Shown one piece after another: positions 1 to 64,000 of a DNA stretch of 64,000 bases; the stretch's first letter is position 1, and every line of letters starts with the position of its first letter. The notes beneath the pieces are model-generated. The model was given only the letters and a program-made list of their open reading frames with translations. It made no database searches and was not told where the DNA came from. The DNA is from Anaerohalosphaeraceae bacterium (lineage in GTDB: Bacteria > Planctomycetota > Phycisphaerae > Sedimentisphaerales > Anaerohalosphaeraceae). A program made the translations under genes and the position numbers. The stretch is taken from NCBI GenBank assembly GCA_035450485.1, contig DAOTMV010000012.1, positions 38,882 to 102,881 of the forward strand, given 5' to 3'.

Positions 1-146
1 GGGGCGCATGGGTCTTCTGTACCGAACAGCGGTGATGTCGAAGTATCAAGCACACGCTTGCTGCGCGGGGCTATAAGGGAATCCCGGCGCCGATTTATTC
101 ATGGGCGCCGGGATTCTTTGGTTGTTGGTTGTCTTTGGGCATGGCT

Positions 147-1493
147 TCAGAGGGACCAGCCGGGTCTTGAGGGGGGGTCGATGAGTGCATTTGCCTGCGG
201 GTTGTTGGTGAACTTCATGGCCGGGCCGTCCCAGGCGAGTTTCTGGCCGGGGAACTGCATGGCGATGATGCCGAGTCGGGCGAGTTCGGTGAGCGGGCCG
301 CCGTAGTCGAAGTTGGAACCGGCCTGTCTGCCGTTCTTGATGGCCTCGAGCCAGTCGGCATGGTGGCCGCGGGTGCGGGGGATGGTCCTGTCGGGCTGCC
401 TGTACTCCTTCATCTTGGTTTCGGGGATGATGCGAAGCCCCCCTGCCCCGTGCGAGCCGTACATGATGGCGCCTTTTGTGCCGTAGACGACGGCGCCGGT
501 GTCGACGACGTTTCGGCTTTCTTCGAGCATTTTAGGGCGAGGCATCCCGGCGTTGGCACTGTGCCAGAGCAGCTTGACCGGGCCACGTTTGCCTTTGGCG
601 GGAAACTCGAAGGTTATGATCTTCCAGGGGGCGAAGGTGTCGTTATGGAGTTTGGGGTCGTAGTCCTTGACTTCGGCCTGGACGGAGGTCGGGGCGCCGA
701 GGTCGAGCGCCCAGAAGACAGGGTCGACGACATGGCAGATCCAATCGCCGATGGTGCCGGAGCCGAAGGGCATCCATGCACGCCAACTGCCGGGGAGGTA
801 CATCGGGTTGTAGGGACGAGGCTTTGCCGGGCCGAGCCAGAGGTTCCAGTCGAGGCCGGCGGGGATATCGTGCTTTTCAGTGCGCTTGGCGAGCTGGTTG
901 ACCCGGCAGTGGTTTGCGCCACAGCGGGCGTGGACTTCGGTGACTTCGCCGATGGCGCCGTCCCAGATCCACTCGCAGAACATGCGGATGGTGTCGGTGG
1001 AGTGGCCCTGGTTGCCGAGTTGTGTGACGACTTTCTGCCTGCGGGCCTCGGCCATGATGGCGCGGATTTCGCCGATGGAGTGGGCGAGGGGCTTTTCGCA
1101 GTAGACGTGCTTGCCGCGCTTGAGGGCGTTCATGACGGCGACGGCGTGGGTGTGGTCGGGCGTGGAGATGCAGACGGCGTCGATTTCGTTTTCGACGGCA
1201 TCGAGCATCTTGCGGAAATCGGTGAAGCGTTTCGCGTTGGGAAATCTGGCGAAGGCGCCGGCGGCGCGGCGTTCGTCGACGTCGCAGAGGGCGACGCAGT
1301 TTTCGCTGCTGCAGCCGTCCAGTTGCGCGGCGCCGCGGCCACCGATGCCAATGTGGGCGATGTTGAGCTTTTCGCTGGGGGGCACCTGGCCGGGACCGCC
1401 GAGGACGTGGCGAGGGACGAGGGTGAAGGCGGCTGTTGCGGCGGCGGCGGCGGACATGAATCGGCGTCTGGAAACGTGTTTCGCAGTTTGCAT
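147..1493 (-). CDS. Gfo/Idh/MocA family oxidoreductase with twin-arginine (Tat) signal peptide
   Basis: 448 aa. N-terminus SRRRFMSAAAAATAAF is a Tat motif. A GIGGRG Rossmann dinucleotide-binding motif follows shortly, and the overall pattern is typical of Gfo/Idh/MocA dehydrogenases. Confidence 0.85.
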   Translation of the reverse strand: MQTAKHVSRRRFMSAAAAATAAFTLVPRHVLGGPGQVPPSEKLNIAHIGIGGRGAAQLDGCSSENCVALCDVDERRAAGAFARFPNAKRFTDFRKMLDAVENEIDAVCISTPDHTHAVAVMNALKRGKHVYCEKPLAHSIGEIRAIMAEARRQKVVTQLGNQGHSTDTIRMFCEWIWDGAIGEVTEVHARCGANHCRVNQLAKRTEKHDIPAGLDWNLWLGPAKPRPYNPMYLPGSWRAWMPFGSGTIGDWICHVVDPVFWALDLGAPTSVQAEVKDYDPKLHNDTFAPWKIITFEFPAKGKRGPVKLLWHSANAGMPRPKMLEESRNVVDTGAVVYGTKGAIMYGSHGAGGLRIIPETKMKEYRQPDRTIPRTRGHHADWLEAIKNGRQAGSNFDYGGPLTELARLGIIAMQFPGQKLAWDGPAMKFTNNPQANALIDPPSRPGWSL

Positions 1494-1549
1494 GACAGAT
1501 CTCCTATGAGGGGCATGAATGCGATTACGTCAGCCCCAGGCTTTGCAGG

Positions 1550-3313
1550 TCATCCGTTGAAGTAGATATAGGCCGCCGCAATGATCACCAGAACGACAAC
1601 GGTAAAGAACAAATCCATGGTGGTCCAACTTGCACGTGATTGACGACGATCTTCGGCCGTAAGGGTTGCGTAGGTCAGGCCCTGAATCTTCTCATAGGTG
1701 GGCGCCGACGTCATATAGCTGACGACCATCATTACCGCGATACAGACCAGGAAAATCAACAGACTGTAGTATTGGAAGAACACGTTGTTGACGATCCACA
1801 GGAACGATCCCTCGGCATAGGTGAAACCGTGCTTGAGCTTTACGGGGGTATCGACCGCCAGTCTGAACAGACCCATTGCAAAACCGACCAACAGGGCCGC
1901 AAGGCAACCCTTTGCATTGACGCGCTTCACGAAGACGCCGAGGAAGAAGACCACGAAGATCGGCGGGGCAAGGTAGGCCTGGACGCCTTGGAGGTAGTCG
2001 TAAAGGCCTCTGCCGCCGCGGATTACGGGGATCCAGAGCAGGCCGATGAGCACCATGACCGCGGTGGCAACCCGGCCCATCCAGACCAACTGATGCTGCG
2101 AGGCGCCGGGGCGGAGTTTATCGTAAAAATCCATGGTAAAGAGGGTTGCGCAGGCGTTGAAGACGCCGGCCAAAGAACTCATAAGGGCGGCGAGCAGACC
2201 TGCGACGACGATGCCGCGGACGCCGGCCGGCAGGACATGGGTGACGAGCAGCGGAAAGGCTTGCTGACCTTCTGCACGGATGAGATTGCCTTGTTCGTCG
2301 AAGAGGGCCTCGGTCACAGCGGGCACGGCACCGCTCTTGGCCAGAGCAAAGGCAATAATGCCGGGGATAATGAAGATGAAAACCGGCAGCAGCTTGAAGA
2401 AGGCGGCACAGATCGAGCCGCGCCGGGCCTGGCGTTCATCGGGGGCGCCGAGAACGCGCTGGACGATGTACTGATCGGTGCACCAGTACCAGAGGCCGAC
2501 GATGGGGGCACAGAACAACATGCCGATCCAGGGATAATTGTCGTTGAAGTACCAGGCCATCCGGCCGGGTTCGCGGACCGGCGCCCATGTGCCTACGACA
2601 CCATCCGGCACGAGGGGTTTCCAAAGGTTGAACATCTCGGAGTCGACGGTCTCTCTGAGAACGCCCCAACCGCCGAGGGCTTTGAGACCGAAGATCGTGA
2701 CCAGGGCAGAGCCCACTACCAGGATGATCGTTTGAAGCGCCTCGGTATAGGCGACTGCCCGGAGGCCGCCGACGATGGTGTAGAGGCCGGTGAGGACGAT
2801 GACGAGGATGGAGCCGACCCAGAAGGCGTCAAGATCCACGAAGCCGAGGTTGAGATGCATCTCGGGAAACAGAGCGGCGAAGACGATGCCGCCAGCGAAG
2901 ATGCCTACGGCGATCTTGGTCAAAACATAGGCAACGAGCGAGATCAATGACAATATCCAGCGGCTCGAGGCGGAAAACCGTTTTTCGAGGAACTCGGGCA
3001 TGGTGAAGACCTCTGAGCGCATGTAAAAGGGCACGAAGACCCAGGCCAAAATGAGGAGGCACCATGCGTGAAGTTCATAATGGGCCATTGCCACGCCGTC
3101 GGTGGCGCCGGAGCCGGCCAGGCCAACGACGTGCTCGCTTCCGATGTTGCTGGCGAAGATAGAGGCACCGATGATGAACCAGCCAAGGTTGCGGCCCGCG
3201 AGGAAGTAGTCATCGGCCGTGTCCTTGGTCCGCAGGATCACCCATATTGCCAGACCGAAGAGGATGACGAAGTAGCCGGCTATAGCGATCCAGTCAATTA
3301 CCGAGAAGTCCAT
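1550..3313 (-). CDS. sodium:solute symporter (SSF/SGLT family) transporter
   Basis: 587 aa polytopic membrane protein. N-terminal DWIAIAGYFVILFGLAIW...YFLAGR motif is characteristic of the SSF family. Confidence 0.85.
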   Translation of the reverse strand: MDFSVIDWIAIAGYFVILFGLAIWVILRTKDTADDYFLAGRNLGWFIIGASIFASNIGSEHVVGLAGSGATDGVAMAHYELHAWCLLILAWVFVPFYMRSEVFTMPEFLEKRFSASSRWILSLISLVAYVLTKIAVGIFAGGIVFAALFPEMHLNLGFVDLDAFWVGSILVIVLTGLYTIVGGLRAVAYTEALQTIILVVGSALVTIFGLKALGGWGVLRETVDSEMFNLWKPLVPDGVVGTWAPVREPGRMAWYFNDNYPWIGMLFCAPIVGLWYWCTDQYIVQRVLGAPDERQARRGSICAAFFKLLPVFIFIIPGIIAFALAKSGAVPAVTEALFDEQGNLIRAEGQQAFPLLVTHVLPAGVRGIVVAGLLAALMSSLAGVFNACATLFTMDFYDKLRPGASQHQLVWMGRVATAVMVLIGLLWIPVIRGGRGLYDYLQGVQAYLAPPIFVVFFLGVFVKRVNAKGCLAALLVGFAMGLFRLAVDTPVKLKHGFTYAEGSFLWIVNNVFFQYYSLLIFLVCIAVMMVVSYMTSAPTYEKIQGLTYATLTAEDRRQSRASWTTMDLFFTVVVLVIIAAAYIYFNG

Positions 3314-3582
3314 AGAATTCCTTTCGTAGATGTTATGAGCATGAATACATTGATCGGGATTCTACCCTGACGATATCTGCAAAAGCGCACCCACCCTTGA
3401 CTTGCCGCCGAGATGGCGACGGAACGATTTGAGGCAACCAACGATCGAGCCTGTGCAACCCGTTCATTTTCAATCTTTTCCCTGGCGTTGAACTCGGCCA
3501 AACCACGTTTGCGGTATTCTGACCCGTACGAGCAGAAAATGCAAGCATTTTGTTGTTCCGATCACGGGTTATCCACCAAGGT

Positions 3583-4407
3583 CTACAGCAGGGATTTGAG
3601 GTATCTGATGCTTTTTTCGGCCTGTTCTATTGTTCCGCACTCCACGGACATGACGATGTCCCGAGGGGCTTTTTTGCAGATGGCGATGACGGCTTTCCAG
3701 TCGATGACGCCTTCGCCGCAGGCACAGCCTACGGGGGTTCCGGTGACCTTGCCTCGTTCGTCGGCGGACTGCTGCACGGAGATGTCTTTTGCATGGAGGT
3801 GGACGAGTCGGTCGGCGACGTGTTCAAGCCATTTGATGGGATCGGCGCCGCTGAGGTAGGCGTTGCCCGTGTCGAAGTTGATGCCGATGGCGGGCGAATC
3901 GACGAGGCTGCAGATACGGTCGAGGTTTTCGGGGGTCTTGCTGTACTGCTGGTGGGGTTCGAGGCCGATGAGGATGCCGCGGCGTTCGGCGAGTTTGGCG
4001 GCTTCGGTGAGGGTATACCTGATGAGGACGAAGTCTTCTTCTTCGGTGGTCCAGGGCTGCTTGGGGCCTTCGTCGGTGTTGACGACGGGTGCGGCGCATT
4101 CGGCGGCGTAGCGGACGGCCTGCTTGAGGTATTCGACGCCGATTTCGGGTTTGGTGAGGGGACAGTGAGCGGACAGGGCTGACATCTTGACGCCGGCGGC
4201 GTCGCAGGCATCCTTGAGACGGAGGGGATCGTCGAGCATGGAGACGCTGTGGAAGTATCCGGCTTCACTGAGGAGTTCACGGCCCCAGTGGACCATGGGC
4301 TCGACGTACTCGTAGCCGAGTTCGGCGGCCTTTTGGCAGGCGAACTCGAAGTTCTTGTCTTTGTAGCGGACGAATTCGTTGTTGACGCCGATGTAAACGT
4401 TTGCCAT
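3583..4407 (-). CDS. sugar phosphate isomerase/epimerase (xylose-isomerase-like TIM barrel)
   Basis: 274 aa. Pattern resembles the AP-endonuclease-2 / xylose-isomerase-like TIM barrel (…IGLEPHQ…, …INFDTGN…). Co-directional with the upstream symporter and oxidoreductase. Confidence 0.8.
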   Translation of the reverse strand: MANVYIGVNNEFVRYKDKNFEFACQKAAELGYEYVEPMVHWGRELLSEAGYFHSVSMLDDPLRLKDACDAAGVKMSALSAHCPLTKPEIGVEYLKQAVRYAAECAAPVVNTDEGPKQPWTTEEEDFVLIRYTLTEAAKLAERRGILIGLEPHQQYSKTPENLDRICSLVDSPAIGINFDTGNAYLSGADPIKWLEHVADRLVHLHAKDISVQQSADERGKVTGTPVGCACGEGVIDWKAVIAICKKAPRDIVMSVECGTIEQAEKSIRYLKSLL

Positions 4408-4425
4408 GTGAGTCTCCTTTCCGCT

Positions 4426-4638
4426 CTACTGTGACTGACTCATATCTATTATTCCAAAGGCGGCGAGGACGCCAAGGATGATGAGGCCTGCGCCGAGGAG
4501 GATGTAGAAGATGCGGGCCCCCGTGCGAGAGAGGAGGGTCACGAAGATGCGGTTCATAAACCATTCCCAGTCGCAGACGGCGCCGCAGATTGCAAAACCG
4601 CCAGACAGCACAAACAGCCATCCCAAGAGTTGAGTCAT
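4426..4638 (-). CDS. small two-TM membrane protein, unknown function
   Basis: 70 aa, two hydrophobic helices. 18-nt gap to the upstream isomerase gene, so probably co-transcribed. Confidence 0.4.
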   Translation of the reverse strand: MTQLLGWLFVLSGGFAICGAVCDWEWFMNRIFVTLLSRTGARIFYILLGAGLIILGVLAAFGIIDMSQSQ

Positions 4639-5046
4639 AGGTCGCCTCCTTACTTTGACTTATCCGTTATTCTCCAGTTGTCCCGATTTGTCACTTGCAG
4701 TCATTGTCTGTACCGGGCGCCGATGGGGGCGGCTTCGATCCTGTCGCGGCCGCAGCGGCAGATGACGATGCTTCATCGTTATCTTTTCTCCTTCTGTCTG
4801 CGTGGGGATTTTACCGACGCCGGCGTCATTGTATCCGGACAGTGAGGCCGGTTCAAAGCAAAAATGGCTCCAATGCCGAGGCACGTGAGAGTCGTCATGC
4901 TGCGGCGGGCGGCTATCGGCAAGACCTGCAAATCAGGCTTCGCTTCAGGGGCCGGCTCCCCCTGCCGGCCCCCCTACCGCCCCCCTGCCAACATATTATT
5001 TCCGGGGAGCTGCTCCCTGCAAAAATGGGCCTAATTGGGCAGAGGA

Positions 5047-5074
5047 TTGACATCATGGGGCGGGGGTTTATGAT
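5047..5074 (+). promoter_or_regulatory. sigma70-like promoter TTGACA-16-TATGAT abutting yjbQ start (possible leaderless mRNA)
   Basis: The -10 ends 6 nt before the annotated ATG at 5081. No RBS is evident. Confidence 0.3.
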
Positions 5075-5080
5075 GGCGGC

Positions 5081-5506
5081 ATGGTTAAGACTTATCAAAT
5101 CAAGGTGCAGACGCGGGGGAACTGTCACGTCGTGAATATAACCGACGACGTGATTTCGGCAGTAGAGGATTCGGGGTGCCAGGACGGGGCCGTGGTGCTG
5201 TTCAACGTGGGGTCGACGGCGGGGATTACGACATTGGAGTATGAGCCGGGTCTGGTGAAGCATGATATTGCGGCGCTATTCGAGCGGCTGGCGCCGGCAA
5301 ATGCCAGGTATGAGCACGAGGAGACGTGGCACGACGACAACGGGCATTCGCATTGCCGGGCGGCGCTATTGGGGCCGTCGCTGAATGTGCCGATCGTAGA
5401 TGGGAAGATGACGTTGGGGACGTGGCAGCAGATTGTCCTGGTCGATTTCGATACGCGGGAGCGGACGCGGACGGTGGTTTGCCAGGTCATGGGTGTGGGG
5501 ACGTAA
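5081..5506 (+). CDS. YjbQ/UPF0047 family protein (secondary thiamine-phosphate synthase-like)
   Basis: 141 aa. N-terminus MVKTYQIKVQT aligns with E. coli YjbQ (MWYQKTLTL…). Conserved H..H and C motifs of UPF0047 are present. Confidence 0.8.
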   Translation: MVKTYQIKVQTRGNCHVVNITDDVISAVEDSGCQDGAVVLFNVGSTAGITTLEYEPGLVKHDIAALFERLAPANARYEHEETWHDDNGHSHCRAALLGPSLNVPIVDGKMTLGTWQQIVLVDFDTRERTRTVVCQVMGVGT

Positions 5507-5537
5507 CAGACACGCTGTAATGGGACGGGGATCGGCT

Positions 5538-6206
5538 ATGCGGCATTCACACTCGCAGGCGGGGTCCGGGAGGCGCGGCTCGGCGATACTGGCTCTGTTA
5601 GTTGCGGTCGCTATTCTGATGGTGCTGTATTTCCTTGATGTACACCGGATATTCGGGCCGGGATTGAGCGGGAGGTCCAGTGTGCCGGAGTCACGGCCAT
5701 GGTTAGAGGAGGACCTAATCAAGGGGCCGGGCGAGGAGATCCGGATGCCGAAGGCGCCGAAGCCGCAGTTGGACGAACAGCGAGAGATAACGGCGGCTGT
5801 GAGTCGCGAGGGGGCGGAGCGGGGGACAATGGAACTGACGTTCGGGGCCGACGGGCGGGTGCGCGGGACGTGGGGGTGTGCATACCGACACGGCAATCAG
5901 GATTATACATACGATTCGAGCTTTGCGGGGAATATCGACGCGAAGAAGGTATTCGTGTCGGCAGAAGGCACGAAGGACAAGTCGCTGCTGTATTTCATTG
6001 CGCGAGGGCCATACACCCAGCGGATGACGAACGTGAATAATGGGCAAACCACCACGGAGGAGGGGACGATCTGGGTGACGGGGTGGCTTGGGGCGGATTA
6101 CTCTGCACGGGGGCTGATTACGATTACTACCGATAACACGTGGTCCGTGACGTACGACTGGCAAAGCAGCAACGCGGGTGAGACGGGCGTCGGCAGCGTG
6201 CGATAA
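5538..6206 (+). CDS. hypothetical membrane-anchored protein
   Basis: ATG at 5538 chosen because the long ORF from 5433 overlaps yjbQ. N-terminal TM helix ILALLVAVAILMVLYF, then a soluble Thr/Gly-rich domain. No family recognised. Confidence 0.45.
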   Translation: MRHSHSQAGSGRRGSAILALLVAVAILMVLYFLDVHRIFGPGLSGRSSVPESRPWLEEDLIKGPGEEIRMPKAPKPQLDEQREITAAVSREGAERGTMELTFGADGRVRGTWGCAYRHGNQDYTYDSSFAGNIDAKKVFVSAEGTKDKSLLYFIARGPYTQRMTNVNNGQTTTEEGTIWVTGWLGADYSARGLITITTDNTWSVTYDWQSSNAGETGVGSVR

Positions 6207-6234
6207 CCTGCTTTTGGGGGTTTTTTCGTTTGAC

Positions 6235-6264
6235 CTTGCTTTGCGGTGCGCCGATATGCTAAAA
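6235..6264 (+). promoter_or_regulatory. candidate promoter TTGCTT-18-TAAAAT upstream of glmS
   Basis: Located after a T-rich stretch downstream of the preceding gene. Leaves a ~100-nt leader before glmS. Confidence 0.3.
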
Positions 6265-6370
6265 TCCGCCGTGGGGTCGGTGATTCATGTGCATCAGACA
6301 CCCGGCGGCGTAACGCGGCGGGCTAAATCGTAAGTGATGGGCTGGCAATCCGTTAGGAGCATGGCGGTAC

Positions 6371-8239
6371 ATGTGCGGTATAGTTGCATACTTAGGACAT
6401 AAGGCGGCACGTCCGATATTAATCGAGGGGCTGAAGCGGCTGGAGTATCGCGGGTACGATTCGGCGGGGATTGCGCTTCTGGTCGAAAACGGCTTCGAGA
6501 TTTACAAGACGGTGGGGCGGATTTCGGCGCTGGAGGCCATTCTGCCGAAGGCGGATGCACAGGAGGTTATCGGGATCGGGCATACGCGGTGGGCAACACA
6601 CGGGGAGCCGAGCACGATCAATGCACATCCACACGCCGATGCGACGGGCAAGATCACCATCGTTCATAACGGGATCATCGAGAATTACGCGACACTGAAG
6701 AAGTGGCTGATGGAGAAGGGCTGCACGTTTCGCAGCGCGACGGACAGCGAGGTGATCGCGAACCTGATCGGATATTTCTACACGACCGACAATGCGCGGG
6801 ACGGGCAGAACCGCCCTGCCGACGAGAACAAGTTCGAGTGGGCAGTGCAGCAGGCGCTTCATGAGCTGTGCGGGACGTACGGACTGGCGATCATGTGTTC
6901 GGATTTTCCGGATGTGCTGATCGGCGCCAAGAAAGGAAGCCCGCTTATCCTGGGCGTGGGCGATGGGGAGTACATTATCGCGTCCGATGCGGCGGCGATT
7001 GTGGAGCATACGACGCAGGCGATTTACCTTTCGGACAACGAGATGGTGATCTGCACGCCGACAGCTTTTCGCACAAAGACCATAGACAACGTGCTCGTGA
7101 CGAAGAGCCTCAAGGATATTGAGTTCTCGTTGGAGCAGATCGAATTAGCGGGCCATGAACATTACATGGCCAAGGAGATCGCGGAGCAGCCGCGGGCGCT
7201 GGCGACGTGCCTGGGCGGGCGAATCGATTTGAAGAATGCGCGGGTGGTGTTGGGCGGGATTCAGAATCACCTTCGGGACCTGACGCGGACACGGCGCATT
7301 ATTCTGACGGCGTGCGGGACGGCATGGCATGCGGGGCTGGTGGGCGAGTTTCTGTTCGAGCAGCTGGCGCGGATTCCGGCGGAGGTGGAGTACGCAAGCG
7401 AGTTTCGGTATCGCAACCCGATCATCGAGGACGGGACGATTGTGATCGCGATCAGCCAGTCGGGGGAGACGGCAGATACGTTGGCGGCCGTGGAGCAGGC
7501 GAAGGAGCGAGGTGCACGGGTGTTAGGGCTGGTCAACGTAGTAGGCAGCACGATTGCGCGGTCCACGGATGCGGGGGTGTACCTGCGGGTGGGGCCGGAG
7601 ATCGGGGTGGCGAGCACGAAGGCGTTTACGGCGCAGGTGGCGGTCCTTACGATGTTGGCGATCGAGCTGGGGCGGCGGCGGCATTTGAGCAGCGATTATG
7701 CGGCGTCGCTGCTGAAGGAACTTCACGAGATGCCGGCGAAGATCGACCGGATCCTGGAGCAGTCGGAGCATATCAAGGCGATTGCCCAGGAGAACGTTGG
7801 CAAGGAAAACTGGCTGTTTCTCGGGCGGGGCGTGAATTATCCGGTGGCGCTGGAGGGGGCGCTGAAGCTTAAGGAGATCAGCTATATTCATGCGGAGGGG
7901 CTGCCTGCGGCGGAGATGAAGCATGGGCCGATTGCGCTGATTACGGACCAGATGCCGGCGGTGTTTATTGCGACGCGGTGTTCGCAGTACGAGAAGATCA
8001 TCGGCAACATCGAGGAGGTGCGGGCGCGCGGGGGCAGAACGATCATGGTGGCGACGGAGGGGGACGACCATATCGCACGATACGCGGATCATCTGATTAC
8101 GGTGCCGGATGCGACGGAGCAACTGCAGCCGATGCTTACGGTGGTGCCGCTGCAGTTGTTGGCCTATCATGCGGCGGTGCTGCGGGGGCACGACGTGGAC
8201 AAGCCGCGGAATCTGGCGAAGAGCGTTACCGTGGAGTGA
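6371..8239 (+). CDS. glmS: glutamine--fructose-6-phosphate aminotransferase (isomerizing)
   Basis: 622 aa. Starts MCGIVAY (Ntn Cys2 nucleophile), has two SIS domains, ends …AKSVTVE. Unambiguous GlmS. Confidence 0.95.
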   Translation: MCGIVAYLGHKAARPILIEGLKRLEYRGYDSAGIALLVENGFEIYKTVGRISALEAILPKADAQEVIGIGHTRWATHGEPSTINAHPHADATGKITIVHNGIIENYATLKKWLMEKGCTFRSATDSEVIANLIGYFYTTDNARDGQNRPADENKFEWAVQQALHELCGTYGLAIMCSDFPDVLIGAKKGSPLILGVGDGEYIIASDAAAIVEHTTQAIYLSDNEMVICTPTAFRTKTIDNVLVTKSLKDIEFSLEQIELAGHEHYMAKEIAEQPRALATCLGGRIDLKNARVVLGGIQNHLRDLTRTRRIILTACGTAWHAGLVGEFLFEQLARIPAEVEYASEFRYRNPIIEDGTIVIAISQSGETADTLAAVEQAKERGARVLGLVNVVGSTIARSTDAGVYLRVGPEIGVASTKAFTAQVAVLTMLAIELGRRRHLSSDYAASLLKELHEMPAKIDRILEQSEHIKAIAQENVGKENWLFLGRGVNYPVALEGALKLKEISYIHAEGLPAAEMKHGPIALITDQMPAVFIATRCSQYEKIIGNIEEVRARGGRTIMVATEGDDHIARYADHLITVPDATEQLQPMLTVVPLQLLAYHAAVLRGHDVDKPRNLAKSVTVE

Positions 8240-8376
8240 TGTCTTTCGGCGTGATGTTGGGCTCGGCGAGCCAGTCCATCACAAAACGGCGGCTTGCCGG
8301 CGACAGAATCACATGGCCGTGCAGCCTGCTTTCGTCTCAAGGTAAGTGTCGGGCGTAATGAGGGCCGTTTCGTCGC

Positions 8377-8829
8377 TCACCTTCGGGATACAGGTCGGCG
8401 ACGGACATTCTCTTTGCTTTTAGGGGGTTTGGAGTGGGATTCCTTGAGGATTTTCATGGCCTTTTTTACATCGGCGACCTTGAGGATACCGGTGGTACGG
8501 CCGCCGCGTGCGCCGGCTGTGCAGTAGGCATAGGAGATGTTGATGTGGGCTTCGGCGAGTTTCTGGGTGACGGTGGCGAGGGCGCCGCTCTTGTTTGAGA
8601 GCTGGACGCAGAGGACATCGGTCTCGTTAACGGGCATGTTGAGACGGGCGAGGATGGCGCGGGTTTTTTCGCGCGAGGAGGTGACTACGCGCATGACGCC
8701 GTGCTCGACGGAGTCCATCATTGTGATGGCGATGATGTTTATCTTTGCGTTTGCGAACTCGGTGAGGACCTTTGCGAGGACGCCGGGTTTGTTGACCATG
8801 AAGATTGAGAACTGGGTTTCGATGTGCAT
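8377..8829 (-). CDS. ACT-domain protein
   Basis: 150 aa. The N-terminal ~80 aa and a repeat of it show ACT-like ligand-binding fold signatures (…MVNKPGVLAKVLTEFANAKINI…). Confidence 0.55.
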   Translation of the reverse strand: MHIETQFSIFMVNKPGVLAKVLTEFANAKINIIAITMMDSVEHGVMRVVTSSREKTRAILARLNMPVNETDVLCVQLSNKSGALATVTQKLAEAHINISYAYCTAGARGGRTTGILKVADVKKAMKILKESHSKPPKSKENVRRRPVSRR

Positions 8830-8906
8830 TGCTTTACCCCTATTAATGCGAATCCGTCCTTGTTCTTATCCGCAGTTTACGCCCGCGGCGCAGACATCCC
8901 TTGCTC

Positions 8907-9269
8907 TTACATTTCGCCCATGGCTGTTACGGCGGCGTCGCAGTCCGGGTAGAACTCGAAGATGCGGTCGAGGTTGGTGATCTTAAAGACGCGGTTGAGC
9001 TGTGGGTTGATGCCGCAGATCAGGAGTCGGCCGCCGCAGTCGCGGAGGCGTCGCCAGACGTCGACGAGGAGGCCGAGCATCTGCGACGTGAAAAACCGCA
9101 CGTTGGAGAAATCAACCACCATTTTTCGGGGCTGTTCGGTCCCGATATACGTGCGGAGGCGATGGGTCATTTCTTCGATGCCGCTGAGCGCGTCGATGGC
9201 GGCGGCCCCGAAGGAAACGACTGCGACATCGCCTCTGGTGGTGATTTGCAGTTCGGCTGTGCTGTCCAT
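8907..9269 (-). CDS. STAS-domain anti-sigma-factor antagonist
   Basis: Internal ATG (MDSTAELQITTRGDVAVVSF…) gives 120 aa, typical for SpoIIAA-like proteins. The longer ORF to 9368 starts with GTG and adds an atypical 33-aa basic extension. Coordinates are ±1-2 nt. Confidence 0.6.
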   Translation of the reverse strand: MDSTAELQITTRGDVAVVSFGAAAIDALSGIEEMTHRLRTYIGTEQPRKMVVDFSNVRFFTSQMLGLLVDVWRRLRDCGGRLLICGINPQLNRVFKITNLDRIFEFYPDCDAAVTAMGEM

Positions 9270-9424
9270 TGGTTTCGGTCTCCGTACTTGCGGGCGTCGG
9301 TCGGCCACGGTATTTATTATATCGTTTTGCAGGTGCCGGGGCAACAGGTATTGGCGGTCTTCAGGCACGTGCCCCCGGTGCTTCCGGGGCGGAAAGGCAT
9401 TGCCTTGGGCCCGTACACTCCGGA

Positions 9425-10426
9425 TCAGAGGTTTGCTTTCCAGCAGGCGACGAGGTGGCCCGGTGAACCTATGGGACGGAGCTGCTGGACTTCGCGGGTG
9501 CAGCGGGGTGTGGCAACCGGGCAGCGCGGGTGGAACGGGCAGCCGGCGGGCGGGTTGGACGGGCTGGGGACCTCGCCTTTGAGGGTGATGCGTTCGCGGG
9601 TGCGGCGTGGTTCGGGGCGGGGGATGGCGCTCAGGAGGGCACGGGTGTAGGGATGCAGAGGGTTTGCGTATAGTGCGTCGCGGGAGGCGTACTCGACGAT
9701 GCGGCCGAGGTACATGACGGCGACGTCATCGGAGATGTGCTCGACGACGGCGAGGTCGTGGGCGATAAAGAGGTAGGTGAGGCCCATCTCGGCCTGAAGG
9801 TCCTTGAGGAGGTTTATGATCTGGGACTGGATGGAGACGTCAAGGGCGCTGACGGGCTCGTCGCAGACGATGAACTGGGGATCAAGGGCCAGTGCGCGGG
9901 CGATACCGATGCGCTGGCGCTGGCCGCCGGAGAATTCGTGGGGATAGCGGTCGGCGTGATGGGCCGAGAGGCCGACCTTTTCGAGGAGCGCGACGACCTT
10001 GTCTCGCCGTTTGCGGCCGGTGAGGCCATCGTGGACGGTGAGGGCCTCGCCGATGATGCTTTCGACGGTCATTCGAGGGTTGAGGGAGCCGTAGGGGTCC
10101 TGGAAGATGATCTGCATGCGGCGGCGAAGGAGGCGGAGCTGCTCGTCGCGAAGCATGAAGATGTCGCGGCCGGCGTAGATGACACTGCCATCGGTGGCGG
10201 GGATGAGGCGCAGGAGGGTGCGGCCGACGGTGGTCTTTCCACAGCCGCTTTCGCCGACGAGGCCGAGGGTCTTGCCGCGCGGTATGCGGAAGCTGACGCC
10301 GTCAACTGCTTTCACGGAGCCGACGACGCGGCGCAGCAGCCCCTTGCGTATGGGAAAGTGCGTCTTGAGGTCGACGACCTCGATCAGATTTTTCTGCGGA
10401 GCTATCATCTTCTTCCAACTTGTCAT
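9425..10426 (-). CDS. peptide ABC transporter ATP-binding protein (OppF/DppF-like)
   Basis: Walker [10 protein letters not shown], signature FSGGQRQR, Walker B IVCDE, C-terminal oligopeptide-transporter motif CPFHPRCP. Start set at [18 protein letters not shown]; the first ~107 codons of ORF 9425..10747 are a Pro/Ser/Ala-rich artefact. Confidence 0.8.
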
Positions 10427-11426
10427 CTTCGGTTTCGTAGCCGGGGGCGTGCCAACAGGCGACGTTTCGGTCGGGGCGGACGGGGCGAAGTTCGGGTTCC
10501 ATAGTCTGGCAACGGCGGTCGTTTGCGCCGAGGGGGCAGCGAGGGTGGAATTTGCAGCCGGTCGGGAAGTGCAGGGGATCGGGGACCGTGCCGCCGATGA
10601 CGTCGAGGCGCTGGCGGCGGACGCCGAGGCGCGGCAGCGAGCGGAGCAGGCCCTGCGTGTAGGGGTGGAGGGGCTCTTCAAAGATTGCCTCGACGGGGGC
10701 GCTTTCGGCGACGCGCGAGGCATACATGACGACGACTTCGTCGGCATTTTCAGCGACGACGCCGAGGTCGTGGGTGATGAGGAGGACGGACATCTGCGTT
10801 TCGTACTGCAGGCGGCGGATGAGTTCGAGGATCTGGGCCTGGATGGTGACGTCGAGAGCCGTGGTCGGTTCGTCGGCGATGAGCAGCGAAGGGTTGCAGC
10901 TCAAGGCCATTGCGATCATGACGCGCTGACGCATGCCGCCGGACATCTGGTGTGGGTATTCCCTGGCGCGGCGCACGGGATCGGCGATGCCGACGAGCTG
11001 GAGCATGTCGGCGGCACGGCGCCAGGCGTCGGCGTCCTTCATCGGCTGGTGGAGCTGGATGGCCTCGACGATCTGCCGGCCGACGGTGTAGACGGGGTTG
11101 AGGCTTGTCATCGGCTCCTGGAAGATCATGGCGATGTCGTTGCCCCGGACCTGGCGCATTCGATTTTCCTTTGCGTTGAGCAGATCCTGGCGGTTGAACC
11201 AGACGCGGCCGCGGATGATTTTGCCGGGCGGGTCGGGTATGAGACGCAGTATGGACAGGGCTGTGACGCTCTTGCCGCAGCCGCTTTCGCCGACGAGGGC
11301 GACGGTTTTGGCCTTGCCGATGTCGAAGCAGACGTCATTGACGGCGCGGATTTCCCCGGAGTCGGTCTTGAAACTGACCGTGAGATTGCGAATCGACAGA
11401 AGGCTGTCTTTCTTTATGCGGCTCAT
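10302..11426 (-). CDS. peptide ABC transporter ATP-binding protein (OppD/DppD-like)
   Basis: Start MSRIKK overlaps the permease stop by ATGA. Walker A GESGCGKS, signature [16 protein letters not shown]. Has an unusually long acidic C-terminal tail that overlaps the next gene by ~40 codons. Confidence 0.85.
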
Positions 11427-12490
11427 GTCGTGCCTCTCAGTCGTGGATCGATGGCGTCGCGGAGGGCATCGCCGACGAGGTTGTAAGCCAGCACGGCAAG
11501 GAAGATTGCGATGCACGGGGGATAGACCATGTGCGGGGCGACGTTGAGCGAATCGTAAGCGGTGCGGAGGATGTTGCCCCAGGACGGGTCGGGCGGCTGG
11601 ACACCGAAGCCGAGCCAGCTCAAGCCCGCTTCGACGAGGACGGCGTCGGCGATGCCGAAGGTGACACTGACGAGGATAGGAGCCAAGGCGTTGGGGAGGA
11701 TGTGTCGGAACATGATACGTGCGTGGCCGATGCCGAGGGCGCGGGCGGCAGTGACATAGTCCTGGCCCTTGATGCGCATGAATTCGCCGCGTGTGTAGCG
11801 GGCGATGCTTGTCCAGCGGGTCAGGCCGATAACGATCATTACGTTGACGATGTTCGGTTCGAGCCAGACCATGATTGCGAGGATGAGAAAGAAGACCGGG
11901 AAGCAGACGACGATTTCGATGACGCGGCTGATGAGCATATCGACGAGGCCGCCCCAGTAGCCGGCCAGGCCGCCCATGAGGATACCGATGACGGCGGCGA
12001 TGCCCATGGAGACGAAGCCGACCTTGACGGAGACGGCGGCGCCGTGGATCATGCGTGCGGCGAGATCGCGACCGAGTTCGTCGGTGCCGAGCCAGTGGCG
12101 GCTGGAGGGGGGCTGGAGGAATTCGGTGCTTTGTTCGTACTCGTGGTACGGGATGAGCGGCCAGATGGCGAAGGCCTCGGGGTCGAGCTCCTTTTTGGCA
12201 TCGAACTGGGGCAGATTGAAGGGCCTGGGTTTCTCGATCCAGTGCGGCCCGGCGCCTCGGGACTGGAAGATCTCGATAACGGCGGGAAAGTACCAGCGGC
12301 CGTTGTACTTGCAGACGATGGGCTGATTTGTAGCCAGCAGCGGGCTGAAGATCCAGACGGCGAGCATCGCTGCAATGACGATGAGGCCGGCGAGGCCGCG
12401 GCGGTTGCGGCGGACGTTGCGCCAGACGTAACGCCAGTAGTTTTCGGAGGAGGCCTGCGGCTGGGGAAGTGTGATCGTCGGCTCAGTCAT
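11423..12490 (-). CDS. peptide ABC transporter permease (OppC/DppC-like)
   Basis: 355 aa, six TM segments, and an N-terminal OppC_N-like region. Confidence 0.85.
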   Translation of the reverse strand: MTEPTITLPQPQASSENYWRYVWRNVRRNRRGLAGLIVIAAMLAVWIFSPLLATNQPIVCKYNGRWYFPAVIEIFQSRGAGPHWIEKPRPFNLPQFDAKKELDPEAFAIWPLIPYHEYEQSTEFLQPPSSRHWLGTDELGRDLAARMIHGAAVSVKVGFVSMGIAAVIGILMGGLAGYWGGLVDMLISRVIEIVVCFPVFFLILAIMVWLEPNIVNVMIVIGLTRWTSIARYTRGEFMRIKGQDYVTAARALGIGHARIMFRHILPNALAPILVSVTFGIADAVLVEAGLSWLGFGVQPPDPSWGNILRTAYDSLNVAPHMVYPPCIAIFLAVLAYNLVGDALRDAIDPRLRGTT

Positions 12491-13463
12491 AGGCTATCCT
12501 CGGGTCGACGAATGGATAACTGAGGTCGGCAAGGAGCGTACCGAGCAGGACGAGGCATGCGGTGATGAATGTCAGGGCCATGATGGTCGGGTAGTCGCGG
12601 GACATCATGCTCTCGAAGAAGAGCCGGCCCATGCCGGGCCAGTTGAACATGACCTCGAGGATGACGGAGCCGCCGATGATGGACGGCAACAGGAGACCGA
12701 AGAGCGTCATGACGGGGATCAGGGCGTTGCGGAAGCCGTGGCGCATGATGACGTCTCTTTCACGGAGGCCCTTTGCGCGTGCGGTGCGGATGTAATCCTG
12801 TCGGAGAACTTCGAGCATGTTCTGGCGGACGAAACGGGCATAGTAGGCCAGTGCGCCGTAACTGAAGCAGAAGGTAATGAGGGTGTAGTGGCGGACGAGA
12901 TCGACAATCTTGCCGAGGGCGGAGAGCTGTTCGAAATCGTCGGACCTGATGCCCTGGAACGGCAAGAGATTCCACTGGATGGCGACGATGAGGATGAGGG
13001 GCACGGCCATGACGTAGCTTGGGACGGAATAGAGCGCATAGAGGATGGTGCTGCCGGCGGTGTCAAAGAGGCTGTCTTGGCGTGCGGCGGAATAGATGCC
13101 GATGGGGATTGCGACAGCAAGGCTGATGCCGAGTGAGAGTATGGCCAGCGACATGGTGGGCCAGAGGCGCTCGCGGATTTTGTGCCAGACGGGCCGGCGG
13201 TCGGTGGACATGGAGGCGCCGAAGTCGAGACGCACAAGGCGCCAGAGCCACTGGCCGTAGCGTTTGATGATGGGCTGGTCGAGGCCGTAGTACTGGCGCA
13301 GCTCTTCGTAGACGCGGTTAGAGACTTTGCTGTCCATAATGCCCTGTGTCTGGAGCTGGGCCGGGTCGCCGGGGGCCAGGTTGATGATAAAAAAGGTCAC
13401 CAGCGTGATTCCGAACAGCGTCGGAACAGCAAGCAAGACTCTGCGAAGGACATAAGCCAGCAT
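12483..13463 (-). CDS. peptide ABC transporter permease (OppB/DppB-like)
   Basis: 326 aa. MLAYVLRRVLLAVPTLFGITLVTF is the canonical OppB N-terminus. Confidence 0.85.
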   Translation of the reverse strand: MLAYVLRRVLLAVPTLFGITLVTFFIINLAPGDPAQLQTQGIMDSKVSNRVYEELRQYYGLDQPIIKRYGQWLWRLVRLDFGASMSTDRRPVWHKIRERLWPTMSLAILSLGISLAVAIPIGIYSAARQDSLFDTAGSTILYALYSVPSYVMAVPLILIVAIQWNLLPFQGIRSDDFEQLSALGKIVDLVRHYTLITFCFSYGALAYYARFVRQNMLEVLRQDYIRTARAKGLRERDVIMRHGFRNALIPVMTLFGLLLPSIIGGSVILEVMFNWPGMGRLFFESMMSRDYPTIMALTFITACLVLLGTLLADLSYPFVDPRIAYD

Positions 13464-13479
13464 ATCACGTTCACCTGTG

Positions 13480-15240
13480 CTATTGACCGAGCAGCGCGGC
13501 GCTGGGCATCCACCAATTACTGATGCCCGGATCGAAACTCATGATGCCCCTGGGGGAGAACTGCACGCCGCGGATGCGCTTGTTGATCGCGGCGAGGATC
13601 GGACGGTTGTAGATCCACGTGTAGGGCTGCTCGTCATAGAGTATCTTGTGAATTTCCTGGTAGATGAGCCGGCGTTTTTCGGGGTCAAATTCGCGGCGCC
13701 CGGCGGCGAAGAGTTCATCGACGCGCGGATTGGAATAGCCGATGTAGTTGCGGCCGATGTCGTACTGCTCGGTTCGCCAGAGGTCCCAGCCGGTGTCGGG
13801 GTCGGTGCCGGTGCCCCACGCGGCGGTCTGGGCCTGAAATTCGTGCTGGCGGACGCACTTGAGGAAGGAGGACCATTCGAGTGTCCTGGTCTTCATGTCG
13901 ACGCCAAGTTTCTTGAGGTCCTCCTGGAGGATAGCGGCAATCTGCGGGGCGGTCGGCGAGCCCTGAGGGGTCAGGAGGGTAAATTCTAAGCGGACTTTGG
14001 CACCGTCGATGTTCTTGTATCGCCAGCCGTCATTGGGGTTGACGGTCCAGCCGGCCTCATCGAGCAGGGCGGCGGCCTTTTCGAGATCGTAGGGCAGGAG
14101 CTTGATGTCGGGGTTGGCCATCCATGAATCCGGGTGGTAGACACCGTAACACGGACTGGCCAGATTGTAGTAGATCTTGTCGAGGATGCGGGGGATGTTG
14201 AGCGCATGTGTCATGGCCCTGCGGACACGGACATCGGTGAAGAACGGGTTACTGCCGTCCATGTTCCAGCCGATGTAGCCGAAGAGCCATTGCGTGCCCC
14301 ACGCCTTGTAACCAACGTCAGCGAAGGTCCGGGTGTTTGTTTCGCGTGCGAACTGCTGGGCACTGAGGTTCTCAATGACGTGCACCTGGCCTTTCTGGAA
14401 TGCCAGGAGCGACATATTGGAATCGGGGATGATGCGGAAGATGATACGTTTGAAATAGGGCTTCCTGCCCTTGTAGCCGTCCCATCGTTCGACAACGATC
14501 TTGTCGTTTTCTTTCCATTCGACAAGGCGGTATGGTCCGCTTCCGACGGGGTTGCGGGATTGCAAGACGTAATAGTCGCCGCTCCTGAGGTCGGGATTGT
14601 TCTGCTTGTCCTTTTCGTAGATGTGTTTGGGGATGATGGGGAAATGCAGATTCCAGAGGCGCGTCGCAAGGGGTTCGGGCTGGACGTACTTGACGGTGAG
14701 AGGATCAAGGGCGACGCATTCGGTGATGGGCTCGACGCTGGGTTTCTGGGTACCGCAGGGGACGGCGGGGTCAAGTATCTGCCGCCAGGAGAACACGATG
14801 TCGTCGGCGGTGAACGGGTGGCCGTCGTGCCAGGTGAGGCCTGGCTTGATCCTGAGGATGAAAGTGGTGTGGTCCTCGGATTCTTCGAAGGATTCGACCA
14901 CCTCCGTGTTGACCATCCAATTCATGTCTTTGTCAAAGGAAAACGGGCCGGTGTAGAGGACGCCCTGTACGATGCCTTCATATTGGGAACTGGCGAAGAG
15001 CGGATTGAGGGTGTTGGGGTTGCCATCGAGCTGGACGAAGAGCGTTTCATCGGTGTTGATCAAGGCGGGATCGTCCGGCGGCGGCTCGAAGAGCACGGGC
15101 GGATTGACCAGGGGGTCTGTGGTGGGGTCATAGGTTACGTCGGCCGCTTCGGGGCCTGCGGGCGGTTTGCGACATCCCGCCAGCGCGAGCGAAGCGACAA
15201 ACAGGACCGCCGCGATGCGCGGAAGAGACGGTTTGTTCAT
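13480..15240 (-). CDS. ABC transporter substrate-binding protein, family 5 (OppA/DppA-like) lipoprotein
   Basis: Start MNKPSLPRIAAVLFVASLALAGC (lipobox LAGC) is preceded by a GGAG RBS. The family-5 SBP fold is visible throughout. The ORF extension to 15357 is rejected. Confidence 0.85.
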   Translation of the reverse strand: MNKPSLPRIAAVLFVASLALAGCRKPPAGPEAADVTYDPTTDPLVNPPVLFEPPPDDPALINTDETLFVQLDGNPNTLNPLFASSQYEGIVQGVLYTGPFSFDKDMNWMVNTEVVESFEESEDHTTFILRIKPGLTWHDGHPFTADDIVFSWRQILDPAVPCGTQKPSVEPITECVALDPLTVKYVQPEPLATRLWNLHFPIIPKHIYEKDKQNNPDLRSGDYYVLQSRNPVGSGPYRLVEWKENDKIVVERWDGYKGRKPYFKRIIFRIIPDSNMSLLAFQKGQVHVIENLSAQQFARETNTRTFADVGYKAWGTQWLFGYIGWNMDGSNPFFTDVRVRRAMTHALNIPRILDKIYYNLASPCYGVYHPDSWMANPDIKLLPYDLEKAAALLDEAGWTVNPNDGWRYKNIDGAKVRLEFTLLTPQGSPTAPQIAAILQEDLKKLGVDMKTRTLEWSSFLKCVRQHEFQAQTAAWGTGTDPDTGWDLWRTEQYDIGRNYIGYSNPRVDELFAAGRREFDPEKRRLIYQEIHKILYDEQPYTWIYNRPILAAINKRIRGVQFSPRGIMSFDPGISNWWMPSAALLGQ

Positions 15241-15500
15241 GTTATCAAATCTCCGTTCTTGATCCCCCCCAAACACATGGTTACACACACGAGTTTCAAC
15301 TGGTTCGCAGAATCCATTGCTTATCGTGTTTACGCAGGTCGACGACGTTTCAATCAAGCAGTTTTGGGGGTTGGAGTCAATGAAAAAAGCATGGCGAGGC
15401 CAAAAAACGGCGTCTGAGGCGGGCGAGGACGAACGATGCGCGCCATTTGCGTCCGATAACTTTGAAGCAGTCCCGGTTGCGACGATGCGCGGACTATCTG

Positions 15501-16661
15501 TCAGGGCTGCGCAGCATCGGGCGAGGCAGTGAGCGCGGGCGGAGCCTTCAACCGCAGGGGCTCCGTGAGGGCGGCGTTGCCGGGCCCTTTGCCGTAGTCA
15601 TAAGCGAACTTGCCAGCCAGTTGGCCGGGCTGGGTGGCGCTTCCGAGGAGGATTTGCCGCTCGGCATCGATCACAGAGCCTTTGCCGCCTTCGAGAGCCT
15701 TGCGGAGGCGATTCTGGGGGCGAGCAAGGATTTCAGTAATTGGGCCGTTTTCTATTTCGGCGATGACGGAGACCAGTTGCTGCTTCTGCAGTTCGTCGAG
15801 GAGATTTTCGCCGAGGACATAGCGCTCGATGACATAGGAGTAGAGCTGGGAGAACCGCCGCAGGAGATCGGCCCTGCGTGCATCGGCCGTCTCAGCGATG
15901 ATCTGTTTGCCGAGTGCGGTAAGAAGCGGCATTTCGAGCATTTCATACCTGACCGTCCAGTTTGCGTACTGCAAGGTTCGCAGGTCCGCGATCTTGTTGA
16001 CGAGTGCACGGGCTTCGGCGGTGTTGAGGCGATCGGCGAACTCGACGATCATTCGCATGGTCTCGGGGGCCATCGTGTCGCTGACGACCTGATCGAGACG
16101 GCTGATGATGCGGCGGGCGAGATCTTCATCGCCGAGGACCTGCGAGGTCAATTGGGCGGCGACGCCGGGATTGGTAACGGTCTTGACGGCCCAGTATTGC
16201 GTGGTTGGGTGGGTGTCGCCAAGTCTGTCGAGGCCGAACTGGACCATTTCGGTGGTCTGAAGGCCAGCGGCAAGTATGATCAGATTCAGAGTCAGGCGCT
16301 GCCGATGGTCAGGATTCTGCAGGCGTGCGGCGTTTTCGAAGGTGGTCTTGAGGTGTTTTGCAACGGCTTCGGCGAAGGCGATCTTGTAGGGGCTGGGGTC
16401 TGCTGCGCCTTTCTGCGCCAGGATGGTCTCGCGGACATCGACGGCACGCCAGGGGTCCTCTTCGAAGTAGAGTTCCTCCAGTGCATCGTGCACGAATTTG
16501 TCCAGGATCGCCTGATCAGCGGGCGACAGGGTGGCCTTGGATTGGAGTGTGCGGGCACGGACCGCTTCGATTTCGGCAGTGTTTGCGGCGTAAAGGCTTG
16601 ATACCGGGAACAGTATTGCTGCAATTGCACCCACGAAAAGACAGATTCTCTTAGAGACCAT
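15501..16661 (-). CDS. hypothetical secreted alpha-helical protein
   Basis: Signal peptide MVSKRICLFVGAIAAILFPVSSLYAANTA. Helical repeats; no family recognised. Confidence 0.45.
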   Translation of the reverse strand: MVSKRICLFVGAIAAILFPVSSLYAANTAEIEAVRARTLQSKATLSPADQAILDKFVHDALEELYFEEDPWRAVDVRETILAQKGAADPSPYKIAFAEAVAKHLKTTFENAARLQNPDHRQRLTLNLIILAAGLQTTEMVQFGLDRLGDTHPTTQYWAVKTVTNPGVAAQLTSQVLGDEDLARRIISRLDQVVSDTMAPETMRMIVEFADRLNTAEARALVNKIADLRTLQYANWTVRYEMLEMPLLTALGKQIIAETADARRADLLRRFSQLYSYVIERYVLGENLLDELQKQQLVSVIAEIENGPITEILARPQNRLRKALEGGKGSVIDAERQILLGSATQPGQLAGKFAYDYGKGPGNAALTEPLRLKAPPALTASPDAAQP

Positions 16662-17103
16662 TGCGTGGCTTTCCAAAAATGCGCTAACAAAGCAAGATCG
16701 GCAATAATTACCTATGAGGATAACCTATTATTGGCGTCAAGTCAAGCCAATTCGCGGGCCAAAACGGCCGGCTGCCGGCAGCCAACGCAGCCGGAAAAAC
16801 GGACTAACGCCTGATAATATCGAGGGTTGCGAGGAATCCAGCAGGCGAAGTAAAGCAAAAACCGGATGCAGGTTATACCGGAAGGTGTCTTTGCCGAAAA
16901 AGTGGGTAGCGCCGGCAGGTCGCACACGTCTAAGGGGAAAAACGCCTCATTGGAACGAACTTACTGATTATGGAGTCAGTACAGTTTTTTTGTTGCGGGT
17001 GCGAGCGGGGGAGGCGTTACGCGGAATAAACGTTGAAACAGACGCGGGAACATGGTAGTTTGTGTGGCCTGGGATCAATAACCGCGACTCGCGGCAGAGA
17101 CAA

Positions 17104-18366
17104 ATGAAGAAGTACCTGCTCATCGTAGCTGCTCTTGTGATTATTGCCTGCCCAGGCTGTCAGCCGAAGGAACAGGACGGGGGTATCGTCGCGCAGCAGC
17201 GGATAAGCGAATTGCCTTTGGAGGGTCCCGCGGTAACGGATGAGGGCGGGGATACGGCGGAGGCGGGTGAGGGTGTACCTGAGACGCCAACCGAGGTAAC
17301 CGCCCTGCCGCAAGAGGCACAGGCACCGTCCGAAGAGATGACGACTGCGGTTGAGGAACCGACGGATACGGCACCGACGGAGGAGATCGCCGTGACGTCT
17401 GCGCCAAGAGAGGAGCAAAAACCCGAAGAGAAGGCGTCGGCGCCACCAGACGAGCAGGCAGGTGCGGAGGCAAAGGCGGATGAGGTCGAGGTGTCTGCCG
17501 AACCAGCCCAGAACGGAGAGGCAGGCGGCTCGACCGCTGCCAAGGCGGAGTCGGAGGCAGACACGGATAATGGCGCGGCTGCGGCGGAGGATTTCGAGCT
17601 GCTCGGACCGCGGATTCTTACTGCTTATGGAAATCTGCTGCGTTCTTATGTGGATGAGCACGGCAACGTCGACTATCCTACGCTGCGGCGAAAACGGGGC
17701 GAACTTTACGCTATTCTTCGGGATCTGGACAAGCTCGATCCGCGGGAGTACTTCCCATGGGGGCGCAACGAGAAGATCGCCTTCTGGATTAATGCATATA
17801 ACCTGTTCACCCTGAAGGTGGTCGTGGAGAATTACCCGATCGAGCCGAACTGGGCGAAGGTCATGCTCAACTATCCGAAGAACAGCATCGTTCACATCAA
17901 CGCCCCGTGGACAAAGCAGTATTTCAAGGTGATGGGGATGCAGCACACGCTTCGCGAGATCGAGCGAAGCAATCTGTTAGCACGCTACGGCGATCTGCGG
18001 GTGTGCATGGCTTTATCGTATGCTTCGATGGGCGGGGCGATGCTGCGTAACGAGCCATATCGTGGGGACAAACTTGACGAACAATTAGACGACCAGGTGA
18101 GGCGGTTCCTTGCGGACAAGCGAGGCTTTCAGATCAGCGACGGGACGGTCTGCTTAGCCGATATTTTCAACTGGTACAAGCAAGATTTCATCCGGAAGTA
18201 TGGGGAAGTTCGCAGGTTCCGGGAAAAGCCGGAACACATCCAGGCCTACCTGAATTTCATCGTGGGGTATGTCAGCGCCAGTGACGCGCAATATCTCGAG
18301 ACACGGGATTACACGGTCGAGTTCCGCAAATATGACTGGCGTCTGAACGAGCAAACGAACAAGTAA
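17104..18366 (+). CDS. DUF547-domain lipoprotein with acidic low-complexity linker
   Basis: MKKYLLIVAALVIIACPGC lipobox, then a ~150-aa E/A/T/P-rich linker. The C-terminal half matches DUF547 (…FWINAYNLFTLKVVV…, …YKQDF…). Confidence 0.65.
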   Translation: MKKYLLIVAALVIIACPGCQPKEQDGGIVAQQRISELPLEGPAVTDEGGDTAEAGEGVPETPTEVTALPQEAQAPSEEMTTAVEEPTDTAPTEEIAVTSAPREEQKPEEKASAPPDEQAGAEAKADEVEVSAEPAQNGEAGGSTAAKAESEADTDNGAAAAEDFELLGPRILTAYGNLLRSYVDEHGNVDYPTLRRKRGELYAILRDLDKLDPREYFPWGRNEKIAFWINAYNLFTLKVVVENYPIEPNWAKVMLNYPKNSIVHINAPWTKQYFKVMGMQHTLREIERSNLLARYGDLRVCMALSYASMGGAMLRNEPYRGDKLDEQLDDQVRRFLADKRGFQISDGTVCLADIFNWYKQDFIRKYGEVRRFREKPEHIQAYLNFIVGYVSASDAQYLETRDYTVEFRKYDWRLNEQTNK

Positions 18367-18414
18367 TCGACCGGCGAAGTACAACATTTCACCGACGGCG
18401 GGGCCTTATTACGT

Positions 18415-18444
18415 TTGACAGGGGCGGCGCAGTCGCTGTATATT
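18415..18444 (+). promoter_or_regulatory. sigma70 consensus promoter TTGACA-18-TATATT upstream of metK
   Basis: Perfect -35 and near-perfect -10, ~45 nt upstream of the metK start. The leader is too short for a SAM riboswitch. Confidence 0.4.
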
Positions 18445-18487
18445 ACGCTTTTTGTCATACATAAAGACCCTGTGAATAGGAGATAAT

Positions 18488-19693
18488 TTGATGATACGAA
18501 GGGCATCTGGAAGACGCCTGGACGGCCGGGGGCATCTGTTCACAAGCGAATCGGTAACGATGGGGCATCCGGACAAGGTCGCCGATCAGATCTCCGATTC
18601 CATTCTTGACGCCATCATCGCACAAGACCCCAACTGCCGGGTGGCCTGTGAGACGCTGGTTTCGACCGGTCTTGTGGTTATTGCGGGCGAGGTGACGACC
18701 ACCGCGATCGTGGATATTCCGGCCATCGCGCGGCAGACCATCAAACGCATCGGGTACACCGATCCGCATATCGGTTTTGATTATGAGAACTGCGCGGTGA
18801 TGGTTGCGCTGGGTCATCAGAGCCCGGACATATCGCAGGGTGTGACGGAGGGGCAAGGGCTGCACAAGGAACAGGGCGCGGGCGACCAGGGCCTGATGTT
18901 CGGGTACGCCTGCACGGAGACACCGAGCCTGATGCCGATGCCGATCTCACTGGCGCACAAGCTGACGGACCGGCTCACCCGGATGCGCGAATCGGGCAAG
19001 ATCGACTGGCTGCGGCCGGACGGCAAGAGCCAGGTAACCGTGGAGTACGGAGAGAACGGCAAGCCCAAGCGGATTCACACGGTGCTGATCAGCACGCAGC
19101 ATGCGCCGCACGTCAAGTACGCAACGATCAAGAAGGAAATCATCGAGAAGGTGATCATGCCGGTTCTGCCGAAGAAGTTGGTGGATGGCAAGATCACGAT
19201 TCACGTCAATCCCACGGGGCGGTTCGTGGTGGGCGGGCCAAAGGGCGACTGCGGCATGACGGGGCGAAAGATCATCGTGGACACTTATGGCGGTCGCGGC
19301 AGCCACGGCGGAGGGGCCTTCAGCGGTAAGGATCCGTCGAAAGTCGATCGGACGGCGAGTTATATGGCGCGTTACATCGCGAAGAATATCGTGGCGGCCG
19401 GACTGGCCGAGGCGTGCGAGGTGCAGTTGTCTTACGCGATCGGCGTGGCCAAGCCGCTTTCGGTGCTCGTTGATACGGAGGGGACGGCGAAGGTCGATGA
19501 GCTTCTGATCGAAGACCTGGTGTTGGAGCATTTCCCGCTGACGCCGAAGGGGATGATCGAGCATTTACAGTTGAGGCGGCCGATCTTCGCCGAGACGGCA
19601 CGCAACGGTCATTTCGGGCCCAACCTGCCGGAGTTCACGTGGGAGAAGACCGACATGGCGGCGACGCTGCGTAAGGCGGCGGGGCTGAAATAG
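18488..19693 (+). CDS. metK: S-adenosylmethionine synthetase
   Basis: HLFTSESV(TM)[29 protein letters not shown]…[16 protein letters not shown]. Complete MetK; the exact start (18488 vs 18491) is uncertain. Confidence 0.95.
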
Positions 19694-19720
19694 ACGAAGT
19701 ACGGCATGTGAAAACAACGT

Positions 19721-19754
19721 GGGCGACCTCGGGTGGGAGGTCGCCCATTTTTTG
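19721..19754. terminator. bidirectional intrinsic terminator between convergent metK and purH
   Basis: GGGCGACCTC-gggtgg-GAGGTCGCCC hairpin followed by ATTTTTTG. The complementary strand has an A-run preceding the stem. Confidence 0.65.
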
Positions 19755-19796
19755 TAACAGTCATAACCGCACGGGCGGTATCTGGCAACGTGACGA

Positions 19797-21407
19797 CTAA
19801 TGTTTGAAGTGGCGTTTGCCGGTAAAGACCATTGCGATGCCTGCTTCATCGGCGGCGGCGATACTTTCGTCGTCCTTCTTCGAGCCGCCCGGCTGAACAA
19901 TACAGGCGATGCCGGCCCTGGCGGCGTTGATGACGTTATCGGGGAACGGGAAAAAGGCATCTGAGCCCATGGCGGCGCCTTTTGCGGCGTCGCCGGCGTG
20001 CTTGAAGGCGATGAGACCGGACTCGACACGGTTCATCTGGCCGGCGCCTACGCCCACGAGCCGGCGGCCGTTGACGAGCGTGATGGTGTTGCTCTTGACG
20101 TGCTTGGCAACGAGCCATGCGATGCGCAGATCCTCGAGCTGGGCGGGGGTGGGTTTGAGTTTTGTGGGGTACTGCAACTGATCGGGCTCCCATCCGACGA
20201 GATCACGCTGCTGAAGGAGCAGCCCGCCGACGATGCAGCGGACGTCGTATTCGGCAACGTTTATCTTCGCCCTGTCGATGGGGCCGCTGGCCATCAGGCG
20301 GACGCGCTGGCCCCATTCTTTCATGGTTCGAATGGCCTTGACGGCGTCAGGGTCGAAGTCGGGTGCGATAATGACTTCGGCAAAGAAGCCTGCGGCGCCG
20401 GCGGCCTTGCCGAAGAGGCTGTAGGATTCCATGATCGTCTCGGCGAGCTTGAGGTCGACGTTCCGGTTGAGGGCGACGATGCCCCCGAAGGCGCTGACGA
20501 CGTCGCCGAGATAGGCTTTTTCATATGCCTTGAGGATGTCGTCATCGACGGCACATCCGCAAGGGTTGAGGTGCTTGACGACAACAGCGGCAGGCTCATC
20601 GAATTCCTTGACCAGCTCAAAGGCGGCATTGACGTCGAGCAGGTTGTTGAAGCTGATGGCGGTGCCGCCTTCGAGGAGTCTGGCGCTGCCGACGCTGACC
20701 TCGCCGCTGGGCGGGAGGACGTAGAATGCGGCGGTCTGGTGGGGGTTCTCGCCGTAGCGGAGGTCGATCTGTTTGGCCGCAGCGAGGGAAATGCGCTCGG
20801 GGTACTGGATGCCGGCCTTGGCGTTCAAGTACTTTGAGATAGCGGCATCGTAGGCGGCCGTGAGGCCAAACGCAACACGGGCGAAGTCCTTGCGAAGTTC
20901 TTCACCGACGGCGCCGTCCTTGGCTTTCATTTCCTCGATCATGCGGCCGTACTGGGCGGGGTTGGTTACGACTGTGACGTATTTGTGGTTCTTGGCGGCG
21001 GAGCGGACCATGCTGGGGCCGCCGATATCGATGTTTTCGATGGCCTCTTCGAAGGTACAACCCGGCCTGGCAACGGTCTGCTCGAAGGGATAAAGGTTGA
21101 CACAGACGAGATCGATGGGCTCGATGTTGTGTTCCTTGAGGGCAGCGGCATGGTCGGCCTTGTCGCGTATGGCGAGCAGGCCGCCGTGAATCTTAGGGTG
21201 AAGCGTCTTGACGCGGCCGTCCATCATTTCGGGGAAACCGGTGACGGCGTCAATGCTGACGACATCGATGCCCGCCTCGGAGAGGGCCCGCGCGGTTCCT
21301 CCCGTACTGATGATTTTGACCCCCATACCGCTGAGCTGTTTTACGAAGTCGACAAGGCCTTCCTTGTTCGACACGCTCACCAGCGCCGTCCTGATCTTGA
21401 CGTCCAT
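19797..21407 (-). CDS. purH: bifunctional AICAR formyltransferase / IMP cyclohydrolase
   Basis: 536 aa. MDVKIRTALVSVSNKEGLV (MGS-like domain) followed by an AICARFT domain. Canonical PurH. Confidence 0.95.
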   Translation of the reverse strand: MDVKIRTALVSVSNKEGLVDFVKQLSGMGVKIISTGGTARALSEAGIDVVSIDAVTGFPEMMDGRVKTLHPKIHGGLLAIRDKADHAAALKEHNIEPIDLVCVNLYPFEQTVARPGCTFEEAIENIDIGGPSMVRSAAKNHKYVTVVTNPAQYGRMIEEMKAKDGAVGEELRKDFARVAFGLTAAYDAAISKYLNAKAGIQYPERISLAAAKQIDLRYGENPHQTAAFYVLPPSGEVSVGSARLLEGGTAISFNNLLDVNAAFELVKEFDEPAAVVVKHLNPCGCAVDDDILKAYEKAYLGDVVSAFGGIVALNRNVDLKLAETIMESYSLFGKAAGAAGFFAEVIIAPDFDPDAVKAIRTMKEWGQRVRLMASGPIDRAKINVAEYDVRCIVGGLLLQQRDLVGWEPDQLQYPTKLKPTPAQLEDLRIAWLVAKHVKSNTITLVNGRRLVGVGAGQMNRVESGLIAFKHAGDAAKGAAMGSDAFFPFPDNVINAARAGIACIVQPGGSKKDDESIAAADEAGIAMVFTGKRHFKH

Positions 21408-21522
21408 TTCTCTGCGTCTCCTTACCTAATCGTCCTTGTGTTTACGGGTTCAACCGGTGCAGGGCTTTGCGCCGCGGGCGGGCCGGCAAACCTGCACGCT
21501 CAGGGCGCGACATGCCGCGCCC

Positions 21523-22641
21523 CTACTGATTCTTCTGTTTAATGCACATGACGCGCCCCTGCAAGTCTGCCACATAGAGCGAGGCATCCGTCGTGTTGAT
21601 TGCGTATTTTTCGACGGTGGCGAAATTGACAGAGCAAAGCTGCCCGCCTTTGGCATTGTCCATGACGGCGAGCAGGCCGGGTCGGGCGTAGACGTAGGCG
21701 AGGTCGCCTATTTCGACGATCACGTCGACACCCGCGGGCAGATGCCAGACGCTTTTTCCGGTCTGCTTGTCAACGGCGTAGACACCCTTGTCGTCAGCGC
21801 TCTGGTAGACAACGTTCTTGCCGAGGACGACGGATTTCGTGAGGGGTTCTCCTGCGTGAAAGGCGTCGGTCCAGGCGCCGCGGCCGGTGCGAACCGAGAG
21901 CTTGTAAAGCTTTGTGTTTTCACTGCTGACATACAGCCATTCGTCTTCGCTGACAATGGGAGCAGTGATGCGGCCGACGACGTCATAGGCCCAGCGCTTT
22001 TTGGCCTGATCGGGCCAGATGCTGATGACATGGCCGGATTCGGTGGTGAGCACGACGTACTCATCGTCGGCGGTGACGGAGTTGATCTGTGCGCCGTCGT
22101 CGGCAGCGACCATGAAATCCTGCCAGTAGCCATCCAAATTGATCGAATGCAGCCGCGTGTCGGAAGACGGCACATAGAGGCGGTAGCGGTTGGCGTCCAT
22201 AGCGCCCAACGCGGTACGCCCAAGCTGCTTGAGGTTCTTCTTGAAGGCTATGCCTCCGGCTTTGGGATCGACGGCAACGAGGTCACTTCCGACCATGAAC
22301 CATACCTGGCCGTCGCGCGACAGGGGCGAACTTACGGGCAAGCCCCGAAGGGCCATCTGCACGCCGAATCGAAATGCCTGTTTTTCGATGTCGATTACAT
22401 ACAGGTAGTTGTGATTTGTCAGGGCATAGAGATATGCATCGAAGACGAACAAGCGGTCGATTTTCTCAGCGGCTCGCATGGGCAGATTGACCTGCCAGGC
22501 GGGCTCGAGTCCGGCGGGCGCCAAGAGGTGCCGCTCGACCAGCAGGCCGGTATCGACAGTTGCGGCCGCGGCAGCGGACAACAACAAAATGACAGACAGT
22601 ATGACATTTCGATACATGGTTTTACCCCGGATTTTCATCAC
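21523..22641 (-). CDS. secreted PQQ-like beta-propeller repeat protein
   Basis: Signal peptide, then repeated …LY(V/A)….G.(V/L).(C/A)(L/I)D…TG…W motifs typical of PQQ-like (BamB-like) propellers. Confidence 0.6.
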   Translation of the reverse strand: MMKIRGKTMYRNVILSVILLLSAAAAATVDTGLLVERHLLAPAGLEPAWQVNLPMRAAEKIDRLFVFDAYLYALTNHNYLYVIDIEKQAFRFGVQMALRGLPVSSPLSRDGQVWFMVGSDLVAVDPKAGGIAFKKNLKQLGRTALGAMDANRYRLYVPSSDTRLHSINLDGYWQDFMVAADDGAQINSVTADDEYVVLTTESGHVISIWPDQAKKRWAYDVVGRITAPIVSEDEWLYVSSENTKLYKLSVRTGRGAWTDAFHAGEPLTKSVVLGKNVVYQSADDKGVYAVDKQTGKSVWHLPAGVDVIVEIGDLAYVYARPGLLAVMDNAKGGQLCSVNFATVEKYAINTTDASLYVADLQGRVMCIKQKNQ

Positions 22642-22670
22642 AATGACCCCTGCCGTAGTTCAGGATCGTT

Positions 22671-22967
22671 TCAGGCCAATGTGACATAGTCGGCCAGATC
22701 GATCCCATGGGCGTTCTCAAAGTCCCTCATCTCCTTAATCCGCTCCACATCGTCCCGGATGCGGTTGGTCAGCTTGAATATGTAAGGTTTGCCCGCCAGG
22801 CGATTTTGGAGGTCGTCCAGCATGGCGTCCCAGTCGCCTCCGTAGAGCTGCGACTTCAGGACGACGAGCATCTTGTGCTCATCGTCGAGGCGTTCAACGT
22901 AGGCCGCGACCGCCGATTTGACCGGCGTATCCTCCTGATTCTTGCGGTCTTGGGGTACGTTGGCCAT
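22671..22967 (-). CDS. hypothetical small protein
   Basis: 98 aa acidic protein. No recognised family; co-directional with atpC. Confidence 0.35.
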   Translation of the reverse strand: MANVPQDRKNQEDTPVKSAVAAYVERLDDEHKMLVVLKSQLYGGDWDAMLDDLQNRLAGKPYIFKLTNRIRDDVERIKEMRDFENAHGIDLADYVTLA

Positions 22968-23096
22968 CAGAAACCTCGTTAGTGTTTATGATAACCGCCT
23001 CGTGCCCAAAAATCAACCAAAAACCGCCAAGACACGGGGACAGGCACTGCGACACGATGTCGCTACAGGCCGTACATTCGGCACGACCTGACCGGC

Positions 23097-23531
23097 TCAT
23101 TGTCCCTGGGCCACGTTGGCGAGGCGGCCCATTTTGACCAGGAGCCGGGCCCGATCGACGTCCATGTCTTCGGTCTGGCGGATGTAACCGCCGCCTACGA
23201 GGACACTCCTGGCCCGTGAGATGAGAAGCTCAGCCTCCTCGGGGGCCATAGTCTCGAAGGTGGTGACATCGTAGGTCAGGACCGTGACGAGGTTGAGAGC
23301 GATTCGGGCGAAGCCCCCGTCGATCAGGTAGAAGGCATCCTTCCTGTCGGGGATGTCGCGGACTTCCATGATCCCGGTTCCGAGTTTGCAGAGCATGGGG
23401 GCGTGGTTTCTCAGGACGCCGCGCATGCCGTCGTGTGCCGGCAGGACGAGCGAGCCGGCTCGGCAGTCCAGCAGTTTACCCGAAGGCGTCAGGAGGACGC
23501 ATCGGAACACACCCATTGAGATTCGAACCAT
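23097..23531 (-). CDS. atpC: F0F1 ATP synthase subunit epsilon
   Basis: The β-sandwich N-domain pattern (LLTPSGKLL…AGSLVLPAHDGMRGVL.NHAP) aligns with E. coli epsilon. AAGGGAG RBS before the ATG at 23531; an alternative start lies at 23516. Confidence 0.8.
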   Translation of the reverse strand: MVRISMGVFRCVLLTPSGKLLDCRAGSLVLPAHDGMRGVLRNHAPMLCKLGTGIMEVRDIPDRKDAFYLIDGGFARIALNLVTVLTYDVTTFETMAPEEAELLISRARSVLVGGGYIRQTEDMDVDRARLLVKMGRLANVAQGQ

Positions 23532-23602
23532 GTTCGATCAACTCCCTTGAAGAGGTCTTTACGTTGCGAGCGCGGACAGGATGCCCCGCGGCGTACGTTA
23601 CC

Positions 23603-25072
<1,470 letters not shown>

Positions 25073-25080
25073 TCAATTGT

Positions 25081-25974
25081 CTAACGCATAGCCTCCACGC
25101 CGCCAATGATGTCGAGCAGTTCCTCGGTGATCTGGCCCTGGCGGGCACGGTTGTATTGCCTGGTGAGTTCGCGAATCATTTCACCGGCGTTGTCGGTGGC
25201 GCTGCGCATGGCGATGACCCTCTGGAGGTGCTCGCTGAGTGCGGCGTCGAGAAAACATCCGGTAATGGCGGTACGGACTATCATGACTGCAAGACTGTCG
25301 AAGAGTTCCGGGGCTGATGGGCTTAAGAGGAAATCCTCGAAGGCCAGTTCCCACGGCCAGATGACCGTCGCCCGCGTTGTGAGATCGTCTATGAGTTCGG
25401 AAACGGGCAGGATGGTGAGCGTCTGGGCCTTCTGGTTGGCCGGCGAGAAGAAACGGGTGTAGACGATGCTGAGGCGGCTTATTTCGCCGCGGCGGTACTG
25501 GGCGATGAAATCTTCGGCGATGTCGCGGACCTGGGCGACGGTGGGCATTTCTTCGAAATCGCTGAGGGCTCGTTCGATATCGATATTACGGGCGGCAAGG
25601 CTGGAGAGGATCTTGTTGCCGTGGGCGTAGATCTTGAGCCGCCGGCCGAAACGGGAAGCCATCTTGCGGTGGACTTCCAGCAGTTTCATGACGTTGGAGT
25701 TGTAGGCGCCGCAGAGGCCACGGTTACTGCCGGTGACGATGACAGCCTGGCAGTCGGACCTGTTGGTGAGCATGAGCGGGTGTTCGATCGTCTGCTCGGC
25801 GGCGACCATGAGGTAGGCGAGTTCGGCGAGGGCATCATAGAAATCGAGGCCCTGTACCCAGCGGCGGTAATACTGGCGATAGCGAACGGCACTGACCGTT
25901 TCCATCGTGTGGGTGACCTTGCCGATGTTCTCTGCGGCCTGGCGGCGCTGGAGTATCTGACGTGTTCCGGCCAT
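25081..25974 (-). CDS. atpG: F0F1 ATP synthase subunit gamma
   Basis: 297 aa. The N-terminal coiled-coil pattern (MAGTRQILQRRQAAENIGKVTHTMETVSAVRYRQ) resembles E. coli gamma (…MKMVAAAKMRKAQ). Confidence 0.9.
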   Translation of the reverse strand: MAGTRQILQRRQAAENIGKVTHTMETVSAVRYRQYYRRWVQGLDFYDALAELAYLMVAAEQTIEHPLMLTNRSDCQAVIVTGSNRGLCGAYNSNVMKLLEVHRKMASRFGRRLKIYAHGNKILSSLAARNIDIERALSDFEEMPTVAQVRDIAEDFIAQYRRGEISRLSIVYTRFFSPANQKAQTLTILPVSELIDDLTTRATVIWPWELAFEDFLLSPSAPELFDSLAVMIVRTAITGCFLDAALSEHLQRVIAMRSATDNAGEMIRELTRQYNRARQGQITEELLDIIGGVEAMR

Positions 25975-26016
25975 CAGTATATTCCCGTCCTAAGTTGTGT
26001 GCCTGTCATCGCCCCA

Positions 26017-27540
26017 TCAGCCGCCGAAAGAGAATTTGTAGATGGTTTTGAACGCCTCGACGGCCTCTTTGAGTTCGTCTTTCAACTCGTCGGGCAGGTC
26101 GAGCGTCTCGTTGATCTGATCGATGTACTCCGGGGCCTCGAGCTTCAACCAGTCGAGCAGTTCGTCGATGAAGTGGGCGACGGAGGCGACTTCGATGTCG
26201 TCGAGCATGCCGGTGGAGCCGGCAAGAATGCTGATGACCTGTTCACCGACGGTGAGCGGGGCGAACTGCTTCTGTTTGAGCACTTCGACCATGCGGTAGC
26301 CGAGGTCGAGCTGTCTTTGCGCGGCGGGGTCGAGCTCGGTGCCGAGGCGGGCGAAATCCTGCATCTCGCGAAAGGCGGCCAGGTCGAGGCGGAGCTTGGG
26401 GGCAACTTTGTACATGGCCGGCGGCTGGGCCTTGCCGCCGACGCGGCTAACACTGATGCCGACGTCTATAGCGGGCCGAACACCCGAGAGGAACAGTTCG
26501 CGGTCGAGGTAGATCTGGCCGTCGGTGATTGAGATAATGTTCGTGGGGATGTAGGCGCTGACCTGGCCTTCCAGCGTTTCAACGATGGGAAGAGCGGTCA
26601 GCGATCCGCCGCCGAGAGCGGCGGTGACCTTGGCACTGCGTTCGAGCAGGCGGCTGTGGAGATAGAAGATGTCGCCCGGGTAGGCCTCGCGGCCGGGCGG
26701 GCGGCGAAGCAGGAGGCTCAGTTCGCGGTAGGCGATGGCATGCTTGCTCAGGTCGTCATAGATGCACAGGGTGTCCATGCCGTGCTCGTACATGAAGTAC
26801 TCGGCGACGGCGGTGCCGGCGTACGGGGCGACAAACTGCATGGCGGCCGACTCCGATGCCGCGGCGGTGATCACGATTGTGTGCCCCATGGCTCCGTGGT
26901 CACGGAGCGTGCGGACGACTTCGGCGACCGTAGACTCTTTCTGGCCTATGGCCACGTAGACACAGGTAACGTTCTTGCCTTTCTGGTTGATGATCGTATC
27001 AAGCGCGAGAGCGGTTTTTCCGGTCTTGCGGTCGCCAATGATCAACTCGCGCTGGCCTTTGCCGATGGGGATCATCGAATCGATGCTCTTGATGCCCGTG
27101 GCGAGGGGCTCGTTGACTGGCTCCCGTTCGGCAATACCGGGCGACGGAGACTCGACGCGTCTTCGGGCCTCTGCTTCGATGGGCGGGCCGCCGTCAATGG
27201 GCTGGCAAAGGGCGTCCAGTACACGGCCGACCAGATTGAACCCCACGGGGACGGTAAGGACCGTGCCGGAGGACCGCACCAGCGATGATTCGGTTACTTT
27301 GGTGTAATCGCCGTAGATGACGGCGCCGACACTTTCCTCTTCCAGATTGAAGACCTCGCCGACGACGCCGTTCTCAAAGTCGAGCATTTCGCCGGCCATG
27401 GCGTTGTCGAGGCCGTAAATACGGGCGATGCCGTCGCCGACTTCGAGGACGCGCCCGACGCGGGCCACGTCCACCCGGCTCTTGTACCGGCTGATCTCCT
27501 GTTTGATCAGAGTACTGATTTCACTGACGTCGAACTTCAT
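26017..27540 (-). CDS. atpA: F0F1 ATP synthase subunit alpha
   Basis: Start [17 protein letters not shown] aligns with E. coli alpha MQLNSTEISELIKQRIA. P-loop GDRKTGKT. The upstream TTG extension is rejected. Confidence 0.95.
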
Positions 27541-27601
27541 TGAAGATTCCAACTCACACTCGCAGGCAATCCAGGCAAGGCCCGGCGTCGATGCAGCCGC
27601 T

Positions 27602-28183
27602 TCAGGGTGCGGCCTGCCTGCGTTCTTTTTCCTTCATATTCTCCACAATCGTTCGGACAGCGCGCTCCAGAGAGGACCTGACCGAACCATCGATCATCAT
27701 GTCGTCCTTGCGAAGGACGACACCGCCGATCAGCGAGGGATCGACCCGCACCGACAGCTTGACTTCGCTGTTGAGCGCCGCGGCGAGATCGGCTTTTAGT
27801 TTTTCGATAAAGGCCGCGTCGGGTTCCTTGGCGACGGTGACCTCGACCGGCTGGCGGTGGTGGTATTCGTCGGCCAGCGCTTCGAAACGGTCACTGATTC
27901 CGGCCAGGAAACCCATGCGTCCCCGCCGGGCCAGCACACAGAGGAAGTTAACAGTCAAAGGCGACAGGCGTCCGTCAAAAACGCGTCGGACGATGCCCAT
28001 CTTTTCCTCGCCCTTGATGATCTCGGAATTCAGCAGCGCGGCGAATTCGGGCTCCTGCCTGAGGATCTGGCGGACGACGGCCAGTTCCTCCTGGACGGTG
28101 TTAATCTCGCCGCCCTGTTCGGCAAGATCGAAGAGCACCTCGCTGTAGATCTCACGAACAATGTATCTGCGCGACTGACTCAT
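27602..28183 (-). CDS. atpH: F0F1 ATP synthase subunit delta (OSCP)
   Basis: 193 aa. Position and pattern match the delta subunit (…ARPYA.ALF…LGG.V…). Confidence 0.85.
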
Positions 28184-28216
28184 GTATCCCGCCCGGCTTT
28201 CTGTGTACGCCTCTTC

Positions 28217-28837
28217 TCAACCCGCACCGCCTGCGCCGCCGGCATCCGGCTGTCCGGTTTCCTGGCGCAATCGTGCGATGGCCTGGTCGACCATTTTCTG
28301 ATGGTCGTCATCCCGCATTGAGCGGCCGAGGATTTCCTCGCCGAGGCGCAGGACAATGCCGCCGGCCTGATCCAGCAATTCGGATTCGGCCTGACGCCGC
28401 GCGCGGGCCAGTTCCATTTCCTGCCGGAGGCGCAGCGTTTCGGCGTCTCTGCGGGCATCATCCATGATGCGGCGGGCTTCCTTGTCGGCCTCTTTTATGC
28501 GCATGTCCATGATCTGCCGGCATTCCTTTTCGACGCTGTTGAGCTTTTCCTGGTACTGGGCCAGGATAACCTGGGCGTCTTTCTTGGTCTGCTCGGCATC
28601 GCGAATCTGCTTTTCAATATAGGTTTCGCGCGCCGTAAGGCCTTCGAGCACCCGCTTCCAAGCCAGTTTCCACAGGACCAGCAACAGGATCAGAAACGCC
28701 AGGACGGTCCAGATCGCGTCACCCAGCGTCCCGGAGAACGGACTGAGTTCTTCTTCGGCAGGGTGTCCCCCGCCGGCGAAAACAGCGGCGTTGGCACAGA
28801 GCAGCGTTACGAGTATCGATACGATACCGATCCGCAT
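28217..28837 (-). CDS. atpF: F0F1 ATP synthase subunit b
   Basis: 206 aa. Single N-terminal TM helix, then a long charged coiled coil; operon position supports the call. Confidence 0.8.
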   Translation of the reverse strand: MRIGIVSILVTLLCANAAVFAGGGHPAEEELSPFSGTLGDAIWTVLAFLILLLVLWKLAWKRVLEGLTARETYIEKQIRDAEQTKKDAQVILAQYQEKLNSVEKECRQIMDMRIKEADKEARRIMDDARRDAETLRLRQEMELARARRQAESELLDQAGGIVLRLGEEILGRSMRDDDHQKMVDQAIARLRQETGQPDAGGAGGAG

Positions 28838-28850
28838 GGATCAAACCTCA

Positions 28851-29198
28851 TCAGGACAGCCGCCACATCGCCAGGAAGCATATAATCAGGGCCAGCAGCA
28901 TGCCGCCTTCGATCAGGGCCGAAGCCAGGAGCATTGTCGTAAAGATACGCCCACCGGCTTCCGGCTGGCGTGCGATGGCTTCGCAGGCGCAGGAGGCGAT
29001 CCTGCCGATGCCCATTGCCGCGCCGAAGACAATGACGCCGGCGCCGATGACCGCGCCAAGGACGCCAAGCACGTCCCAGTGCGAAATCGCCGCTTGCCCA
29101 GCCGCTTCGGCCGCAGCGGCAGGCACCTCGGCAGCCGCCAGAATACCGCCCATCAAATCCAACATTGCAACCAAACCTCCCAATTCCATAACTAACAT
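28851..29198 (-). CDS. atpE: F0F1 ATP synthase subunit c, with ~30-aa N-terminal extension
   Basis: GAAMGIGRIASCACEAIARQPEAGG…LIEG helix hairpin with the conserved carboxylate. The first ~30 residues precede the usual start of the c-subunit. Confidence 0.85.
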   Translation of the reverse strand: MLVMELGGLVAMLDLMGGILAAAEVPAAAAEAAGQAAISHWDVLGVLGAVIGAGVIVFGAAMGIGRIASCACEAIARQPEAGGRIFTTMLLASALIEGGMLLALIICFLAMWRLS

Positions 29199-29222
29199 CC
29201 TTCATGATCCATCGCCGAAGCG

Positions 29223-30029
29223 TCAGTGCTCGGGATGGATTGCCAGTCCCATGAATATTGCGGATAGAAACGTAAATATATACGCCTGCAGAAAGGCGAC
29301 AAGCAGTTCCAGGAGCGACGCGGCGACCACGGCGGCGACAGTGAGTCCGGAAACCGCATAATTCTTGAAGATGACGATGAACAAAAACAGCGTTGCCACC
29401 AGGATATGGCCGGCAAAGATGTTGGCGAAGAGTCGGATAGTCAGCGACACAGGCTTAACCAAGGCGCCGATTATCTCCATAAGATAGATAAAGGGCGCCA
29501 TGGGCCAGGGCACATGTGGGATGAAGTTCTTGAGATAGCCGGCCAGGCCCTGCTCGCGTATGCCAGCGATGTGGATGGAGAAGAAGGCCATCAGCGCCAG
29601 CGACCCCACTACCCAGATGTTTGCCGTGGCAGCACCACCGAGGTGATTGGGAGTACCGGTGATGAGATAGATGATTTGCGCAAGGGGCACCATGCCAAGC
29701 AGGTTGAGCGTCAGGATAAAGAAGAACAGGGTCCATAGAAAGCCGACGTGCTTGTCCGTCCTGTCGCCGAGGAAGGGCCGTGCAATATCCTCGCGGATGA
29801 AGATACAGGTGGCCTCGATGAGGCCGCCAAAACCCCGGCGGACAAGACCTTTGCCCCGCAGGGCCAGAGGCAGAAGAATCATCAGGATGACGGCGCCCAG
29901 GGTAACCATAAACATGTGATTACTGAAGACGACGGTTCGGCCGAACAGTTCGAAAGTGAACAGTTCTTTGACCACGACTTCTTCAAGAGGATTGATCTGG
30001 GCCAGCATTGCGCCGGCTAATTCCAGCAT
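29223..30029 (-). CDS. atpB: F0F1 ATP synthase subunit a
   Basis: 268 aa. Conserved …SLTIRLFANIFAGH… region with the essential Arg. Confidence 0.9.
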   Translation of the reverse strand: MLELAGAMLAQINPLEEVVVKELFTFELFGRTVVFSNHMFMVTLGAVILMILLPLALRGKGLVRRGFGGLIEATCIFIREDIARPFLGDRTDKHVGFLWTLFFFILTLNLLGMVPLAQIIYLITGTPNHLGGAATANIWVVGSLALMAFFSIHIAGIREQGLAGYLKNFIPHVPWPMAPFIYLMEIIGALVKPVSLTIRLFANIFAGHILVATLFLFIVIFKNYAVSGLTVAAVVAASLLELLVAFLQAYIFTFLSAIFMGLAIHPEH

Positions 30030-30078
30030 GTTCGCCTTCCCTCAGTGCGGGGCGGTGTGACGCCCCGCGTGCAAATAT

Positions 30079-30318
30079 CTATTTGGATTCCTTGTAAAAC
30101 AAGTACACCATGCCTATAAAACCGATAAAAAAGCCCGTCAGCATCAGAAACGGGCCCGTACCGAAATACTCGTCCAGTTTATAACCGAAATAGCAGAAAA
30201 TCGCTATGACCGCACAAAACTCAATGCCCGCGCCCATCCATCGCAAGCCGCTTCGGCCGGCCTCGTCGTCGCGCCGCTTCTTTTCGTCTTGCTCGTTCAA
30301 ATCGCCCGGCGACTCCAT
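30079..30318 (-). CDS. AtpZ/AtpI-like small membrane protein (ATP synthase protein I)
   Basis: 79 aa, two TM helices. Located first in the atp operon directly upstream of atpB. Confidence 0.5.
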   Translation of the reverse strand: MESPGDLNEQDEKKRRDDEAGRSGLRWMGAGIEFCAVIAIFCYFGYKLDEYFGTGPFLMLTGFFIGFIGMVYLFYKESK

Positions 30319-30492
30319 TCCAGCCGTCCCACCCCTGTTGCCTTGTGCGGCAAGGTCCTTCGACCCGGGGTTTGCCTAAACCGGTGTCTGTCGCCGGCGG
30401 GCTTCAGGCAATCACCCGTGACCGGCGATTGCCGGTATCTTTAGCAATTTGCATCGAAAAGGCAAGTGCAAATTCGTGCGGTCGGTAAATTC

Positions 30493-32262
30493 CTAACTCC
30501 TGGCCTGGTCCAGAATGAGGTCTTTGACGCGTTTGCTGGGCAGATTCAGAGCGCCATATGCGCTGGCGGCGGCGCTTCGCAGTTCCGGATCGGTCGTATC
30601 GGAACTGATCAGGCTGTAAATGGCGTCAATCTGCTCTTCGGTCAGGAGCCGGGCGTTGAGCTTGGCGGAGGCGGCCAGGGAGCCGAAAGCAGCGATTCGC
30701 ACGGCCTTGCTGTTGGACTCCAGCAGCGCCATATCGGCAATCGCCCGCTGGGCGTCCGGGCTGGACAGCCTGGCGAGCACCTCGCCGGCAAGGGTTTGCA
30801 TTTCCGGACGGCTCTTTTTGGTCACCCCGATGAGGGCGTCGCGTGCCTCGGAGACGTTGATAACGGCGTTTCGGGTGATGGCCAGTTTCAACATGACCTG
30901 TATGGCCCGCATCTCGTAGACGTCGGCCAGCGCGTCGCCGAGTTCGGCGCGTCCGCTGTCGTCGATGGCTTCGGCGAGATTGCGGATGATCAGGCTGCTG
31001 CCGGTGAACTCGGCGTTGGGGCCGGCCTGCCCGATGGCAATGGCAGCGCTGTAGCGCACCATGCGATCTTCAAAGCTGAGTGCCTTGACGAGGGGCTGTT
31101 CGGTGCCGATGCGGTAGAGGAGCGACTTTTCGCCGGCGTTGGCGGCAAGCGCTTCCACGAGCCCGAGCGACACGTATGCGTCCTTGTCCTTCAAGGCGCG
31201 GTCGAGCCCCTCGTGGAGATACTCGGGACCTGCGGTTGTTGCGTAGGTCATGGCATCGGCATGGCCCTGGCCGAAATAGGCCGGCTGAGGTACACCAGTG
31301 CCCTCGGCCTTGAAGAAGGCGGCCAGCCAGAGTGCGATAGCGCTGCCGGTATTTGCATCAGCCTTCAGGGCCCACTCACAGGACCGCATGGCCATCAGTT
31401 CATAGAAGTACTGCTTGTTGACCTCCTCGCGGACGAGGCTGTTTGCCGCGGCGTCCCAGAACCAGATGTTGGCGAAATCGTATTCCGCGGCGGGCCCCAC
31501 CGACTCAGCGTGGTTGTAGTAGCTTTCGGCCAGTTGGAAAAACAGTTGTGCAGCCGGAATCTTCAGCGCGGCCGGATCAATCTTTTCAATAGCCTTTGCA
31601 GCAAGTTGCCGCAACAGTTCGGACTCGTCGTTTTCCATGACATATTTGAGGTGGCCGGCGGCCTGCAGATAGCCGATTTCGCCAAGGGCCTTGATGATTT
31701 CGGCCTTGACTCCGACATTGTTCATCTGCAGGGCGGCGACAAGCGGGCGGATGGCATCGCGGCCAATCTTCGGCAGCGCGCCGGTGATGTTGGCGAACTC
31801 GTTCTTGCGGGCGGGGTCAGCCATGGCGTCGAGCATGTAGGGAATGGCGTATTCGCCGGCATTCTTGAGGCGCTGCTCGGCGGCAATGCGGCCGCGGATG
31901 GCCGTGCTGAGGCGTTTGATCTCCTGGATGATGATTCGCGGTTCAGTGCGGCGCAGGAACCGCCCCTTTTCGATGACAGCGAGGATCTTGGCGCTGACGT
32001 CCCTGAGTTCGTCGCTGGAAGCGTTCATCTTCAAGAGGATCTGGTAGCCGTTCGGGTTGGACTCGGCCAGTTCCAGAAGCTCCAGCGGATCGGGCGAACT
32101 GTCAATGATCGCCTGGGCGTAACCGGCGGCCAGGTCCAGACGGCCGATGGCGGTGTAATGAAGGAAATCATCCCAATTGTCTTCCAGGCTCTGGCCGAAA
32201 CTGACGCCGACCGAACAAACCGCGACCGCCAGGAATGTCATCATACCCTTTTTCACAAACAT
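30493..32262 (-). CDS. secreted HEAT/ARM-repeat protein
   Basis: Signal peptide MMTFLAVAVCSVGVSFGQS. Repeated ~30-40-aa helical pairs (…IRAEIIKALGEIG…, …VRYSAAIAIGQAG…, …VRIAAFGSLAA…) typical of HEAT repeats. Confidence 0.55.
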   Translation of the reverse strand: MFVKKGMMTFLAVAVCSVGVSFGQSLEDNWDDFLHYTAIGRLDLAAGYAQAIIDSSPDPLELLELAESNPNGYQILLKMNASSDELRDVSAKILAVIEKGRFLRRTEPRIIIQEIKRLSTAIRGRIAAEQRLKNAGEYAIPYMLDAMADPARKNEFANITGALPKIGRDAIRPLVAALQMNNVGVKAEIIKALGEIGYLQAAGHLKYVMENDESELLRQLAAKAIEKIDPAALKIPAAQLFFQLAESYYNHAESVGPAAEYDFANIWFWDAAANSLVREEVNKQYFYELMAMRSCEWALKADANTGSAIALWLAAFFKAEGTGVPQPAYFGQGHADAMTYATTAGPEYLHEGLDRALKDKDAYVSLGLVEALAANAGEKSLLYRIGTEQPLVKALSFEDRMVRYSAAIAIGQAGPNAEFTGSSLIIRNLAEAIDDSGRAELGDALADVYEMRAIQVMLKLAITRNAVINVSEARDALIGVTKKSRPEMQTLAGEVLARLSSPDAQRAIADMALLESNSKAVRIAAFGSLAASAKLNARLLTEEQIDAIYSLISSDTTDPELRSAAASAYGALNLPSKRVKDLILDQARS

Positions 32263-32436
32263 AAAAGAACTCCCAAAACAGTCTTATCCTGACAACAGAG
32301 CCATCCTGGTGCACATTGGATCAGAATGTCGAACCCTCTTTCCTGAGAACCATGCAATTCCCTGATTCCATTATAGTTTTCATACCTCAGTTGTCAATTA
32401 AAAACCCCCTTGGAAAGGGCTTTGCCGGGGGTTTTT

Positions 32437-33048
32437 TCAGCGGTAGAGGCCGTTTTTTTCGATATAATCCAACACGAGCGGGGGTAAAAGTCCGGTAACA
32501 TCGTGGCCGGCTGCGAGTTTGCGCCTGATTTCGGTACTGCTGATGTCGACAGAGGGGGTTTCAAGCAGGTTGGCGCGGAGCCGGGCCACCCGGTCGGCGC
32601 CCAACGCCTGCAACGCTTCGAACTCCGGCGGCGGGCATCCTCCACGGTGCATGACACACAGGGTGCAGGCGTCGAGCAGGTCGTCGACGCGGTGCCATTT
32701 GGGAAGGTCCTTAAGCATGTCGGCACCGATGAGCCAGAAGAGTTGGGCCGAAGCGCCGAAGCGCCGACGGAAATACAGCACGGTGTCGAGCGTGTAGCTT
32801 GGTTCTTCGCGGCGCAGTTCGCAGTCACTGACATGGAACCGTTTGCACTGGCGCGCGGCCAGTCGCAGCATCGCAAGTCGATGTTCTCCGGAAGCGACCG
32901 GATTGACGCGCTTGTGCGGCGAACGCCTGGCCGGAATGAAGAAGACCATGTCAGCGCAAAGATGTTCGGCGGCGAACTGCGCAACGGTTGTGTGTCCCAC
33001 ATGCACGGGGTCGAACGTTCCGCCGAAGAGCACAATGCGCTGCTCCAT
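32437..33048 (-). CDS. nadD: nicotinate-nucleotide adenylyltransferase
   Basis: MEQRIVLFGGTFDPVHVGH (HxGH nucleotidyltransferase motif), 203 aa. Confidence 0.9.
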   Translation of the reverse strand: MEQRIVLFGGTFDPVHVGHTTVAQFAAEHLCADMVFFIPARRSPHKRVNPVASGEHRLAMLRLAARQCKRFHVSDCELRREEPSYTLDTVLYFRRRFGASAQLFWLIGADMLKDLPKWHRVDDLLDACTLCVMHRGGCPPPEFEALQALGADRVARLRANLLETPSVDISSTEIRRKLAAGHDVTGLLPPLVLDYIEKNGLYR

Positions 33049-33510
33049 GATGCCTCAAGAATTCACACAGACTTGTGCGATTAGCCAAGAATTTTATCGT
33101 ACGTTGGAAATATTTTCGCTTTTCCGAAAAAATATTTTGCGCGGCACAACGGCGATGTGATCAACAGAAACTCGTTTGCGTCAAGGGCGCTGCGCGTTCG
33201 GTGTCCGTGTGCGACAAGCAGAAACGTCGTGTTGGCGAAACTGCAATATAATGCATCGAAACCCGTGTTTCAAGCAAATTAACGAAACGCCGGCAGATGC
33301 TGTCAGCACGGCTGCATCGTGTGAGCAGCGCAGCGCAAGCAACGACACAGCATGCGTTGATGTGTTCGACGAACGGATTGCATGTTGCGGAAAACGAAAA
33401 AAAATGAAGTATTTTTCTGGCGTTTGACGATAAAGATGGGTACTTAAGAAACTTACGATTAAGTCTTCGATACCTTTGATGATGTCTTAATTGCCAACGC
33501 CGAAAGGAGG

Positions 33511-33621
33511 TGACAAGACTATGGCAAAGAAAAAAGCCGCGACCAAGAAAGCGAAAAAGAAAGTAGCGAAGAAAGCCACTAAGAAGGCGCCGGCCAAGAA
33601 GAAAGCCAAGAAGAAGAAGAA
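33511..33621 (+). CDS. Lys/Ala-rich small basic protein (histone H1 / Hc1-like, 36 aa)
   Basis: ATG preceded by a near-perfect RBS (AAAGGAGGTG, 8-nt spacer). Encodes MAKKKAATKKAKKKVAKKATKKAPAKKKAKKKKKKK. Followed ~100 nt downstream by a strong intrinsic terminator. The overlapping minus ORF 33161..33691 is rejected. Confidence 0.55.
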
Positions 33622-33721
33622 GAAAAAATAAGTGATTCTTGTTCCCCTCCTCTCGGGGTGGGGAAGAGCAGGCTGACGGGCCTGTTCGCAAGCTGAATTA
33701 GCTGGTAGTACTCGCTAAAAA

Positions 33722-33769
33722 AAGAAGGTTCTCCTGCCACGGCGGAACCTTCTTTTTTTTGCGCGATCA
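33722..33769 (+). terminator. rho-independent terminator
   Basis: AGAAGGTTC-tcctgccacggcg-GAACCTTCT hairpin followed by a TTTTTTTT run. Confidence 0.75.
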
Positions 33770-33938
33770 GCGACAAGTGAACCTGTTCGAGGTGGTGGAG
33801 GGTGTGCCGACACAGCAGACCCTACGAGGGAGACCAAGGCGAAATCACAGCGGGTTGTTGACAATTACAGGTATGCGACCTATACTTCAATTGTGGATGT
33901 CGGTCTTGGGTAAGTACAGGTTGAAAGGAACGCCTTCA

Positions 33939-34316
33939 ATGAAGAATTTTGCGATTTCACTGCTGGCAGCGACCTTGTTGCTGAGCACAGGGGTCGTTTT
34001 TACCGGATGCGAGGAGGAGGCGACTGACGCGTCGACGATGCGAAAGGCCCGGCTTGTGGCCGATGAAAACATCGAATTGAAGAGGCAGCTCGCTGAGAAG
34101 GACAAGGAAATCGAGAAGCAGAAACAGCTCGTGGAGCAGTGCAAGCAGGAGATGAGCAAGGCCCAGGAGGATAGCGGCACGGCCATGCTGCAGATGCTTC
34201 AGCACCTTGCGGAAAGCGCCAAGGAGGTCGAGGCGCTGACACAGGAGAACAGCAAGCTCAAGGAGCGGATCGCCGAGCTGGAAGCCAAACTGGCGACGCC
34301 CAGATCGGAACCGTGA
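33939..34316 (+). CDS. coiled-coil lipoprotein
   Basis: ATG at 33939 with an AAAGGAA RBS. MKNFAISLLAATLLLSTGVVFTGC lipobox, then a ~100-aa heptad-rich helical region (…LKRQLAEKDKEIEKQKQLVEQCKQE…LKERIAELEAKL). Confidence 0.5.
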   Translation: MKNFAISLLAATLLLSTGVVFTGCEEEATDASTMRKARLVADENIELKRQLAEKDKEIEKQKQLVEQCKQEMSKAQEDSGTAMLQMLQHLAESAKEVEALTQENSKLKERIAELEAKLATPRSEP

Positions 34317-34336
34317 CCGCCCGGTCAGCTGCGGCC

Positions 34337-36103
34337 TTAAATACAGACCTTCTGGGATGCTTCCACGCAGTCGCAGAGGTTTTCGTCAGGATAGCGGCGA
34401 CGCATGGCGGCGGCGATGAGGGCGACAAACATGGGTTGCGGCCGCAGGGGTCTTGACGTCAAGCATGGGTGGGCCTGCGTGCCCATGAAGAATGGGTGTG
34501 CCGGGATCTCAAGTATTTGCATTATGGGATAGTCAGGCGCCTTGCCGGAAAAGACCATGCCGTGCTGTTCGAGTATCGGCACGTATCGCGGATCGACCTC
34601 GTAACGGTGCCGGAATCGCATTCTGACTCGGTCCCGGCCACCGAAGATCTTCCAGGCAAGGGTATCGCGTCTTAGTTCGATATCCCTGCCGCCCAGGCGC
34701 ATGTTGCCGCCAAGCCCTTCAATCTTTTTCTGTTCAGGCAGAGAATCGATGACAGGTTCCGAACAACCGGGGTCGGTCTCCGTGCTGTTGGCGCCCTTCA
34801 AGCCGCAAACGTTGCGGGCGAACTCAATCACGGCCATCTGGAAGCCGAGGCACAGGCCGAGATAGGGCACGCTGTTTTCGCGAGCGTAACGGATACAGGT
34901 GATTTTGCCCTCCGTGCCGCGGGTCCCGAACCCGCCGGGCACAATGATGCCGTCGACGTCCCGCAAGTGGGCGCTGACGTTCTTGTCGGTGACATCCGTT
35001 GTTTCGATCCATTTGATTTTGACGCGGGTGCTGAGCGCGATACCGCTGTGTTCAAGGGCGTGGAGGATCGAGGCGTAGCTGTCGCGAACAGAGGTGTATT
35101 TGCCGGTGATGCCGATGGTGACCGTGTATTTTTCCTTGCCGATCTTGTCGGTGAAATCGCACCACCGGCCCCACTCCACGCGTTCGTGACGAAGGTTGAT
35201 GCGGTCCTCGATTCTGAGCAGCCGCAGCACCTCGAAGTCCAGGCCGCAATCGCGGAGCATGGCGGGGATGGTGTAGATACTGGCGGAGTCGTGCATGCTG
35301 AAGACGCGTTCGAACGGCACGTTGCTGAAGACGCTGATCTTCTGCCGGGCCTGGTCGCTGACGGGATTCTCAGCCCGGCAGGCGATAATATCAGGCTGAA
35401 TGCCCATCTGCATCAACTGCTTGATGCCTAACTGGGCGGCCTTGGACTTCTGCTCGCCGAGGGTGCGGGGCTCCAGGATATAGGTCAAGCCCACAAAACA
35501 GCAACTGTCCGGCCCTTCTTCGTAGGCCAGTTCGCGCATGGCCTCGATATAAAAGGCGTTCTCCAGGTCCCCTACCGTGCCGCCGATTTCGACGAAGACG
35601 ACATCGGCGCCGGTTTCCATGGCCAGCCGCCGCAACTTGAGTTTGACTTCGCCGGTGACGTGAGGAATCATCTGCACATCGCGGCCGAGGTAATCGCCGT
35701 GACGCTCCTTGTCCAGAACGGAGCGGTAGATTTGGCCGCTGGTGGAGAAATTGGCCCTGCTGAGGTTCTGGTCGAGCATTCGCTCATAGGTGCCCAGGTC
35801 CATGTCGCATTCCATGCCGTCATCGAGTACGAAGACTTCGCCATGACGGAACGGGTTAAGGGTTCCCGAGTCGATGTTAAGGTAGCCTTCCAGCTTGATC
35901 GGGGCGACTTTGAGGCCTTTGTCCTGCAGGAGTTTGGCCAGGCAGGATGAAAAGATACCCTTCCCCAGGCCGCTCATCACCGTGCCCATCACGACGACAT
36001 ACCGGGCCTTGCCCTTTCGATAACCATTGGGAATAGGCGAGAAATACTCCGTTTCGGTCGTCACATCCCTTACGCTGGCCAACAAATCCTTGCTATCCGC
36101 CAT
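34337..36103 (-). CDS. pyrG: CTP synthase
   Basis: 588 aa. N-terminal synthetase domain (…RYVVVMGTVMSGLGKG…) and a C-terminal class-I glutamine amidotransferase domain (GLCLGFQ…, H and E of the triad). Confidence 0.95.
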   Translation of the reverse strand: MADSKDLLASVRDVTTETEYFSPIPNGYRKGKARYVVVMGTVMSGLGKGIFSSCLAKLLQDKGLKVAPIKLEGYLNIDSGTLNPFRHGEVFVLDDGMECDMDLGTYERMLDQNLSRANFSTSGQIYRSVLDKERHGDYLGRDVQMIPHVTGEVKLKLRRLAMETGADVVFVEIGGTVGDLENAFYIEAMRELAYEEGPDSCCFVGLTYILEPRTLGEQKSKAAQLGIKQLMQMGIQPDIIACRAENPVSDQARQKISVFSNVPFERVFSMHDSASIYTIPAMLRDCGLDFEVLRLLRIEDRINLRHERVEWGRWCDFTDKIGKEKYTVTIGITGKYTSVRDSYASILHALEHSGIALSTRVKIKWIETTDVTDKNVSAHLRDVDGIIVPGGFGTRGTEGKITCIRYARENSVPYLGLCLGFQMAVIEFARNVCGLKGANSTETDPGCSEPVIDSLPEQKKIEGLGGNMRLGGRDIELRRDTLAWKIFGGRDRVRMRFRHRYEVDPRYVPILEQHGMVFSGKAPDYPIMQILEIPAHPFFMGTQAHPCLTSRPLRPQPMFVALIAAAMRRRYPDENLCDCVEASQKVCI

Positions 36104-36162
36104 AAGCCGGGTCTTACCTCTCTATTTTTATGTCTGTTCCGACGTCCGCGGGCGGCGGACCA

Positions 36163-36903
36163 TCACTGCCGCGCCAGATACCTCTTCACGAACGCCTCAT
36201 ACTGCCGGGGGGTGTCGATACCCTCCCATGCATGCCGCACCCGTCCTGCGATAACGGTATAACCACGCTCAATGGCCCGGAGTTGTTCAAGTTTCTCAAT
36301 TCGCTCCAGGACACCCTGCGGCAATTGCGTAAACGTTGTCAGAAAGGCCTTGCGATACGCATAAAGGCCCATGTGGCGAAGATACTGCGAGACATCGCCC
36401 ACGCCGCCGGCCTGGCGGTCGTACGGAATGACCGAGCGCGAGAAGTAGATCGCCCTTCCGCGTGCATCGAGAATGGCTTTGACCACATTGGGATCGGCGA
36501 TTTGCCGAGGGTCTTCGAAACGAGCAACAAGCGTTGCCATATCCGCGTCGGGATGCTCCCAAAGCAAGGCGGCCACGTCGTCGATGTACTGCGGATCGAT
36601 TTCCGGTTCGTCGGCCTGGAGGTTGACGACCAAGTCCGTTCGGACATCCGCGACCGCTTCGGCGATGCGGTCGGTGCCGCTTTCGTGGTCAGCCGAGGTC
36701 ATGACACATTCGGCGCCGAACTCTTCGCAGGCGTGCAAGACGGCTTCGCTGTCAGTGGCGACGAGCACCCGGCTTACACTTTTGGCACAGAGCGCTTGTT
36801 CGTAGGTATGCTGAACAAGGTATTTGCCAGTCTGTTTAGCGAGAACTTTTCCCTCGAAGCGACTTGATCCGTATCGAGCGGGTATTACAACAACCACCTT
36901 CAC
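36163..36903 (-). CDS. kdsB: 3-deoxy-manno-octulosonate cytidylyltransferase (CMP-KDO synthetase)
   Basis: MKVVVVIPARYGSSRFEGK…, 246 aa. Canonical KdsB, adjacent to pyrG as in many Gram-negatives. Confidence 0.9.
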   Translation of the reverse strand: MKVVVVIPARYGSSRFEGKVLAKQTGKYLVQHTYEQALCAKSVSRVLVATDSEAVLHACEEFGAECVMTSADHESGTDRIAEAVADVRTDLVVNLQADEPEIDPQYIDDVAALLWEHPDADMATLVARFEDPRQIADPNVVKAILDARGRAIYFSRSVIPYDRQAGGVGDVSQYLRHMGLYAYRKAFLTTFTQLPQGVLERIEKLEQLRAIERGYTVIAGRVRHAWEGIDTPRQYEAFVKRYLARQ

Positions 36904-37019
36904 TCAGGTTCTTCCTTGCAGCGACTCCGGCCAACAGTATCTTCCTGAAACCACTGCCCGTATAGAATAAGCCGACGTGAAACGGCTGTCAACGCCGCCG
37001 GTGATTTTTTTGCCGGCCA

Positions 37020-38888
37020 TTATGCGGACGGTTGGGCATCGGTGGTCTGTGCCTGGGGATTGTCGTCTTTGGGCTGTTCCTCGGCGACTTGCAGGCTGGT
37101 TGAGACTGTGGACGGCACAGATGCACCTGAACTTGCGGCGTGATCGTCGAAGACGCGCCAGGCGGGGGCCAGCAGTTCCGGCACTTCCCAGGCACTGCCG
37201 CAGTGGTGGCATTTCTCCATGTCCGGCCTGCGCCCCCTGCCGCAATTGGCACAGGTTACAAGCGTGTGCGTCGGGCGCGTAAACCGCCATGTCAGGAAGG
37301 CGGGCAAACCGAATGTCAGGATGGCGGCCGTCCAATACTTTATTGACCGATCCGAAAGTCCGATTGTCCGCGCCTGGCGCCTGACGGCCATCGTCAGCAC
37401 CGCGGCGATCAGCAGCGACGGCGACATCGTCATGGCAAGGACGGCGAGGCGCTGGAAGCGATCCTCCTGGTACTTACGGCCCAGCGAGCCGGCAAACGAA
37501 TGCGGCAGGAGCAGCAGATTGCGCTGCCCCTTCTCGGGGGAAATATACGGCGCCGTGAAGTAAGAGGCTACGCTGAATACGGGGGGCTGAAGGTTTTCCA
37601 GCAAGTATCTTAGACCCGTCAGTGCGGGTCCCCCGGGCATCTCGAAATAGGTATTGATTGTCCTTGCCCGGGCCACTGTATCGTCATCCAGCGGACCACC
37701 GGCTCTTGCACCACTGCCCCCAGGTAGTTGCTTGCCGTACCCCGTGTCCGCCTCTGCGTCAGATAGATCGCGGACTCTTGGCCCGTTTTCGCGTTCGAAG
37801 CGGCGACGTACACGTGTGGCCATGGTCATGTCGGATGCGACCATTTCGCCGTCGGCATCGAAGACGGCAACCGTTGCGCCGGTGCCATCGGGCGACAGGG
37901 TCGCGACAAGGGCGCCAAGATAGGTGTTGTTCGGGTCAAAGCTGACGGACACGGCAATCCAGGCCGGCAGGTCGTAGGGCCGGGCCATCTCATCTCGCGA
38001 CATTGCGAATTCGGGCGCCGTCGGCAGATACCCGGTCTGTCCGGCCCATTGAAGCGTTTGGCGGTTGAGCTTGTGAAGGCGGCCGGCGTTATCGAGCACC
38101 AGCACGTATTCGCCGGCATTTATGGACAGCGGCACAGCAGGTATAAAATTGCCCGGGACAATCTCGTCTTGGCGCGTTCGGCGCTCTTGCTCAGTGGCTT
38201 CCCTGAGGGGCGGGGTCCACTGCATGGACAGTAGATTCGGGTTCTTGCTGATTCGACCGGCGGCCACAGGGGCGCCCATTTCGGCCAGCGACTCAGCAGG
38301 CGCTTCCACGACCTGCCGTGCGGCGAGATTGACACGGAAGAGCCTGCGCAGCTTCGTGTCAAGAATGATCAGGTCCTCTTTGCCGTCGAAAACCGCCCTG
38401 GGCTCCACAAAGCGGCCTGTCTCATCGCTGTCGATTACCGAGATGCCCTCCGGTCCGACAAACAACTGCGGCTCATTGATCCACAAACCGTTCGACTCGC
38501 CGTCTTCATCTTCTTCCTGGTAGATCTTGCACTGCACGATCTTACCGATGGCCGGGTCGAAGTACGTGTACAGCCTCTTTTCGTCTTCAAGGGGTTGCAC
38601 GCCAATCAGCCACAGATCCGTATGTTCGTTCAGAGGCACTGTCTCCTCAGGATGCACATCGACCATGACTCGGGATGGAACCACAACGGCAGGCTGGGTC
38701 TCGAGGGACAGAGGAAGAAGACCACAGGGCTGCACCTGGGCCCGACGGTTGGCCAAGGGGGTAATTCCGCCGAGAACCGACTTGCATGCGAAACGGGCCC
38801 AGTACAGAACAAGGCTCAGCAGCAGCGTGACGATGACACCCACGGTTACAACATGGACCAGATAGCTTCGCAAGGTATTCATGAGCAT
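37020..38888 (-). CDS. large membrane protein with C-terminal TM bundle and zinc-ribbon (last gene of GntR-ABC operon)
   Basis: 622 aa. N-terminal TM helix, ~450-aa extracytoplasmic/soluble region, C-terminal TM helices, and a CANCGRG…CHHCGS C-x2-C…C-x2-C motif. No family recognised. Confidence 0.5.
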   Translation of the reverse strand: MLMNTLRSYLVHVVTVGVIVTLLLSLVLYWARFACKSVLGGITPLANRRAQVQPCGLLPLSLETQPAVVVPSRVMVDVHPEETVPLNEHTDLWLIGVQPLEDEKRLYTYFDPAIGKIVQCKIYQEEDEDGESNGLWINEPQLFVGPEGISVIDSDETGRFVEPRAVFDGKEDLIILDTKLRRLFRVNLAARQVVEAPAESLAEMGAPVAAGRISKNPNLLSMQWTPPLREATEQERRTRQDEIVPGNFIPAVPLSINAGEYVLVLDNAGRLHKLNRQTLQWAGQTGYLPTAPEFAMSRDEMARPYDLPAWIAVSVSFDPNNTYLGALVATLSPDGTGATVAVFDADGEMVASDMTMATRVRRRFERENGPRVRDLSDAEADTGYGKQLPGGSGARAGGPLDDDTVARARTINTYFEMPGGPALTGLRYLLENLQPPVFSVASYFTAPYISPEKGQRNLLLLPHSFAGSLGRKYQEDRFQRLAVLAMTMSPSLLIAAVLTMAVRRQARTIGLSDRSIKYWTAAILTFGLPAFLTWRFTRPTHTLVTCANCGRGRRPDMEKCHHCGSAWEVPELLAPAWRVFDDHAASSGASVPSTVSTSLQVAEEQPKDDNPQAQTTDAQPSA

Positions 38889-38892
38889 TTCC

Positions 38893-39522
38893 TTAAAGAG
38901 GCGTTGAGATGAAATGCTGTCGACTGCGGATCAGCGATACCGCCGTAACCAAGACCAGAATGACGGCCGTTTCCATGCCTGAGCCTTTGAGGATAACGAG
39001 TGGAATGAGAATCAAGGCCAAGGTCGTGCCACCCAACACCGGGACAACCCTGCCCGGGGCCCAGCCGGTCAACAGTCCCAGACTGTAGGAGGCCAGGCTC
39101 AAAAGGAGAACCGTCCGAACACCTGCCACGAACATGGCCTGGTACAGGGGGATCGGCGGCATGACAACCTTCAGAATGATTATCCACGCAGCGGTCACCG
39201 GCAGAAGCGTCATCACGATCAGCAGCACGCCCGTGATCACGCGGGCCGTAAAGATTGCGCTTCGGGTCACGGCCAATGTCGACAGAAAACAGGAGATGCG
39301 GCGCGTTTTGTCCATATACATCTGTTTGGCTCCCATGCCGCTGAATAACACCATTGCCCAGACGAGCATGGGGAGTATTGGCCAGCCAGACATGCTCTTC
39401 GAACTGAGGCCGCCCGAGTATACGTTGGAGATCACGAACACGATTATGCTTATGGTATATGCTGCACCGGTGATAAAAAAGGCGCGACTGTCATCGATTT
39501 CACGCTTGATCAGTGTCCACAT
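38893..39522 (-). CDS. ABC-2-type transporter permease
   Basis: 209 aa, ~6 TM helices. Directly follows the ABC ATPase with a 14-nt gap. Confidence 0.6.
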   Translation of the reverse strand: MWTLIKREIDDSRAFFITGAAYTISIIVFVISNVYSGGLSSKSMSGWPILPMLVWAMVLFSGMGAKQMYMDKTRRISCFLSTLAVTRSAIFTARVITGVLLIVMTLLPVTAAWIIILKVVMPPIPLYQAMFVAGVRTVLLLSLASYSLGLLTGWAPGRVVPVLGGTTLALILIPLVILKGSGMETAVILVLVTAVSLIRSRQHFISTPL

Positions 39523-39536
39523 GGTCGTCTCCTTAT

Positions 39537-40439
39537 TTACACGGCCGTCGGCATTCGGACGGGATTAGTGCACTCAATGAACAGATCTTCCAATGTCATC
39601 GGGATTTCCGCGACGTGCTGCGGACGGAAGGCTTCCACCACGGCCCGCTTGGCGGCATCCCAGTTGGCCACGGTAATGATCACTTCAGTACCGGAACGCT
39701 GCTGCCGGATGATGCCGGTCAGCGGCAGGTCGTCAGGGGGGCTCTCGGCGAAGATGATCTGCACCTTGCAGATCCGCCGCTTGAGTTCTTCCAGGGAGCA
39801 GTCGACCACCAGTTTGCCGCCGGCGAGGATACCGATGCGGTCAGCGATTCGTTCGACGTCGCTGAGGATATGCGAGCTGAAGAGGATTGTTCGGCCGTCC
39901 CGCTGTATCACATCGATGGCCAGTGCAAGGAATTGCCACCGTGCGACGGTATCGAGCCCAAGTGTGGGATCATCGAGGATAAGCACCTCCGGGTCGATGG
40001 CCATGGCCAGGGCCAGGTTGAGCTGAGCCCGCATGCCGGTTGACAGTTCGCGGACCCGGCGTTCCATGGGCAGGCGGAAGGTTTCGTTGAGCTTGTCGAA
40101 AAAGGGCTGGTTCCACTGGCATGACAACCTGCGGCATAGTCTCACGAGATGGCCCACGCGGTAATGCTGCAGGAGGTGGTGTCCTTCCGCCACGTAGCCG
40201 ATGCGCCCCCGCGTCCGGGCGTCAAGCTGCATCGATTCAGTCCCCAGGACGAAGGTCCGGCCGCGGCTGGCCGGCTCCTGTCCGAGGAGGATGCGGATGA
40301 GCGTGGTCTTTCCGATGCCGTTGCGGCCGAGCAGCCCGTAGATGCAGCCGCGTCGAACCTGCAGGCTGACGCCGTCCAGAACGCAGCGGCCGCCGTAGTA
40401 CTTCACCAGATCCCTGACTTCGATCGCGATGTCACTCAT
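39537..40439 (-). CDS. ABC transporter ATP-binding protein
   Basis: Walker A GRNGIGKTT, signature LSTGMRAQ, Walker B ILDDP. 8-nt overlap with the gntR stop. Confidence 0.85.
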   Translation of the reverse strand: MSDIAIEVRDLVKYYGGRCVLDGVSLQVRRGCIYGLLGRNGIGKTTLIRILLGQEPASRGRTFVLGTESMQLDARTRGRIGYVAEGHHLLQHYRVGHLVRLCRRLSCQWNQPFFDKLNETFRLPMERRVRELSTGMRAQLNLALAMAIDPEVLILDDPTLGLDTVARWQFLALAIDVIQRDGRTILFSSHILSDVERIADRIGILAGGKLVVDCSLEELKRRICKVQIIFAESPPDDLPLTGIIRQQRSGTEVIITVANWDAAKRAVVEAFRPQHVAEIPMTLEDLFIECTNPVRMPTAV

Positions 40440-40836
40440 CGGTCTGCCCTTTCCCGTCGAATCTGAATTTTTTCAGCGTGTTTTCGAACCACTCCCGCAG
40501 GGTTTCACTGTCGATCTGCATGTGGATCGCCTCGACTACCAGGAGTTCCAACTGCTCGTGCAGGATGCGGCGGCGAACCGCGCGGCTCAAATTGCTTGAC
40601 AACTCCGCCACAAAGGCCCCCGCCCCGGGCCGTGTGACGATGATACCGTCCTGTTCGAGCTGACGATAGGCCTTGGCAATGGTGTTGGGATTGATGACCA
40701 GGGCGGCCGACAGTTCGCGAACGGTCGGCAGGCGCTGGCCCGTTTTGAGCCGTCCCATGGCGATATCCCGCTTGACCTGGTCGATAATCTGCTGGTAGAC
40801 GGCCCTCTCGGAGCCGTGATCGATGGTAATCTGCAT
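40432..40836 (-). CDS. GntR-family (YtrA-like) transcriptional regulator
   Basis: 134 aa. N-terminal winged-HTH RLPTVRELSAALVINPNTIAKAYRQLEQDGII, with the short C-terminal domain typical of the YtrA subfamily. First gene of the operon. Confidence 0.85.
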   Translation of the reverse strand: MQITIDHGSERAVYQQIIDQVKRDIAMGRLKTGQRLPTVRELSAALVINPNTIAKAYRQLEQDGIIVTRPGAGAFVAELSSNLSRAVRRRILHEQLELLVVEAIHMQIDSETLREWFENTLKKFRFDGKGQTDE

Positions 40837-40869
40837 GAGCCATACCTTTCGGATTGTGCCCCTGTTACC

Positions 40870-40896
40870 ACTTGTACTATGGCATCTATTACAAGT
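40870..40896. promoter_or_regulatory. inverted repeat ACTTGTA-N13-TACAAGT; candidate GntR/YtrA operator
   Basis: Perfect 7-bp inverted repeat ~35 nt upstream of the gntR start, in the divergent intergenic region. YtrA-type regulators usually bind GT..AC-containing palindromes in their own promoters. Confidence 0.35.
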
Positions 40897-40985
40897 ATAT
40901 CACAGAAAAGGCCACGGTCAAGTCACAAGGGAAGATTTTCTTCAAAATTGGCGGCAGTCTGCAGTTCGGATGCCCGGAATTAAGC

Positions 40986-41013
40986 TTGCCAATGGCTGCC
41001 AGGCCGCTATAAT
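40986..41013 (+). promoter_or_regulatory. sigma70-like promoter TTGCCA-16-TATAAT for DUF3592 operon
   Basis: Near-consensus -35 and a perfect -10 with 16-nt spacer, ~50 nt upstream of the ATG at 41069. Confidence 0.45.
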
Positions 41014-41068
41014 GACAAGTAATCGCTGTCGGGCCAAGAGTAAATCCGCGTATGCAGGATCACTGCGT

Positions 41069-42337
41069 ATGAAATTCCACATAAGATCAGGTCGTCGCAA
41101 CGACTTGCGTGTCGGATCCCGCCACGCACGGCCTCTCTCTTCGAGAGCGGCAAGCGGCAAGAGAGCCAAAGCCGCCGCGTTCATCGTCTTCGGTATGTTC
41201 ACCGTGTTCGGCTTTGCGTTCTCGTATTTCTTTCTGGTCCGACCGGTGAAGAACCTCATTGCCGCCCGCTCCTGGGTCGAGACGCCGTGCACGATTCTCA
41301 GCGCCAACGTGAAGTCGCACAGCAGCAGCGACGGTACAACGTACAGCGTGGACATCACTTACGAGTACCGGTTCGGCAACCGGACGTATACGTCGGACCG
41401 CTACAATTTCATGGGAGGCTCATCCAGCGGCCGTTCCGGCAAGCAGGAAGTGGTTGACCGGTACCGCAAGGCCAAGAACCCCGTCTGCTACGTCGACCCG
41501 CACAACCCGCAGTCCGCCGTGCTCGTACGCAAGGTTCAGCCGGTCATGCTCTGGGGACTGTTTCCTGTGATTTTCATTCTCGTGGGTGTCGCCGGCGTCA
41601 CAGCCACTTTGCGAGGGCGACGGAAGCCCGTCTCGGCGAGCGCCGGCAAAGATACCGCCGCCGACTGGCTGCCGGAGACAAGAACCGCCGTGCCGGGCAA
41701 CGTTTATGCCGCGCCGATCGCCGCGGGTGGCCCGGTTGTCCTGAAAGCCAAACATTCGCGGGCTTCCAAGGTGGTCTTTCTGGTCATCTTTGCCGTCCTC
41801 TGGAACGGCATCGTCTCGATCCCTGTCACCCAGGTCGTCAAGAGCTTTCAACGAGGCCGTCCCGAGTGGGGACTGACCCTTTTCATCTCCATCTTTGTGC
41901 TCGTTGGCTTGGCCGTCATCGTGGCCGTCGTGCACCAATTTCTCGCAATGTTCAATCCAAAGACGCAGTTGACGCTGAATTCTGCCAGCATTCCTTTAGG
42001 CGGCGCGGGGTATCTCAAGTGGGAGATTCTCGGCGCGGTCAATCGGATCAGCGAACTCATCATCACGCTGACGGCCCGCGAGGAATGCAGGTACCGGCGC
42101 GGGACCAAGACCTATACCGACAAGAACACGTTCTTCACCTTTGAGATCGCCCGCACGACGGAGCCTGTGCAAATGGCGTTCGGGGAGATTGCCTTCGCGA
42201 TTCCCTCCGACACCATGCATTCGTTCGAGGCGACGAACAACAAGATCATCTGGTCGCTGCACGTCAAAGGCGACATCAAGCGCTGGCCCGATCTGGACGA
42301 CCAGTTCGACATCACGATCACCCCGGCGGAATCATGA
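41069..42337 (+). CDS. membrane protein with two DUF3592-like domains
   Basis: ATG at 41069 (MKFHIRSG…); upstream ORF codons are rejected. The pattern TM helix – ~100-aa β-rich domain (…TYTSDRYNF…NPVCYVDPHNP…) – TM helix occurs twice, as in the DUF3592 fold. Confidence 0.6.
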   Translation: MKFHIRSGRRNDLRVGSRHARPLSSRAASGKRAKAAAFIVFGMFTVFGFAFSYFFLVRPVKNLIAARSWVETPCTILSANVKSHSSSDGTTYSVDITYEYRFGNRTYTSDRYNFMGGSSSGRSGKQEVVDRYRKAKNPVCYVDPHNPQSAVLVRKVQPVMLWGLFPVIFILVGVAGVTATLRGRRKPVSASAGKDTAADWLPETRTAVPGNVYAAPIAAGGPVVLKAKHSRASKVVFLVIFAVLWNGIVSIPVTQVVKSFQRGRPEWGLTLFISIFVLVGLAVIVAVVHQFLAMFNPKTQLTLNSASIPLGGAGYLKWEILGAVNRISELIITLTAREECRYRRGTKTYTDKNTFFTFEIARTTEPVQMAFGEIAFAIPSDTMHSFEATNNKIIWSLHVKGDIKRWPDLDDQFDITITPAES

Positions 42338-42717
42338 GCATGAGTGAAATCGAGATACGAACCGACAACGACGTCACCCGTCTTGCCCCCGGTGAGATAC
42401 TTGCAGGCAGTGTCCGCTGGAACCTGCTCGAGCCGCCGCGATCGATCGACCTGCGCCTGATGTGGTATACCCAGGGCAAAGGCGACGGCGATGTCGGCGT
42501 CGTTGATTCAATCACGTTCGACAATCCCGCACAGTATGAGACCCGAAGGTTTCAGTTTCAGCTACCCAATGGCCCGTACAGTTTCAGCGGCAAGCTGATT
42601 GCCCTCATCTGGGCCCTCGAAGCAGTTGTCCAGCCGCGCGATCGATTCGAGCGGCTCGAGATCGTGGTGTCACCCACCCGCCGGGAAATCGCCCTGCTTG
42701 CCCCGCAACCCCAATGA
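42334..42717 (+). CDS. hypothetical 127-aa protein (translationally coupled)
   Basis: Start overlaps the upstream stop as ATGA. β-rich; no family recognised. Confidence 0.45.
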   Translation: MSMSEIEIRTDNDVTRLAPGEILAGSVRWNLLEPPRSIDLRLMWYTQGKGDGDVGVVDSITFDNPAQYETRRFQFQLPNGPYSFSGKLIALIWALEAVVQPRDRFERLEIVVSPTRREIALLAPQPQ

Positions 42718-43280
42718 CAACGGCACGGCACAACCCCTTTGCCATGCACCGTATCCATTCTATACGGTACATGCCCCAGACGTGTACGTGGCCGGAGTTG
42801 CTTGAACGCTTGCGCACGATGGAATACCGCGGCGCAATCGTCGGGCCGGAAGGTTCCGGCAAGACGACGCTCCTTGAAGACCTCGGCCGGCACCTTGCTG
42901 AGGAAGGCCGCACCTGCCGGAGTATCTTCATTACGCTGGACGTAAAGGTTCCTCCGAGGGAGATCCGTGCCGCGGTCAACGCAGCGGATTACGACGTTCT
43001 TCTGATCGATGGGGCCGATCACCTCCACCCGCTTGTCTTCGGCATTATCAAGCACAAGACCGCTCGCGGCCGAAAGGGCCTGGTTATCACCTCGCACAGG
43101 CCCAACCTGCTGCCCACGCTCATCGAATGCCACACCAGCCCGGACCTCTTTGGCCAAATTGTCGAGACCCTCGCTCCCAGCGGTGACTGCCCCGAGAATA
43201 TCGCCGCGGTTTATCATAAACACAAGGGCAACATCCGGGATGCTCTGCGGGAACTCTATGATCTGACCGCATTGAAATAA
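42714..43280 (+). CDS. small P-loop NTPase
   Basis: Walker A GPEGSGKTT, Walker B-like VLLIDGADH, then LVITSH (sensor-like). 188 aa. Start overlaps the upstream stop (ATGA). Confidence 0.6.
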   Translation: MTTARHNPFAMHRIHSIRYMPQTCTWPELLERLRTMEYRGAIVGPEGSGKTTLLEDLGRHLAEEGRTCRSIFITLDVKVPPREIRAAVNAADYDVLLIDGADHLHPLVFGIIKHKTARGRKGLVITSHRPNLLPTLIECHTSPDLFGQIVETLAPSGDCPENIAAVYHKHKGNIRDALRELYDLTALK

Positions 43281-43602
43281 CTGCGCCAAGTCGTGCACAT
43301 TTCTACTGAAAATTCTTAAAAACCCTGTCACGCCCCTGCCGGCACCCAGTCTAATCCTGTGAAAAGCGGGCTTTACGCGACAAAAACGCACGTGAGGTCA
43401 AAAATTTTATCGGACGCCGGATTTCCGTTTGACAATTCTCCGGCCGCCCGGTATCACAAGAGTGGATATTCTGGACGTATCCGGTGCCGTCTGTGTAGGA
43501 CGGAGATCGCCGGCTACTCAGGACGATCAGACCGGCACCCATGCCGGCCGTCGTCGGTCATTCCGGCAAAAAGCCGGAAGCCTAACAGAAAGGAGTATCA
43601 AA

Positions 43603-44289
43603 ATGGGTCTTTTCAAACGCATCCACAGAATCACCGTTGGCCGCATTGAAACCTTCCTCGACCGCGCCGAAGATCCCGAGGTCATCTTCCCGGTGCTCAT
43701 CCAGGAGATGGAAAAGCAGCTTAAGGCGGCGACCGAAGCCGAGGCCAAGGCGTCGGCTGCGGTGAAGGCCGCCCAGCGCGACCTGAAGCGGCAGCAGGAG
43801 AAGGTCGACCGGTTCGGCAAAGGCGCGGCGCAATCGCTTAAGAAAGGCGACGAGGAGACGGCCCGCATGTCGATCGAGGCGCAGATCGAGGCGGAAAAGA
43901 ACCTTGCCGTGGCGCAGCAGAACGTCGATTCGGCGACGGACTCGCTGGACCACGCCAATGCGGCGCGTCGCCGCATCCAGCAGCAGCTTGATGAGCTTCG
44001 CACGCGCAAAGAAGACATCCTCACACGGGCCCGTGTCGCCAAGGCGCAAAAGAAGATTCAGCGGACCGTCAGCGGCTCGGCGGGCTCTACCGACAGCATC
44101 CTCGATGCGGTCGCACGGCTGGAGGCGGGCGTGGAACAGGCCGAGGCGGAGTTGGAAATCCAGGCCAGTTTGACGGGCACCTCCAACGGCAGCCCTTCGC
44201 TGGAAAAATGCCTGCGTGATCTGGACCACGACAGCGAAGTCGAGGCCCGCCTGTCGCAGATTCGCCTGTCGATCGCGGAGAGCGCCTGA
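43603..44289 (+). CDS. PspA/IM30 (Vipp1/ESCRT-III-like) family protein, paralog 1
   Basis: ATG at 43603 with an AGAAAGGAG RBS. MGLFKRIHRITVGRIETFLDRAEDPEVI… is the canonical PspA N-terminus. 228 aa coiled coil. Confidence 0.8.
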   Translation: MGLFKRIHRITVGRIETFLDRAEDPEVIFPVLIQEMEKQLKAATEAEAKASAAVKAAQRDLKRQQEKVDRFGKGAAQSLKKGDEETARMSIEAQIEAEKNLAVAQQNVDSATDSLDHANAARRRIQQQLDELRTRKEDILTRARVAKAQKKIQRTVSGSAGSTDSILDAVARLEAGVEQAEAELEIQASLTGTSNGSPSLEKCLRDLDHDSEVEARLSQIRLSIAESA

Positions 44290-44334
44290 CCGGTTGCCCC
44301 GGTCGGCAATCCACCGGAAGAGAGGAGCAAACCA

Positions 44335-45012
44335 ATGTCCATATTCGAACGCATACAGCGCATCGCCAAGGCGAACGTCAACTGGCTGCTTGACAAGGCC
44401 GAGCCCGCCGAGCAGGAACTGGCCTCCAAGATCAAGGAACTCGAAGAGACGCTTCTCGAAGGACGCGAAAGCGCGGCGACCTATGGCGCGACGTTCCGTC
44501 GGCTCGAAACCGAAATGCAGCAGCTCCAGCAGAAACAGGCCGACCTGACCGCGCAGGCCGAGACGGCGCTCAAGGCCGGAGACGAGACAGCTGCGCGGAA
44601 GGCGCTCGCCGAAAAAGTGCGATTAGCCGAACGGATCGCCCAGATGAAGCCCGGCCTGGACCGCGGCCGGCAGACCTTCGAGATGCTGCGTGACAACATG
44701 ATCAAGCTGCAGGAACAGCTTAAGGCCGCCAAGCTGAAATTCGAGGACCTTAAGGCCCGCAAACGGACCGCCGAGGCCCAGAAGGCCTTTGACAAGCACC
44801 TCAGCCGGGCCGTGGCCTTCAATCCGGACGGCGTCACCTTCGACCGACTCGAAGACCAGGTCCTCCAGTCCGAGGCCGAGGTGCAGATCAACCAGGAACT
44901 CCGCGGCGATTCGCTCACCGAGATCGAACTGGCCCAGAGAGCCCGCGACATGCAGGTCGAAGCGGAACTGGCGGAACTCAGAGAACGCCTCAACCAGGGC
45001 AAAGCCGGATAA
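44335..45012 (+). CDS. PspA/IM30 family protein, paralog 2
   Basis: MSIFERIQRIAKANVNWLLDKAEPAEQEL…, 225 aa. GAGAGGAG RBS. Confidence 0.8.
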   Translation: MSIFERIQRIAKANVNWLLDKAEPAEQELASKIKELEETLLEGRESAATYGATFRRLETEMQQLQQKQADLTAQAETALKAGDETAARKALAEKVRLAERIAQMKPGLDRGRQTFEMLRDNMIKLQEQLKAAKLKFEDLKARKRTAEAQKAFDKHLSRAVAFNPDGVTFDRLEDQVLQSEAEVQINQELRGDSLTEIELAQRARDMQVEAELAELRERLNQGKAG

Positions 45013-45024
45013 GGAGAACCTCCC

Positions 45025-45666
45025 GTGGAACTTCTGCACATGTCCCTGATGCCCGCCAACATTGGCGCGACCGTCTTTCTTGCGATGATACTCGCTTACT
45101 GGCTCACGGTCCTCCTCGGTGCGCTCGATCTGGACTTCCTTGATTTCGATCTTGACGCCGACGTCGACGCCGATCTCGGCAGCGATCTGGATGTCTCCGT
45201 CGGCGTCTTCGACGGCATGCTTGCCTTTTTCTATCTGGGCAAGATCCCACTCATGATCCTCTTGAGCATATTCGCACTCTGCCTCTGGGTCATCTCGATA
45301 ATCGCCAACGGCTATCTCAATCCTTCGGGTTCGCTCGCCCTGGGCTTGCCCCTGGCTGTTGGCAACCTGATCGTTTCGCCGTTCATCTGCAAGGTGATCT
45401 GTGCACCTTTAGCGAGGTTCTTCATGGCTTTGAAAAAAGATCCCAATGCCCCGGCGGACGTTATGGGCCGCATTTGCAGAGTAACCACCTCCCAGGTGTC
45501 TGCGAAAATGGGGCAGGCGGAGGTCTCCACCAGCGGGGCCCCGATACTGCTGAATGTTGTTGCCGACGGCGATCATGTCTTCAAAAAGGGAGACGAAGCC
45601 GTCGTCATCGGAAAAGATGAGAAGAAGGGCGTGCACATCATTGCACCGGTAAATCTGGAGGACTGA
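45025..45666 (+). CDS. YqiJ/NfeD-like membrane protein (OB-fold C-terminal domain)
   Basis: Two TM segments separated by an acidic D/L repeat loop. The C-terminal ~70 aa (…GRICRVTTSQ…GQAEV…DEAVVIGKDEKKGVHIIAPV) has an NfeD-like β-barrel pattern. Sits immediately upstream of the flotillin, as in yqiJK. Start codon is GTG. Confidence 0.6.
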   Translation: MELLHMSLMPANIGATVFLAMILAYWLTVLLGALDLDFLDFDLDADVDADLGSDLDVSVGVFDGMLAFFYLGKIPLMILLSIFALCLWVISIIANGYLNPSGSLALGLPLAVGNLIVSPFICKVICAPLARFFMALKKDPNAPADVMGRICRVTTSQVSAKMGQAEVSTSGAPILLNVVADGDHVFKKGDEAVVIGKDEKKGVHIIAPVNLED

Positions 45667-45668
45667 AC

Positions 45669-47663
45669 ATGTTGGCAGCGGTTCCGTTTGAGCAGTTGAT
45701 TGTGACTTGCGGCATTATTGTTGGTGGTATATTCTTCATCGCTCTCCTACTGTTTGCCAAATGCTGGCGCAAAGTCGCACAGGGTCAGGCACTAATCCGC
45801 AATGGCCTGTGGGGAACACAGGTCAGCTTCTCTGGCAAAATGGTTTTCCCCGTCCTGCACCGCGTCGAGTACATGGACATCTCCGTCAAGCGGATCGAGA
45901 TCGACCGCGGCGGCGCCTCGGGCCTTATCTGCAAGGACAACCTGCGTGCGGACATCAAGGTGGCGTTCTTCGTGCGCGTCAACAATACGGCCGAGGACGT
46001 CAAGAAGGTCGCTCAGGCCTTGGGCTGTATGCGGGCCAGCGACGAACGGGCGCTCTATGAACTCTTCGACGCCAAGTTTTCAGAGGCGCTCAAGACGATC
46101 GGCAAGAAATTCGATTTTGCGGAACTGTACGTCGAACGCGTCAGGTTCAAAGAGGAGATACTGCAGATCATCGGCACGGACCTCAACGGCTACATCCTCG
46201 AAGACGCCGCCATCGACTACCTGGAGCAGACCGACAAGAAGCTGCTCAGCCCCGACAACATCCTCGATGCCGAGGGCATCAAGAAGATCACGGTCCTGAC
46301 GGCCGAGCAATTCGAGCTGGCCAACGCCCGCGAGCGCGAAAAGGACATGACGATCACCAAGCAGAATGTCGAGGCCCAGGAGGCGATCCTCGAACTTAAT
46401 CGCCAGTTGGCCGAGGCGGATGCCAAGCAGAAACGCGAAGTCGCCTCCGTGCAGGCCCGCGAAGAAGCCGAGACCAAGCGCATCCAGGCGCAGGAACGCG
46501 AAAAGGCCGAGAAGGCCCGCATCGTCGCCGACGAAGAGATTGCCGTCGCCGAAGAGAACAAGCTGCGTCAGATCATCGTCGCCGCCAAGAACAAGGAGCG
46601 CACCGAGGCCGTTGAGATCGAACGGGTCGAGCGCGACCGGGGCCTGGAGGCCACCGAGCGCGAGCGGCTGGTCACCATCGCCCAGGTCGAAAAGGACAAG
46701 GTGGTCGAGGGCCAGAGGAAGGAACTGCAGGCGGCCATTCGTGAACGGGTCACTGTCGAGAAGACGGTGGTGAAGGAAGAAGAGAACATCAAGGACACCC
46801 GCGCCTTCGCGGGGGCCGACCGACAGAAAAAGGTCGCCATTACGCAGGCCGAGGAGCAGGCCGAGCAGGCCCTGGTCAAGGACATTAAGGCCGCCGAAGC
46901 CAGCAAGAAGGCCGCCGAGTTCTACGCCGAGCAGCAGATCATCGAGGCCCAGGCCAATCTCGACGCCGCCAGCCGCAACGCCGAGGCCAAGAAGACCATC
47001 GCCGCCGCCGAGGTCAAGGAACATGCCGTTGCGGGCATTGCCGAAGCGGAAGTCATGGAGGCAAAGGCGGCGGCCATCGAGAAACAGGGTACCGCCGAAG
47101 CAAAGGTCATGGAACTGAAGTACCACGCCGAGGCCGACGGGATTCGCGACAAGGCCGAAGCGATGAAGATCTTCGATGCGGTCGGCAAGGAGCACGAAGA
47201 GTTCAAGATCCGCATCAACAAAGACAAGGAAGTGGAACTGGCAAGCATCAACGTACAGAAGGACATTGCAGCCGAACAGGCAAAGATCGTGGCCGAGGCC
47301 CTCAAGAGCGCCCGCATCGACATCGTCGGCGGCGACAACAACTTCTTCAATCGGCTGGTCAACTCCATCACAACCGGCAAGGCCGTGGACCGTATGATCG
47401 AAAACAGCGATGCGCTGACCGGCCTCAAGAACACGCTGTTGGGCGGCGACGCGGAACTGAACCGTGAGAACATCCGCCGCTTCATCGATCAGTTTGGCCT
47501 GTCGGCGGAGGATATCAAGAACCTCTCCGTCAGTGCCCTGGTCGTCAAGCTCATGGCCGACGCCGACGAAGGCAGGAAGGGCCTGCTCAGCCGCATCCTG
47601 CACGCGGCCAAGGAAATAGGCATCGCCGATATGCCGGCGGAAAAACTCCTGGCGGAAAAGTAA
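45669..47663 (+). CDS. flotillin / SPFH (band-7) family protein, YqiK-like
   Basis: 664 aa. N-terminal TM helix, an SPFH domain, and a very long Ala/Glu/Lys-rich coiled coil (the flotillin EA-repeat region). GGAGGA RBS. Confidence 0.85.
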   Translation: MLAAVPFEQLIVTCGIIVGGIFFIALLLFAKCWRKVAQGQALIRNGLWGTQVSFSGKMVFPVLHRVEYMDISVKRIEIDRGGASGLICKDNLRADIKVAFFVRVNNTAEDVKKVAQALGCMRASDERALYELFDAKFSEALKTIGKKFDFAELYVERVRFKEEILQIIGTDLNGYILEDAAIDYLEQTDKKLLSPDNILDAEGIKKITVLTAEQFELANAREREKDMTITKQNVEAQEAILELNRQLAEADAKQKREVASVQAREEAETKRIQAQEREKAEKARIVADEEIAVAEENKLRQIIVAAKNKERTEAVEIERVERDRGLEATERERLVTIAQVEKDKVVEGQRKELQAAIRERVTVEKTVVKEEENIKDTRAFAGADRQKKVAITQAEEQAEQALVKDIKAAEASKKAAEFYAEQQIIEAQANLDAASRNAEAKKTIAAAEVKEHAVAGIAEAEVMEAKAAAIEKQGTAEAKVMELKYHAEADGIRDKAEAMKIFDAVGKEHEEFKIRINKDKEVELASINVQKDIAAEQAKIVAEALKSARIDIVGGDNNFFNRLVNSITTGKAVDRMIENSDALTGLKNTLLGGDAELNRENIRRFIDQFGLSAEDIKNLSVSALVVKLMADADEGRKGLLSRILHAAKEIGIADMPAEKLLAEK

Positions 47664-47775
47664 CCTGGATCGATGATGAGAAGCCGCGCCGGGCGTGACG
47701 GGCATATCGGCAACGATGTGCGGTCTCGTCCGGCGCTGCGGCCTCTGCGGCCACGGAATACAGAGAAGTCCGACA

Positions 47776-50700
47776 ATGGTGGAGAACAACGAAACGACCC
47801 CGATGCCGCATGACAATGCGGCCGACGCCGCGCTTCAAGGCGGGGCTTACGAGGTGATTCGCAAGCGTCTCGAGACCCATGGCCGCGAACTGCGGCAGCG
47901 TATGGTGAAACTGAACGCAGCCCGCAAGGATGTTTTCGGGGCGATCGAGTCCCGGCTGATCGCGGCCGAGCGCGTCACGACAAGCAACAACTGCATTCCG
48001 CGCGACATGATCCCGGTCGGCGACCGCTTCATCTTCGGTTACAACGTGTTCGTGGGCCTTAGGACCGAAACGACCCTGGCCGATGTGTTCTCGATTTATC
48101 GGCTTGTGGACGGCCAGTTCGTCGAATGCCCGCTTGAGCTGATCGAAGACGAGCGGTTCATCGCCGACTTCAAGAACCTCTTCAAATACTATCGCCACAC
48201 CACCTTCGCGAAGTTCGCCATCCGGGGCCCACACTTGTTCATGGTGTTCAGCATCGGCAAAAGCGCCGCAGACATCAAGACGTTTAAGTGGCTCATCACC
48301 GAGGGACGTCTTCGGTACCTCGATAACCGCAGCGACCATGAGCTCGTCTATCCGGCCCAGCACCAGTTCGAGTGGATCCGCACCACACAGGACATGCACC
48401 GCAGCGGCCTCAATCCGCACATCTCCATCGAAGAGCGTGTGTTCGTCGAAACCATCGGCGGCGACCTGACCATCAAAATCGAAGACAACACCGAGACCGG
48501 ACAGGGCATCTATTCCGAACCCGTGGACGACCCCGACCAGACGCTCATTGACGCCGAGATATACTACGCCATCATCGGCAATATCATCCTGCTGAAGATC
48601 CGCCCCTACCAGGAAGAGAATTTCCGTTACATTGTCTACAGCGAAAAAACGCGCCGCGCCGTTCGCATCGACTCCATCAAGGACGCCTGTGTGCTTCTGC
48701 CGCAGGGCCAGGGCCTCGTTTTCCCGCGGGGCTATTACCTGCAGACGGGTGAGACCCGGCAGTTCGAAACCAATGTAACCAACATGGTCTTCGAGAAATG
48801 CATCGCCTCGCCCAACGGCGAAGACTTCCTGTACCTCTTCTACAACCACGAAAACGGCGTCTACCTGCTGCTTCCGTACAATCTCATCGAGCAAAGCATG
48901 AGCACGCCGCTGATCTGTAACGGATTCTCCGTGTTCGATGACGGAACACTCATCTGCCTGCGGGCCGGCAGCGAACCGCAGAAGCATCACGCCGTCCAGA
49001 TCTGGAAAACCCCCTACTACGGTCCCGACCACACAATCGAAGTCTTGAAGGACGCGCCGCTTTACAAGATCGGCAACACAGCCATCGTGCGATGCATGGC
49101 CGAGTGCACGGAACTGTTGAACCTGTTGGCTAAAGACGAGTCCTATGCGAACCTGTACGTCGATATCGCCCGCAAGGCCCAGGACATTTGCGACAGTTAC
49201 TTCTGGCTGGGCGACGCGGAGGTCTTCAATCTGGCCGAGCCGCTTGGCAATATCCAGAAAGCCGCCAGCGCGGCGATCGAGGAGTTCGAGAAGGTTGTCC
49301 GCACCCGGCGAAACACCCAGAATGAAATAGATGCCGCGGCGCGCCAGGTCACAGAGGCGATCGCGGCCATTGACTACGACGCCCTCAACAACATCGATCT
49401 TTATGTAAACCATCTGGCGCAACTGCGGGCGCTGCGGGGCCGCGTCGTCTCGCTCAAGGATTTGCGGTACGCCGACCTGGAAACCGTCGAGAAACTCGAA
49501 ACCGAGGTCGCCCAGCACACGGACCGGCTCAGTTCGCTCTGTATACGGTTCCTTCTTGACCCGGAGGCGCTGGCGCCCTACCGGCGCCGCATCGACGAAC
49601 AGTCCGCACAGGTCGACAAGACACAGAAGGTCACCGAGGCCAGGGAGCTATCCGAGCGGGTTGACGAAACAGCCGCTCAACTGGAGATGCTCACCGAGAT
49701 CGTCAGCAATCTGAAGATCGAGGACGCCACCCAGACCGTTGCCGTCATCGACAATATTTCGCTGGTGTACTCGCGGCTCAACCAGGTCCGCAGCGCGCTG
49801 AAGAACCGCATTAACGAACTCGGTACAGTGGAAGGCCAGGCTGAATTTGCCGCCCAGATCAAGCTCCTTGACCAGTCCGTCATCAATTACCTCGATGTCT
49901 GCGACACACCTGAGAAGTGCGACGAGTATCTAACGAAGATAACCGTGCAGCTCGAAACGCTTGAAAGCCGGTTCGCCGACTTTGACGAATTCATCGGCCG
50001 CCTGACGGAGAAGCGCGAAGAGCTTTACAACGCATTCGAAAGCCGCAAGGTCCAGATCGTCGCACACCGTAACCAGCGGGCCTCGGCCCTCATGGCGGCC
50101 GCCGAGCGAGTCCTCAAGGGCATTGAAAACCGCCTCCGCAGCTTCAGCGACATTAATGAGATCAACGGCTACTTCGCTTCCGACCTCATGGTTCAGCGGG
50201 TCCATGACGCAGTGGAACAGTTGCTTGAGTTGGGCGACACCGTCAAGGCTGAGGATATCAGGACGCGCCTAAAGGCGCTCCAGCAGGATGCGGTGCGTCA
50301 GCTCAAGGACCGTCAGGCGCTCTTTGTCGACGGCGACAATATCATTCGCCTCGGCCGTCATCGCTTCCGTGTCAATCGTCAGCCGCTGGAAGGCACGATC
50401 GTCCGCCGCGGCGACAAGATGTTCTATCACCTTACCGGCACCGGCTTCTTCGAGGAGATCACCGATGAAGCACTGCTGGCGGCCCGCGACGCATGGGACC
50501 TCGAAGTGCCGTCGGAAAGCCCTGAGGTCTACCGGGCCGAGTACCTTGCGTATCTCATGCTGCAGGATGCGTCGGTGGATGCACAGTCGCTTGCTGCGGC
50601 CGAATTCGAGCAGGTGCTCGCCCGTGTCCAGGCCTTCATGGGCCCGCGCTACGAAGAAGGCTACATCAAGGGCGTACACGACCACGATGCGGCCAGGATT

Positions 50701-53181
50701 CTTCAGTCACTGGTACAAATGCGGGCCGAGATCGGCCTGCTGCGCTACCCCACGCAGGCCCGTGCGCTGGCCGCGGCCTTCTGGATGCTGTCCGATGAGG
50801 TCGACGCCAAAGCACGGCTGGCATCCCGCATCGCCGCCGCCGGGCGCATCCGCGAATTGTTTGACGATTCCGCGATCGAAAGCCTGTATGTCAGCCAGCT
50901 TACCGACTTGCTGAGCACGTTTGTCGATGAAACCGGCGTGTTCGACTCCAAATGGATCGCTCCGGCCGCGGAGTATCTTTTTTGCGAGCTGGCCAATCCC
51001 GATGATTCGGGCTTCGCCGTAAGCCGCATCGCCGTGGACATCCGTGCCGCTTTTGAGGATCATCTCCGAAAGCGCCGCTTTGTACAGCGTTTCGCGCAGG
51101 CCGACAACGCACTTTCGGGCGATCCTTTGGGTCGTTTGCGTCTGTTGACCGACTGGGTCGGAGCGTTCCTTCGCACAAGTGACGGCGCGAAACTCGAGTA
51201 TGCCGACGAAGTCGCCGTCCTGATGCTTGACGAGAAGGCGCAAAACCGACCTGTTATCGACAAGCCCATTGAGCGGCAACTCAGCGGGATACTCGGTTCA
51301 CACCCCCGCATCGTTCAGGCAGGACTTGAACTGAACTACTGCGATTTCATGACACGGCTGAACCATCATGCACAGCACATCGTGCCCCGCTTTGTCGAAT
51401 TCCGTCGGATCAAGCAAGACCTGGTGGAACAGTACGCCGAGCGTCTCCGCCTTGATGAGTTCAAGCCGCGTGTGCTGTCGACCTTCGTCCGCAACAAGCT
51501 CATCGACAAGGTCTACCTGCCCCTGATCGGCGATAATCTGGCCAAACAGATCGGTTCCGCCGACGAGACGAAGCGCACCGACACGCAAGGCCTGCTGCTG
51601 CTGATCAGCCCGCCCGGCTACGGCAAGACCACCCTGATGGAATATATGGCCAACCGTTTAGGCCTGACCTTCATGAAGATCAACGGGCCGGCCATCGGCA
51701 GCCATGTCACGGCGCTTGACCCGGCGACCGCCCCCAACTCAGCCGCCCGCGAAGAGCTTCAGAAGCTCAATCTTGCCTTCGAGATGGGCGACAACGTCAT
51801 GATTTACATCGACGACATTCAGCATACCAACCCGGAGTTCCTGCAAAAGTTCATTTCGCTCTGCGATGCCCAGCGGCGCATCGAGGGCGTCTTCGGCGGC
51901 AGGCCAAGAACATACGACCTCCGTGGAAAACGCGTCTGCGCCGTCATGGCCGGCAACCCGTACACCGAAAGCGGCGAGAAATTCAAGATACCCGACATGT
52001 TAGCCAACCGTGCCGACACGTACAATATTGGCGATATCGTCGGGGACAACCGCGAAGAATTCGTCTCCAGCTACGTGGAAAATTGCCTTACGTCCAACCC
52101 CGTGCTGCAGTCGCTGGCGATGCGCAGCCAGAAGGACGTGTACACCGTGATGAAAATCGCCGAGACCGGGCGACAGGACAACATGGAATTCGAGGCTAAC
52201 TACAGCGCCGATGAACTCGACGAGTATGTCGCGACAATGAAAAAGCTCTTCGTCGTTCGCGAGGTGCTGCTCAAGGTCAACCAGCAGTACATCGCCTCGG
52301 CGGGGCAAAACGACGCCTACCGCACCGAGCCGCCCTTCCTGCTGCAAGGCTCCTACCGTAACATGAACCGTATCGCCGCACGCGTTCTGCCTGTCATGAA
52401 TGACGACGAGTTGTGGACGCTCATCGTGTCGAGCTACGAGCAGGATGCACAGACACTCACCACCGGAGCTGAAGCCAACATGCTCAAATTTCGTGAACTC
52501 ATCGGGCATCTGACCGATGAACAAGCCAGGCGGTGGAGCGATATCAAGAAGACCTTCACACGCAATCTGCTGCTTGGCGCCGACACCGACGACCGTGTCG
52601 GAAAGATCATCGGCCAGCTCAATGCCTTCAGCGCAGGGCTGGACGGGATCAGGGACGTCCTGGCGGAAGGCATCGCCGCCGCCCGGCATAAGGAGGAGAA
52701 CGCCTGCCGCCAACAGGCGGAAGACGCCGCCCGACAGGTTGAAAAGAGCAGCCGTGATGATGCTGTACAAATTTTGGGTCGACAGGTACTTGATCGATTG
52801 GGTGAAGTCATCGCCGCCTTGAAGGAACGCCAGAAGGCACAGCAAGACCAGGAACAAACAGCCGAAATCAGGCGTCATGACGAGAACACCCGTATGCTCG
52901 TCACCGTACTCGAAGAACAGTTCAAAACGATGGAAACGTGGCTCATTCCGGTGCACCACAGTGACGCCGATCGCAGGGCGTACTTCCAGCACCTCGTTGG
53001 ACGTTTCCAGGAGATGGTGGATGGCTATACGCGGTTAATCGAGGCACTGCGCAACAAGTACGAACCGTTGCTGCGCAGCGAGGCGCCTGTATACCCAACG
53101 AGTAAAGACGAACAACCGAAGTCATCGCCGCCGCCAAAGCGGAACCAGAACAAATCGAAGGACAACCCTAAAAAGCAGTGA
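47776..53181 (+). CDS. giant (~1800 aa) multidomain protein with embedded MoxR/AAA_5-type AAA+ ATPase domain; function unknown
   Basis: Single uninterrupted ORF with good codon periodicity. Start at MVENNETTPM; an alternative start is 47803. AAA+ core around ORF residues ~1290-1480: Walker A LLLISPPGYGKTTL, Walker B VMIYIDDIQH, sensor-1 AVMAGNPY, and IPDMLANRADTYNI resembling the MoxR L..LDRF motif. Flanked by a β-rich N-domain, ~500 aa of coiled coil and a K/P-rich tail. Confidence 0.7.
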   Translation: MVENNETTPMPHDNAADAALQGGAYEVIRKRLETHGRELRQRMVKLNAARKDVFGAIESRLIAAERVTTSNNCIPRDMIPVGDRFIFGYNVFVGLRTETTLADVFSIYRLVDGQFVECPLELIEDERFIADFKNLFKYYRHTTFAKFAIRGPHLFMVFSIGKSAADIKTFKWLITEGRLRYLDNRSDHELVYPAQHQFEWIRTTQDMHRSGLNPHISIEERVFVETIGGDLTIKIEDNTETGQGIYSEPVDDPDQTLIDAEIYYAIIGNIILLKIRPYQEENFRYIVYSEKTRRAVRIDSIKDACVLLPQGQGLVFPRGYYLQTGETRQFETNVTNMVFEKCIASPNGEDFLYLFYNHENGVYLLLPYNLIEQSMSTPLICNGFSVFDDGTLICLRAGSEPQKHHAVQIWKTPYYGPDHTIEVLKDAPLYKIGNTAIVRCMAECTELLNLLAKDESYANLYVDIARKAQDICDSYFWLGDAEVFNLAEPLGNIQKAASAAIEEFEKVVRTRRNTQNEIDAAARQVTEAIAAIDYDALNNIDLYVNHLAQLRALRGRVVSLKDLRYADLETVEKLETEVAQHTDRLSSLCIRFLLDPEALAPYRRRIDEQSAQVDKTQKVTEARELSERVDETAAQLEMLTEIVSNLKIEDATQTVAVIDNISLVYSRLNQVRSALKNRINELGTVEGQAEFAAQIKLLDQSVINYLDVCDTPEKCDEYLTKITVQLETLESRFADFDEFIGRLTEKREELYNAFESRKVQIVAHRNQRASALMAAAERVLKGIENRLRSFSDINEINGYFASDLMVQRVHDAVEQLLELGDTVKAEDIRTRLKALQQDAVRQLKDRQALFVDGDNIIRLGRHRFRVNRQPLEGTIVRRGDKMFYHLTGTGFFEEITDEALLAARDAWDLEVPSESPEVYRAEYLAYLMLQDASVDAQSLAAAEFEQVLARVQAFMGPRYEEGYIKGVHDHDAARILQSLVQMRAEIGLLRYPTQARALAAAFWMLSDEVDAKARLASRIAAAGRIRELFDDSAIESLYVSQLTDLLSTFVDETGVFDSKWIAPAAEYLFCELANPDDSGFAVSRIAVDIRAAFEDHLRKRRFVQRFAQADNALSGDPLGRLRLLTDWVGAFLRTSDGAKLEYADEVAVLMLDEKAQNRPVIDKPIERQLSGILGSHPRIVQAGLELNYCDFMTRLNHHAQHIVPRFVEFRRIKQDLVEQYAERLRLDEFKPRVLSTFVRNKLIDKVYLPLIGDNLAKQIGSADETKRTDTQGLLLLISPPGYGKTTLMEYMANRLGLTFMKINGPAIGSHVTALDPATAPNSAAREELQKLNLAFEMGDNVMIYIDDIQHTNPEFLQKFISLCDAQRRIEGVFGGRPRTYDLRGKRVCAVMAGNPYTESGEKFKIPDMLANRADTYNIGDIVGDNREEFVSSYVENCLTSNPVLQSLAMRSQKDVYTVMKIAETGRQDNMEFEANYSADELDEYVATMKKLFVVREVLLKVNQQYIASAGQNDAYRTEPPFLLQGSYRNMNRIAARVLPVMNDDELWTLIVSSYEQDAQTLTTGAEANMLKFRELIGHLTDEQARRWSDIKKTFTRNLLLGADTDDRVGKIIGQLNAFSAGLDGIRDVLAEGIAAARHKEENACRQQAEDAARQVEKSSRDDAVQILGRQVLDRLGEVIAALKERQKAQQDQEQTAEIRRHDENTRMLVTVLEEQFKTMETWLIPVHHSDADRRAYFQHLVGRFQEMVDGYTRLIEALRNKYEPLLRSEAPVYPTSKDEQPKSSPPPKRNQNKSKDNPKKQ

Positions 53182-53217
53182 CGGCCCGGCCGTATTGCGG
53201 GCGAAAGCATAGAACAC

Positions 53218-53910
53218 ATGGGAAGGATCGCAAACCTCAGAAAAATTACCAAGGCGCGCATTGACGCGTTCTTGAACAGTATCGAGCGGCCGGAACGTAT
53301 CCTGCCGCAACTCGAAAAGGAAATGTCCCAGAAGGTTGCCGAGGCAGCCAAGGCCGAGGCAAAAGCGCTGGCGGCGGTGCGCGGGGCCCAGCGGCGCGTC
53401 GACGAAGCGGCCGGACGGGCAATGCGGCTGGAAAAGGGGGTAAAGCAGGCGATAACCGCCGGCGACATGGAAACGGCCCGCCGCGCAGTGGCCGCGCTTG
53501 TGGAGGCCGAGAAGGACACGGAACGTCTTCGCGCGGCGCTCGATACCGCTCACACAGCGTATCTCGATGCAGGCGCCGTTCGAAAACAGCTCGCCGACAC
53601 CCTCAACGATCTGAAGGCCCGCAGGAAGGACATCATCGACAGAAGTCGTCGTGTGGAATTGCAGAAGGCGATTCAGACGAATCGAGCGCTTGGCATCGCC
53701 GATGGCACAGAAATCCTCGACGTTGTCGCCCGTATGGAAGCAAGACTCGACCATGACGAGACCCTGATCGAAGCCGCCAACCATCTCCGGCCGACACTTG
53801 ACCTGACGCTGGATAGCGATATACTGAAACAGAGACTCCACGATGCAGAGGTCGAGGCGCGGTTGGCCGAACTGAAGGCCAAATACATGCCGCCGGCCAA
53901 CGGAGAGTAA
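53218..53910 (+). CDS. PspA/IM30 family protein, paralog 3
   Basis: MGRIANLRKITKARIDAFLNSIERPERILPQLEKEM… is a PspA-like N-terminus. 230 aa coiled coil. Confidence 0.75.
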   Translation: MGRIANLRKITKARIDAFLNSIERPERILPQLEKEMSQKVAEAAKAEAKALAAVRGAQRRVDEAAGRAMRLEKGVKQAITAGDMETARRAVAALVEAEKDTERLRAALDTAHTAYLDAGAVRKQLADTLNDLKARRKDIIDRSRRVELQKAIQTNRALGIADGTEILDVVARMEARLDHDETLIEAANHLRPTLDLTLDSDILKQRLHDAEVEARLAELKAKYMPPANGE

Positions 53911-53937
53911 CAAGGTCTGGAGGGCCTGGGGAGCAGG

Positions 53938-55200
53938 ATGAACACCGTAAGAGCGCTTCTTCTTTTCATTACTGCGCTGGGGATGCCAGCAGCGCCCCTC
54001 GCCGCCGACGGTCTCATCGCTTCCCCCGAGGATGGCTGGCCTCAATGGCGCGGTCCGAGACGTGATGGAATATCCACTGAAACGGGGCTTCTGCAGGCAT
54101 GGCCAGCGGAGGGGCCGCGGCTCCTGTGGAAGATAGGCGAACTCGGCCGGGGATGGTCGTCGCCCATCATTGTCAACGGTCGGCTTTATATCACGGGGGA
54201 CGCAGGCGATGACCTCGTAATCTTTGCCTTCGACACAGACGGCAAGCCCCTCTGGCGAGCCACAAACGGCAAGGCGTGGAAAGGGCCGTACCCCGGAGCA
54301 CGGGCTGCGTGCACGTTTTCCGAAGGCAAAATCTATAACATGAGTGCGCACGGGCGGGTGACCTGTCTCGATGCCGCATCAGGACGTGAACTGTGGGCGC
54401 TGGACATTCTCGAGCATTTCAGCGCCAAGAACATCACGTGGGCCTTGAGCGAGTGCCTGCTGGTGTACGGCCCGCGGCTCATCGTGACGCCAGGCGGGCC
54501 GAAGGCGCTGATGGCGGCGCTGCACAAGGACGATGGACATGTGCTGTGGAGCACGCCTCCCCTGCGCGAAGAAAACACATCTCATTGTTCTCCCATTCTG
54601 TTCGAGTACGCAGGCCGACGGATTGTCAGCAACTGCTCGGCGTCCTGCGGCTTTGGTCTGGATGCCGACACCGGTAAGCTGCTTTGGACAGTACCGTTGA
54701 AGAACCCGTACGGCACGAACGTCGCCACGCCTGTTTACGGCCGCGGGGCCGTTTACTACGTCACGCCCTATACGGAGATGGGGCGATGCTATCGTCTGCG
54801 TGCTAATGGGGACAAGATCGCCGCCGAGCATCTCTGGATCTCTTGCCTGGATACCGTCACAGGCTGCGCGGTCCTCGTTGATGGCGTGCTCTACGCCGCC
54901 AACTACAACCGGCCGAAGTGGTGGTTCGCCGTTGACTGGCAAACAGGAGAAACGCTGTACGAATGCCGAGAATTTACCACCGGCGCGGCCGTTTATGCCG
55001 ATGGCCGCCTGTACATCCTCGACGAAAGCGGCCAGGTCGGGCTCCTGAAGCCCACCAGAGACGGCCTGCAGATCCATGGCCGATTCTCACTCACCGACAG
55101 GAAAGTCAGGGATGCCTGGGCCCATCCGGTCATCCTCGATGGCCGGCTGTATCTCCGCTACCACGACACGCTGTTCTGCTACGATATTAGACAACGCTGA
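53938..55200 (+). CDS. secreted PQQ-like beta-propeller repeat protein
   Basis: Signal peptide. Repeated W..RG…G.(L/I)Y….DG.L.(A/C).D..TG..LW motifs. 27-nt gap after the third pspA. Confidence 0.65.
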   Translation: MNTVRALLLFITALGMPAAPLAADGLIASPEDGWPQWRGPRRDGISTETGLLQAWPAEGPRLLWKIGELGRGWSSPIIVNGRLYITGDAGDDLVIFAFDTDGKPLWRATNGKAWKGPYPGARAACTFSEGKIYNMSAHGRVTCLDAASGRELWALDILEHFSAKNITWALSECLLVYGPRLIVTPGGPKALMAALHKDDGHVLWSTPPLREENTSHCSPILFEYAGRRIVSNCSASCGFGLDADTGKLLWTVPLKNPYGTNVATPVYGRGAVYYVTPYTEMGRCYRLRANGDKIAAEHLWISCLDTVTGCAVLVDGVLYAANYNRPKWWFAVDWQTGETLYECREFTTGAAVYADGRLYILDESGQVGLLKPTRDGLQIHGRFSLTDRKVRDAWAHPVILDGRLYLRYHDTLFCYDIRQR

Positions 55201-55462
55201 TCGCGCAGGCGGCATCCGTTCTTTCGTGCACCAAGGGATTTGCTGCTGACCAGACAGATGCCGATGGGAATCGGCCTCCAGGTGTTCGGTTCTGTCACAG
55301 TCGCCATGCGCCGGCCGGAATTGCACAGGAAAGTACAGTTGCCGGCCGTACCACACATATGCATTGCACAAACAATTAAGGATCCGTCGGCTTTTAACAA
55401 CTCCCCTTATACGCTTGCCACCGCACGACGCAAGGAATCACAGTCCCGGGTTCAATTGGGGT

Positions 55463-55491
55463 TTGACAGTACAGGGCAAATATGCTCTAAT
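55463..55491 (+). promoter_or_regulatory. candidate sigma70-like promoter (TTGACA-17-TCTAAT) upstream of carB
   Basis: Consensus -35, 17-nt spacer and a 4/6 -10, in the AT-richer 360-nt intergenic region ~70 nt upstream of carB. Confidence 0.3.
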
Positions 55492-55558
55492 CCCGCAACC
55501 ACATGTAAGGATCGCCCCTTTTCACTGTGATTAGCGAATCAGTAGGAGACAATATAAG

Positions 55559-58762
<3,204 letters not shown>

Positions 58763-58785
58763 TCGTACTCTGCAATGGCAGAGAT

Positions 58786-60066
58786 TCACGGCATACGAAA
58801 GAGACGCCCGTCGCCCGGACCTAATGCGATCGTCACTTTGCCCTCGTGATCGGTATTGCCAGCCTCTATCCATTCGCCGGTGGCCCGGTCCAGTTCCTTA
58901 AGCCGCCCGCCGCCGCGGACAAACTGCAGGGTTGCTTTGGCGCTTTGTCTGTAATCGCGATTGACCAGCATAAAAGCCGTTGCGCTGCCCCCCTGCCCGA
59001 AGAGACCAAGTACGTAAGACCCCTCCGAACATATCCGAACGGGTGAATCGCCCGGTACGGGTTCGGTGCCGAGCGGCAGCGGATCGGTATGGTAGGCGCC
59101 CAGTGAGTCAAGCGTCATCAAGGCAGGCCCGAACTTCTCGATCTCGGCATTAAGAGCCGCAACATCCGCCGCCAGCGGCGACGGCTTGCCGTCCCTGTAC
59201 AGCCCCCCGTACGATTCCGGTCCCCAGTATGTGAAATAACTGATGCCGCGGCCGCCATATGCCATGGTCGTAAAGGCAAGCCATCGCACCTCCGCGGCCG
59301 TGGGGAACCGCCAGGCCTTCACCACTGTGCTGGCCTGGATGATGTTCAGAAACGGCTTGCCGCATGCAAGCGCCGCCTCACGAATGAGCGCCAGATTGAG
59401 AAAATACTCTGGGCCGTCGCCGTCCAGGAAGAAGTGGTAATGGTCATAGCTGATCAAGTCGGGTTTGACAGTCTCCACAAACCGCATCAGGTGTTCGCGA
59501 TAACGCAGCACCACGCCGTTGTCCGAACCTATGCCGGCAAGATGGACGGGATAACCGTCGCGGCGGGCCTGCGAAGTGGTGATTCCCAACTGCTGTTCGT
59601 TGGCATACGTTGGAAAGAGATTGATATAAGCCAGATGCTTCGGGTCGCGCTGCCTGAGATAGGCCACCAATCGGCCAAGGGCGGCAAATGCGCCGGCGCT
59701 CGGCTCGTCGACAATATAATACGCCTCAAGCGCCGGGTGATCCTTGACGCGTGCAATCAGGGCGTCCAGTCCCGTACGCTTGTCCGCATCATCCAATATC
59801 TCCGGCCGCAGGAGGCTGTTGGTAAGCATGGCCCGCAGGCCGTGCCGCGCCGCAACGTCCAGACCTTCCTCCGGGACCCACGTAAGGTTGTAGTGTTCGG
59901 CGGCAACCCGGACCAGCGCCTCGTCCGTCGCCGGCGGCGGGCACCAGAACGTGATGAGAAACCGGTCCTGCCTCCATCCGGCGTTTGATTGTACATCCGC
60001 ACCAAAAGCCGGCCATACCAGCAGCGCCATCAGCCCGATGCCCACCAGGATCATTCTCCTGCACAT
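58786..60066 (-). CDS. secreted glycoside-hydrolase-like TIM-barrel protein (family uncertain)
   Basis: Strong RBS GGAGAAAGGAGAG and a signal peptide. The pattern of aromatic/acidic motifs (…YINLFPTYAN…, …ISYDHYHF…) is suggestive of a GH-like (β/α)8 fold; not assignable to a family by eye. Confidence 0.4.
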   Translation of the reverse strand: MCRRMILVGIGLMALLVWPAFGADVQSNAGWRQDRFLITFWCPPPATDEALVRVAAEHYNLTWVPEEGLDVAARHGLRAMLTNSLLRPEILDDADKRTGLDALIARVKDHPALEAYYIVDEPSAGAFAALGRLVAYLRQRDPKHLAYINLFPTYANEQQLGITTSQARRDGYPVHLAGIGSDNGVVLRYREHLMRFVETVKPDLISYDHYHFFLDGDGPEYFLNLALIREAALACGKPFLNIIQASTVVKAWRFPTAAEVRWLAFTTMAYGGRGISYFTYWGPESYGGLYRDGKPSPLAADVAALNAEIEKFGPALMTLDSLGAYHTDPLPLGTEPVPGDSPVRICSEGSYVLGLFGQGGSATAFMLVNRDYRQSAKATLQFVRGGGRLKELDRATGEWIEAGNTDHEGKVTIALGPGDGRLFRMP

Positions 60067-60157
60067 TGCTCTCTCCTTTCTCCGGTAAAATGCGTTGAGG
60101 TTTCATGCCGCTTACAGTATAGTATAATCTAAACGTTATTGACAGTCGGAGGATATT

Positions 60158-61150
60158 ATGAAAACCAGGGCCGTATGCATCATCGTTTTCGCCATCGCCG
60201 CGTTTATTGCACTCACATATGATGCCGCAACCGCATCACCGGACGACCTGTCTGTAAAGACCTATCGCAACCCTATCATCAACCGCATCGGCCCGGCCGA
60301 CCCTGCCGTGATTCGCTACCAGGGCAAGTACTACATGTACCCAACGTGGGACGGGCGGGGTTATGACGTGTTCGTCTCCGATGACCTTGTCACGTGGCAA
60401 CAGAAGCCCAAATGCTACACCGATTCCCGCGGCGGGGCATGGGCGCCGGATGTATTTTGCAACAGCAGGGGCGACGGCAAATTCTATCTCTACTACACGG
60501 TCAACAACCCTAAGGGCGGCAAGCTGATCGGCGTCGCCGTGGCGGACCATCCGCTGGGCCCGTTTGTCGACAAGGGCAACCTGATCGAGAATAATGTCAT
60601 CGACGCGCACCTGTTCCAGGACGACGACGGCAAACTGTACCTCTACTTCGTGCGTATCGGCGACCCGTTTCAGATATTTGTCCAGCCGATGGCCGACCCG
60701 CTGACCCTGACAGGCGCCCCCACGGAAGTCATCCGTGCCGAAACGCCATGGGAGACGGCCCGAGGTAAGGTGACCGAGGGCCCCTGGATGCTCAAGCACA
60801 AGGGACTGTATTATTTAATGTATTCCGGCAGCGGCGCCAATGGGCCGGAGTACGCAATCGGCTACGCCACCGCCAAGTCGCCTCTCGGCCCGTTTGTCAA
60901 GTATGCCGGCAACCCCATCGCCAAACAGGGCAACGGCGTCTTCGGACCCGGCCATCATTGCGTCGTCGAAGGCCCCGACGGCGGCCTGTGGATGGTCTAT
61001 CATCAGCAGAACAGTACAAAGGTGGGTTGGGACCGCTTCCTCGCCATCGACCCGTTGTGGTTCGACGACGAGGGCGTCATTCACGTCAAGACCACACGCA
61101 ATAGTGAGGAACCTCTGGACCACGCCTTGGCACTGAAGGAAATAAAATGA
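60158..61150 (+). CDS. glycoside hydrolase family 43 protein (β-xylosidase/arabinanase-like)
   Basis: Signal peptide. GH43 five-bladed propeller motifs …RNPI…ADP…YYMY (catalytic Asp), …WAPD…, …EGPWM (catalytic Glu region). GGAGGA RBS. Confidence 0.8.
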   Translation: MKTRAVCIIVFAIAAFIALTYDAATASPDDLSVKTYRNPIINRIGPADPAVIRYQGKYYMYPTWDGRGYDVFVSDDLVTWQQKPKCYTDSRGGAWAPDVFCNSRGDGKFYLYYTVNNPKGGKLIGVAVADHPLGPFVDKGNLIENNVIDAHLFQDDDGKLYLYFVRIGDPFQIFVQPMADPLTLTGAPTEVIRAETPWETARGKVTEGPWMLKHKGLYYLMYSGSGANGPEYAIGYATAKSPLGPFVKYAGNPIAKQGNGVFGPGHHCVVEGPDGGLWMVYHQQNSTKVGWDRFLAIDPLWFDDEGVIHVKTTRNSEEPLDHALALKEIK

Positions 61151-61202
61151 ACGGGCGCAGGCCAAAGTGCTGAAGAAGCACGGCAAGCCACCCCCTCACC
61201 AC

Positions 61203-61250
61203 TACGCCCGGCAGGATTCGAACCTGCGACCTTCGGTTTAGGAAACCGAC
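61203..61250 (-). tRNA. truncated tRNA-Arg(CCU) 3' fragment (anticodon stem to discriminator), attachment-site repeat
   Basis: Minus-strand sense: G-TCGGT-TTCCTAA-ACCGA-AGGTC-GCAGG-TTCGAAT-CCTGC-CGGGCGT-A. This gives the anticodon arm (U33, anticodon CCU, A37), variable loop, T-arm with a canonical TTCGAAT loop and the 3' acceptor strand. No matching 5' acceptor strand or D-arm is present upstream, where AT-rich DNA begins. Confidence 0.7.
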
Positions 61251-61305
61251 AACATAATTACATAAAATCTTTACAGTAAATAACTTATGGATTTCTCTGT
61301 TTTTA

Positions 61306-61456
61306 CTTGTCCTTTGCATTGTCCTTTTATGGACTTGCAAAACTCCAAAATACTGCGTTTATCTTCTCTTTTTAGGGACTCCAAAACTCTACCAAAGCGT
61401 TTTTTTATAGTGTCCAAAAACTCTTTTCAATTCTGTTTTATGGACTAAAGAAACCC
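61306..61456. repeat. iteron-like direct repeats (4x ~TTTTATGGACT(C/T)CAAAACTC) in AT-rich non-coding DNA
   Basis: Copies at ~61326-61345, 61371-61389, 61405-61423 and 61436-61456, plus a TGTCCTTT doublet at 61306-61326. Located ~200 nt downstream of the primase-helicase gene. Confidence 0.5.
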
Positions 61457-61633
61457 TGAAGGATTCTTTACATGGCCGCATTGTCCCGGTATCCTGTATG
61501 GCATGGCTGAAGACTGGAAAAAAGTATTGAAAGATTTCCCGATGGACGCTCTCCGAATGATTATTGAATGGGGCATTTTCATCGGTATCATTGCCCTTTT
61601 GGGTTATCTTTTAAGCGACTGAATCAACCGGGA

Positions 61634-63142
61634 CTATCCTTTTACGATAACCCCGTGTTCCCTGAACGTAATGCTTTGTGGGTCCAGACTGTACGCAAGC
61701 CGCATCCCCTGCCCTTTCCCATTCCGGGCCTTGAGAATATGCAGGGTCCGATTGTGTTCCGTCTCGATGGTTCCGCAGGCGGTTTTGACTTCATGGACTT
61801 TCTTATCGTGAATCTCAAGCCAGAGAATCGTTTGGGCAAACCGGGCAAAAGCAGCGGAACCAGCCAGCTTATTCATATCCGGGCAGTCATAATCCTTGAT
61901 GGGGTGCGTTACAAGGATAATACTGCAATCGTACTCAGTCGCCGCTCGTTTGACCTGTTGCAAGAATGTATTATCTTCCTCCCACTGTTTCGACGTGGTA
62001 TGCTCTGCCGCGGTAACGGGGTCAATCGCGATAATCCTACATCCCGCCTTTGCTTTTTGCCGGACCCATTCCGCAATCTGTGCCAGGGTCGGCATAGTTT
62101 CGGGGCAAACTTCGATACATCGGGCCATAGATTCGGCCAGCGGTTCATATTCGGCCAGGATATGCCGCGTTTCTTCCGGATTTGCCGCCGTCCAATCGGG
62201 GTCCGTCATGCCCTGCTGTTTGCTTTGCTGTGCAATCATCCGCCGCAGGTGGTATTCCCGTGAATCTTCAAGCTCATACAGGGCAATCGGGATTCCCTCC
62301 CTATGCCAGAAGGTCGCCGCCTCCAACAGCAAAAGGGATTTTGACGCACCCGGACCGCCGCAAAGGATCGTTATTGCCCCCGGCAAAAGGGCCTTTGTCG
62401 GGCCTCCGATCAATACCCACGGCCAGGCAACCGCCCGCCGCGTGCCGTTGATTTCCGCCTCGTATTGTTCCGCAAGGGCGGTACAGATCCCGCGGGGCTT
62501 TGCCTTACTCAAAGCATCGTAAAGGGCCTGCTGAATCTTTACTCGCTCCGTACGGACCGTTTCCAGCACCCGGACATAATCAACAACATCCTCCTTTTCC
62601 GCAAGGTCCAGTTCTGCCGGGTCCAATATCGAAATACGGGGGGCGGGGGTCAATCCCTGTAAAATTTCCTCCACCTGCCGCATGTGATTATGTCCGGCCT
62701 CGTCCTGATCGGGCCAGAGAATGAGATTTTTCCCTGAAAGCAAGGTCCAATCGGCATAAGGGGCTTTTCCTGCCCCCCCCGGGCTTGTGGTCGCGATAAT
62801 ACCGTATTCGTGCAGACAATGGACCGCCTTTTCACCTTCGACGATTACCACGGTATCGGCCAGCCGTATCCGGGCCCGATTATAGATCGGCCAGGGCTTC
62901 GGGGGGGCCTGCATCACAAAGCCGCCATTTTCCGGCCTGCACTGCCTGAACGTCTTGCCCTCTGCCGTTCGGCAGCGGAATACAATCATATCCGGCTTTT
63001 GTGTAATCGGGTCGGTGTACTGGTAAACCGCCTCCACTTCCTTCTTCCCCAGCCCGAGCCGCTCATTGATTTTCTCCAACCGCGGAGCCAGCGACGTGAC
63101 GGTCGGCTTGGGCTCGCCGATACTCGGCAAGTACCGATTCAT
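61634..63142 (-). CDS. primase-helicase fusion (TOPRIM primase domain + DnaB/RepA-like P-loop helicase domain), mobile-element replication protein
   Basis: 502 aa. TOPRIM motifs VVIVEGEKAV…ILWPDQDEAGHNHM. Helicase Walker A CGGPGASKSLLLLE and Walker B IIAIDPV…, with a typical RecA-like C-terminal domain. Confidence 0.75.
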   Translation of the reverse strand: MNRYLPSIGEPKPTVTSLAPRLEKINERLGLGKKEVEAVYQYTDPITQKPDMIVFRCRTAEGKTFRQCRPENGGFVMQAPPKPWPIYNRARIRLADTVVIVEGEKAVHCLHEYGIIATTSPGGAGKAPYADWTLLSGKNLILWPDQDEAGHNHMRQVEEILQGLTPAPRISILDPAELDLAEKEDVVDYVRVLETVRTERVKIQQALYDALSKAKPRGICTALAEQYEAEINGTRRAVAWPWVLIGGPTKALLPGAITILCGGPGASKSLLLLEAATFWHREGIPIALYELEDSREYHLRRMIAQQSKQQGMTDPDWTAANPEETRHILAEYEPLAESMARCIEVCPETMPTLAQIAEWVRQKAKAGCRIIAIDPVTAAEHTTSKQWEEDNTFLQQVKRAATEYDCSIILVTHPIKDYDCPDMNKLAGSAAFARFAQTILWLEIHDKKVHEVKTACGTIETEHNRTLHILKARNGKGQGMRLAYSLDPQSITFREHGVIVKG

Positions 63143-63407
63143 TGACGTTTTGGCGCATTATCTTTCCGGACCCGTCCCGTAGGACGTTTTTTTGCCGATC
63201 GCGCGCCAAACCCTTAACGGTTGTGGTCTTTTTCGCGCCATAGGGACGATAGGGGTACAGCGGACAGTCGGAAACGGTGCATTTTCTGATTTCATCCTTC
63301 TGCCAGCAGGTACAATCGAGACATTTTGCCTTCAAAGCCGCCGCCTTGCTCTTGCCGGACATGGCCTTTTTGTAAGTCTCACGGTAACGCTCTGGTATTT
63401 CTTCCAT
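63063..63407 (-). CDS. small Cys-rich (zinc-finger-like) protein
   Basis: 114 aa. CLDCTCW…C…CPLYPY cysteine cluster. Overlaps the primase-helicase start by 80 nt; the exact start/stop relationship is uncertain. Confidence 0.4.
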   Translation of the reverse strand: MEEIPERYRETYKKAMSGKSKAAALKAKCLDCTCWQKDEIRKCTVSDCPLYPYRPYGAKKTTTVKGLARDRQKNVLRDGSGKIMRQNVNESVLAEYRRAQADRHVAGSAVGENQ

Positions 63408-63489
63408 TCTGAATATAGTTACTCCTTTCTACAGCTTTTTAACACGTATTTCAGTCCTCGGCCTGTCCGAGTACTCTTTGACCCGGTGC

Positions 63490-64000
63490 ACGGCAAGCCT
63501 CGGCCTTCAGGCCGGGGAAGGATAGCGCGGACGCCGTAGGCGTCCTTTGGCCGGTCAGTGTGGCGTCTGCTGCTGCTCGATGTACTGGCGCACGATGGAA
63601 ATCGGCGCGCCGCCGCAGCTTGAAGCGAAATAGGACGGCGACCACAGCACGCCTTTCCAGTAGCGCTTCTGGATGTCGGGCCGTTCCTTCCGCAGCAGGC
63701 GACTGGAGACGCCTTTGAGGCTGTTCACGAGATTGGAGACAGCCACCTTGGGCGGGTATTCCACAAGCAGGTGAACGTGATCGTCCTCGCCGTCCATCTC
63801 GATCAGTTGCGCCTCGAAGTCGGCGCAGACCTTGGCGAAGATCGTGCGCAGCCGGTTGATGGCGTCGCCATCGAATACCCTGCGGCGATATTTCGCTACA
63901 AAGACCAAATGGACATGCATCTTAAAAACGCAGTGTCGTCCATGCCTAATATCGTTGTCGTCGCTCATAGGCCAAATTATAATATCCGCATGCAACGCCT
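63490..64000. mobile_element. IS200/IS605-family insertion sequence (right end with subterminal hairpins; left end beyond window)
   Basis: Hairpins GGACGCC-gta-GGCGTCC (63529-63545) and CGGCC-ttca-GGCCG (63501-63514) lie just 3' of the tnpA stop, as expected for an IS200 RE. No TnpB is present in the window. Confidence 0.5.
63555..63968 (-). CDS. tnpA: IS200/IS605-family transposase TnpA (HUH Y1 transposase)
   Basis: 137 aa from the internal ATG. HVHLLVEYPP (HUH motif), …SRLLRKE…WSPSYFASSCGGAPISIVRQYIEQQ with the catalytic Tyr. Typical size for TnpA_IS200. Confidence 0.85.
   Translation of the reverse strand: MSDDNDIRHGRHCVFKMHVHLVFVAKYRRRVFDGDAINRLRTIFAKVCADFEAQLIEMDGEDDHVHLLVEYPPKVAVSNLVNSLKGVSSRLLRKERPDIQKRYWKGVLWSPSYFASSCGGAPISIVRQYIEQQQTPH

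Follow-up and report, generated by a model that had tools for sequence, protein, structure and literature searches.

An AT-rich repeat block beside a primase-helicase gene is probably the attachment arm of a tRNA-Arg(CCT)-integrated element in an Anaerohalosphaeraceae bacterium

What is a short AT-rich block with direct repeats doing at the 3' end of a replicative helicase gene? Such a block lies in a 64,000-nt stretch of an Anaerohalosphaeraceae contig (hereafter the window), and the initial annotation, made from the letters alone, took it for the iteron-type origin of an element that replicates by itself after excision. Much of that description stands, namely an integrative element with replication proteins and real repeats in non-coding DNA, but the origin role found no support. 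The comparisons described below indicate instead that the block is probably the attR right arm of an integrative element, inserted by a tyrosine integrase into the 3' part of a tRNA-Arg(CCT) gene. The features of the locus are listed in Table 1.

Table 1. Features at the right end of the integrated element, in window coordinates.
Feature	Position	Strand	Basis
3' 48 nt of tRNA-Arg(CCT), anticodon stem to 3' end, forming the attR core	61203..61250	-	Rfam and comparisons
AT-rich non-coding right arm of the integrated element	61251..61502	.	No such DNA in empty-site strains; composition
Partial fifth copy of the 21-nt repeat, CTTATGGATTTC	61283..61294	+	Repeat finder
Tandem doublet AAAGGACAA with a 12-nt period; candidate integrase arm-type sites	61307..61327	-	Both arms, relatives
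Four 21-nt direct repeats	61325-61345, 61369-61389, 61403-61423, 61436-61456	+	Repeat finder, shuffles
Promoter-like site 8 nt before the 39-codon ORF (TTTACA, 17 nt, TATCCT)	61467..61495	+	Promoter scan, weak
Further GGACAA-type site, GGGACAATGC read on the minus strand	61478..61486	-	Repeat finder, arm comparison
39-codon ORF, small protein with a hydrophobic C-terminus	61503..61622	+	L008/L225 homology from the ATG
Inverted repeat, 15-nt arms 80% complementary, across two convergent stop codons	61601..61653	.	Repeat finder
Toprim + DnaB-type (SF4) primase-helicase, 502 aa, lacking zf-CHC2	61634..63142	-	Domain and homolog searches
Cys-rich 114-aa ORF	63063..63407	-	ORF list; duplicate in L214
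IS200-type Y1 transposase gene	63555..63995	-	One of several IS200/IS605 copies

The block stands out by its composition and by its repeats. Its non-coding part (61251-61502) has a GC content of 0.345, or 0.371 when extended to 61633, compared with 0.577 in the left flank (60000-61200) and 0.591 in the whole window; this contrast of 34.5% vs. about 58% in the flanks bears out the low GC content first reported. This part is identical in five independent assemblies from different samples. The four irregularly spaced repeats described earlier are also found, with a unit of 21 nt (consensus TTTTATGGACT-N-CAAAACTC), spacings of 44, 34, and 33 nt, and, according to the repeat finder, 71%–76% identity to the first copy; the whole array spans 61325..61456 on the plus strand. 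Among 1000 dinucleotide-preserving shuffles, four or more non-overlapping copies matching at 15 or more of the 21 positions never occurred (0/1000), and the maximum of three copies was reached in only 5/1000. When up to four edits were allowed, no further occurrence of the motif was found in the 64-kb window. These features of the block are thus real, as judged from the repeat finder, the shuffle test, and the absence of other copies from the window. The doublet noted earlier is likewise exact, with TTGTCCTTT at 61307-61315 and 61319-61327 on the plus strand.

A coding origin of the repeats in another reading frame was rejected, in line with the earlier description of the block as lying outside such a gene: the two ORFs over the repeats (53 aa and 48 aa) have no match in Pfam or PHROG, and two of the spacings, 44 and 34 nt, are not divisible by three. 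The non-coding extent given previously applies to 61251-61502 but not to the remainder, since the small ORF there (61503-61622) has 39 rather than 21 codons. An Rfam scan of 58000-64000 returned nothing besides a partial tRNA, a terminator scan called no terminator at the inverted repeat 61601..61653, and the viral contigs held neither an exact match to the repeat block nor a relative of the helicase.

This partial tRNA had been overlooked in the initial annotation, although it adjoins the block on its left. Rfam matches it at 61208-61276 on the minus strand (30.2 bits, partial), and ARAGORN predicts no tRNA in the window. Identity to intact tRNA-Arg(CCT) genes runs to 61250 and not past it, so the tRNA-Arg gene is interrupted at 61250/61251, and the block begins at exactly that base. 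The empty site was reached by looking up the GH43 protein encoded at 60158-61150. In the sister-strain contigs L197-L200 and L205, a GH43 gene of 100% identity is followed by an intact tRNA-Arg(CCT) gene (11046-11119 in L197) and by ThuA with no insert, and the same insert-free order is found in L207-L212. The window is identical to the empty-site contigs only up to 61250, and therefore all DNA rightward of 61251 is inserted. Four contigs from different samples end inside or at the duplicated core described below (L005, at window position 61196; L206, at window position 61250; L215; and L216), and in L215 the T arm is the L008-type variant. Taken together, these ends and this variant fit populations in which the site is empty in some members and occupied in different ways in others.

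The other junction of the insert was then found by looking up ThuA. It is held by two contigs with an identical ThuA, L213 and L214, which come from other samples of the same population and may not represent the window's own genome. Their gene order is ThuA, an intact tRNA gene (11168-11243), an AT-rich left arm, an integrase gene, three HTH_17 genes, and an HTH_36 gene. The core is duplicated: 46 nt at window positions 61205-61250, reading GTCGG…CCGGGCG, are identical to L214 positions ~11196-11241. The last bases of the tRNA differ between the two junctions, as expected if the element supplies a new 3' end, and the predicted attP junction reads …TTATGTAATTATGTTG + 46-nt core + CGTTCCCCTTTTAACTCC…. 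In both contigs, the gene of a 437-aa tyrosine integrase (PF00589, 5e-21) begins 500 nt beyond the intact tRNA. For the region of 224 aa that precedes its catalytic domain, no Pfam match, including to an arm-binding domain, was found. The three HTH_17 proteins, which are excisionase-like, have 219, 66, and 83 aa in this order, and the left part of the element is 88%–90% identical to L008, a contig carrying a related element.

Two other assignments were discarded. A Tn7-like transposon end with transposase sites does not agree with the interrupted tRNA gene and the duplicated 46-nt core, the lack of a short target duplication, and a terminus other than TGT/ACA. A 288-aa Xer-like integrase encoded between two IS605 copies, which was considered as the element's own enzyme, was dropped in favour of the 437-aa integrase beside the intact tRNA.

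Part of the Cys-rich ORF occurs a second time in inverted orientation (window 63127-63330 vs. L214 11521-11721, 93.5% identity), with one copy upstream of the truncated helicase gene and the other between the left att arm and the integrase gene. L008 lacks the duplicate present beside the left arm in L214, and the arrangement hints at an inversion or insertion. The two contig ends bordering the unassembled middle of the island (L214 15277-15295, L005 ~38-57) carry a 19-nt sequence, TATTCAGCAAGCCCTAATTA, as inverted copies.

Within the arm, the doublet can be connected with the integrase. It lies 56-77 nt from the core and reads AAAGGACAA in the direction of the integrase gene. In L214, AAAGGACA(A) is present in the left arm at +95, +117, and +132, and again, inverted, at +148. 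The two arms share 7 9-mer positions vs. 1.27 expected, a number reached in 3/500 shuffles. Two complete elements in the same tRNA-Arg(CCT) target, with integrases 62% (L217, 9650-19467) and 65% (L220, 8597-15770) identical, also have the doublet in their right arms, as GGACAAAC with a 12-nt period at -58 to -85. More precisely, L217 contains AAAAGGACAAACACGGGGACAAAC at -60 to -85 in the right and GGGACAAACTAAGGGACAAAC in the left arm, and L220 contains AAAAGGACAAACCAGAGGACAAACC at -58 to -82 in the right and GCGGACAAACTAAAGGACAAAC in the left arm. In L218 and L008, the doublet was seen in the left arm, and a GGACAA(A) doublet is present in five left arms altogether. In alignments, the GGACAA columns are invariant and the distance from the core is kept. 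The motif thus differs from the core, is present in both arms, and is conserved among related integrases, and more distant family members (L014, L042, and L032) have tandem motifs of their own in both arms.

In well-studied systems, arm-type sites are bound by the N-terminal domain of the integrase, and sites for directionality factors are also located in the att arms (PMC2951348, PMC11963761). Since the doublet is common to both arms and keeps its distance from the core in related elements, it looks like a pair of integrase arm-type sites, and we regard 61307-61327 as probable sites of this type. The insertion boundary, the duplicated core, the empty site, the integrase at the other end, and the conserved motif shared by the arms can be seen directly; for the role of the doublet itself, sequence and position suggest binding. 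In the elements compared, the left-arm doublet is followed by TTGACG, a candidate -35 box for the int promoter.

These observations can be combined into a model. The integrase would insert the element into the 3' part of tRNA-Arg(CCT) by tyrosine-integrase recombination, and its N-terminal part would bind the doublet at 61307-61327 by analogy with lambda-type heterobivalent systems. Such arm binding may help to fold the arms onto the core during integration and excision, and the AT-rich, phased DNA of the block may assist the bending. The 21-nt repeats would most likely be sites for an accessory DNA-binding protein, with one of the three HTH_17 proteins, a host bending protein, or a regulator of the 39-codon ORF as candidates. 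The replication origin would be located elsewhere, within the initiator gene of the HTH_36 type that contains four GATAGTCGGAAA repeats; phage lambda gene O offers a parallel.

A close parallel to the arm is found in lambda, whose integrase is a heterobivalent tyrosine recombinase with arm-type sites, and whose P arm also contains Xis, IHF, and Fis sites. As in lambda attP/attR, an AT-rich arm of about 250 nt lies beside a short core, with a tandem motif that occurs in both arms and is unlike the core. The element further resembles lambda in its integrase with a long N-terminal extension and in its small excisionase-like HTH genes (PMC2951348). In contrast to lambda, the core is here a 46-nt tRNA stretch, the motif AAAGGACAA and the proteins are unrelated in sequence, the four 21-nt repeats of the block at a spacing of 3-4 turns have no counterpart, and binding is here a prediction. 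KplE1 (CPS-53), with its attL in tRNA argW, and ICEMlSym R7A, with its attP, also have tRNA-targeting integrases (PMC2951348, PMC11963761). Their att arms carry several arm-type sites and multiple directionality-factor sites, and arm sites overlap the int promoter (PMC2951348, PMC11963761). The directionality-factor sites of these two systems are int-proximal, whereas the repeats described here are int-distal, and the sequences are unrelated.

Given these findings, can the block still be an origin? One proposal had been a P4-like satellite. The alpha protein of P4 combines a primase with an SF3 (D5-like) helicase and a C-terminal ori-binding domain, and P4 has octamer repeats at ori/crr. The protein encoded in the window matches DnaB_C, AAA_25 (SF4), and PHROG 239 (primase/helicase) and has no extra C-terminal domain, so the helicase family (SF4, not SF3) rules out a P4-like alpha protein and, with it, this part of the initial annotation. 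A second possibility is a SaPI-like origin, in which the helicase or a partner would load at iterons 3' of the helicase gene. The locus has the general appearance of one, with four phased 21-nt repeats in AT-rich DNA at a spacing of about 3-4 helical turns, which are separated from the helicase stop codon by just 12 nt and the 120-nt ORF; the 3' end of the helicase gene points to the block, and the gene converges on this ORF. SaPI origins are indeed located just downstream of rep, with iterons flanking an AT-rich stretch (PMC9371898). Yet SaPI Rep, an SF3 helicase, reads its 5-6-nt iterons via a C-terminal winged-helix domain (PMC9371898), whereas the chain of the helicase in question ends 17 residues after its ATPase domain (DnaB_C) and therefore lacks an origin-binding domain. 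Thus, what adjoins the repeats is not a cognate initiator but the 3' end of a helicase gene without a DNA-binding tail.

The relatives of the helicase also speak against an origin at this place. Versions 99.7%–99.8% identical in L008 and L225 are followed by other DNA, with an 89-aa gene and no repeats. We further scanned 27 loci with full-length relatives of the primase-helicase (L009-L042) for groups of three or more direct 11-mers, at up to one mismatch, in a span of 300 nt. Only 2/27 loci had such a cluster in the 1.5 kb downstream, but 24 clusters fell into the 1 kb upstream of the start of the helicase gene; the remaining 500-nt bins contained 0-2 clusters each, except for one distant bin with four. 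In the 12 loci inspected, the upstream clusters are inside the initiator gene, and both initiator genes of the island have their own, unrelated iterons. In addition, the block adjoins the att core, and part of it belongs to a conserved arm architecture: the doublet recurs in the other arm and is constant in related elements, as would be expected of a terminal att arm. Helicase-adjacent iterons acting as an origin are therefore not what the comparisons suggest, and we consider an origin in the block, SaPI-like or not, very unlikely. Like SaPIs and other PICIs, the element is integrative and encodes an integrase, small HTH regulators, and a primase/helicase, with AT-rich repeats 3' of the helicase gene; unlike them, it has a DnaB-type (SF4) enzyme without a winged-helix domain, a separate HTH_36 initiator holds the iterons, and the repeats 3' of the helicase gene are not conserved in relatives.

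The iterons of this element family show a different organization. In all 12 loci inspected, the arrays lie inside a gene for an initiator of 240-380 aa with an N-terminal HTH and a conserved C-terminal domain. The HTH is HTH_36 in the two initiators tested, with the one of L010 above the Pfam cut-off. The arrays occupy the linker, with 11/22/33-nt phasing, and consist of 3-6 direct repeats within the coding sequence that are translated as short peptide repeats. The initiator of the element studied here contains four GATAGTCGGAAA iterons (L214 14750-14831). A second replication module of the island, consisting of two DUF1376-like proteins and a DnaC-like loader, is located at L005 130-1901 and has about eight (A)AAGTAACG(G) repeats inside a 247-aa gene (L005 700-866). 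Neither iteron set resembles the 21-nt repeats of the block. That the latter are copies of the element's iterons was rejected, as the best ungapped match comprises 9/16 positions and only the 7-mer AAACTCC is common to both.

Gene O of phage lambda contains ori-lambda. The resemblance to lambda O/ori, which concerns the element family and not the block, lies in the 3-6 direct repeats with 11/22/33-nt phasing in the initiator linker and in the gene order, the replicative helicase gene following immediately on that of an initiator with an N-terminal HTH. In contrast, the HTH_36 initiator is unrelated to O, and its partner is a T7 gp4-like primase-helicase instead of P/DnaB. Such a lambda-O-like origin-in-gene arrangement appears to recur across integrative elements of Planctomycetota, with origin activity predicted from the position of the arrays.

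If the block is an att arm, what are its 21-nt repeats for? They are particular to this element, as the right arms of L217 and L220 have no counterpart; a CATAAGT element is conserved in L217 at the place of the partial fifth copy (window 61283..61294). In the left arm, they were not found repeated, and only a shortened TTTTAACTCCAAAACC beside the core resembles them. With no counterparts in these three arms, a role in recombination is a guess. Their spacing of 33-44 nt is also wider than the tightly packed sites typical of excisionases. Accessory recombination sites or local regulatory sites are nevertheless the likeliest explanation for the repeats. A T-tract-N5-9-CAAAA site is enriched 7-29 nt from the core in the left arms of 4/5 elements, but this motif was defined after seeing the data and is kept as a hint only. 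It is decidedly unlikely that the repeats form a new kind of accessory array, at which the SF4 primase-helicase, with no dedicated DNA-binding domain, would be loaded or would use a second origin, or on whose widely spaced sites (3-4 turns) an excisionase-like HTH_17 protein would wrap the int-distal arm and set the direction of recombination.

A regulatory function more specific to the locus would be that of a promoter/operator of the 39-codon ORF, with the repeats binding a regulator of the small membrane protein. The four repeats lie upstream of the ORF in the same orientation (-178 to -47 from the ATG), a promoter-like site (61467-61495) follows the last of them, and the ORF is kept at 88%–100% nucleotide identity in several other contexts. 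Elsewhere, however, the 5' side of the ORF has another 60-nt spacer and a divergent 89-aa gene, without repeats, and the promoter scan barely exceeded chance with 2 sites vs. 0.9 expected. Moreover, the homology to L008 starts exactly at the ATG, and the repeat-bearing DNA is therefore a recombinant junction rather than a native promoter. This interpretation is thus unlikely, although it would be compatible with the arm-site reading of the doublet. The ORF itself is present in L008 at 100% identity and in other contigs at 90% on the amino-acid level; as a conserved family it was rejected, with only one 90% identical variant among 1.84 billion representatives. Together with the divergent 89-aa ORF, it forms a module of about 480 nt that is found twice in each of two loci (L223 5216-5691 and 8628-9105; L225 1-191 and 3128-3603). 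There, the copies enclose, as direct repeats, a cassette that encodes a 331-aa Xer-like integrase; the module is possibly the duplicated target of another integrative element. Genes for RecT, YqaJ, and SSB are located near the module in these loci.

Finally, the repeats might be a functionless relic, left by local duplications as the AT-rich foreign DNA at the terminus of a degraded element decayed. The element has indeed decayed, with the loss of a zinc finger, the insertion of IS200/IS605 copies, and the inverted duplication, and the repeats are only 71%–76% identical, contain indels, and lack counterparts in relatives. A relic would hardly be expected, however, to have spacings of 42, 44, 34, and 33 nt, which correspond to whole helical turns, or to keep the unit parts TTTTA, GGAC, and CAAAAC across the copies. 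The block is also identical in five assemblies, which may reflect recent common ancestry only. Overall, we consider this explanation extremely unlikely.

The decay is most apparent in the primase-helicase. Its relatives consist of PF01807, a Toprim region, and PF13481/PF03796, but the copy in the window lacks the zinc-binding domain and thereby departs from the T7 gp4-like type. Its homology to P0001, the intact version in L008, begins at residue 99, beyond the invariant C18, C42, and C47. The zf-CHC2 domain is present in P0001 and in most of the 120 homologs among the matches listed, which typically have 570-600 aa, with a few shorter forms. Judged by this domain loss, the primase of the window is probably defective. 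A foreign stretch of 34 residues (window 63040-63142) forms the N-terminus of the protein. The intact L008 version comprises 565 aa, and its DNA is 99.7% identical to window 61503-63040. A 1.5-kb module, comprising most of the primase-helicase gene and the 39-codon ORF, is shared at 99.7%–99.8% identity between window 61503-63040, L008 10295-11829, and L225 3484-4407, and there is no similarity outside it. With its sharp breakpoints at the ATG of the ORF and inside the primase gene, the module resembles the product of a recent exchange.

At least two IS200/IS605 copies (tnpA Y1 and tnpB) with repeated ends are present nearby (window 63481-63526 and 63946-64000; L001 1362-5485). They bracket the gene of the 288-aa Xer-like integrase, and all assemblies of the locus break there. 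The lost zinc finger and the position among the IS200/IS605 insertions make autonomous replication of this copy doubtful, and it is unlikely that it can replicate alone. Since the element is composite and broken by the IS copies and by a second replication module, the block itself may also no longer work with its partners.

The block is a real but ordinary feature of a known type, a tRNA-targeting att arm at the end of a decayed composite element, and no new mechanism is called for. Its value is mainly corrective. AT-rich direct repeats beside a helicase gene are easily mistaken for an origin, and it is the empty sites, the second junction, and the related elements that place the repeats in an att arm. 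The comparison also describes a small family of tRNA-integrating elements in Planctomycetota (Phycisphaerae, Anaerohalosphaeraceae) from anaerobic digesters. It offers attB, attL, and attR sequences with a candidate arm-type motif, GGACAA(A), and lambda-O-like iterons in the HTH_36 initiator gene upstream of a T7 gp4-like primase-helicase. Genetic tools for Planctomycetota are scarce, and parts for them might be drawn from an integrase with defined att sites and from a candidate origin, which would be a modest gain rather than a conceptual advance.

Some further features of these elements and of the window deserve mention. The 9.8-kb element in L217, with its 62% identical integrase and the same tRNA target, includes a Phage_capsid_4/Mu gpT-like capsid gene (17065-18894), which suggests that some family members are phage satellites. 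Downstream of the 89-aa gene, L008 contains an inverted fragment resembling the 3' end of tRNA-Pro(TGG) (12303-12345) that may be a remnant of another att site. Outside the element, the window encodes an ORF of 1828 aa (47695-53181), whose homologous products contain DUF3686, DUF7902, and AAA domains, and which is located upstream of pspA-like and PQQ-repeat genes.
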